Part shown: piece by piece, positions 1 to 32,000 of the stretch | How the letters are laid out: each line of letters starts with the position of its first letter | How positions within the stretch are numbered: position 1 is the stretch's first letter | Source: Haloferax volcanii DS2 | GTDB lineage: Archaea > Halobacteriota > Halobacteria > Halobacteriales > Haloferacaceae | Direction of reading: 5' to 3' | Length of the DNA: 32,000 bases | NCBI RefSeq assembly: GCF_000025685.1 | Contig: NC_013966.1 | Coordinates: 540,001 to 572,000 of the forward strand | Notes under the pieces: generated by a model | Database searches by the model: none | What the model was told of the DNA's origin: nothing | Seen by the model: the letters and a program-made list of their open reading frames with translations, nothing else | Made by a program: the position numbers and the translations under genes

Positions 1-1791
1 GTAGGTCACGTCGAGCGGGTCGCGCTCGACCACGGCGGTCGCCCGGACGTTGACGAGTTCGACCGGGTCGTCGAGGCGGTAGCCGTAGGCGCTCTCGTGA
101 GCCTCGTGGAACCGCGCTTCGACCGCCTCGGCGTCGAACGTCTCGCCGACGGGGACGGTCAGTTCGAAGCTCTGACCGACGTACCGGAGGTCGGCGGCGC
201 GCCGGACCGCCGCGTCGTCGGGGTCGGTCACGTCGTCGAGCGTGTCGGCTTCGAGGTCGGCGTAGGCGGATTCGACCGCTTCTGCGTCGAGGCCGGAAAG
301 CGGTCGGCGGAGCGTCCGCACCGAGTCGTGTTTCTGGTCGGCCGCGAGCAGGCCGTACGCCGAGAGGACGCCGCAGGCCCGCGGGACCGCCACGGTCTCG
401 ATGTCGAGGCTCTCGGCGAGGGCGGCGGCGTGCATCGGCCCGGCACCGCCGAAGGCGACGAGGCCGAACTGCCGCGGGTCGCGGCCGCGCTCGACCGTCA
501 CGGCCCGAATCGCCCGCGTCATGTTGGCGTTGGCGACGCGGTAGACGCCGCGAGCGGCCGCGAGCGCGTCGTCCAGTCCGGCGTCGGCGGCGAGGCCGGA
601 GAGCGCGTCGCGGGCGGCGTCCACGTCGAGCGAGAGTTCGCCGCCGAGGGCGGAACTGCCGCCGATGTAGCCGAGGACGACGTTCGCGTCGGTCACGGTC
701 GGTTCGGTCCCGCCGCGGCCGTAGCAGGCCGGACCGGGGTTCGCCCCCGACGAGCGCGGCCCGACCCGGAGCGCGTTGCCCGAGTCGACCCACGCGATGG
801 ACCCGCCGCCCGCGCCGACGGTGTTCACGTCCACCATCGGCGTCTTGATGGGCCGGCCGTTGATTTCGGCGTCGGTGGTCCGCTCGACCTCGCCGTCGCG
901 GACGAGGCTCACGTCGCTGGAGGTGCCGCCCATGTCGAAGGTGACGAGGCCGGCGAGGTCGCCGCCGGAGCCGGTCGCGGTCTCCGCCGCGCCGACGACG
1001 CCCGCGGCCGGCCCGGACATCGTGGTCGTCACGGCGTGCTCGCGCACGGTCGACGCCGGGGCGATACCGCCGTTGGCCTGCATTATCTGAGGGACCGGGA
1101 CGCCGAGGTCCGCGGCCCGCGATTCGAGGCGGCCGAGGTAGCTGTCGATGGCCGGCGTCACGTAGGCGTCGACCGCGGTGGTCGAGGTGCGCTCGAACTC
1201 GCGGAACTCGGCGAGCACCTCGTGGGACGCGGAGACCGGCGCGTCGAGTTCCTCGCGGAGCACGTCGGCGACGACGCGCTCGTTTTCGGGGTGCCGGTAG
1301 GCGTGCAGCAGCGAGACGGCGACGCTCTCCGCGCCGGCGTCGCGGATGTCGTCTGCGAGCGCCCGGACCTCCGACTCGTCGACTTCGGTCTGGATGCCCT
1401 CGACGGTCGCCCGCTCCGTCACCTCGAACCGGCGGCGGCGCGGGACGAGCGGGGCGGGCTTGTCCGCGGTCACGTCGTAGAGGTCGGGTCGGGCCTGTCG
1501 GCCGATTTCGAGCACGTCGCGGAACCCCTCGGTGGTGACGAGCGCGGTCGTCGCGCCGTCGTCTTCGAGGAGGGCGTTGACCGAGACGGTCATCGCGTGG
1601 GTGAACGCGTCGACCTCGGCCGGGTCGATGCCGGCGTCGTCGCAGGCCCTCTCGATGCCGCGGACGACGCCGACGCTCTGGTCGTCCGTGCTCGGGACCT
1701 TCGCGGTGACGAGGCGGCCCTCGGGAGTCAGAAGCGCCACGTCGGTGAACGTGCCGCCGACGTCGACGCCGATTCGCGTCTCTGTGTCCAT
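1..1791 (-). CDS. hyuA: Hydantoinase/oxoprolinase family protein, A subunit (HyuA-like); C-terminus lies beyond the left window edge
   Basis: Absent from the ORF track because it has no stop inside the window. My translation of the minus strand from ATG 1791-1789 reads MDTETRIGVDVGGTFTDVALLTPEGRLVTAKVPSTDDQS...EGFRDVLEIGRQARPDLYD...FDMGGTSSDVSLV...VNTVGAGGGSIAWVD...PGPACYGRGG...FGGAGPMHA. These are typical hydantoinase_A/oxoprolinase blocks. The frame stays open to position 1. ORF 97..1824 (+) is its antisense shadow. The ATG overlaps the stop of the upstream NRAMP gene (TGATG). Confidence 0.9.
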   Translation of the reverse strand, partial: MDTETRIGVDVGGTFTDVALLTPEGRLVTAKVPSTDDQSVGVVRGIERACDDAGIDPAEVDAFTHAMTVSVNALLEDDGATTALVTTEGFRDVLEIGRQARPDLYDVTADKPAPLVPRRRRFEVTERATVEGIQTEVDESEVRALADDIRDAGAESVAVSLLHAYRHPENERVVADVLREELDAPVSASHEVLAEFREFERTSTTAVDAYVTPAIDSYLGRLESRAADLGVPVPQIMQANGGIAPASTVREHAVTTTMSGPAAGVVGAAETATGSGGDLAGLVTFDMGGTSSDVSLVRDGEVERTTDAEINGRPIKTPMVDVNTVGAGGGSIAWVDSGNALRVGPRSSGANPGPACYGRGGTEPTVTDANVVLGYIGGSSALGGELSLDVDAARDALSGLAADAGLDDALAAARGVYRVANANMTRAIRAVTVERGRDPRQFGLVAFGGAGPMHAAALAESLDIETVAVPRACGVLSAYGLLAADQKHDSVRTLRRPLSGLDAEAVESAYADLEADTLDDVTDPDDAAVRRAADLRYVGQSFELTVPVGETFDAEAVEARFHEAHESAYGYRLDDPVELVNVRATAVVERDPLDVTY

Positions 1792-3008
1792 CAGAACACC
1801 CCCATATCGGTCGCGACCGTATAGAGCGTTCGGAGGCCGAGCCAGACGACGACGAGCGTCACCAGCCCGCCGACGACGTTCTGGAGCGTGGAGTTGGCGT
1901 ACGACCCGAGGATGTCGCGGTCGTTCATCACGTAGATGAGGAAGACGGCGACGATGGGAAGCAGGACGCCGTTGGCGACCTGCGCGAAGACGATGGCCTG
2001 CACGGGGCTGTATCCGACCGCGGAGAAGACGATGCCGACGAGCAGAATCGAGCCCCAGACGGCGCGGAACTTCGTGGACTGGAGGTCGGTGTCCCAGCCG
2101 AGCGCCCCCGCCGTCGCGTACGCGCCGGCCAGCGGGGCGGTCGTCGCGCTGGTGAAGCCCGCGGCGAACAGCCCGATGCCGAAGAACACCTTCGCCTGCG
2201 TGCCGACGAGCGGTTCGAGCTGTTCGGCCATCGTGCTCACGTTCTGGATGTTCGTCCCGACGGGGAACGCCGCCGCGGCGGTGACGAGAATCGAGATGGT
2301 GATGAAGCCGCCGAGGACGATAGACAGAACCGTGTCGGCCCGCGACTCGTTCAACTCCTCGGGGCCGGCCCACCGCTCTTGGACGCTCCCGGCGTGGAGA
2401 AAGAGGTTGTAGCCGACGACGGTCGTCCCGATGAGGCCGGTGATGAGGAACGCCGACCCCTCCGGGACGCTCGGGATGAACCCGCGGGCGAGCGCGCCGA
2501 GGTCGGGGCCGATGAGGATGGCGTCGATGAGGAAGGAGACGGCCATGATGGAGACGAGGCCGACCAGCGCTTTCTCGATGAGTTTGTACTTCCCGGACCA
2601 CAGGAGGACGCCGGCGACGAGACCCATCGCGGGCCCCCAGAGGTTGGCGCTGATGCCGGTCAGCCCCTCCAGTCCGGCCGCGCCGCCGAGGATGTTTCCG
2701 GTCTCGTAGGCGGCCGTGCCGACGCCGATGGCGCTCACGACGAGGGCGATACTCAGTCCCGACAGCGCGGGGCTGTCGAACTGCCCCCGGAGCGCCTCCC
2801 CGAGGCCCTCGCGGGAGACGAGGCCGAGTCGGGCGCTCATCTCCTGCAGCACGATAGTGGCGACTATCGAGAAGGCAATCGTCCAGACGAGCGCGTAGCC
2901 GAATCGCGCGCCCGTCACGCTCGCGGTCGTGACCGTTCCGGGACCGATGAACGCGGCGGCGACCATCGCGCCCGGACCGATAGATTTCAGACGTTCGATG
3001 AAGTTCAT
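1791..3008 (-). CDS. mntH: NRAMP-family divalent metal (Mn2+/Fe2+) transporter
   Basis: Starts at an internal Met of ORF 1791..3917. MNFIERLKSIGPGAMVAAAFIGPGTVTTASVTGARFGYALVWTIAF... is the NRAMP N-terminal signature, followed by about 11 hydrophobic segments (405 aa). The upstream 303 codons of the ORF are Arg/Ser/Pro-rich and overlap the RHH gene in another frame, so they are rejected. A TATA-like ATTTAT lies at 3051-3056. Confidence 0.9.
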   Translation of the reverse strand: MNFIERLKSIGPGAMVAAAFIGPGTVTTASVTGARFGYALVWTIAFSIVATIVLQEMSARLGLVSREGLGEALRGQFDSPALSGLSIALVVSAIGVGTAAYETGNILGGAAGLEGLTGISANLWGPAMGLVAGVLLWSGKYKLIEKALVGLVSIMAVSFLIDAILIGPDLGALARGFIPSVPEGSAFLITGLIGTTVVGYNLFLHAGSVQERWAGPEELNESRADTVLSIVLGGFITISILVTAAAAFPVGTNIQNVSTMAEQLEPLVGTQAKVFFGIGLFAAGFTSATTAPLAGAYATAGALGWDTDLQSTKFRAVWGSILLVGIVFSAVGYSPVQAIVFAQVANGVLLPIVAVFLIYVMNDRDILGSYANSTLQNVVGGLVTLVVVWLGLRTLYTVATDMGVF

Positions 3009-3198
3009 GGTTCTACCTGTGAGGTGGATTGACGTATCAAACTCTGATTGATAAATCCCGGTTGAGAACGCCGAGTACGGCGCGAAGAGCGCGTACGAAG
3101 GAGTATGAACGAGTATGAAGCTAGCGGCGGGCGTGGACCGACAACCGAGTCCGGAAACCAGCGTCCGAGTCCGGTCGGGTCCGCGCCGGACGCGGCCC

Positions 3199-3744
3199 TC
3201 ACCGGACCTCGGTGAGAAGCACCTTCGAGACGCCCTCTTCGACCTCGATATCGAACGGGGACTGCTCGGTGCTGAGCGCGATGAACCGCGACATAAACCA
3301 CTTGACGGACTCGGTGGGAAAGACGACGTGGAAGGTGTCGCCCTCGGAGGCGCGGACCGTGAGAAAGCCGCAGAACGACAGCCAGTCGAGGAGTTCAGCC
3401 AGCGACTCGAATCGGTCGCGATACTCGTGGGCGTGGAACGCCGCGACCCGGTCGATGGCGTCGAGAAACTCGGGAGCCGGCTCGCCGTCGTCGCCCTCCA
3501 CGTAGTCGAGAAACGTGTGCAGGAAGTCCACGTCGAGAAGGACGTGCTCGCCGCTCGACAGCATCTGGTGGTAGGCTTCGAGGTTCGGCCCGGCGTCGGT
3601 CGTCGCCGCCTCGAAGTTGGCCGCGTAGAAGACGAGCGCCTCGCGGACGAGTTCGCTTTGGGCCTTGTCGGTCCGGCCGGCGAGCCCGTCGAGCGCCGAC
3701 TGAGCGTCCTCGTCGAGCGACACCGTGACGCGATTCGTGACCAT
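3199..3744 (-). CDS. Ribbon-helix-helix (CopG/Arc/MetJ-like) domain protein with a ~130-aa C-terminal domain of unknown function
   Basis: 181-aa acidic ORF. The N-terminus MVTNRVTVSLDEDAQSALDGLAGRTDKAQSELVREALVFYA fits the beta-strand/helix/helix RHH pattern. The C-terminal domain contains FHAHEY and a Cys (SFCGF). It has the same orientation as the NRAMP-hyuA pair and lies directly upstream of it. Confidence 0.75.
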   Translation of the reverse strand: MVTNRVTVSLDEDAQSALDGLAGRTDKAQSELVREALVFYAANFEAATTDAGPNLEAYHQMLSSGEHVLLDVDFLHTFLDYVEGDDGEPAPEFLDAIDRVAAFHAHEYRDRFESLAELLDWLSFCGFLTVRASEGDTFHVVFPTESVKWFMSRFIALSTEQSPFDIEVEEGVSKVLLTEVR

Positions 3745-3847
3745 GCGTGTCTAACTCTCGGTGGGGTTCTTAAGGGTGTGTAGATGACCGCCGCGAGTCG
3801 CGAACGCGTGACGAACGGCAGCCGGCTACTCAAGATGTGTGAAAATT

Positions 3848-4519
3848 TTAGAAATTGAGACGACGGCGACGGGTCAGTCCGCCGTCGCGGTGCTCGCTCC
3901 CGCCGGCTTCGAAGCACTCCTCTGGCGAGCGGTCGTCGGGAAGGCCGTCGCCGTCGTCCTCGACGTAAAAGCCGTCGTGGGTCCGACCGACGGTCACCGT
4001 TACCTCGGAGCCGCCGTGGTCGACGAACGCGTCGTTGACGTACTCGAAGCGGCCGCGCTCGTCGACGACGTACACCGGGTAGCCGAGCGCTTCGAGAACG
4101 GTTTCGTAGCGCTCCGCCCGGCGGGTCGCCCGGTGTTCGGAGACGCTGTTTTCGATGCGGTTGACGAGCAGTTCGTACTGCTCGGAGGAGGGCTGTTTCT
4201 GGAGGTAGTCGGTGACGCCCGCGGAGATGGCGTCGCTCGCGACTTCCTCGCTCCCCTTGCCGGTAAAGAGGATGAGGGGAAGCGAACCGTGGTCCTCGCG
4301 AACCGTTTCGAGGAGTTCGACCCCGGTCATCGCCGGCATGTCGTAGTCGCTGACCACGCAGTCGATATCGGAATCACGAACGATATCGAACGCGACCCTC
4401 GGGTCCGAGCACGTCGTCACCTCGAACGAAGAGAGCTTTCGAAGGTACGTCTCGCCGAGGTCCAAGAGCGCCGCGTCGTCGTCGGCGTAGACGACGCGAG
4501 GGGATTCCGAGGTCGTCAT
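3848..4519 (-). CDS. Response-regulator receiver protein with remnant PAS and HATPase_c fragments (decayed hybrid kinase)
   Basis: 223 aa. The REC domain is canonical: YADDD, VVSDYDMPAMTG, LILFTGKG, DYLQK. The start of a PAS fold (YPVYVVDERGRFEYVNDAFVDH) then joins directly to a HATPase_c G1-G2 stretch (VTVTVGRTHDGFYVEDDGDGLP...FEAGGSEHRDGG). No HisKA H-box or N-box is present. The ORF ends in AT-rich sequence. A TATA-like TTTATA lies about 30 nt upstream of ATG 4519. Confidence 0.85.
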   Translation of the reverse strand: MTTSESPRVVYADDDAALLDLGETYLRKLSSFEVTTCSDPRVAFDIVRDSDIDCVVSDYDMPAMTGVELLETVREDHGSLPLILFTGKGSEEVASDAISAGVTDYLQKQPSSEQYELLVNRIENSVSEHRATRRAERYETVLEALGYPVYVVDERGRFEYVNDAFVDHGGSEVTVTVGRTHDGFYVEDDGDGLPDDRSPEECFEAGGSEHRDGGLTRRRRLNF

Positions 4520-4687
4520 CAGTAGGTACCGAATAGCAACTCTCGCGGCGGCACATATGTTCGACCTCTATAAATAGGGACCGGAGAAACACGGGTCGGT
4601 TTCGAATCTAATAACGAGAACGACGGCGCGACGGAGGCGACCGAGTTTGACGCGACCGAGTCCGACCGGGTCTCGCTCGGCCGCCCG

Positions 4688-5944
4688 TCAGAACTCGCCG
4701 GCGACGATGTCGGTGACGCGCTCGCGGTCGAACAGCCGTTCAGCCTCGGGAATCTCGGGGTACGACTCGCCGTCGCCGTAGCCGGGCCACGCGCCGAACC
4801 GCTCGGGGAAGAGCTGTTTGGCGGTCATCTCCAACTGGAACAGGTTCATAATCGGGCCCTGCATCCCGTTGCCGGACGGGTAGTACCGGCCGTCGCGGAA
4901 CGCGGGCACCTCGTCCGCGAGGGGGTTCGAAAGCACCTCGTCGCGGTTCGAGCGGAAGGTGTCTCTGAGCGCGGTCCCCCAGTACCGGAGGACCACGTCG
5001 GGCGCGGTCTCGACCATCACCTCGTAATCGTACGAACCGTCCGACCCGGTCTGGGCGTCTGTCGTCGCAAACGCGTTCTGCATCCCGAACGGGCGGAGGT
5101 GCGCCCAGAGGTAGCCGTCCCCCGTGAAGTCGTACGGCCAGAACGTCCCGCCGGTGTCGGCGACGACCGCGAGCGACGGGCGCTCGGACGCCGGTGGGAG
5201 GTCGGCCCGTATCCGGGCGACGAGGTCGTCCCGGAGGGACCTGAACGCCCGGTAGCGCTCTTCCTCTCGGAACACCGCCGCGATGTGGCCGAGGTACTCC
5301 CAGAGCGTATAGTGCTCGTAGCGGTCGCGGCAAGGCTCGGGCGGGTCGGCGTTCGTCCGGCTGTAATAGTTGCCGAACCACGGACCCACGTCGGCCGCGA
5401 TTGACGCCACCTCGCCTTCGGTCCAGTCGAACGAGGGACTCCGGAGCAGACACGGGTCGAGGAAGTGCACGTCGCTGTCCAGTTCGTAAAACAGCTCTCT
5501 GTCGAGGGCGTTCGGGTTCGACGCCGGCGTAACGCGGCCGAGTTTCTCCCACTCGAACTCCACGCCGTCGAGCGCGTCGTAGTAGTAGTCGACCGTGTTG
5601 CCGAACAGCTCCTTGTCGTAACCGATGCCGGTAATGGCGTCGCCGTGGCCGAAGGCGACCGCCGCGTCGGCCGAGACCGGGTAGTAAGTCAGAGCGCGTT
5701 CCGGCACGGCGTCGAACTCGACCTCACCGACCGGGGCCATCGACACCGAGTACGACCCGTCGCTCGTCTCAGTCGCTTCTTCGGTATCCGTCTCAGTCGT
5801 CGAGACGGCGTCAGAAGTAGTGGTCGTCGCGTCGGAACCCCCGCCCGCACAACCCGCGAGGAGTCCCCCGCCGAGGACCGTCCCGCCGAACTTCACGTAG
5901 TCCCGGCGAGTCGGCCCGGACCGACAGTCATCGTTGTCTGCCAT
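4688..5944 (-). CDS. ABC-transporter periplasmic substrate-binding lipoprotein, iron-siderophore/cobalamin type (Peripla_BP_2-like), paralog 1
   Basis: 418 aa. Tat motif (PTRRDYVKFGG), lipobox (LLAGC) and a Thr/Asp/Glu-rich linker. The C-terminal block QGPIMNLFQLEMTAKQLFPERFGAWP is shared with the ORFs at 19953..21179 and 21274..22509. The family call is from memory of haloarchaeal binding proteins and has not been searched. Confidence 0.85.
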   Translation of the reverse strand: MADNDDCRSGPTRRDYVKFGGTVLGGGLLAGCAGGGSDATTTTSDAVSTTETDTEEATETSDGSYSVSMAPVGEVEFDAVPERALTYYPVSADAAVAFGHGDAITGIGYDKELFGNTVDYYYDALDGVEFEWEKLGRVTPASNPNALDRELFYELDSDVHFLDPCLLRSPSFDWTEGEVASIAADVGPWFGNYYSRTNADPPEPCRDRYEHYTLWEYLGHIAAVFREEERYRAFRSLRDDLVARIRADLPPASERPSLAVVADTGGTFWPYDFTGDGYLWAHLRPFGMQNAFATTDAQTGSDGSYDYEVMVETAPDVVLRYWGTALRDTFRSNRDEVLSNPLADEVPAFRDGRYYPSGNGMQGPIMNLFQLEMTAKQLFPERFGAWPGYGDGESYPEIPEAERLFDRERVTDIVAGEF

Positions 5945-5947
5945 ATT

Positions 5948-5997
5948 TTTAGGCCAGCATAAAAAAATAAAACTGCTTCGTTTTAGGTATGCCTAAA
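5948..5997 (-). promoter_or_regulatory. Promoter of binding-protein paralog 1: two TTTAGG-N4-CCTAAA palindromes flanking a TATA-like box
   Basis: TTTAGGccagCATAAA at 5948-5963 lies 3 nt from ATG 5944. The perfect palindrome TTTAGGtatgCCTAAA lies at 5982-5997. The A/T run at 5961-5972 (TTTTATTTTTTT on the minus strand) spans about -17..-28. Confidence 0.7.
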
Positions 5998-6128
5998 TAC
6001 TTCGCTCGCGAGCGAGGAGTCGTGATATTTTAACAATGAGTTGAGACGTATTGAGCGTGTTCCCCGTTACGGATTCCCTCCCCTGCGTCTCGACGGACAG
6101 TATCGAGCGGTTCCTCGCGGCCTTGCTC

Positions 6129-6164
6129 GTCGGACGCGTCGGTCGCGTCGGTCGTGTCAGTCAC
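6129..6164. repeat. 4 x 9-bp imperfect tandem repeat (GTCGGWCGY)
   Basis: The units are gtcggacgc, gtcggtcgc, gtcggtcgt and gtcagtcac, read directly. The repeat spans the stop codon (6161-6163) of the zinc-ribbon membrane protein gene. Confidence 0.8.
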
Positions 6165-6592
6165 GTTCGAGTCCCCCCTTCGGCGGCGTCAACGTCGGCC
6201 TCGGCCCCGGAACCGGGGACCGAACCGAGTTCGGTCGCACACCACTGACAGAACGCAAGCGACGGGTCGGCGGCGCGGCGACAGTTCGGACAGACCCGGC
6301 CGTCGCGGCTCTCGGACCGCTTCGACGCGCGGTTCTGGACGCGCGCAACCACGTACGCGTCGAGAGTGGCGAGGAGGGTAACGACGAACAGCGGCGCGGC
6401 GCTCCAGAAGTCGCCCGCGCCCTGCAAGTACATCGCAACCGCGTCGGGACCGCTCAGAGAGCCGACGCCAAGGAAGACGGCAGCCCACGCGAACGCGCGC
6501 TTCCAACGGCGGAGATACAACTGTCCGAGCCCCGCGACGAACGACGAGAGGAGCGCGGCGAGAAGCGGGCGCTTGACTGCGCGTTTTTTCAT
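6161..6592 (-). CDS. Membrane protein with C-terminal zinc-ribbon domain
   Basis: 143 aa. The N-terminal hydrophobic segments include GLGQLYLRRWKRAFAWAAVFLGVG. The C-terminal CPNC...CQWC pair forms a zinc ribbon. GC3 is high. A TATA-like GCTATACG lies about 27 nt upstream of ATG 6592. Confidence 0.7.
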   Translation of the reverse strand: MKKRAVKRPLLAALLSSFVAGLGQLYLRRWKRAFAWAAVFLGVGSLSGPDAVAMYLQGAGDFWSAAPLFVVTLLATLDAYVVARVQNRASKRSESRDGRVCPNCRRAADPSLAFCQWCATELGSVPGSGAEADVDAAEGGTRT

Positions 6593-6620
6593 ATATTGAA
6601 TTTCTGTTCAACCACGTATA

Positions 6621-6659
6621 GCGGTTCGGGTCACCGAACCGCGGTACCGCTACCGGTAG
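6621..6659. promoter_or_regulatory. Cluster of three GC-rich palindromes between two divergent TATA-like boxes
   Basis: A 9-bp stem GCGGTTCGG/CCGAACCGC (6621-6629 / 6634-6642) with loop GTCA. It is followed by the perfect palindromes GCGGTACCGC (6641-6650) and CTACCGGTAG (6650-6659). Confidence 0.6.
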
Positions 6660-6701
6660 TTTAAATATTGAATTAATATTCAACAGCGTCGTGGGCACAC
6701 G

Positions 6702-6908
6702 ATGAACGACACAACGACGCGGAGATATCTCGCGATTGGCGGACTGAGCGCGGTGCTCTCGCTTTTCGTCCTCCCTATCGCGGGGTTCGTCTCGGTCTAC
6801 ACCGGCTACAAAGTACACGGACACACGAAGAACATTTACAGCTATCTGCTAGCCGGAGCGGGGTCGCTCTCGGTGCTGTTCTGGGTGGCCTTCCTGGTTC
6901 GGCTCTGA
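6702..6908 (+). CDS. Small (68 aa) two-TM membrane protein, unknown function
   Basis: MNDTTTRRYLAIGGLSAVLSLFVLPIAGFVSVY...LLAGAGSLSVLFWVAFLVRL contains two clear hydrophobic helices. Third-position GC is high, like neighbouring genes. A TATA-like TTAATATT lies about 27 nt upstream. Confidence 0.6.
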   Translation: MNDTTTRRYLAIGGLSAVLSLFVLPIAGFVSVYTGYKVHGHTKNIYSYLLAGAGSLSVLFWVAFLVRL

Positions 6909-6948
6909 CCGCGGTCGGCGGCGAGTCATCCCGCCGCCCGCGACGACC

Positions 6949-6965
6949 CGAAAGCGACACTTTCG
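6949..6965 (+). promoter_or_regulatory. Inverted repeat CGAAAG-N5-CTTTCG upstream of the TetR gene (candidate auto-operator)
   Basis: Read directly from the sequence. It lies 22-38 nt upstream of ATG 6987, where the core promoter or TSS of a leaderless gene would be. Confidence 0.4.
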
Positions 6966-6986
6966 TCGAACGCGAACCGCCGGGAT

Positions 6987-7586
6987 ATGACGCAGGACGG
7001 TCGCGCCGAGGAGTTGGAGCCGGCGAAGCGACGCATCATGGAGGCGACGTACAGGGCGCTACAAAAACACGGCTACGGCAACCTGACGATACAACACATC
7101 GCCGACGAGTTCGAGAACAGCAAGACGCTCCTGTACTACCATTACGACGGGAAAGACGAGCTGTTGGTCGACTTCCTCGACTACGTCCTCACGCAGTTTC
7201 TGAACAGCCTCCCTCGGGGGGACCGCACGCCCAAAGAGGAACTCGAAACGCTCGTCGACACGCTCCTCCCCGAGACGCTCTCCGAGGAGGCCTACCGGCT
7301 CCAACTGTCCATGTTCGAACTCCGGGTGAACGCCCCGCACGACGAGGGCTGTCGCGAGGAGTACCGCCACGTCGACGCCGAGCTCACGGAGCTGCTGCGG
7401 GACATCCTCGTCCGCGGCGTCGAGGCGGGCGAGTTCGACGTCAACGACCCAGAGGCCGAGGCCGAACTGTTTCTCTCGATTCTAACTGGGACGCGCGCCC
7501 GCCGGCTGACGGTGTTCAAACCCGACGAGTCAATCGAACCGCTCCGAGCGGCCATCCAGTCGCACATCGACCGCATCTCGGCGTAG
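6987..7586 (+). CDS. TetR/AcrR-family transcriptional regulator
   Basis: 199 aa. The N-terminal HTH RRIMEATYRALQKHGYGNLTIQHIADEFENSKTLLYYHYDGKDELL is a textbook TetR_N signature. Confidence 0.93.
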   Translation: MTQDGRAEELEPAKRRIMEATYRALQKHGYGNLTIQHIADEFENSKTLLYYHYDGKDELLVDFLDYVLTQFLNSLPRGDRTPKEELETLVDTLLPETLSEEAYRLQLSMFELRVNAPHDEGCREEYRHVDAELTELLRDILVRGVEAGEFDVNDPEAEAELFLSILTGTRARRLTVFKPDESIEPLRAAIQSHIDRISA

Positions 7587-7626
7587 TCGCCGCCGGGTCG
7601 GCCGCCCGGGTCGCGGTCGCGCCGGT

Positions 7627-8382
7627 TCAGGCCAGTTTACCGCCGTCGACGGGGAGCGCGTGGCCGTTGACGAACGACGCGTCTTCGGAGGCCAACCACG
7701 CGACGGCGCTCGCAATCTCCTCCGGTTCCGCCATCCGTCCGAGCGGCTGTTCCGCGGTGATGGCCTCGACCGCGCCGGGGTTCGCTTCGAGCGACCGCTC
7801 GACCATCGGGGTTCGGACGACGCCCGGACACACCGCGTTGACGCGGACGCCCTCCTCGGCGTACCGCACGGCCGCAGACTTCGTCAGTCCGACCACGCCG
7901 TGTTTGCTCGCGACGTAGGGTTCGCTCCCGTCGGCGGCGAGTCCGGCGATTGACGAGGTGTTGATAATCGCGCCGCCGTCGCCCTCCATCAGCGCCGGAA
8001 GCTCGTGTTTCATGGCGAGCCAGACGCCGGTGAGATTGATTCCGAGCACTCGGTCCCAGTTCTCCCGCGACTGCTCCGGAAGCGGGTCGTTGTCGCCCTC
8101 GATGCCCGCGTTGTTGTGCGCAATATCGAGGCCGCCGTACGTCTCGCGGGCCGTCTCCACCATCGACCGCACGTCGTCGGCGTCGGTGACGTCGACCGCG
8201 ACGAACGTCGCGTCGCCGCCGTCGGCCTCGATTTCGGAGACGACCTCTCGCCCGCGCTCGGCGTCGATGTCACCGAGCACCACGTTCGCACCCTCGGCGG
8301 CGAGTCGCGTAGCGCTCGCCCGCCCGATACCGCTGCTCGCGCCGGTCACGACCGCAGTCTTGCCGTCTAATCGGTCTGCCAT
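7627..8382 (-). CDS. Short-chain dehydrogenase/reductase (SDR, FabG-like)
   Basis: 251 aa with TGASSGIG (the TGxxxGIG cofactor motif), NNAG, a catalytic S...YxxxK (YVASKHG) and PGVVRTPM. Confidence 0.95.
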   Translation of the reverse strand: MADRLDGKTAVVTGASSGIGRASATRLAAEGANVVLGDIDAERGREVVSEIEADGGDATFVAVDVTDADDVRSMVETARETYGGLDIAHNNAGIEGDNDPLPEQSRENWDRVLGINLTGVWLAMKHELPALMEGDGGAIINTSSIAGLAADGSEPYVASKHGVVGLTKSAAVRYAEEGVRVNAVCPGVVRTPMVERSLEANPGAVEAITAEQPLGRMAEPEEIASAVAWLASEDASFVNGHALPVDGGKLA

Positions 8383-8508
8383 ACGTTGTTGAATATTTTG
8401 TCAATATATAATCTATGGGGTAGGAGAACGGCGTTCGAGAATCGCTCGTCGCCGTCCGTTCCGCCGAGAGGTGAACCCTTATTCGCCCGGCGTCCGTCGG
8501 TTCCGACC

Positions 8509-9510
8509 ATGACACCGCGACCGTCGACCTTCTCAATCGTCGCCCGCGACCCCGAACAGGACGCCGTCGGCGTGGCCGTCCAGTCGAAGTTCGTGAGCGT
8601 CGGCTCCGTCGTCCCGTTCGTCAGCGCGGACGCCGGCGCAATCGCCACCCAGAGCTTCGCGAACGTCACCTACGGCCCCGACGGATTGGACCTCCTGCGC
8701 GAGGGACACTCGGCCGAGGAAGTCGTTTCCGAACTGACCGACGCCGACGACGAGGCCCCGAGCAGGCAGGTCGGCGTCGTCGGAGCCGACGGGAGCATTG
8801 CGGCGTTCACCGGCGACGAGTGTTTCGACGTGGCCGGCGACATCCAAGGCGACCACTACACCGTTCAGGGGAACATCCTCGAAAACGAGGCGACGCTGGA
8901 CGCGATGGCCGAGGCGTTCGAGACGACCGACGGCGGGCTCCCGGAACGTCTGCTCGCGGCGCTCCACGCCGGCAACGACGCCGGCGGCGACAAGCGCGGC
9001 GAGCAGTCCGCGGCGATGTATATCGCCAAGCCCGAGGGCGGTTACGACGGCGGCAACGACCGCTGGGTCGACGTGCGCGTCGACGACCACGACCACCCGA
9101 TAGCCGAACTCGAACGCGTGTTCAAGCTGTACGACATCACGCTCTTGGAGCGCGAAGCGCCCGCCGAAACCATGTCGCTGTCGGGCGAGACGGCCGAAGC
9201 GGTCCTCGAAACGCTGTCGGTGCTCGGCTTCTACGACGGAACCCCGAGCGGCGAGTTCGACGACGAGGCCGTGGAGGCGCTCGAATCGTTCCGGGGCATG
9301 AACAACTTCGAGAACCACTCGCTTGCGGTCCTCGAAGACGCCATCGCCCGCGGCTGGGACGACGTTGCTGGCGGGGAGACTGCGGGCGAGGACGAGAGTG
9401 GGTGCGAGGACGGAACGACGGGAGCGGACGACGCGACGGACGAACTCGACGGGGAGACGAAGCTCATCGAGGCGATTTGGCAGGGCCTCAGCAGGCTCGA
9501 CAGGAAGTAG
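8509..9510 (+). CDS. DUF1028 (Ntn-hydrolase-fold) protein with C-terminal peptidoglycan-binding-like repeat
   Basis: Starts at an internal Met of ORF 8386..9510. MTPRPSTFSIVARDPEQDAVGVAVQSKFVSVGSVVPF... is the typical DUF1028 start. The C-terminus LSGETAEAVLETLSVLGFYDGTPSGEFDDEAVEALESFRG resembles PG_binding_1. The upstream 41 codons are AT-rich promoter sequence. Confidence 0.85.
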   Translation: MTPRPSTFSIVARDPEQDAVGVAVQSKFVSVGSVVPFVSADAGAIATQSFANVTYGPDGLDLLREGHSAEEVVSELTDADDEAPSRQVGVVGADGSIAAFTGDECFDVAGDIQGDHYTVQGNILENEATLDAMAEAFETTDGGLPERLLAALHAGNDAGGDKRGEQSAAMYIAKPEGGYDGGNDRWVDVRVDDHDHPIAELERVFKLYDITLLEREAPAETMSLSGETAEAVLETLSVLGFYDGTPSGEFDDEAVEALESFRGMNNFENHSLAVLEDAIARGWDDVAGGETAGEDESGCEDGTTGADDATDELDGETKLIEAIWQGLSRLDRK

Positions 9511-9628
9511 TTCAAAATCAGTCTCGTCGGTCGGAGTGTGTTTCATTCGTCGAAGCGCGCCGGATGCGGTGGCGTTGGCGGGTCACCGCGGCGCACCGAC
9601 AGGGCCGCGCGGGGGAAGGAAGTCTCGC

Positions 9629-10156
9629 TCAGCCGAGGAGGTACTTGAGCGCGGGGCGCTGGCGGACGAACTCCATCTTCTCGATGATGGCGTCGAGGCC
9701 GAGGATGCGGCCCGCCGCGAGCGTGCCGACGATGACGAACATCATCAGCCCGAACAGGTCGCCGTTGACCACGCCGTGGCCCCACTCGGCGTTCCCCAGG
9801 TAGAAAAACACCATCAGGACGCCGCCGAAGAAGGCGGCGAGCCGGACGAGTGCACCCACGATGAGCCCGAGACCGATGAGGAACTCGCCCCACGGAACCA
9901 TGACGTTCGTGAGGTCGAGGAGCCACGGGGTCGCGGCGGCCCACGCGAAGAAGCCCTGGAGCGGCGAGGCTGCGGGGGCGTTCGCGAGGTAGCCCGCGGC
10001 GCTGAACGGCTCGCCGACGATTTTCGTCACACCGGCGTGGAGGAACCAGTAGCCGGTGATGAGGCGGGTCAACACGAGCACGTAGCCCGTGACGCCCCGC
10101 GAGTAGTCGAAGTCCATCCTGTTCCCCAGCATCTCGATTTGTGAGTTAGCGGCCAT
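9629..10156 (-). CDS. DoxX-family membrane protein
   Basis: 175 aa with four hydrophobic segments. LTRLITGYWFLHAGVTKI and WGEFLIGLGLIVGALVRLAAFFG are DoxX-like. Confidence 0.85.
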   Translation of the reverse strand: MAANSQIEMLGNRMDFDYSRGVTGYVLVLTRLITGYWFLHAGVTKIVGEPFSAAGYLANAPAASPLQGFFAWAAATPWLLDLTNVMVPWGEFLIGLGLIVGALVRLAAFFGGVLMVFFYLGNAEWGHGVVNGDLFGLMMFVIVGTLAAGRILGLDAIIEKMEFVRQRPALKYLLG

Positions 10157-10261
10157 TGTCTTTCACCTAACAGATGAACGAACGGCCGCCGAGAGCATAT
10201 AAAGGGGCCGTGATTTCCGAATCTAAGGAATCGAGAACGACCGAAAGAGAGCTCCTAACAC

Positions 10262-10849
10262 TCAGCGCCGGGCGATGAGGTCGCGCGAGATGTCGGCGCG
10301 CTCGTAGACGGCTCCGTCGTGCGCGTCGGCGAACGCCTCGGCGTCGCCGTCGTCGGAAAAGGGGACGAAGTCGGGACCCATCGACCCGTTGACATCGGTT
10401 CCGACGACGTAGACGAGGTCGTCCATCGGCGCGAACGCGTCGGCGTCGAGGTGCGCGGAGATGAACGTCTGGCCGCCGTCGTCGAACAGGTCGTACTCGA
10501 CAGTGCTGTAATCCGTGAGGTAGCCGCCGGCGCGATTCCACCCGTCGTCCTCGCGGTCGAGCGCGTAGGAGAACGTCTCCCAGGCGCTACAAAACCGCGC
10601 CGGGTTGTCGTGACCCTCGGGGCTGTGGTCTGCGTAGAACAGTTGCCCGGCGGGGCCGGGGTGCTGGTCGATGACCATCCCGCAGGCGTCGCACTGCTCG
10701 CCGCCGGTCAGTGCGACTGCCTCGGGAGCGTCGCCACCGCCGTCGGTTCCGAGACCGCCCAGACACCCTGCGGTGGCGGCGACGCCCGCGACACCGACGG
10801 CAGACAACACGGTTCGACGAGCGACGGTTCGGTCGCAGTCGTGGCACAT
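10262..10849 (-). CDS. nosL: NosL-like copper-chaperone lipoprotein
   Basis: Tat signal and lipobox (ARRTVLSAVGVAGVAATAGC), then the NosL-type CDACGMVI motif and a FCS segment. ATG 10849 is preferred over the TTG at 10876. Confidence 0.8.
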   Translation of the reverse strand: MCHDCDRTVARRTVLSAVGVAGVAATAGCLGGLGTDGGGDAPEAVALTGGEQCDACGMVIDQHPGPAGQLFYADHSPEGHDNPARFCSAWETFSYALDREDDGWNRAGGYLTDYSTVEYDLFDDGGQTFISAHLDADAFAPMDDLVYVVGTDVNGSMGPDFVPFSDDGDAEAFADAHDGAVYERADISRDLIARR

Positions 10850-11017
10850 ACGCCAAGCTAGTTGGGGGGTGCTCAAATGGTGATTGGTGCGGAAAACGAA
10901 CCAAGCGCCGGACGTGTGGTCAGCCCGTCACGTTCCGTCCGAGTCGATGACGCCGTGGCTCGGCACAGTCGCCACGGGGTCCGCGGTCCGCGCCCCCGGC
11001 GACGCGTCGCGCGTACG

Positions 11018-13675
11018 TCAGTCGGAGCCCGCCGAATCGGTCGTCGTTCGGTCCGTCGACCGCGTCACGAACTCGAACCGCGCGCCGCCCTCGGCCGGCT
11101 CGATGAGCGAGACGGACCAGCCGTGCGCATCGGCGATGTCGCGGACGATTGCGAGACCGTAGCCGGTTCCCCGCGGCATCGTGGTGTAGCCGTGGTCGAA
11201 GACCTGCTCGCGGCGCGTCTCGGGGACACCGACGCCGTTGTCCGCGACGTAGAAGCCGGCGCGGTCGTCGAGCGCGCCGACGCGGACGGCGAGCGGGTCG
11301 TCGGGCGGCGTGTCGCCATCCGCGGGGTCGTCGGGGGTATCCCGACGGCTCGTCGAGCCGTGTTCCACAGCATTCCGAAACAGGTTCTCGAAGAGCCTGA
11401 GCAGGCGGCCGTCGTCGCCCTCGACGACGAACAGTTCCTCGCGGACGAGCGTCGCGTCACCGGTGTCGACGAAGCGCCACGCGTGGTCGACGACGCGCGC
11501 GAGGTCGACGGGTTTGGCGTCGACGACGGGCGTCCGCTGCCGGGCGAGGTCAAGGACCTCCTCGACCAGTTCGGACATACGGTCGACCGCGTTGGCGGCG
11601 CGTTCGAGGTGCGCCCGCTCGCCCGACTCCATCCCGAGGTCGAAGTAGCCGGTGGCGACCGCGAGGGGGTTACGGAGGTCGTGGGCGACGATGGAGACGA
11701 AGTCGTCGAGCCGCTCGTTGGCCGCCGCGAGGTCGGCCTCGCGGTTCCGAAGCTCCTGTTCGCGGACGGTCCCCGAGAGCGCGGAGGTGACCGTCGAACC
11801 GAGGAGTTCGAGCAGGTCCTCGTCGACGTCGAGGAACGCGCCGTCGTCGTCGGTCGAAACGACGAGCAGGCCGTGGCTCCCGAGCGGGACGCGCAGGACC
11901 GACTTCCCGTCCGACTCGGGGGGGAGAAGCCGGTCGTCGACGTCGGCCGCGTCGACCCGGCTAACGGCGTCGGACTCGAAGCCGCCGGGGGCGGTCTCGA
12001 TTGGCGTCTCCGAGTCGAACTGCTCCGCGGTCGAGGCGGCCGGCGACAGGGCACCGCGGTCGTCGGCGAGCCAGACGGCGGCCGCGGCGTCGGGCACGAG
12101 TTCGGGGACGATATCGACCGCGAGCGCCGCGACCTCCTCGACGCTCTCGGTGAGGATGAGGTCCTGCGTGACCGCTTGCAGGGTCCGGAGGCCGTCTTCG
12201 AGCCGCGCGCGGTTTGTGACGTCGATGGCGACGCCGAGGAGCTTCGACACCTCGCCGTCGTCGAAGACGGGCCGGTACCACGCGTCGTACACCGCGCCGC
12301 GGTACTCGATGCGGGTGTCGACCGCCTCGCCCGACAGGCCGCGGGCGATGGCGTCGGTGGCCGCGGGTGTGTCGTCGTAGAGGTCGAACGCGGAGCGACC
12401 GACGACCTCGCCGGGTTCGCGGCCGAGCGACTCCAGTCCGGCCCCTTCGGACATGGTGAACACGCCCTCGGCGTCGAACGCCGAGAGGATGACCGGGAGG
12501 TTCTGCAACACCGTTTCGAGGCGCTGGTTGGTCGATTCGAGGGCCTGCAAGTAGCGCTTCCGCGTCGTCACGTCGCGGAAGTAGACCGACAGCCCCGACG
12601 GCGAGGGGTACGCGCGGACCTCGAACCAGCCGTCGTACGGCTCGGAGTACGTCTCGAACGTCACCGACTCTTGGGTCCGCATCGCCTCGTGGTACTTCTC
12701 GTACAGTTCGGCGCTGTCGGGCGACGGAACGAGGTCCCAGATTCGCTCGCCGAGTTCGGGCTCTCTGACCTCGTTGAAGACGTCTCGCGCGCGGTCGTTG
12801 AGGTAGACGAAACGCCAGTCGGTGTCGAGCGCGAAGAAGGCGTCAGTCATGCGTTCGAGCAGTTCGCCGCGCTGGGTGGTGGCGACCTCGCGGTCGGTCA
12901 CGTCCCGCGGGATGCCGACGACGCCGGTCACCGTCTCACCGTCGCCGGCCGGCGAAAGCGAGAGTTCGAACAGCCGCGAGACGCCGCCGGCGTCGACGAA
13001 TCGAACATCGAGGCGTTCGGTGACGCCCTCCGAGAGGACTCGCGAGACGGCGTCGCGGTAGCGCTCGTACTCGTCGGCGGGGAACAGCCCGGCGTCGACG
13101 AGCGACTCGAACCGCTCGCCTCGGAGCGTCTCGGACGCGCGCCCCGTTATCGCCTCGATTCGGGGGTTCACGTACTCGACGCGGCAGTCCTCGTCGAGGA
13201 CGAACGCGCCGTCTTCCATCGCCTCGACGATGACGCGGTAGCTCCGCGTCTCGGCGGGGCGGTCGTCGGCGTCCCGGTCTAAGACCCCCCGGACCGACTC
13301 GACGAGGGCCGCGTGGGAGTCGTCGGTCTCGTCGCGGACCAGGTAGTCGTCGACACCGAGCGAGACGGCGCGGGCGGCGAGCGCCTCGTCGCCGGCGGCG
13401 GCGTAGACGACCACCGGAGGCCCGACGCGAGCGTCGCCGGCGGCGGTGACGAGCGCGTCGAGGTCGAGACCGTCAGGGAGGTCGGCGGCGGCGACGAGAC
13501 AGGAGACAGTGCGCTCAGCGAGTGCCGAGCGCGCGGCCGCGGCGCTCTCGGCGCGCTCGACCGGGCGCTCGAAGGCGTCCCGGAGCGTCGAGACGACCGG
13601 ACCGGAGACAACGCCGTCGGCCGCGACGTAGAGAATCGCGCCGACGGAGGTGCCCCCAGCACTCGGGGGAAACAT
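11018..13675 (-). CDS. Sensor histidine kinase: degenerate receiver, three PAS, GAF, HisKA and HATPase_c domains
   Basis: Starts at the internal Met (MFPPSAGG...) of ORF 11018..14032; the upstream 119 codons overlap the acyl-CoA synthetase 3' end. PAS blocks include EDGAFVLDEDCRVEYVNPRIEAITG, TDAFFALDTDWRFVYLNDRA and LPVILSAFDAEGVFTMSEGAG. The H-box is FVSIVAHDLRNPL, the N-box LFRNAVEHG, G1 GFYVADNGVGVP and G2 GTGYGLAIV. Confidence 0.92.
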   Translation of the reverse strand: MFPPSAGGTSVGAILYVAADGVVSGPVVSTLRDAFERPVERAESAAAARSALAERTVSCLVAAADLPDGLDLDALVTAAGDARVGPPVVVYAAAGDEALAARAVSLGVDDYLVRDETDDSHAALVESVRGVLDRDADDRPAETRSYRVIVEAMEDGAFVLDEDCRVEYVNPRIEAITGRASETLRGERFESLVDAGLFPADEYERYRDAVSRVLSEGVTERLDVRFVDAGGVSRLFELSLSPAGDGETVTGVVGIPRDVTDREVATTQRGELLERMTDAFFALDTDWRFVYLNDRARDVFNEVREPELGERIWDLVPSPDSAELYEKYHEAMRTQESVTFETYSEPYDGWFEVRAYPSPSGLSVYFRDVTTRKRYLQALESTNQRLETVLQNLPVILSAFDAEGVFTMSEGAGLESLGREPGEVVGRSAFDLYDDTPAATDAIARGLSGEAVDTRIEYRGAVYDAWYRPVFDDGEVSKLLGVAIDVTNRARLEDGLRTLQAVTQDLILTESVEEVAALAVDIVPELVPDAAAAVWLADDRGALSPAASTAEQFDSETPIETAPGGFESDAVSRVDAADVDDRLLPPESDGKSVLRVPLGSHGLLVVSTDDDGAFLDVDEDLLELLGSTVTSALSGTVREQELRNREADLAAANERLDDFVSIVAHDLRNPLAVATGYFDLGMESGERAHLERAANAVDRMSELVEEVLDLARQRTPVVDAKPVDLARVVDHAWRFVDTGDATLVREELFVVEGDDGRLLRLFENLFRNAVEHGSTSRRDTPDDPADGDTPPDDPLAVRVGALDDRAGFYVADNGVGVPETRREQVFDHGYTTMPRGTGYGLAIVRDIADAHGWSVSLIEPAEGGARFEFVTRSTDRTTTDSAGSD

Positions 13676-13797
13676 GTTAGAGACGAGATATGCAGAGAGC
13701 CAATAATCTTGCGGGCGAAGCGGCCGGACCGCCGGAGGAGACGGCGGTGGGACGAGACGGGCGTCGGGTCGTCGAATCGCAGAGTCGCCGTCAGCAG

Positions 13798-15414
13798 TTA
13801 TCCCTGCCCGACCATCCGCTCTTCGTCGTCCCACTCGCGCTTGCGGAGTTCGTACTTCTGAATCTTGCCGGTCGCCGTCTTGGGAATCTCCGCGACGAAC
13901 TCGAACTCGCGGATGGCCTTGTAGCCCGCGAGGCGGTCGCGGGTGTACGCGGTCAGTTCCTCGGCGGTGACGCCGGGGTTCTCCACGTCGCCGTTCGCGG
14001 GGACGACGAACGCCTTCGGCGTCTCGCCCCATTTCTCGGACGGCGCGGGGATAACCGCCACGTCACCGACGGCGTCGTGGTCGAACAGCGCGTCCTCCAG
14101 TTCGACCGAGGAGATGTTCTCCCCGCCGGAGATGATGATGTCCTTCTTGCGGTCCTGAATCGCTATCATGCCGTCTTCGTTGACGACCGCGAGGTCGCCG
14201 GTGTGGTACCAGCCTTCGAGGCGGTCGTTGAACGCGTCGTGGGTCTCGTCGGGCTTGTTCCAGTACTTCTCCATCACCTGATTGCCGCGGACGACCACCT
14301 CACCGATAGTGGCGTCGCCGCGCGGGACCTGTTCGCCGTCGTCGTCGACGACGCGCAGGTCGGTCCCGAGCGGGGCGACGCCCTGCCGCTGTTTGAGCGA
14401 GAAGCGCAGGCCGCCCTCGTCGGGGATGAGGCGGTTCGCGTCCGAGGTGGCGATGAGCGGGCCGGTCTCGGTCGCGCCGTACAGTTGGGTGAACTCCCAG
14501 CCGAACTCGGACTCGGTGTGGCGAATCGTCGCGCTCGGGGCGGCGCTCCCGGCGGCGGTCACGCGAACCGGGTTGTCGCCGGCGTACGCCGGGTCGTGTT
14601 CCTCGGCGTACTCCCGGAGGATGGATAGCACGGTCGGCGCGCAGCAGAAGAAGGACACGTCTTCCTCGGTGATGGCGTCGAACACGGCCTCAGCCTCCAC
14701 CCCGCGGGTGCAGACGTGTTTCGCGCCGCGGCCGGTGACGGCGTAGATGTGGCCCCAGCCGTTGACGTGGAACATCGGGAGCGTCCAGAGATACACGTCG
14801 TCGTCCCCGATGTGGTGGTGAATCGTCACCAATTGGGCGTGGAGCGACTCGGTCCGGTGGGTGCGGCAGACGCCCTTCGGGTCGCCGGTCGTCCCCGAGG
14901 TGTAGTTGATAGTGATGAGTTCGTCCTCGGACATCTCGGGGCGCTCGTAGTCGTCGGCGTCGGCCTCGTCGAGGAACGCCTCGAAGTCGAGCCAGTCGCC
15001 GTCGACGGCGGCGGGGTCGTTCGTCACGAACACCTCGGCGGGCACGTCGTCGCGGACGGCCTCGATTTTCCCCGCGTACTGGTAGTCGGCGTAGACCACG
15101 GTCGCGCCGGAATCCGACAGCAGGTACTCGTAATCATCGGTCGTGAGGCGGTAGTTCAGCGGGACGTGGAGCGCGCCGCACTGCATCGCGCCGAAGGCCG
15201 CTTCGAGATGGTAGTGCGTGTTGGGGTCGAGCACCGCGACTCTGTCGCCTTTCTCGACGCCGCGGGATTGCAGCGCCGCCGAAAATCTGTCCACCCGCTC
15301 ACCGAACTCCGCGTAGGTGAAGCGCTCGCCGTCGACGCCGACGACGGCCTCGTAATCGCCGTAGTACGTCCGGGCCCGGTCGAGAAAGTCCGTCACGAGT
15401 AACTGTTTCTTCAT
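13798..15414 (-). CDS. AMP-dependent acyl-CoA synthetase/ligase
   Basis: 538 aa with the AMP-binding motif YTSGTTGDPKGV, then YGATE, GWYHTGD and the C-terminal KTATGKIQK. Confidence 0.95.
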   Translation of the reverse strand: MKKQLLVTDFLDRARTYYGDYEAVVGVDGERFTYAEFGERVDRFSAALQSRGVEKGDRVAVLDPNTHYHLEAAFGAMQCGALHVPLNYRLTTDDYEYLLSDSGATVVYADYQYAGKIEAVRDDVPAEVFVTNDPAAVDGDWLDFEAFLDEADADDYERPEMSEDELITINYTSGTTGDPKGVCRTHRTESLHAQLVTIHHHIGDDDVYLWTLPMFHVNGWGHIYAVTGRGAKHVCTRGVEAEAVFDAITEEDVSFFCCAPTVLSILREYAEEHDPAYAGDNPVRVTAAGSAAPSATIRHTESEFGWEFTQLYGATETGPLIATSDANRLIPDEGGLRFSLKQRQGVAPLGTDLRVVDDDGEQVPRGDATIGEVVVRGNQVMEKYWNKPDETHDAFNDRLEGWYHTGDLAVVNEDGMIAIQDRKKDIIISGGENISSVELEDALFDHDAVGDVAVIPAPSEKWGETPKAFVVPANGDVENPGVTAEELTAYTRDRLAGYKAIREFEFVAEIPKTATGKIQKYELRKREWDDEERMVGQG

Positions 15415-15607
15415 TCGTGATAGACCGGGCGGGCGAGTGAACTAAACGCACCACTTCCGGCAACATTTCACGCGGCCGACGTGAGCACCACAGTATGACG
15501 GGGAACGTCGTTGAGGGGGTCGAACGCGCCGCCCGGACGCGGCGGGGGCGCGCCCAGCCGACGGCGAAACGAACACCTTTGAACCGCGCGGCCCTGACTC
15601 CCGGCAG

Positions 15608-17146
15608 ATGACGACGCCGACCCTCCTCGTCGCGGGGACCGCGAGCCACGTTGGCAAGAGCACCGTCGCCGCCGGGCTCTGTCGCCTGTTCGACGACCGC
15701 GGCCTGTCGGTCGCGCCGTTCAAGGCCCAGAACATGAGCAACAACGCCCGAGCGGTGGCGACCGCCGACGGCGACGGCTTCGGGGAAATCGGCGTCTCGC
15801 AGTACGTGCAGGCCCGTGCCGCGCGGGTCGCGCCGACGACCGACCACAACCCCGTCTTGCTCAAGCCCCACGGCGACGGGGCGTCGCAACTGGTCGTCCA
15901 CGGCCGGGCGGCCGGCCTCAACACCGCGAGCGACTACTACGCGACCCACTGGGAGGACGCCCGCAAGGCGGCGGTCGAATCGCACCGTCGGCTGGCGAGC
16001 GAGGCGGACGTGGTCGTCGCCGAGGGGGCCGGCTCCATCGCCGAGATAAACCTCCACGACCGCGACTTGGCGAACATCGAGACCGCCCGCTTCTCCGACG
16101 CCGACGTCCTCCTCGCGGCCGACATCGAGCGCGGCGGCGTCTTCGCCAGCCTGCTGGGGACGCTCGAACTCCTCCCCGAGGACGTGCGCGACCGCGTCGT
16201 CGGCGCGGTCATCACGAAGTTCCGCGGCGACCCGAGCCTCCTCGAACCGGGGGTCGACGCCATCGAGGAGCGAACCGGCGTGCCCGTCCTCGGCGTGCTT
16301 CCCTACGACGACCCCGGCCTCCCGGAGGAGGACAGCCTCGCGCTCCCCGCGGCAGGCGAGCGCGCCACCGTCGGCGACGACGACGGCGTCGCGGCCGAGC
16401 ACGCGGTCACCATCGGCGTGCCGCGACTCCCGCGCATCTCGAACGCGACGGACTTCGGCCCGCTGTCCGAGACGCCGGGCGTCCGGGTCGCCTACCTCCC
16501 GCTCGACGCGACGCTCGACGGGGTCGACGGGGTGGTCCTCCCCGGAAGCAAGAACACGGTCGACGACCTGCTCGCACTCCGCGACGCCGGCTTCGACGAC
16601 GAACTCGCCGGCTTCGACGGCCCGGTCGTCGGCATCTGCGGCGGCTACCAACTGCTCGGCGAGCGTATCGAAAACGCCGACATCGAGGGCTCGGGAGACG
16701 ACGAGACGGTCGCAGGACTCGGTCTCTTGCCGATAGTCACGCGATTCTCCCGCGACAAGCGGGTCGAACCCGTCTCCGTCGAGTTCGACGGGGCGGGACC
16801 GTTGGCCGGCGCGACGGGGACCGTCGACGGCTACGAGATACACATGGGCGACAGCCGCATCGTCGGCGGTGCGACCCCCGTTTCGGGCGACGGCGCGGCG
16901 CTCGGGAGCGTCGCGGGGACGTACATCCACGACCTGTTCGCCAACGACGCGCCGCGGAACGCGTTCGTGGACGCCATCTACGAGTCGGCCGGGCGCGACC
17001 GGCCGGCGACGACGACGGGGACGGCGGGAGCCGACGCGGACGCCGACGAACCGGGTGCCGGCGACCCCTACGACCGCGCCGCCGCGCTCGTCGCCGACAA
17101 CCTCGACGTGGCGGCGCTCTGTGACTCGCTCGGACTAGAAGAGTAG
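15608..17146 (+). CDS. cobQ: Cobyric acid synthase
   Basis: 512 aa. The N-terminal P-loop-like block is [23 protein letters not shown]...[10 protein letters not shown]. The C-terminal GATase block is [13 protein letters not shown]...[10 protein letters not shown]...YEIHMG. Confidence 0.95.
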
Positions 17147-17174
17147 GGGAGCGTCGAGACGACGAGCCAGCCGA

Positions 17175-18341
17175 TTAGTGACCGGCCGCCGACCCGGCGT
17201 CGGCGAGCCTGAACTGCCCGAACCGACCCACGAGGACGACCGCTCCGGCGATGACGGTGAGCGCGCCGAGCAGGAACGGAACCGTCGCGCCGTACTGCGG
17301 GCCGAGGTAGCCCGCGGTGATGGGCGCGAACGCGCCGCCGACGAATCGGAGGCTGTTGAACGCGCCCGAGGCGACCGACCGGCCGTGCGAGGAGATGCCC
17401 ATCGCCAGCGTGGTCAGGTTCGCGTTCAGGACGCCGCAGAAGAGTCCGCCGACGACGACGAGCGCGGCGAGCGCGGCGGTGTCGCCGTTCGAGAGCCACA
17501 TCAGACACAGCGTCGCCGCGAAGGCGACGAGCGCGCCGACGGTGACTTCGGGCGTCCCGAACAGCCCGTTCAGCCGCGAGGAGAGGACGGCGGAGCCGAC
17601 GACGACAAACAGGCCCCAGCCGAAGAACACGAGGCCGATTTGGAACGCGCCGAGGCCGAGGACGAGCGGCGTGTACGCGAGGAGCGTGAAGAAGCCGAAG
17701 GTGTAGAGCAGTCCGACGGCGGCGTTCGTGAGCACGCCCGGGTGTCGGTACGTTCCGAGCACGTCGCGGAGTCCCTGTCTATGCTCTGCTTCCGGTTCGT
17801 CGACCGTGAGGACGACGAGGGCGAACGCGACGACCATCAGGGCGCTCGCGCCCGCGAAGGGCATCCGCCACGACTGCGCTCCCAGCACGCCGCCGAGGAG
17901 CGGGCCGCAGGCGATACCGAAGCCGAGGGCGGCCTCGTAGAGCGTAATCGCGCCTCTGGTGTTCGCGGCCACGCCGACGATGATGGCGAGCGCGGTCGTG
18001 GTGAAAAGCGCGTTCCCCAGCCCCCAGAAGCCGCGGAGCACCGCGAGCGATTCGATGGTGGAGACGAGGGCGCACGCCCCCGCGAAGACGGCGACGGTGG
18101 CGAGACCCAAGAGGAGCGTCCGCTTGCTCCCGATTCGCGTGGCGAGCGCGCCCGCAATCAGGTTCGCAAGCCCCATGACGAGCAGATAGCTCGTGAACAG
18201 GAGTTCGACCATGAAATGCGAGGCCCCCAGTTCGCGGGCGATGCCCGGAAGAATCGGGTCAACGACGCCGATGCCGAGAAAGGAGACGAACGTTGCGAGT
18301 GCCGTTGCGAGAACGGCCGGGTGGAAATCACGAAGACCCAT
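17175..18341 (-). CDS. MFS transporter (drug-resistance type)
   Basis: 388 aa with about 12 TM segments. The N-terminus reads FLGIGVVDPILPGIARELGASHFMVELLFTSYLLVMG...RIGSKRTLLLGL. Confidence 0.9.
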   Translation of the reverse strand: MGLRDFHPAVLATALATFVSFLGIGVVDPILPGIARELGASHFMVELLFTSYLLVMGLANLIAGALATRIGSKRTLLLGLATVAVFAGACALVSTIESLAVLRGFWGLGNALFTTTALAIIVGVAANTRGAITLYEAALGFGIACGPLLGGVLGAQSWRMPFAGASALMVVAFALVVLTVDEPEAEHRQGLRDVLGTYRHPGVLTNAAVGLLYTFGFFTLLAYTPLVLGLGAFQIGLVFFGWGLFVVVGSAVLSSRLNGLFGTPEVTVGALVAFAATLCLMWLSNGDTAALAALVVVGGLFCGVLNANLTTLAMGISSHGRSVASGAFNSLRFVGGAFAPITAGYLGPQYGATVPFLLGALTVIAGAVVLVGRFGQFRLADAGSAAGH

Positions 18342-18526
18342 GTCGTGTCGGAACGCCAGCCGACGGATTAATCTATCGACTATATTATACGTGTGTGTCT
18401 CTCGTACCGTGGTACGCTAGTCACAAACGCTGCGGCAACACTCTCCGGGAGAAGAACCACAGCAGTCGATAGAAACGATTTCTGATACGTATGCGCTCTC
18501 GGTCGAATCGAAAAAAGCGACGACCA

Positions 18527-18554
18527 CACCAGCACCGACCGCACCAGCACCGAC
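18527..18554. repeat. Direct repeat CACCAGCACCGAC x2 (15-bp period) inside a 423-bp intergenic region
   Basis: Copies lie at 18527-18539 and 18542-18554, read directly. Confidence 0.7.
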
Positions 18555-18764
18555 GCGTCCGGGAGTCGGCGCAGGTAATCGTCGTTTCGGACGGTCGCCA
18601 AGAGCCACGGGCGAACACCTTCGAAACCGGGACGCCACCGCCGTCAGTCCCAGCCGGTGACACGCGCGTAACCACCTGACATCGCCGTCAGCGAGCGTTT
18701 AACATCCGATAGGCGCTACACGTTGTCGTCGGAGCACCCATCGACTCCACCACCACACTCACAC

Positions 18765-19421
18765 ATGTCTCAACAGAAATCCGACTACGTAGACGACGCC
18801 GACATCGACGCCGACCTCGACCAGCTTCCCGACGACGAGACCGTCGAAGCGACCGTCGAGAACCTCGAAGCGAGCGGGTTCGACGTCGTCGTCGTCGACA
18901 CGGCCGACGAGGCGCTCGAAGCCGTGCAGTCGCACATCCCCGCCGGCGTCTCCGTGATGAACGGCCACTCGACCACCCTCGAAGAAATCGGGTTCGACGA
19001 CTACCTTAGCGAGGGCGACCACGAGTGGGAGAGCCTGCCGGATCAGATTTGGGGCATCGACGACGACGCGGAGCGACAGGCCGCCCGCCGCGACTCCCAG
19101 ACCGCCGACTACTTCCTCGGCGGCATCAACGCCATCGCCCAAACCGGCGAACTCGTCGCCGCGGACCTCTCGGGGAGTCGCATCGGCGCGTACCCCTTCG
19201 CCGCCAGCAACGTCGTCATCGTCAGCGGTATCAACAAAATCGTCCCGACGCTCGACGACGCGCTGGACCGCCTCGAATCCGTCGCGTACCCCCTCGAAAA
19301 CGAGCGCGCGAAGGAGGCCTACGGCGCCGAGTCCATGATTGCGAAACAGCTCATCTTCCGGCAGGAAGTCGAGGAGGGCCGCACCACCGTCGTCCTCATC
19401 CGCGAGCAACTGGGCTACTAA
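18765..19421 (+). CDS. LUD-domain (LutC/DUF162-like) protein
   Basis: ATG 18765 lies inside the TTG-initiated ORF 18723..19421. It is acidic, and ...YFLGGINAIAQTGELVAADLSGSRIGAYPFAASNVVIVSGINKIVPTLDDAL... matches the LUD-domain core. Confidence 0.8.
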   Translation: MSQQKSDYVDDADIDADLDQLPDDETVEATVENLEASGFDVVVVDTADEALEAVQSHIPAGVSVMNGHSTTLEEIGFDDYLSEGDHEWESLPDQIWGIDDDAERQAARRDSQTADYFLGGINAIAQTGELVAADLSGSRIGAYPFAASNVVIVSGINKIVPTLDDALDRLESVAYPLENERAKEAYGAESMIAKQLIFRQEVEEGRTTVVLIREQLGY

Positions 19422-19583
19422 GTCCGACTCGCCGTTCCCTCGACACGTTCCCACGCTCCTCCGGGGAGCTTCCTGCGCCCGGGCAATCCATCACCACCAC
19501 ACCGGGCACCCCACCACAATTCCCCCGGAATCCACCGTTTTACGCGTCCTGCGTCCCACACCGGAGTGGCGACTGTCGCCAAC

Positions 19584-19657
19584 GAGAGACGACGAAAGGC
19601 ATCTAGAGACGACGAGAGACGACGAAAGGCATCTAGAGACGACGAGAGACGACGAAA
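19584..19657. repeat. Perfect 30-bp tandem repeat (about 2.5 copies)
   Basis: GAGAGACGACGAAAGGCATCTAGAGACGAC occurs at 19584-19613 and identically at 19614-19643, with a partial copy at 19644-19657. The embedded 11-mer AGAGACGACGA starts at 19585, 19605, 19615, 19635 and 19645. Confidence 0.95.
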
Positions 19658-19748
19658 CAACCCGAGCCGCGGAGGTCTCGTGAGTGTCACGGACGACGAT
19701 ATATCGAACCGTAGAAATGTTCTTGGGACTGGAGCCGCATCGTCGTGT

Positions 19749-19892
19749 ATGGCCGAATCCGCACACCTGCTCGGTACGTTCGACGAAGAAGACTGCACCT
19801 ACTGCGACGGCGACCTTGTGACGGGAAGTTACAAAGACAACGACGCCATCGTCTGCGACGACTGCGGCACGCCCGCGGTCCAACTCTGGTAA
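19749..19892 (+). CDS. Small (47 aa) CxxC...CxxCG zinc-finger micro-protein
   Basis: MAESAHLLGTFDEEDCTYCDGDLVTGSYKDNDAIVCDDCGTPAVQLW. Third-position GC rises sharply at this ATG, whereas the upstream part of ORF 19566..19892 has low GC3 and rare AGA/CGA codons. A TATA-like GATATATCG lies at 19697-19705. Confidence 0.6.
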   Translation: MAESAHLLGTFDEEDCTYCDGDLVTGSYKDNDAIVCDDCGTPAVQLW

Positions 19893-19952
19893 GGCCTCGA
19901 ACGAGGTCGAGCGAGTCGGCCGTCGGCGTCAGCGGTGGCGAAGACGGACGAC

Positions 19953-21179
19953 TCAGTCGCCGGTGACGATGCCGGCGACGCGCTCGCGGTCGAACAACCG
20001 CTCGCCCTCGGGAATCACGGGATACGCACCGCCGTCGTACGCCGGCCACGCGCCGAAGCGGTCGGGGTAGAGCTGTTTCGCCGTCATCTCGGTCTGGAAC
20101 AGGTTCATAATCGGCCCCTGCACCGGGGTTCCCGAGGGGTAGACGCGGTCGTTTCGGACCGCGCTGAGTTCGCCCCCGACGGGGTGGTTTTCGAGGGTCT
20201 CGCGAATCGACGCCACGTCGTAGTACGAGTCGATACCGTAGCTGTGGAGCAGCACGTCGGGGTCGATTTCGAGCATCGCCTCGAAGTCGTAGGAGGTCTC
20301 GAACGTCACGTCGCCGGCCGCGAACGCGTCGGTGACGCCGAGCGGGCGGATGTGCGAGGTCGCGAAGCCGGGTGCGTCGATTTTCGTCGGATAGAACGCC
20401 TCGTCCATGTAGATGACGACCCCGACGCTCGGTCGCTCCGACTCGGGGGGGAGGTCCGACCGAATCGTGTCGAGGAGGTCGCTGTGGACCGCTTCGAGCG
20501 CCGCGTAGCGGTCTTCCTCCCGGAACACCTGCCCGACGTTCTCGACGATTTCCCAGAGCGTGTAGTACTGGTAGTCGTCGGCGTACGGCTCTGGCGGCCG
20601 GGCGTGGGTACGGCTGTAAGCGTTACCGAACCACGGCGCGACCTGCTCGCGAATCTCCTCGACGTCCGACTGGTCCCAGCCGTCGAAGCTGGCCACGAGC
20701 GCCGGGTCGACGAGGTGGAGGTCGGAGTCGAGTTCGTAGACGAGTTCCTTGTCGATGTTGACGCTCCCCGACCCCGAGTTGAGCTGCGCGAGGTCGCTCC
20801 GGTCGAACGAGACGCCGTCGAGGCGCTCGTAGTAGGCGTCGAGCGTCCGGCCGCCGGCGTCGCTGTCGAAGCCGAGGGAGTTCACCGCGTCGCCGTGGCC
20901 GAAGGCGACCGCGGCGTCGGCGTAGACGAGGTTGTACACCATCACATTCTCCGGGACCGACTCGAACGTCACGTCGCCGGCCGGCGACATCGACACCGTG
21001 TAGCCGGCGGCGTCGCCGTCGGCGGCCGTCGTCGCGGCCGTCTCGGTCGCATCCGTCGACGACTCCGCGTCGTTCTGTCCGGCACAGCCGGCTAACAGAC
21101 CGCCCGCGAGCAGCGCGCCGCCGCCCTTGAGGCACGCGCGGCGCGTGGGCGTCGCCCGGTCGGTGAGGTCCTGATCCAT
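19953..21179 (-). CDS. ABC-transporter periplasmic substrate-binding lipoprotein (Peripla_BP_2-like), paralog 2
   Basis: Starts at the internal Met of ORF 19953..21272: MDQDLTDRATPTRRACLKGGGALLAGGLLAGCAG (Tat signal plus lipobox). It aligns with paralogs 1 and 3 along its full length. The upstream 31 codons are AT-rich promoter sequence. Confidence 0.88.
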   Translation of the reverse strand: MDQDLTDRATPTRRACLKGGGALLAGGLLAGCAGQNDAESSTDATETAATTAADGDAAGYTVSMSPAGDVTFESVPENVMVYNLVYADAAVAFGHGDAVNSLGFDSDAGGRTLDAYYERLDGVSFDRSDLAQLNSGSGSVNIDKELVYELDSDLHLVDPALVASFDGWDQSDVEEIREQVAPWFGNAYSRTHARPPEPYADDYQYYTLWEIVENVGQVFREEDRYAALEAVHSDLLDTIRSDLPPESERPSVGVVIYMDEAFYPTKIDAPGFATSHIRPLGVTDAFAAGDVTFETSYDFEAMLEIDPDVLLHSYGIDSYYDVASIRETLENHPVGGELSAVRNDRVYPSGTPVQGPIMNLFQTEMTAKQLYPDRFGAWPAYDGGAYPVIPEGERLFDRERVAGIVTGD

Positions 21180-21182
21180 GCG

Positions 21183-21267
21183 TTTGGGCAATCCTAAACG
21201 GATAAATCCGTTTCGGAGTTTCGGCGTGCCTAAATCGGTACGTCTATATGTATTAGGTCGCCCTAAA
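21183..21267. promoter_or_regulatory. Divergent promoter with three TTTAGG-N4-CCTAAA palindromes and two TATA-like boxes
   Basis: TTTGGGcaatCCTAAA at 21183-21198, TTTCGGcgtgCCTAAA at 21219-21234 and ATTAGGtcgcCCTAAA at 21252-21267. AAACGGataaatCCGTTT (21196-21213) wraps the minus-gene TATA. TATATGTATTA (21245-21255) serves the plus gene. Confidence 0.75.
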
Positions 21268-21273
21268 AGCACG

Positions 21274-22509
21274 ATGACAGACAGCGACGGACCAACGCGC
21301 AGGAAGTTCTTGACCTACGGCGGTTCGGTCGCCGCCGGCGGATTGCTCGCCGGCTGTACCGGTTCGTCCGAGTCGGACGCGACGGCGACGGACGCGGCCG
21401 CGACGGATACCACCGCGACCGCCGACGCGACGGCGACGAGCGAGTCGACCGCGGAGTCGACGGCCGACGGCAGTTCGTACACGGTGTCGATGGCACCGAT
21501 GGGCGACGTGACGTTCGAGGGCGTCCCCGAGAGCATCTTCACGCGGCTAACCCACCACGCGGGGATGGCGTTCGCGCTCGGCCACGGCGACGCCGTCAAC
21601 GCGATGCACGCCCCCGACTACTACGACGCGCTGTGGAACCAGTTCACGCCGCGTCTCCCCGGCGTCGAACTCGACTGGACCGGCCTGTACTCGTCGTGGG
21701 AGCCGTCGAAAGAGCGGCTCTACGAACTCGACAGCGACGTGCATCTGGCCGACCCCGCCAGCGTCTCCGCGCTCGGCAGTTGGAGTCAGGCCGACCTCGA
21801 CGAAATCGAGGAGAACATCAGTCCGTGGTTCGGCAACAGCTTCAGCGCGCGGCACCAAGCGCCGCCGACCGAGTGGGTCGACGCCTACGAATACTACGGC
21901 CTCTGGGAGATATTCGCCAAGGTCGCACAGGTGCTCCAAGCGGAGGCGAAGTACGAGGCGCTCGCCGCGGTCCACGAGGAACTGCTCGCGACGATTGCGG
22001 CGGACCTCCCCGCGGAAGAAGACCGGCCGACCGCCGTGCTTCTCGGCCCGAGCGACCTGGAGTCCATCTACGCCTACAACCTGAGCACGCCCGGATTCCT
22101 GACCGCCCACACCCGCCCGCTGAAGCCGGTCAGCGCGTTCGGCGACGACGTCGAGTCCGGGTCGACCGTCGACTTCGAAACGCTCCTCGAAGCCGACCCC
22201 GACGTGATTCTCACGCTCGGCGGGATGCACCCGAACACGAGCATGCCCGACATCCGGACGGGATTCCAGGACGACCCCGTCGGAGCCGAGATTTCGGCCG
22301 TGAAGAACGACCGCATCTACGCGCAGGGCGGCCGCTACCAGGGACCGATACTCAATCTGTTCCAGTTGGAGATGACCGCGAAACAGCTCTCCCCCGACCG
22401 CTTCGGCGCGTGGCCCCAGTACAGCGAGGGACCGTACCCCGAGATTCCCGAGGAGGAACAGCTGTTCGACCGGCAGCGCGTCGCCGACATCATCAACGGG
22501 AACCTCTGA
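21274..22509 (+). CDS. ABC-transporter periplasmic substrate-binding lipoprotein (Peripla_BP_2-like), paralog 3
   Basis: Starts at the internal Met of ORF 21178..22509: MTDSDGPTRRKFLTYGGSVAAGGLLAGCTG (Tat signal plus lipobox). A Thr/Ala/Asp linker follows, and it carries the conserved C-terminal block QGPILNLFQLEMTAKQLSPDRFGAWP. Confidence 0.88.
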   Translation: MTDSDGPTRRKFLTYGGSVAAGGLLAGCTGSSESDATATDAAATDTTATADATATSESTAESTADGSSYTVSMAPMGDVTFEGVPESIFTRLTHHAGMAFALGHGDAVNAMHAPDYYDALWNQFTPRLPGVELDWTGLYSSWEPSKERLYELDSDVHLADPASVSALGSWSQADLDEIEENISPWFGNSFSARHQAPPTEWVDAYEYYGLWEIFAKVAQVLQAEAKYEALAAVHEELLATIAADLPAEEDRPTAVLLGPSDLESIYAYNLSTPGFLTAHTRPLKPVSAFGDDVESGSTVDFETLLEADPDVILTLGGMHPNTSMPDIRTGFQDDPVGAEISAVKNDRIYAQGGRYQGPILNLFQLEMTAKQLSPDRFGAWPQYSEGPYPEIPEEEQLFDRQRVADIINGNL

Positions 22510-22539
22510 GCCGGCGACCGGCGGTACTGGCGCGCCCGC

Positions 22540-24126
22540 TCAGCCGGAGAGCCCGGCGTCCGCGATGGCCGCGCGAATCGCGCCGAACCGAACGAGGTCG
22601 GCCGCAGTCTCCAGTTCGCCGTCGAGCCGGCGGTCCTCGTCCAGCGGCGGAACCACGGACCGAATCGCGTCGCGGACGGCCCCAGTGCCGGTCCCGAGTT
22701 CGAGGCCCTCGTCGAGGAACTCGGCGGCTTGCGACCCACAGAGGAGTTCGACGCCGACGATGGTCGCGACGTTCTCGGCGACCGTGCGGGCGTTGAGGGC
22801 GCTCTGGCCGCTCATGCTCACGTGGTCTTCCTGCCCGCCGCTGACGGGCGTCGAGTCGATAGAGGGGCGACCGAGCGACCGACACTCGTTGAGGAGCGCC
22901 GCGGCGGTGTACTGCGCAATCATGTAGCCGGAGCGGAGCCCGCTGCGTTCGGTCAGGAACGGCGGGAGATACGACTCCTGTACGTCGGGGTTGAGCATCC
23001 GGTCGGTCCGGCGCTCGGAGATGGCCGCGAGTTCGGTCAGCGCGCCGGCGGCGTAGTCGAGGCGGAGCGCCAGCGGTTCGCCGTGGAAGTTGCCGGCGGA
23101 GACGACGGCGGCCACGTCGGTGCCGGGCGCGCGCTCGTCCACCGCGCCCGCCGGGAAGACGAGCGGGTTGTCGGTGACGCTGTTGAGTTCGACCTCGACG
23201 GCCTCGCGGAGGTGCGAGACGGCGTCTCTGACCGCGCCGTGGACCTGCGGGAGACAGCGAATCGAGTAGGCGTCCTGCACGCGCTCGCAGTCCTTGTGCG
23301 ATTCGAGGACGGTCGAGCCGGCGGTGAGGCGGCGAATCGCGGCCGCGCTCTCTTGCTGGCCGGGGTGAGGACGAACCTCGTGGATGGCGGGGTCACAGTT
23401 CGCCGTGGTTCCCATCGTGACTTCGGTCGCGAGCGCGCCCGCGGCGTCGGCGGCCTCGATTGTTCGCTCGGCGTCGACGACGAACAGCGCGGCGAGGCCG
23501 ACCGTCAGTTGCGTCCCGTTGATGAGCGCGAGACCTTCTTTGGAGGCGAGCGTTACCGGCTCCAAACCGACCGCTCGCAGGGCTTCGTCGCCCGGCAGTC
23601 GCTCGCCGCCGACGCGGGCTTCGCCCTCGCCGATGAGGACGAGCGCCATGTGCGCGAGGGGTGCGAGGTCGCCGCTCGCGCCGAGGCTCCCGCGGGAGCG
23701 GACGACCGGCTGGACGCCCTCGTTGAGCATCGAGACGAGCAGGTCGACAACCGAGGGTCGGATACCCGAAAAGCCCTTTACGAGCGTGTTGGCCCGACTG
23801 ACCATCATCGACCGGACCTCCTCGCGGGTGAGTTCGCGGCCCGCGCCGGCGGCGTGGCTCCGGACGAGATTCGTCTGGAGGCGCTCGATGTCCTCGCGGT
23901 CGATGTGCGTCTCGACGAGGTGGCCGAAGCCGGTGTTGACGCCGTACACCGGTTCGCCGGAGTCGAGGACGGATTCGACGCGCTCGCGCGACTCGCGCAT
24001 CCGCTCTCGCGACTCGGCGGCGAGTTCGACGGGTGCGTCGTGGCGTGAAACGGCGGCCACGTCCTCCGGCGTCAGCGACTCGCCGTCGAGGACGACCGAG
24101 TCGGGGAGGCCTGCGCGGTCACTCAC
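22540..24126 (-). CDS. hutH: Histidine ammonia-lyase
   Basis: 528 aa with the MIO-forming GSLGASGDLAPLAH motif and full-length HAL-like sequence. The GTG start at 24126 overlaps the hutI stop by 8 nt (GTGAGTGA). Confidence 0.96.
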   Translation of the reverse strand: MSDRAGLPDSVVLDGESLTPEDVAAVSRHDAPVELAAESRERMRESRERVESVLDSGEPVYGVNTGFGHLVETHIDREDIERLQTNLVRSHAAGAGRELTREEVRSMMVSRANTLVKGFSGIRPSVVDLLVSMLNEGVQPVVRSRGSLGASGDLAPLAHMALVLIGEGEARVGGERLPGDEALRAVGLEPVTLASKEGLALINGTQLTVGLAALFVVDAERTIEAADAAGALATEVTMGTTANCDPAIHEVRPHPGQQESAAAIRRLTAGSTVLESHKDCERVQDAYSIRCLPQVHGAVRDAVSHLREAVEVELNSVTDNPLVFPAGAVDERAPGTDVAAVVSAGNFHGEPLALRLDYAAGALTELAAISERRTDRMLNPDVQESYLPPFLTERSGLRSGYMIAQYTAAALLNECRSLGRPSIDSTPVSGGQEDHVSMSGQSALNARTVAENVATIVGVELLCGSQAAEFLDEGLELGTGTGAVRDAIRSVVPPLDEDRRLDGELETAADLVRFGAIRAAIADAGLSG

Positions 24127-25357
24127 GGGCGACCACCCCCGATTTCAGCACGGTCGAAACGGGGTTCGTGTCGAACCGGTACGAGAGGTGTGACGCGGTC
24201 GGCACGTCGAGCACGACGGCGTCGGCGGGAGCCCCGGTGCGGAGCGTGCCCGTGCCGTCGTCGCGGTCGAGCGCACCCGCGGCGGCGCTCGTGACGCCGC
24301 GGATGGCCTCGTGTGGAGTCATTCGCATCCCGACGCTGGCGAGAGTGGCGACGAAACTCATGCTTCGAGCGAAGCAGTTCGGGTTGAAATCGGTGGCGAG
24401 CGCGACCTCGTGGCCCGCGTCGAGGAAGGCGCGGGCGTCGGCGTAGTCGGCTCCGAGACCGAACGCCGTGCCCGGGAGCAGCACGGGCGTGACGCCGGCG
24501 TCGACGAGCGTGTCTCGGCCCTCGTCGTCGGTGTGGAGTAGGTGGTCCGCGCTGGCCGCACCGACCGAGGCCGCCACGTCGGTGCCGCCGATGGCGGCGA
24601 ACTCGTCGGCGTGAATCTTCGGCGTGAGGCCGTGGTCGCGGCCCGCGTCCAGAATCCGACGGGACTGCTCGGCGGTGAACACGCCGCGCTCGCAGAACAC
24701 GTCGCAGAACTCGGCGATACCCTGCGCTGCGACTGCCGGGAGTTGGTCGGAGACGACCGACTCGGTGTACTCCTCAGCGTCCGCGCCGCGCGGAACGGCG
24801 TGCGCGCCCATGAACGTCGGAATCACGTCCACCGGGTGGTCCGAGCCGGCCGCGTCGATGACCGAGAGCATCCGCAGTTCGGTCTCGGTGTCGAGGCCGT
24901 AGCCGGTCTTCACCTCGACCGTCGTCGTCCCGTGGGCGAGCATCGCGTCGAGGTGGTCGGCGAGGGTCACCGCCAACTCGTCGTCGGAGACCCCGCGGAC
25001 CGCGTCGACGGTGCGGAGGATGCCGCCGCCGTCGGCGAGAATGTCCTCGTAGGTCGCGCCCTGCAACTTCGCCACGAACTCGTCGGAGCGGTCGCCCGCA
25101 AAGAGCGCGTGGGTGTGCGGGTCGACGAAGCCCGGGAGAACCGTCTTGTCGGTCGCGTCGATGGCCGTCTCGGCGTCTTCGACCGGGTAGTCCGCGAGTA
25201 CTTCGGCCGTGGGGCCGACGGCGACGACTTCGCCGTCGAGCGCGGCGAACGCGGCGTCTTCGAGGACGACGACGCCGGTTCCCTCGTCGGGGCCGACGAC
25301 CAGTTCGGCCGCGTCGTGGACGACCGTGAGGCCGGCCGTGGAGCCTGCGTCAGTCAC
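24119..25357 (-). CDS. hutI: Imidazolonepropionase
   Basis: GTG start at 25357 ([20 protein letters not shown]...) within ORF 24119..25543, whose first 62 codons are Arg/Pro/Ser junk. [21 protein letters not shown] and the downstream His/Asp amidohydrolase metal-ligand blocks are present. It overlaps the hutG stop by 8 nt (GTGACTGA). Confidence 0.92.
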
Positions 25358-26300
25358 GAGACACCACCCCCGCGAGGAAGTGGGCGACCGCGCGGGCGGC
25401 CGCGCTGACGGTTCGGCCGTCCTCGTCGTCCAGCGGCGGCGCGCACTCCACGACCTCGAAGCCGACGACGCGGGGGGCGGCCGCGACGCGGCGGAGCATC
25501 GAGAACAGTTCGCGGGTGGTGACGCCGCCGGGGGTCGGCGCACTCGCGCCCGGCGCGGCCGTCTGGTCCAACACGTCCACGTCGAGGCTGACGAAGACGC
25601 GGTCGCAGGCGGCGACGGCGTCGAGGGCGAAATCGGCTGTCTCGACGGGGTCGCGGCCGACCTCGTCGGCGGTGAGGATGGTGCCGCCCGACTCGCGCAG
25701 GAAGTCGGCGTAGGCCGTCGAGGTCTCGAAGTGGCGCGCGCCGACCACGGCGAGGCGGTCGAGTCCGGCGTCGAACAGTTGGCGGTAGGGCGTCCCGCTC
25801 GTCGGGCCGTCGGCGGGGGCGCGGCAGTCGAGGTGGGCGTCGAAGCTCACGACGCCGACCGAGTCGTCGCCGCCGAGAAGCGGCGTGACGTTCCCGACCG
25901 ACAGGGAGTTGTCGCCGCCGAGGAAGACCGGGAGCGCGCCGCGCTCGTAGACGGGCGCGGCCTCGTCGGCGACGATGGCCTGCACGTCCGCGACGTGGTT
26001 CTCGGGGTCGTCCGCGTCGTTGTACGCCTTGACCGGGAGGTCGCCGAGGTCGGCGACGCCGGCGACCGGCCCCTCGTCGAAGTGGTGGGTCTTGACGCCG
26101 GCGAGGGCGCGCCGAATCGCGGCCGGGCCCTCGCGGGCACCGCGCCGACCGATGACGGCCCCGTCGTACGGTTCGCCCACGATGACGGCGCGGAAGTCGC
26201 CCGCGTCCTCGATGTCGGTCGGGGAGACGACGTGGCCGAACTGCTCGTCGTTCGGGTCCGACGACGTTCCCTCCCACGCGAGCGGGTCGGGTCGGGTCAT
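25350..26300 (-). CDS. hutG: Formimidoylglutamase (arginase/ureohydrolase family)
   Basis: 316 aa with the ureohydrolase motifs [18 protein letters not shown] and SLDVDVLD. It sits between hutU and hutI. Its ATG overlaps the hutU stop (ATGA). Confidence 0.9.
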
Positions 26301-28159
26301 TCGTCACCTCGGCCGGCGGATTCGCCGGTCTCGGTCGCGTGGCCGCCGTCTTCGGCCGTGCGGTCGGCGCGGTCGGCGCGCTCGGAGCGCTCGGAGCGCT
26401 CGGAGCGTTCGGTACGCGCGGCCGCGTCGTGGTCCCGCATCGGAATGCGGACGTTCGACCGGGTCGCCTCGTCCAGCGCGTCCTCGTAGCCGGCGTCGGC
26501 GTGGCGGATGACGCCCATGCCGGGGTCGGTCGTGAAGACGGCGCGGGCCTTCTTCGCCGCGAGGTCCGAGCCGTCGAGGACGACGTGGTTGTTCGCGTGG
26601 AGCGAGTTGCCGATGCCGACGCCGCCGCCGTCGTGGACGCTCACGATGTCCGCGCCCGCGGCGGTGTTGAGGAGCGCGTTCAGGATGGGCCAGTCGGCGA
26701 CCGCGTCGGTGCCGTCGCGCATCGCCTCGGTCTCGCGGTACGGGCTGGCGACCGACCCGGCGTCGAGGTGGTCGCGGGTGACGACGACCGGCGCGGACAC
26801 CTCGCCCGACGCGACGAGGTCGTTGATTTTCAGGGCGAATCGGGCGCGCTCCGTGAGCCCCTCGTCGTCGGTGGCGTAGCCGAGCCAGCAGACGCGCGAG
26901 GGAAGCCCCTGAAACGACACCTGCTCCTGTGCGAGGTCTATCCAGCGCATGAGCGACTCGTGTTCGGGGAAGAGCTCTCGAATCGCCTCGTCGGTGCGGT
27001 GGATGTCGGCGGGGTCGCCGGAGAGCGCGGCCCATCGGAACGGCCCGCGCCCGCGGCAGAACATCGGGCGGATGTACGCCGGGACGAAGCCCGGGAAGTC
27101 GAACGCGGTCGTCATTCCGCGGTGGTTCTGGACCTGCCCGCGGATGTTGTTGCCGTACTCGAAGGCGATTGCGCCCGCGTCCTGCAGGTCGAGGATGGCC
27201 TGCACGTGGCGCTCCATCGTGTCGAGGCTGGCGTCGACGTACTTCTCGGGGTCGTCCTCGCGGAGTCGGTCGGCCTCCGCGACGGTGTAGCCGCTCGGGT
27301 AGTAGCCTTCGAGTTCGTCGTGGGCGCTGGTCTGGTCGGTGACCACGTCCGGAATCTCGTCGCGCGCGAGCAGTTCTTCGAGCATGTCGGCGGCGTTCAT
27401 CTGGACGCCGACGCTGTAGGGTTCGCCCGCGTCGATGGCCGCGTTGGCGTTTTCGAGCGCCTCGTCCAGCGAGTCAGCGAACTCCATCAGGTAGTCCGTC
27501 TCGACCCGGCGCTCGATGCGGTCGGCCTGCACCTCGGCGGCGATACAGACCCCGCGATTCATCGTCACCGCGAGGGGCTGTGCGCCGCTCATACCGCCGA
27601 GACCGCCGGTGACGACGAGCTTCCCCCGGAGGTCGGCGTCGTAGCGCTGGCGGGCGAGTTCGGCCAGCGTCTCGTAGGTTCCCTGAATGATGCCCTGCGT
27701 GCCGATGTACGCCCACGACCCGGCGGTCATCTGGCCGTACATGATTTTGCCCTCGGCCTCCAGTTCGTGGAAGTGCTCCCAGTCGTCCCAGCGGCCGACG
27801 AGGTTGGAGTTGGCGATGAGGACGCGCGGGGCGCGCTCGTGGGTCGGGAACGTCCCGACCGGCTTGCCCGACTGGACGAGGAGCGTCTCGTCGTCGTCGA
27901 GGTCGCGGAGTTCGGTGAGAATCGCGTCGTAGGCGTCCCACGAGCGGGCGGCGCGGCCGGTCCCGCCGTAAACGACGAGGTCCTCGGGGCGCTCGGCCAC
28001 CTCGGGGTCGAGGTTGTTGTTGAGCATCCGGAGCGCCGCCTCCTGTCGCCACCCCTTGCACTCGATGTCCGTCCCGGTGGGCGCGCCCTGATACGCGCGC
28101 CACTCGTCGCTCGGGTCACCGAGTCGGTCCCGGCGCGCCGACGATTGCTGGTCGTGCAT
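26297..28159 (-). CDS. hutU: Urocanate hydratase with ~46-aa repetitive charged C-terminal tail
   Basis: 620 aa. Conserved blocks include [64 protein letters not shown] and [16 protein letters not shown]. Confidence 0.96.
26361..26414. repeat. 6 x 9-bp in-frame tandem repeat inside the hutU 3' end
   Basis: The units are cggtcggcg x2, cgctcggag x3 and cgttcggta. On the coding strand they encode [18 protein letters not shown]. Confidence 0.9.
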
Positions 28160-28197
28160 ACCACAGAGTTCGGGCGCGACACGGGTAGCAATTCACC

Positions 28198-28223
28198 CAC
28201 CGTGCGGTGTGGTATTTATATAT
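28198..28223. promoter_or_regulatory. hutU / HTH_10-regulator divergent promoter core: palindrome CACCGTGCGGTG plus TATA-like TTTATATAT
   Basis: TTTATATAT (28215-28223) lies about 28 nt upstream of ATG 28248. The palindrome at 28198-28209 lies on the hutU side. An 8-bp inverted repeat ATACCACA (28158-28165) / TGTGGTAT (28208-28215) brackets the spacer. Confidence 0.55.
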
Positions 28224-28247
28224 CATCGCCGGACCAACGGTCCGCGT

Positions 28248-28898
28248 ATGTACGAGGCGAGCCTCCGAATCAGAGACGACAGCGCCTACGCGGCGGCGAC
28301 GGCGGGCAACGCCGCGAGCGTCGAACTGTGGTGCAACGAGCACTGCGACATGCTCCACGTCAGCGGCGAGGCCGGCAGCGACGTGCTCGACCGCGTCCGC
28401 GACACCGTCGGCGTGGCGGCGTCGGTCGAGCGCGGCGACGAGTTGGTCGTCGTCACCGCCGACTGCCTCCGCGACCACGAGATAGACCACATCGAGGGCT
28501 ACGTGCGGAAACACGGCCTCCTCCTCGTGCCGCCGCTTCGCTACCGCGGCGGGGCCAAAGTGTGCCGTCTGCTCGCCGTCTCGGCCGACGACCTGACGGC
28601 GTGCTTCCGCGACCTCGTGGACAGCGGCTTCGACGTGAGCGTCGAGTCCAAACGCGCGGTGTCGTTCGCCAGCGGGAGCGGCCCGCTTTTGGCCCCCGCC
28701 GACGCGATGCCCGCGCTCACCGGCCGCCAGCGCGAGGCGCTCCGACTGGCCCACGCCGGCGGCTACTACGACCTCCCGCGCGGTATCGAGACGGCGACCA
28801 TCGCCGACGAGATGGGCGTCTCGCGGCGCACCGCCGAGGAACACCTGCGCCGGGCGGAGCGAAAAGTGATGGACTCGGTCGCGCAGTACGTACTGTAA
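28248..28898 (+). CDS. HTH_10 (bacterio-opsin-activator-type) helix-turn-helix transcriptional regulator
   Basis: Starts at the internal Met of ORF 28209..28898. The C-terminus LTGRQREALRLAHAGGYYDLPRGIETATIADEMGVSRRTAEEHLRRAERKVM is the HTH_10 signature common in haloarchaea. It is divergent from the hut operon. Confidence 0.87.
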   Translation: MYEASLRIRDDSAYAAATAGNAASVELWCNEHCDMLHVSGEAGSDVLDRVRDTVGVAASVERGDELVVVTADCLRDHEIDHIEGYVRKHGLLLVPPLRYRGGAKVCRLLAVSADDLTACFRDLVDSGFDVSVESKRAVSFASGSGPLLAPADAMPALTGRQREALRLAHAGGYYDLPRGIETATIADEMGVSRRTAEEHLRRAERKVMDSVAQYVL

Positions 28899-28901
28899 GG
28901 C

Positions 28902-29351
28902 TCAGTCGGCGTCGGGCGCGGCTTTCAGTTCCAGCGTGTAGCCGAACGGGTCGGTGACGTACACCGCGGGCGCGACGCCCGTCGCCCCGAGGGGTTCGAG
29001 TCGGCGGTCGATTTCGACGCCCGCCGCTTCGAGGTGGTCGCAAAGCTCGTCGATGTCGTGGGCGAACTCGATGGCGACGTGGTCGAAGGCGGTCTCAGCC
29101 GGCGGTTCGAAGTCCTCGGCCGGGCGGAGGTGGATGACGCTCGCCGGGGTGAGCCGCACGGAGATGAATGGCTTTTCGCCCGACTCGAACAGGTCGCGGT
29201 TCTCGACGTCGAAGCCGAGCGCGTCGCGGTAGAACCCGACCGCGGCGTCGAGGCCGTCGGCGGGGATGCGGAGGTTCACGTGGTCGATTGCCGTCGCGTC
29301 CATGCCCGCCCCGTCGCGGGCGAAGATGGTAAAAATTCGTGCGGCGGTCAT
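28902..29351 (-). CDS. VOC/glyoxalase-family protein
   Basis: IDHVNLRIPADGLDAAVGFYRDALGF...FDHVAIEF...VYVTDPFGYTLEL are the paired VOC beta-alpha-beta-beta-beta modules. ATG 29351 has a TATA-like GGTTTATTTTTGG about 27 nt upstream. The alternative start is ATG 29303. Confidence 0.85.
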   Translation of the reverse strand: MTAARIFTIFARDGAGMDATAIDHVNLRIPADGLDAAVGFYRDALGFDVENRDLFESGEKPFISVRLTPASVIHLRPAEDFEPPAETAFDHVAIEFAHDIDELCDHLEAAGVEIDRRLEPLGATGVAPAVYVTDPFGYTLELKAAPDAD

Positions 29352-29401
29352 CGGGGACGGAGAGCCGGAACCAAAAATAAACCGAGGTGAGTTTAAAACT
29401 G

Positions 29402-29437
29402 TGGAGATTTTAGAAATTGTAGAATTTGTAGAGATTG
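29402..29437. repeat. 4 x 9-bp AT-rich tandem repeat (TRGARATTK) in a divergent promoter island
   Basis: The units are tggagattt, tagaaattg, tagaatttg and tagagattg, read directly. GTTTAG follows twice at a 10-bp offset (29442-29447 and 29452-29457). Confidence 0.85.
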
Positions 29438-29615
29438 TGTCGTTTAGGGCGGTTTAGAAACACATTTACAAACCAAGTACCCAATGTCGGGTTCTTTGAA
29501 TAAACTGTATATTGTTTATAAGACGATCAATCCCTCGGGGGAACCGCGACGCCGACAACCGGAACCGTCGTTCCGCAATCGTAACCCATTGGTAGCAGGT
29601 CGGTGTACCGTGGGT

Positions 29616-30803
29616 GTGAACCAACAGCCGACATCCGACGAGCGCTTGCTTGCGGGCTACCCGGGTCGGATGTTAGTCACCGTGTCGCTGGCGTGGGCGG
29701 TCCTCCAGACGGGTCGGTTTCTCTTGTCGCCGCTGCTGCCGACCATCATCGAGGAACTCCAGATAACGGAGGCGACCGCCGGCATCGCGCTGGCGCTGTT
29801 TCAGAGCGTCTACGCCATCACTCAGTACCCCGGCGGCGAGTACTCCGACCGGTGGACGCGGGCGACGCTCATCGTCCCCGGACTGAGCATCCTCGTCCTC
29901 GGCTTCCTCACGTTCGGTCTCGCCGGCGGCCTCGCGGGCTTCGTCGCCGCCGCGGTTATCACGGGACTCGGGAAGGGGCTGTTCGCCATCCCCTCGCGGG
30001 CGCTCCTCTCTGACCTGTTCGTCGAACGCCGCGGCCGGGCGCTCGGCCTCTACGCCGCCGGTACCGACCTCGGCGGCCTCGTCTCCTCGGGGCTCGCCAT
30101 CCTCGCGTTGACCTACGCGACGTGGCGGACGCCGTTCCTGCCGGTCGCCGTCGTCCTCGCGGGACTCACCGTCCTCTACGCGCTCTGGTCGAGAGACGGC
30201 TACGCCGTGGGGTCGCCCGAACTCCACGTTTCGGGGACGCTCCGACGCCTCTTCGCCAGCGCGGAACAGCGCCGGACGCTCCTCGCGTTCGGGCTGTTTT
30301 ACTTCATGGTCGGCGGCTTCATCAACTTCTTTCCGACCTACCTCATCGAGGCGAAGGGGTTCGACCAGCAGTTGGCGAGCGCGACGTTCGCCATCGTCTT
30401 CGCCGTCGGCATCACCATCAAACCCGTCGCCGGCGGCCTGAGCGACCGGTTCCGACGCGAATCAATCGCCGTCGTCGGGATGCTCGCGGCCGCGGGTGCA
30501 CTCGCCGTCCTCTCGGCCGTGGAGGCTCGCCCGCTCATCTACGTCTCCGTCGTCGCGCTCGCGGCCGGCTACAAGACGGAGTTCCCGCTCGCGGACGCCA
30601 TCATCATGGACAACGCGCCCGACGCCGACCGCGGGGCCGACCTCGGGGCCGCGCGGGCGCTGTTCCTCGGCGCGAACGCGCTGGGGCCGGCCTACGTCGG
30701 CATCGTCGCCACCTACGCGAGCTACGTCGCCGCGTTCGCGGGACTCGCGGTCTGTCTCGTCGTCTCCGCCGGGCTGCTCTACTGGGACGCGCGCAAGCGG
30801 TGA
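29616..30803 (+). CDS. MFS transporter
   Basis: About 12 TM segments, with motif-A-like GGEYSDRWTRA and GLSDRFRRE. The start is uncertain. GC3 is low from 29484 to about 29600, so that stretch is likely non-coding. GTG 29610 and GTG 29616 are preferred, and ATG 29670 is the conservative alternative. Confidence 0.85.
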   Translation: MNQQPTSDERLLAGYPGRMLVTVSLAWAVLQTGRFLLSPLLPTIIEELQITEATAGIALALFQSVYAITQYPGGEYSDRWTRATLIVPGLSILVLGFLTFGLAGGLAGFVAAAVITGLGKGLFAIPSRALLSDLFVERRGRALGLYAAGTDLGGLVSSGLAILALTYATWRTPFLPVAVVLAGLTVLYALWSRDGYAVGSPELHVSGTLRRLFASAEQRRTLLAFGLFYFMVGGFINFFPTYLIEAKGFDQQLASATFAIVFAVGITIKPVAGGLSDRFRRESIAVVGMLAAAGALAVLSAVEARPLIYVSVVALAAGYKTEFPLADAIIMDNAPDADRGADLGAARALFLGANALGPAYVGIVATYASYVAAFAGLAVCLVVSAGLLYWDARKR

Positions 30804-30869
30804 GCGGTCGTTCGGTGCGTCGAGTGCTTCGGGTGCGCGGAAGCCGTACAACGTGAGCCGAGTGCCCGC

Positions 30870-31400
30870 TCAGCCGTCGAGTTTCGCCTTCGTGTAGGCT
30901 TTCAGTCCTCCCTGTTCGACGAGCGACTGGAGGAACTCGGGGAGCGCCTCCGCCTCGTAGGTTTCGTCTCGCGTGTGGTTCGTCACGACGCCCGCGTCGA
31001 GGTCGACGTGAATCTCGTCGTCGTCCTCGATGACGTCCGCGCCGGGGCAGATGAGCACCGGCAGGCCGAGGTTGATGGCGTTGCGGAAGAAGATGCGCGC
31101 GAACGACTGCGCGACGACCGCCGAGACGCCCGCGCCGACGAGCGACAGCGGCGAGTGCTCCCGCGACGACCCGCTGCCGAAGTTCTCGCCGGCGACGACG
31201 AAGTCACCGGGTTCGACCGACTCGGAGAACTCGGGTCTGAGGTCCTCGAAGGCGTGGGTGGCGAGTTCGTCGGGGTCCGACGAGACGATGAATCGCGACG
31301 GCGTTATCTGGTCGGTGTCGATGTTGTCGCCGAAGACCCACGCGCGACCGGGTTCGGCGGGGTCCGGGCGGCCGCCGTCGCCGGCGAACGCGTCCGTCAT
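30870..31400 (-). CDS. leuD: 3-isopropylmalate dehydratase small subunit family (LeuD/aconitase swivel domain)
   Basis: 176 aa with GDNIDTDQITP, AGENFGSGSSREH and FARIFFRNAINLGLP. The ATG overlaps the stop of the large-subunit gene (ATGA). Confidence 0.92.
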   Translation of the reverse strand: MTDAFAGDGGRPDPAEPGRAWVFGDNIDTDQITPSRFIVSSDPDELATHAFEDLRPEFSESVEPGDFVVAGENFGSGSSREHSPLSLVGAGVSAVVAQSFARIFFRNAINLGLPVLICPGADVIEDDDEIHVDLDAGVVTNHTRDETYEAEALPEFLQSLVEQGGLKAYTKAKLDG

Positions 31401-32000
31401 GGCAGCACCTCCGCGAAGACCGTGTCGTCGTAGCGTTTCGTCTCGACCTCGCGGGGGTCCGTGATTTCGCCGTACAGCGCGCTCGCGCCGACGGTCGCCG
31501 GACTCGACAGGTAGACCGACGACTCCATCGACCCCTCGCGGCCGGGGAAGTTCCGGTTCGCCGTGGCGAGACAGACGTCGCCGTCGCCGAGGACGCCCTG
31601 ATGGTAGCCCGCACAGGGGCCACAGCCGGCGCTCTGGATGACCGCGCCGGCGTCGGTGAGCGTCTGGAAGACGCCCGTCTGGAGCATGTGCTGGTAGACG
31701 GACTTCGAGGCGGGGACGACGACCAGCCGGACGTTCGGGGCGATGGTCTCGCCTTCGAGGATGTCAGCGACGACCTTGATGTCCTCGTACCGGCCGTTCG
31801 TGCAGGTGCCGACGAACAGCTGGTCGATTTCGGTGCCCGCGACCTCGGTCACGTCGACCGCGTTCTCGGGGTTCGACGGCTTCGAGACCTGCGGGGCGAG
31901 GGCGGCCGCGTCGTAGCTGTGGACCGCCTCGTAGTCGGCGTCGTCGTCGGAGACGAACGCGTCCCCGAGGTCGATTTCGTTCCCGGTCTGGCGTTCGAGG
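31397..32000 (-). CDS. leuC: 3-isopropylmalate dehydratase large subunit family (LeuC/aconitase catalytic), N-terminus beyond the right window edge
   Basis: ...QLFVGTCTNGRYEDI...SAGCGPCAGYHQGVL...ATANRNFPGREGS...VYLSSPATVGASALYG are aconitase-family Fe-S cluster and substrate motifs. My translation upstream of 31852 stays open to position 32000 (...DYEAVHSYDAAALAPQVSKPSNPENAVDV). Confidence 0.92.
   Translation of the reverse strand, partial: LERQTGNEIDLGDAFVSDDDADYEAVHSYDAAALAPQVSKPSNPENAVDVTEVAGTEIDQLFVGTCTNGRYEDIKVVADILEGETIAPNVRLVVVPASKSVYQHMLQTGVFQTLTDAGAVIQSAGCGPCAGYHQGVLGDGDVCLATANRNFPGREGSMESSVYLSSPATVGASALYGEITDPREVETKRYDDTVFAEVLP

Follow-up and report, generated by a model that had tools for sequence, protein, structure and literature searches.

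Paired palindromes upstream of an orphan binding-protein gene are probably operators of a TroR-type iron regulator in haloarchaea

Upstream of SBP1, a gene for a predicted binding protein on the minus strand, two palindromes lie close together in front of the start codon, and similar palindromes occupy the space between two divergent paralogs, SBP2 and SBP3, 15 kb away in the window (by which we mean the whole 32,000-nt stretch of DNA that was analysed). What binds to these palindromes, and do they place the three genes under common control? We conclude, with a probability that we put at roughly 0.87, that the SBP1 palindromes are operators (iron boxes) of the haloarchaeal DtxR-family iron regulator, which in Hfx. 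volcanii is TroR. The system is already described: the regulator, its motif, the tandem arrangement and a neighbouring target locus have all been published.

We found that the SBP2 and SBP3 proteins are 51% and 42% identical to SBP1, that all three match PF01497, and that each has a Tat (twin-arginine) motif followed by a lipobox, which agrees with the first-pass annotation of this DNA, where the genes had been called paralogs. All three show remote homology to siderophore binding proteins of the Fe3+-hydroxamate and FeuA types, and no permease or ATPase gene is adjacent to any of them. In Hfx. volcanii, 11 paralogous binding proteins stand against only one ATPase and two permeases (PMC11349517), and we attribute the orphan state of the binding-protein genes to this sharing of one ATPase and two permeases among 11 binding proteins.

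The window is high-GC haloarchaeal DNA that shares ~97% identity with plasmids of Haloferax alexandrinus and Haloferax lucentense, and it is syntenic with the segment of Hfx. volcanii pHV4 from HVO_A0541 to HVO_A0563. From this synteny, in which NosL corresponds to HVO_A0549, SBP1 is probably HVO_A0541, a gene annotated as 'probable substrate iron-III' (PMC9051519), and the divergent pair beside hutH corresponds to HVO_A0557 and HVO_A0558. The neighbours in the window are an Nramp transporter, a CopG-type regulator, a TetR regulator, NosL, CobQ, the hutHIGU operon and an HTH_10 regulator that matches the Pfam family named after HVO_A0563. None of the scanned window ORFs matched PF01325 (DtxR family); TroR of Hfx. 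volcanii is encoded on the chromosome, as HVO_0863 (PMC11349517).

Table 1. Positions of the three genes, the five boxes and the predicted core promoter elements of SBP1 (numbering of the window)
Feature	Position	Strand	Description
SBP1	4688-5944	-	Orphan Tat-lipoprotein ABC substrate-binding protein (Peripla_BP_2); probably HVO_A0541
SBP1 proximal iron box	5948-5963	.	TroR-type (DtxR-family); TTTAGGccagCATAAA; 25.3 bits
SBP1 TATA box (predicted)	5967-5972	-	TTTTAT; -28 to -23; read from the sequence
SBP1 BRE (predicted)	5976-5980	-	CGAAG; -36 to -32; likewise
SBP1 distal iron box	5982-5997	.	TroR-type; perfect palindrome TTTAGGtatgCCTAAA; 30.1 bits, window maximum
SBP2	19953-21179	-	HVO_A0557 equivalent; paralog
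SBP2 proximal box	21183-21198	.	TTTGGGcaatCCTAAA; 3 nt from ATG 21179 (-); 11.1 bits
Central box	21219-21234	.	TTTCGGcgtgCCTAAA; distal box common to both divergent promoters; 21.8 bits
SBP3 proximal box	21252-21267	.	ATTAGGtcgcCCTAAA; 6 nt from ATG 21274 (+); 22.2 bits
SBP3	21274-22509	+	HVO_A0558 equivalent, adjoins hutH; paralog

SBP1 begins with an ATG at 5944-5942 on the minus strand, and the coding strand of its promoter reads tatTTAGGCATACCTAAAaCGAAGcagTTTTATtttTTTATGCTGGCCTAAAaatATG. The first-pass annotation had put a proximal site 3 nt from this start codon and a perfect distal palindrome at -38 to -53, and both sets of coordinates are borne out by the sequence. The proximal box (TTTAGGCCAGCATAAA) is separated from the ATG by the three nucleotides 5945-5947, spans -19 to -4, has one mismatch to TTTAGGN4CCTAAA and overlaps an A/T run at 5960-5972. 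The distal box (TTTAGGTATGCCTAAA) spans -53 to -38, lies 38 nt 5' of the ATG and stops 1 nt short of the BRE-like CGAAG; the start-to-start spacing of the two boxes is 34 bp. PMC4983044 gives CGAAA for the BRE and TTWT for the TATA box as the haloarchaeal consensus. The position of the predicted SBP1 TATA box agrees with this TTWT and with a TtT column in the family consensus described below, and the predicted BRE corresponds to a cGAAa column in the same consensus. Because the TATA box, with its centre at ~-26, stands at the canonical archaeal distance to the transcription start, the SBP1 transcript is likely to be leaderless, with its start at or beside the A of the ATG. The study behind the CGAAA and TTWT consensus is said to have found most Hfx. 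volcanii transcripts leaderless. HVO_A0541, HVO_A0557 and HVO_A0558 are absent from the text dRNA-seq supplements of Babski et al.

At the 21.2-kb locus, three boxes at 21183-21267 separate the divergent paralogs SBP2 and SBP3, and their start-to-start spacing is 36 bp (21183 to 21219) and 33 bp (21219 to 21252). The spacings given earlier for the two loci (34 bp against 33 and 36 bp) and the gaps of 3, 3 and 6 nt between the proximal box and the ATG (ATGs at 5944 on the minus strand, 21179 on the minus strand and 21274 on the plus strand) came out exactly the same when we recomputed them. The same two-site layout had been read at all three genes, and in our alignment the three promoters are indeed collinear: distal box, BRE (CGAAG or CGAAA), TATA box (TTTTAT, ATTTAT or TATATG), proximal box and ATG. 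The three-box layout of the 21.2-kb locus is kept in other Haloferax (L026, L028, L061, L062).

The SBP2 side of this locus has features of its own. Its box at 21183-21198 is the weakest of the five in the window (11.1 bits), and in the SBP2 orthologs of Haloferax prahovense, Haloferax sp. Q22 and Haloferax marisrubri (L060, L064 and L082, respectively) the proximal box has decayed by more than two mismatches, for example to GTCTGGGAGTGGCTAAA, with both upstream boxes retained. The SBP2 core promoter (21192-21217) is a 12/2/12 inverted repeat, TCCTAAACGGAT-AA-ATCCGTTTCGGA, which has the TATA box at its centre and connects the inner half-sites of two boxes.

To assess how often such boxes would occur by chance, we compared the window with dinucleotide shuffles. 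With up to two mismatches to TTTAGGN4CCTAAA, we found five matches as compared to 0.04 expected, and each of the five actually has at most one mismatch; a chance origin of the five boxes is excluded. Allowing three mismatches added one weak site only, at 29443-29458 upstream of an MFS gene, and this site, which scored 0.3 bits, was rejected as chance. When we scored the window with a position weight matrix trained solely on sites from genera other than Haloferax, the five boxes took the five highest scores (Table 1) and the next score was 0.3 bits. The two boxes of SBP1 are the strongest in the window by this matrix, and their scores fall within or above the interquartile range of the training sites from other genera.

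To see whether the layout extends beyond this window, we scanned one genome per species and obtained 80 loci with relatives of SBP1, SBP2 and SBP3 from more than 20 haloarchaeal genera; start codons were placed by the Tat motif, the three window genes were added, and 81 promoters were compared. At least one box (up to two mismatches) was present within 150 nt of the ATG in 73 of the 81 promoters, and the nearest box ended 2-7 nt before the ATG, mostly 3 or 4 nt, in 65 of the 81. Two or more boxes were found in 45 promoters, with a spacing of 36 bp in 30 and of 33-37 bp in 41 of these 45; in Haladaptatus-type promoters the boxes are 29-30 bp apart. Among the eight promoters that carry no box, at least six belong to second genes of tandem binding-protein pairs, where the upstream DNA is the 3' end of the paralog, and several of these box-less loci do carry boxes farther upstream, roughly where one would expect the first gene's promoter to be. 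A spacing of 33-37 bp amounts to ~3.1-3.5 helical turns and so not to a whole number of them; it seems likelier to be set by how long the BRE-TATA core is than by helical phasing.

From this collection we derived a consensus set of 46 promoters that are mutually less than 80% identical. In this set the proximal box reaches near-maximal information and reads TTTAGGc..GCCTAAA; upstream of it are the TATA (TtT) and BRE (cGAAa) columns, and beyond them a weaker distal box. In the orthologs of SBP1 itself, the proximal box is kept in all Haloferax and is perfect in H. alexandrinus and H. lucentense. The window shares the distal box of SBP1 with H. alexandrinus, H. lucentense and Haloferax sp. Q22 only, and this box is absent from the orthologs of H. 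gibbonsii, H. denitrificans, H. marisrubri and H. massiliensis, which have the proximal box only. Thus, the two-site layout is common in the family and is not obligatory at SBP1. The first-pass annotation had argued for a regulator with contacts on both sides of the TATA box; in the family this reading is supported, with BRE and TATA between the boxes, and at SBP1 the distal box is found only in the window and its closest relatives.

The proximal box of SBP1 differs from its nearest relatives at one position. In the window a C-to-A substitution in the half-site at 5958-5963 gives CATAAA, as compared to CCTAAA in H. alexandrinus and H. lucentense (L001 at 4389-4394, and L086). Three independent assemblies that encode an identical SBP1 protein have an identical promoter, so CATAAA is not a sequencing error. 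The exact protein is indexed in 179 blocks of a collection of public assemblies, and the three contigs come from assemblies of sequencing runs; circumstantially, this points to a laboratory strain that has been sequenced many times, probably Hfx. volcanii itself. The substituted position is nearly invariant across genera, so the proximal site of SBP1 has probably lost strength, and more of the load may fall to the perfect distal site. The substitution also creates a second TATA-like element, TTTATG, on the coding strand.

We also looked at boxes elsewhere in the compared loci. These extra boxes are mostly 3-4 or 36-40 nt from an ATG, and they precede more binding-protein paralogs, FAD oxidoreductases and a gene for a DtxR-family regulator; several 'ORFs' beside such boxes proved to be Arg/Ser-rich antisense artefacts, and we set them aside. 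As boxes precede both iron genes and a DtxR gene, the box is tied to iron and to the DtxR family independently of the published papers.

In four Halorubrum loci (L011, L015, L019, L036), a 146-aa DtxR-family gene (PF01325/PF02742) lies ~1.8-2.0 kb upstream of the binding-protein gene and has a perfect iron box that ends 3 nt before its own ATG. This suggests that the Halorubrum gene is auto- or cross-regulated, comparable to the repression of idr by TroR in Hfx. volcanii. In three further loci, L009 (+2579 from the match start), L016 (-995) and L070 (-972), a box stands 3-4 nt before the ATG of a gene for a FAD-dependent pyridine-nucleotide-disulphide oxidoreductase of ~300 aa. These oxidoreductases could be ferric-siderophore reductases of the same regulon.

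The identity of the regulator comes from published work on Hfx. volcanii. The motif derived from TroR ChIP-seq is TTTAGGC-NNN-CCTAAAANAN; of 36 peaks in total, 32 intergenic ones served for motif discovery, and every one of these contained it (PMC10783522; Martinez Pastor et al., NAR 2024). When we compared the SBP1 boxes with this motif, TTTAGGC-NNN-CCTAAA(ANAN), we found that the distal box is a perfect match and that the proximal box has a single mismatch. Many TroR peaks contain several copies of the motif, chiefly at promoters of siderophore and iron ABC transporters (PMC10783522), and SBP1, as a Peripla_BP_2 Tat-lipoprotein gene, is likewise of this kind. The promoter P_hvo_B0047 has two tandem boxes ~30 bp apart, and one of them, whichever it is, is enough for repression by iron, so that only mutation of both boxes or deletion of troR abolishes it (PMC10783522); the corresponding distances in the window are 34, 36 and 33 bp. 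In Figure 4A of the same paper, a TroR ChIP peak is found at hvo_A0557-8 beside hutH, which is the 21.2-kb locus. One point differs: the abstract of PMC10783522 summarises the motif as lying ~100 nt upstream of start codons, which disagrees with the positions of the SBP1 boxes 3 and 38 nt upstream of the ATG (-19 to -4 and -53 to -38). We considered two of the compared loci (L014 and L018) as orthologs of P_hvo_B0047 and rejected them, as hutH and hutI follow downstream; they are instead orthologs of the HVO_A0558-type gene.

Published expression data point indirectly in the same direction. HVO_A0557 is 7-fold up in iron starvation, and a 'DtxR motif I' precedes each up-regulated fhuD/phuD gene or operon (PMC11349517). 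According to the same paper, which cites Leyn & Rodionov (J Bacteriol 2015), a ferR signal had been predicted for all fhu genes and operons. We liken this FerR/DtxR motif I, a predicted DtxR-family signal at haloarchaeal fhu/phu genes, to the SBP1 boxes by its description in the citing paper. In the transcriptome of an unrelated mutant, HVO_A0541 goes down along with iucA, bdb, dat and hcpE (PMC9051519), and this co-variation is consistent with co-regulation. A literature search with the two half-site strings returned telomere papers only, and PMC5737653 gave no description of a motif. Taken together, these data suggest that TroR would bind at the SBP1 promoter and that SBP1 (probably HVO_A0541) is very likely a member of the TroR regulon. 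They also support the earlier proposal that the three genes form one regulon, as the box is the TroR motif and the layout recurs in many haloarchaeal genera.

Could a different DtxR paralog (Idr or SirR), or several paralogs with overlapping binding, occupy the boxes, perhaps in response to another metal such as manganese? We consider this improbable, as the Hfx. volcanii motif was derived from TroR ChIP-seq peaks, derepression was seen in a troR mutant, and SirR is reported on its own promoter and on mntH instead (PMC10783522). The idea draws on the one to six DtxR paralogs encoded by haloarchaea (PMC10783522), on a report that Idr1 of Hbt. salinarum controls an ortholog of this binding-protein family (PMC11349517), and on the Halorubrum DtxR-family gene near a binding-protein gene, where the DtxR-family gene itself has this box at 3 nt from its ATG.

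The half-sites might also be variant basal elements instead of operators, for example an alternative TATA box for a particular TBP/TFB pair. TroR ChIP-seq and the mutagenesis of boxes explain them (PMC10783522), and this makes a basal role very improbable in spite of three points in its favour: the TTTAGG/CCTAAA half-sites are A/T-rich and lie inside the core promoter, the mutated half-site of the window (TTTATG) is TATA-like, and a tfb paralog is down in iron starvation (PMC11349517). The strict 7-2-7 inverted repeat with near-maximal information does not fit a basal element, a separate BRE and TATA box are present between the boxes, and one box is found downstream of the TATA box, at -20 to -4. 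To our knowledge, there is no basal element of such a kind at -20 to -4.

That the three promoters resemble one another merely because they were copied along with the genes, with sites that have no current function, is hardly credible and is already contradicted by the pattern of conservation: the genes are paralogous and their promoters collinear, but the half-sites are near-invariant among proteins that are 42-51% identical, the 4-nt spacers and the DNA between the boxes differ, and boxes are found at the same distance from the ATG in more than 20 genera, also before unrelated genes.

With the boxes read as operators of a TroR-type regulator, repression at SBP1 could work as follows. When iron is sufficient, a metal-loaded dimer of the regulator would sit on each 16-bp 7-2-7 inverted repeat (TTTAGGC-NN-GCCTAAA), which is the same logic of repression under iron-replete conditions as in the published TroR regulon. 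The dimer on the proximal box would cover the DNA that RNA polymerase needs in the stretch separating the TATA box from the start, and recruitment or promoter opening would be blocked. The dimer on the distal box (-53 to -38), which abuts the upstream edge of the BRE, may hinder TFB, or it may reinforce repression or make it redundant, as at P_hvo_B0047. In iron starvation the repressor would leave and SBP1 would be transcribed. The same regulator would control the divergent SBP2 and SBP3, which would place the three genes in one iron regulon.

We infer this steric mode of repression by analogy with archaeal repressors such as MDR1. MDR1 of Archaeoglobus fulgidus, the subject of work by Bell et al. 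in 1999, is reportedly a DtxR-family repressor that depends on metal and has several operators around the start site of an ABC transporter operon, and it is said to block the recruitment of RNA polymerase without displacing TBP/TFB. This mechanism is the one that we would propose for the proximal box of SBP1. MDR1 differs in its operator sequence and its organism, and an extra box upstream of the BRE is not known from the MDR1 layout.

The operator of bacterial DtxR/IdeR, a 19-bp iron box with the consensus TTAGGTTAGCCTAACCTAA, belongs to the same family of regulators. We found that the haloarchaeal core TTAGG-N4-CCTAA is identical to the first 14 nt of this consensus, and TTTAGGTTAGCCTAAA at locus L003 is an example of the shared core. 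In contrast to the bacterial 19-bp element, the window has a 16-bp 7-2-7 palindrome, and the promoter on which it acts is of the archaeal BRE/TATA kind. The 19-mer TTAGGTTAGCCTAACCTAA had no match in the window with up to three mismatches, and with this result and the 16-bp 7-2-7 repeat we rejected the SBP1 boxes as a classical bacterial DtxR/IdeR operator. A scan for bacterial sigma-70 promoters and terminators was uninformative for an archaeon.

For the biology of iron regulation these results add little; the mildly new point is the strict bracket around BRE and TATA at near-fixed distances from the start codon across Halobacteria. We suggest only tentatively, and hold it to be rather doubtful, that this fixed arrangement is a conserved design of Halobacteria that published work has left undescribed. 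The design may consist of one box ending 3-4 nt in front of a leaderless ATG and of another that lies 33-37 bp upstream and abuts the BRE. If this were true, two repressor dimers would bracket the complex of TBP/TFB with DNA, and cooperative or two-step control would be possible, for example with the distal dimer tuning access of TFB and the proximal dimer blocking polymerase. The case also illustrates that a reading of raw sequence without tools can recover a genuine regulon signal.

NosL (HVO_A0549) is 13-fold up in iron starvation in Hfx. volcanii (PMC11349517). Upstream of NosL in the window (10262-10876, minus strand) we found no iron box above background, so any iron response of this gene would be indirect or would go through another regulator. 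Upstream of the Nramp gene (ATG at 3008, minus strand) there are three tandem 10-bp units, cTTCATACTC/gTTCATACTC/cTTCGTACGC, at 3120-3091, and an inverted repeat, TATCAA-N7-TTGATA (3052-3034, minus strand), overlaps the likely TATA box ATTTAT (3056-3051) of this gene. Either of the two could serve as operator, for a manganese regulator or for the CopG-type protein whose gene lies just upstream (3199-3744); we considered a manganese regulator because SirR is reported on the mntH promoter in Hfx. volcanii.

Two further repeats lie upstream of the SBP1 boxes. At 6002-6015, 5 nt upstream of the distal box, there is a 14-bp GC-rich perfect palindrome, TCGCTCGCGAGCGA, that H. alexandrinus and H. lucentense also have. 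It may act as a terminator-like hairpin of the DUF7575 zinc-ribbon gene that lies upstream (6161-6592, minus strand), or else be another binding site. Just 3' of the stop codon of the DUF7575 gene (6161-6163), ~four units of a 9-bp tandem repeat (CGTCGGACG/CGTCGGTCG) occupy 6128-6163.

Follow-up and report, generated by a model that had tools for sequence, protein, structure and literature searches.

Palindromes between the divergent genes hvo_A0557 and hvo_A0558 of Haloferax volcanii plasmid pHV4 are very probable operators of the DtxR-family iron sensor TroR

Among the described systems, the one closest to the locus studied here is the regulon of TroR (HVO_0863), the Haloferax volcanii iron sensor of the DtxR family. 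The TroR ChIP-seq motif, TTTAGGC-NNN-CCTAAAANAN, was reported in all 32 of the peaks used, many of which contain more than one copy (PMC10783522, Martinez-Pastor et al., NAR 2024). The promoter P_hvo_B0047 carries two such motifs in tandem with a spacing of about 30 bp, each of which is sufficient on its own for iron-dependent repression (PMC10783522). Among the zoomed TroR peaks on pHV4, the legend of Figure 4A of the same study lists 'hvo_A0557-8, Fe3+-hydroxamate ABC transporter; hutH' (PMC10783522). On the uptake side, one ATPase and two permeases of Hfx. volcanii stand against 11 paralogous binding proteins (PMC11349517). The protein HVO_A0557 was found to be 7.0-fold up under iron starvation, while HVO_A0558 is not among the binding proteins for which that proteome shows an increase above 4-fold (PMC11349517). 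For binding-protein genes, including that of HVO_A0557, an upstream 'DtxR binding motif I' or 'ferR regulon signal' is described there, following a prediction of Leyn & Rodionov 2015 (PMC11349517). Neither the locus as a TroR target, nor the motif, nor the induction of HVO_A0557 by iron starvation is new; all have been published.

The present analysis covers a 32-kb stretch of DNA, hereafter the window, in which the hvo_A0557/hvo_A0558 intergenic region of plasmid pHV4 is a spacer of 94 bp (21180-21273) with a GC content of 0.48, compared with about 0.68 for the window. The spacer is bounded by the start codons of two divergent genes (CAT at 21177-21179 for the minus gene, ATG at 21274 for the plus gene), both of which encode Tat-lipoprotein substrate-binding proteins with a Peripla_BP_2 domain (PF01497). 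Judging from gene order, we infer that the minus-strand gene (19953-21179; 408 aa; exact protein ADE01767.1) is HVO_A0557 and the plus-strand gene (21274-22509; 411 aa; exact protein ADE02022.1) is HVO_A0558. A third Peripla_BP_2 paralogue of 418 aa is encoded on the minus strand at 4688-5944 (exact protein ADE01739.1); its Pfam match (E = 5e-6) is just below the gathering score, and it aligns with the family and shares 40% identity with the plus-strand protein. All three paralogues have a twin-arginine signal and a lipobox cysteine in addition to the Peripla_BP_2 domain. Database names of homologues are Fe3+-hydroxamate or ferrichrome substrate-binding protein, and the products of the genes flanking the spacer are probably iron-siderophore binders. 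Right behind the lipobox cysteine, both of these proteins have low-complexity linkers rich in Thr, Ala, Asp and Ser (encoded at 20990-21090 and 21360-21470).

No gene for an ABC permease or ATPase is adjacent to the binding-protein genes, and downstream of the plus-strand gene comes hutH, encoded on the other strand. Positions 20274-23509 of the window have an exact counterpart in AOHU01000019.1, a draft contig of strain DS2 (assembly GCA_000337315.1). On the syntenic plasmid of Hfx. alexandrinus (98% identical), a gene for an 'HVO_A0556 family zinc finger protein' is followed by two binding-protein genes and then by hutH, hutI, hutG and hutU; the minus-strand gene differs from its orthologue there by a 7-codon length change (408 vs 415 aa). 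The other genes of the window include those for an Nramp transporter, a CopG-type protein, a response regulator, a TetR regulator, NosL, a histidine kinase, cobQ, an MFS transporter, the hutHIGU operon and an HTH_10 regulator. In agreement with a preliminary description of this DNA, which had noted that the window encodes no DtxR-family regulator, none was detected among the 26 window ORFs scanned or in the annotated syntenic 37 kb.

That description had also reported three copies of the palindrome TTTAGG-N4-CCTAAA in the spacer, with no more than one mismatch in the 12 specified positions, and both the sequences and the positions were confirmed, each copy having exactly one mismatch. The first site, S1 (21183-21198; TTTGGGcaatCCTAAA / TTTGGGCAATCCTAAA), is the proximal site of the minus-strand gene and covers -19..-4 relative to the ATG. 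The second, S2 (21219-21234; TTTCGGcgtgCCTAAA / TTTCGGCGTGCCTAAA), is the distal site common to both divergent genes (-55..-40), and its centre at 21226.5 is, as had been claimed, the exact midpoint between the two start codons. The third, S3 (21252-21267; ATTAGGtcgcCCTAAA / ATTAGGTCGCCCTAAA), is proximal to the plus-strand gene, at -22..-7 of the ATG. The outer sites do lie between a TATA-like box and a start codon, with S1 and S3 immediately downstream of ATAAAT (21202-21207) and TATAT (21245-21249), respectively. Two further copies precede the third paralogue: a proximal site S4 (5948-5963; TTTAGGCCAGCATAAA; -19..-4) and a distal site S5 (5982-5997; TTTAGGTATGCCTAAA; -53..-38), the latter being a perfect match. 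Within the window the sites of a pair are spaced 36, 33 and 34 bp apart, and all five are located no more than 55 nt from the start codons of the three Peripla_BP_2 Tat-lipoprotein genes.

Since the spacer is AT-rich, as archaeal promoters are, palindromes of this kind could in principle be chance products of base composition or parts of a basal promoter that no dedicated regulator recognises. The preliminary description held chance to be very unlikely in such GC-rich DNA, and the counts bear this out: allowing up to two mismatches, TTTAGG-N4-CCTAAA has 5 matches in the 32-kb window vs 0.04 expected, and 5 matches were reached in 0/100 shuffles. A weight matrix derived from 83 training sites, taken solely from genera other than close Haloferax relatives, separates the five sites (17.2-28.3 bits) from every other position of the window, the next-best of which scores 2.6 bits; the 95th percentile of the null maximum is 13.2 bits. 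The individual scores are 17.2 (S1), 22.8 (S2), 20.8 (S3), 23.6 (S4) and 28.3 bits (S5), S1 being the weakest of the five, with a G at position 4 that is absent from all 83 training sites. No other AT-rich intergenic stretch of the window exceeds 2.6 bits, so that a similar motif density in unrelated spacers is not seen. In addition, the half-sites are conserved across dozens of genera while the 4-bp spacers vary freely, and a BRE and a TATA box are separately recognisable between the sites. The chance or basal-promoter explanation is refuted by conservation and statistics, and the probability left to it is negligible.

The best sub-threshold match, TTTAGGGCGGTTTAGA at 29443-29458, lies in the intergenic spacer that separates a glyoxalase-family gene from the gene of an MFS transporter; with one good half-site it reaches 2.6 bits, falls below the null distribution and is probably due to chance. 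Upstream of the Nramp, NosL and cobQ genes, the hut operon and the regulators of the window, the matrix found nothing above 2.6 bits.

The palindrome of the window is the published TroR ChIP-seq motif, the five sites having 0-1 mismatch to TTTAGG-N4-CCTAAA, and occupancy by TroR at hvo_A0557-8 is known from a published ChIP-seq peak. The earlier suggestion of a DtxR-family metal-responsive repressor as the binder is thereby supported, and the three palindromes of the spacer are very likely operators for TroR. At least one of the flanking genes, HVO_A0557, has moreover been reported to respond to iron. Hfx. volcanii possesses three DtxR-family factors, TroR, Idr and SirR, and it might be argued that the sites are bound mainly by one of the other two paralogues, or by several of the factors, rather than by TroR, the more so as orthologous uptake genes of Halobacterium salinarum have been assigned to Idr1 (PMC10783522; PMC11349517 supplement) and an earlier comparative study gave the signal a different name, 'ferR regulon'. 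Against this stand the derivation of the motif from TroR peaks and the reported mutant phenotypes, P_hvo_B0047 repression being lost when troR is mutated but retained in the idr and sirR mutants, while SirR was linked to manganese uptake by the authors (PMC10783522). Predominant binding by Idr or SirR, or by several of the factors, seems improbable.

A further alternative, a cobalamin- or corrinoid-responsive regulator, had been left room for in the preliminary description. The Pfam family Peripla_BP_2 includes both iron-siderophore and B12 (BtuF-type) binding proteins, cobQ (cobyric acid synthase; 15608-17146, plus strand) lies 4 kb from the palindromes, and cbiCE, elsewhere in the genome, is among the TroR peaks (PMC10783522). 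However, the palindrome is the motif of an iron regulator, HVO_A0557 is responsive to iron starvation, and the region upstream of cobQ in the window has no TroR-type site. The corrinoid proposal therefore found no backing, and a regulator of this type is highly improbable.

Two other regions of the window deserve mention. The NosL-family gene (10262-10876, minus strand) has no TroR-type site above 2.6 bits anywhere near; its counterpart HVO_A0549 was 13-fold up under iron starvation (PMC11349517), and in the case of a gene with no such site nearby, induction would need another route. The region of the Nramp divalent-metal transporter (1791-3744, minus strand), with a CopG/ribbon-helix-helix gene (3199-3744) in front and a response-regulator/PAS gene (3848-4519) also preceding the transporter gene, is without a TroR-type motif in the window scan. 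Binding of SirR at an mntH promoter has been reported (PMC10783522).

Conservation in orthologous promoters was assessed in 80 loci with relatives of the plus-strand protein, drawn from species-representative genomes of many haloarchaeal genera. In 58/80 loci the motif (no more than 2 mismatches) is found in the 300 bp in front of the gene, and these upstream regions hold 108 matches in 26.4 kb vs 56 in the remaining 533 kb. In 17 of the other 22 loci the sole matches are found elsewhere, more than 1.2 kb upstream or downstream; most of these 17 have a motif pair about 1.2-2.5 kb upstream with a same-strand paralogue in front, and the distant pair seems to head a tandem array of paralogues. 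As for the motif-less loci, four (L031, L048, L052, L056) belong to arrays of 3-5 paralogues that may begin beyond the fetched flank, and one (L079) is a contig of 2.9 kb that ends too early. The scan reproduces the 'ferR regulon' signal upstream of binding-protein genes, i.e. the 'DtxR motif I' of Leyn & Rodionov 2015, which has been described as a conserved DtxR-type site upstream of all haloarchaeal fhu-type binding-protein genes or operons (PMC11349517). Outside the Hfx. volcanii group the genes form same-strand tandem arrays of 2-5 paralogues, with an operator pair only ahead of the first gene. Among the compared loci, the divergent arrangement with a common middle operator is confined to the Hfx. 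volcanii/gibbonsii/denitrificans/chudinovii group, the arrangement being tandem elsewhere.

Within the genus, S2 and S3 are matched with one mismatch in 9/9 Haloferax sequences, at -55 and -22, respectively, and the half-sites of S3 are invariant. S1 is decaying in part of the genus: its first half-site reads TTTGGG in DS2 and Hfx. alexandrinus, and the counterpart in Hfx. gibbonsii, prahovense, Q22 and marisrubri is TTTAGCCA.T.CC.A, with 2-3 mismatches.

The 44 distinct non-Haloferax promoters with 36-bp spacing yield the consensus TTTAGGcnngCCTAAA-aATCGgAAC-ggtTATa-ntgn-TTTAGGcnAGCCTAAA-annATG. Across genera, the two operators begin near -55 and -19 relative to the start codon, the modal spacing of 36 bp being found in 31/50 pairs, and the start codon follows 2-5 nt past the proximal operator. 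The stretch between the operators fits the haloarchaeal BRE motif CGAAA and TATA motif TTWT (PMC4983044). Leaderless transcripts make up 72% of those of Hfx. volcanii (PMC4983044), and the short distance from the proximal operator to the start codon fits leaderless transcription; geometry alone suggests that the transcripts in question may be of this kind. Taken together, the compared sequences show a fixed layout, namely an operator at -55..-40, BRE/TATA, an operator at -19..-4 and a start codon in the position typical of leaderless genes.

In the window, the minus-strand promoter reads TTTAGGCACGCCGAAA-CTC-CGAAAC-GG-ATTTAT-CCG-TTTAGGATTGCCCAAA-CGC-ATG and represents the canonical unit. Its putative TATA box (21202-21207, minus strand; ATTTAT, -28..-23) is assigned from the cross-genus consensus between the operators and the haloarchaeal 'TTWT', and its putative BRE (21210-21215, minus strand; CGAAAC, -36..-31) from the haloarchaeal 'CGAAA' and the cross-genus CGgAAC. 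The promoter of the third paralogue, in which S5 and S4 enclose a predicted core at 5967-5980 (minus strand; BRE CGAAGC at 5975-5980, TATA TTTTAT at 5967-5972, both placed by the cross-genus layout), is another canonical unit. A variant with an operator spacing of 33 bp is found in front of the plus-strand gene, whose predicted TATA box (TATAT, 21245-21249, plus strand; -29..-25) is invariant in the 9 Haloferax sequences. The divergent promoter of Haloferax consists of two of these units placed back to back with the distal operator in common, and its mirror symmetry would follow from this fusion.

The perfect inverted repeat that had been pointed out around the TATA box of the minus-strand gene, AAACGG-ataaat-CCGTTT, is indeed present at 21196-21213, yet it did not hold up as a significant or separate element. 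An equally good inverted repeat arises in about 14% of spacer shuffles, its inner pairs are broken in Hfx. denitrificans and Hfx. chudinovii with no compensating change, and the same promoter stretch in other genera lacks it, containing just BRE (CGgAAC) and TATA. The repeat is composed of the BRE region (cGAAACGG, minus strand), CCG and the first TTT of S1, and results from the BRE (CGAAAC) lying directly against the flank of the operator.

The mechanism most favoured by the evidence is repression by TroR in an iron-dependent manner. When iron is sufficient, metal-loaded TroR dimers would occupy the sites, presumably one dimer per 16-bp site, because the centres of the two TTAGG/CCTAA half-sites to be read are 10 bp apart. 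The proximal operator, located between TATA and the start codon, would also cover the transcription start if the transcripts are leaderless, as the geometry suggests, and the distal operator, just upstream of the BRE, would complete the bracketing of the core promoter, the exact BRE and TATA assignments being putative. Bound TroR may keep TBP/TFB and/or RNA polymerase off the promoter, either step being a candidate for the one blocked, and the two substrate-binding-protein genes as well as the third paralogue (4688-5944) would be shut off. When iron is scarce, apo-TroR would depart and the genes would be expressed.

It is conceivable, though doubtful, that the rigid layout of operator, BRE/TATA, operator and start codon is a functional unit in itself, in which two DtxR-type dimers, one on either side, clamp the TBP/TFB site. 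If so, one central dimer in Haloferax would serve two divergent promoters at once, a bacterial-type metal repressor would be provided with a defined architecture for shutting an archaeal core promoter, and the published description of a motif 'about 100 nt upstream' would be refined. Such a layout may already be documented in Leyn & Rodionov 2015 or in the TroR supplementary tables. A modest addition is represented by the cross-genus bracketing of BRE/TATA at fixed positions and by the common-operator reading of the divergent promoter. On the whole, a reading of the letters alone recovered a genuine element with experimental support and assigned it to the correct family of regulators, although the biological gain is small.

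The preliminary description had likened TTAGG-N4-CCTAA to the DtxR/IdeR iron box, and the resemblance is substantiated by the 14-bp consensus TTAGGNNNNCCTAA proposed for a single dimer in a structural study of IdeR (PMC8464063): S3 and S5 match it exactly, and S1, S2 and S4 have one mismatch each. In the classic iron box, four overlapping CCTAA repeats form a 19-bp palindrome (TTAGGTTAGSCTAACCTAA) that binds two dimers (PMC8464063), whereas the window sites have two repeats each and an extra conserved T/A at either end. Their spacers (caat, cgtg, tcgc, ccag, tatg) are without the inner TTAG/CTAA repeats, and the sites do not qualify as classic 19-bp boxes; across genera, the 4-bp operator spacer is poorly conserved. 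Multiplicity in the window is instead achieved by separate sites 33-36 bp apart, and the promoter is, unlike that of the bacterial iron box, of the archaeal TBP/TFB type. The half-site TTAGG/CCTAA and the 4-bp gap are the same as in the bacterial DtxR/IdeR box, and so is the logic, that of a metal-loaded repressor of iron uptake.

Among archaeal regulators, MDR1 of Archaeoglobus fulgidus, a DtxR homologue reportedly described by Bell et al. in 1999, is said to have an operator array at or after the TATA box and to repress by blocking polymerase recruitment. Its operator sequence and arrangement are reportedly unlike those of the window sites. As in the window, the TroR operators of P_hvo_B0047 are of the form TTTAGG(C)-N3/4-CCTAAA, occur in several copies about 30-36 bp apart and belong to iron-uptake promoters. 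According to the abstract of the TroR study, the motif is situated about 100 nt upstream of start codons (PMC10783522), as compared with -4 to -55 in the three promoters of the window; in the 44 promoters of other genera the sites are likewise located no more than 55 nt from the start codon and bracket BRE/TATA. The common middle operator and the fixed -55/-19 bracketing of BRE/TATA are not spelled out in the main text of that study (PMC10783522). With regard to the TroR operators as described there, nothing essential differs at this locus.
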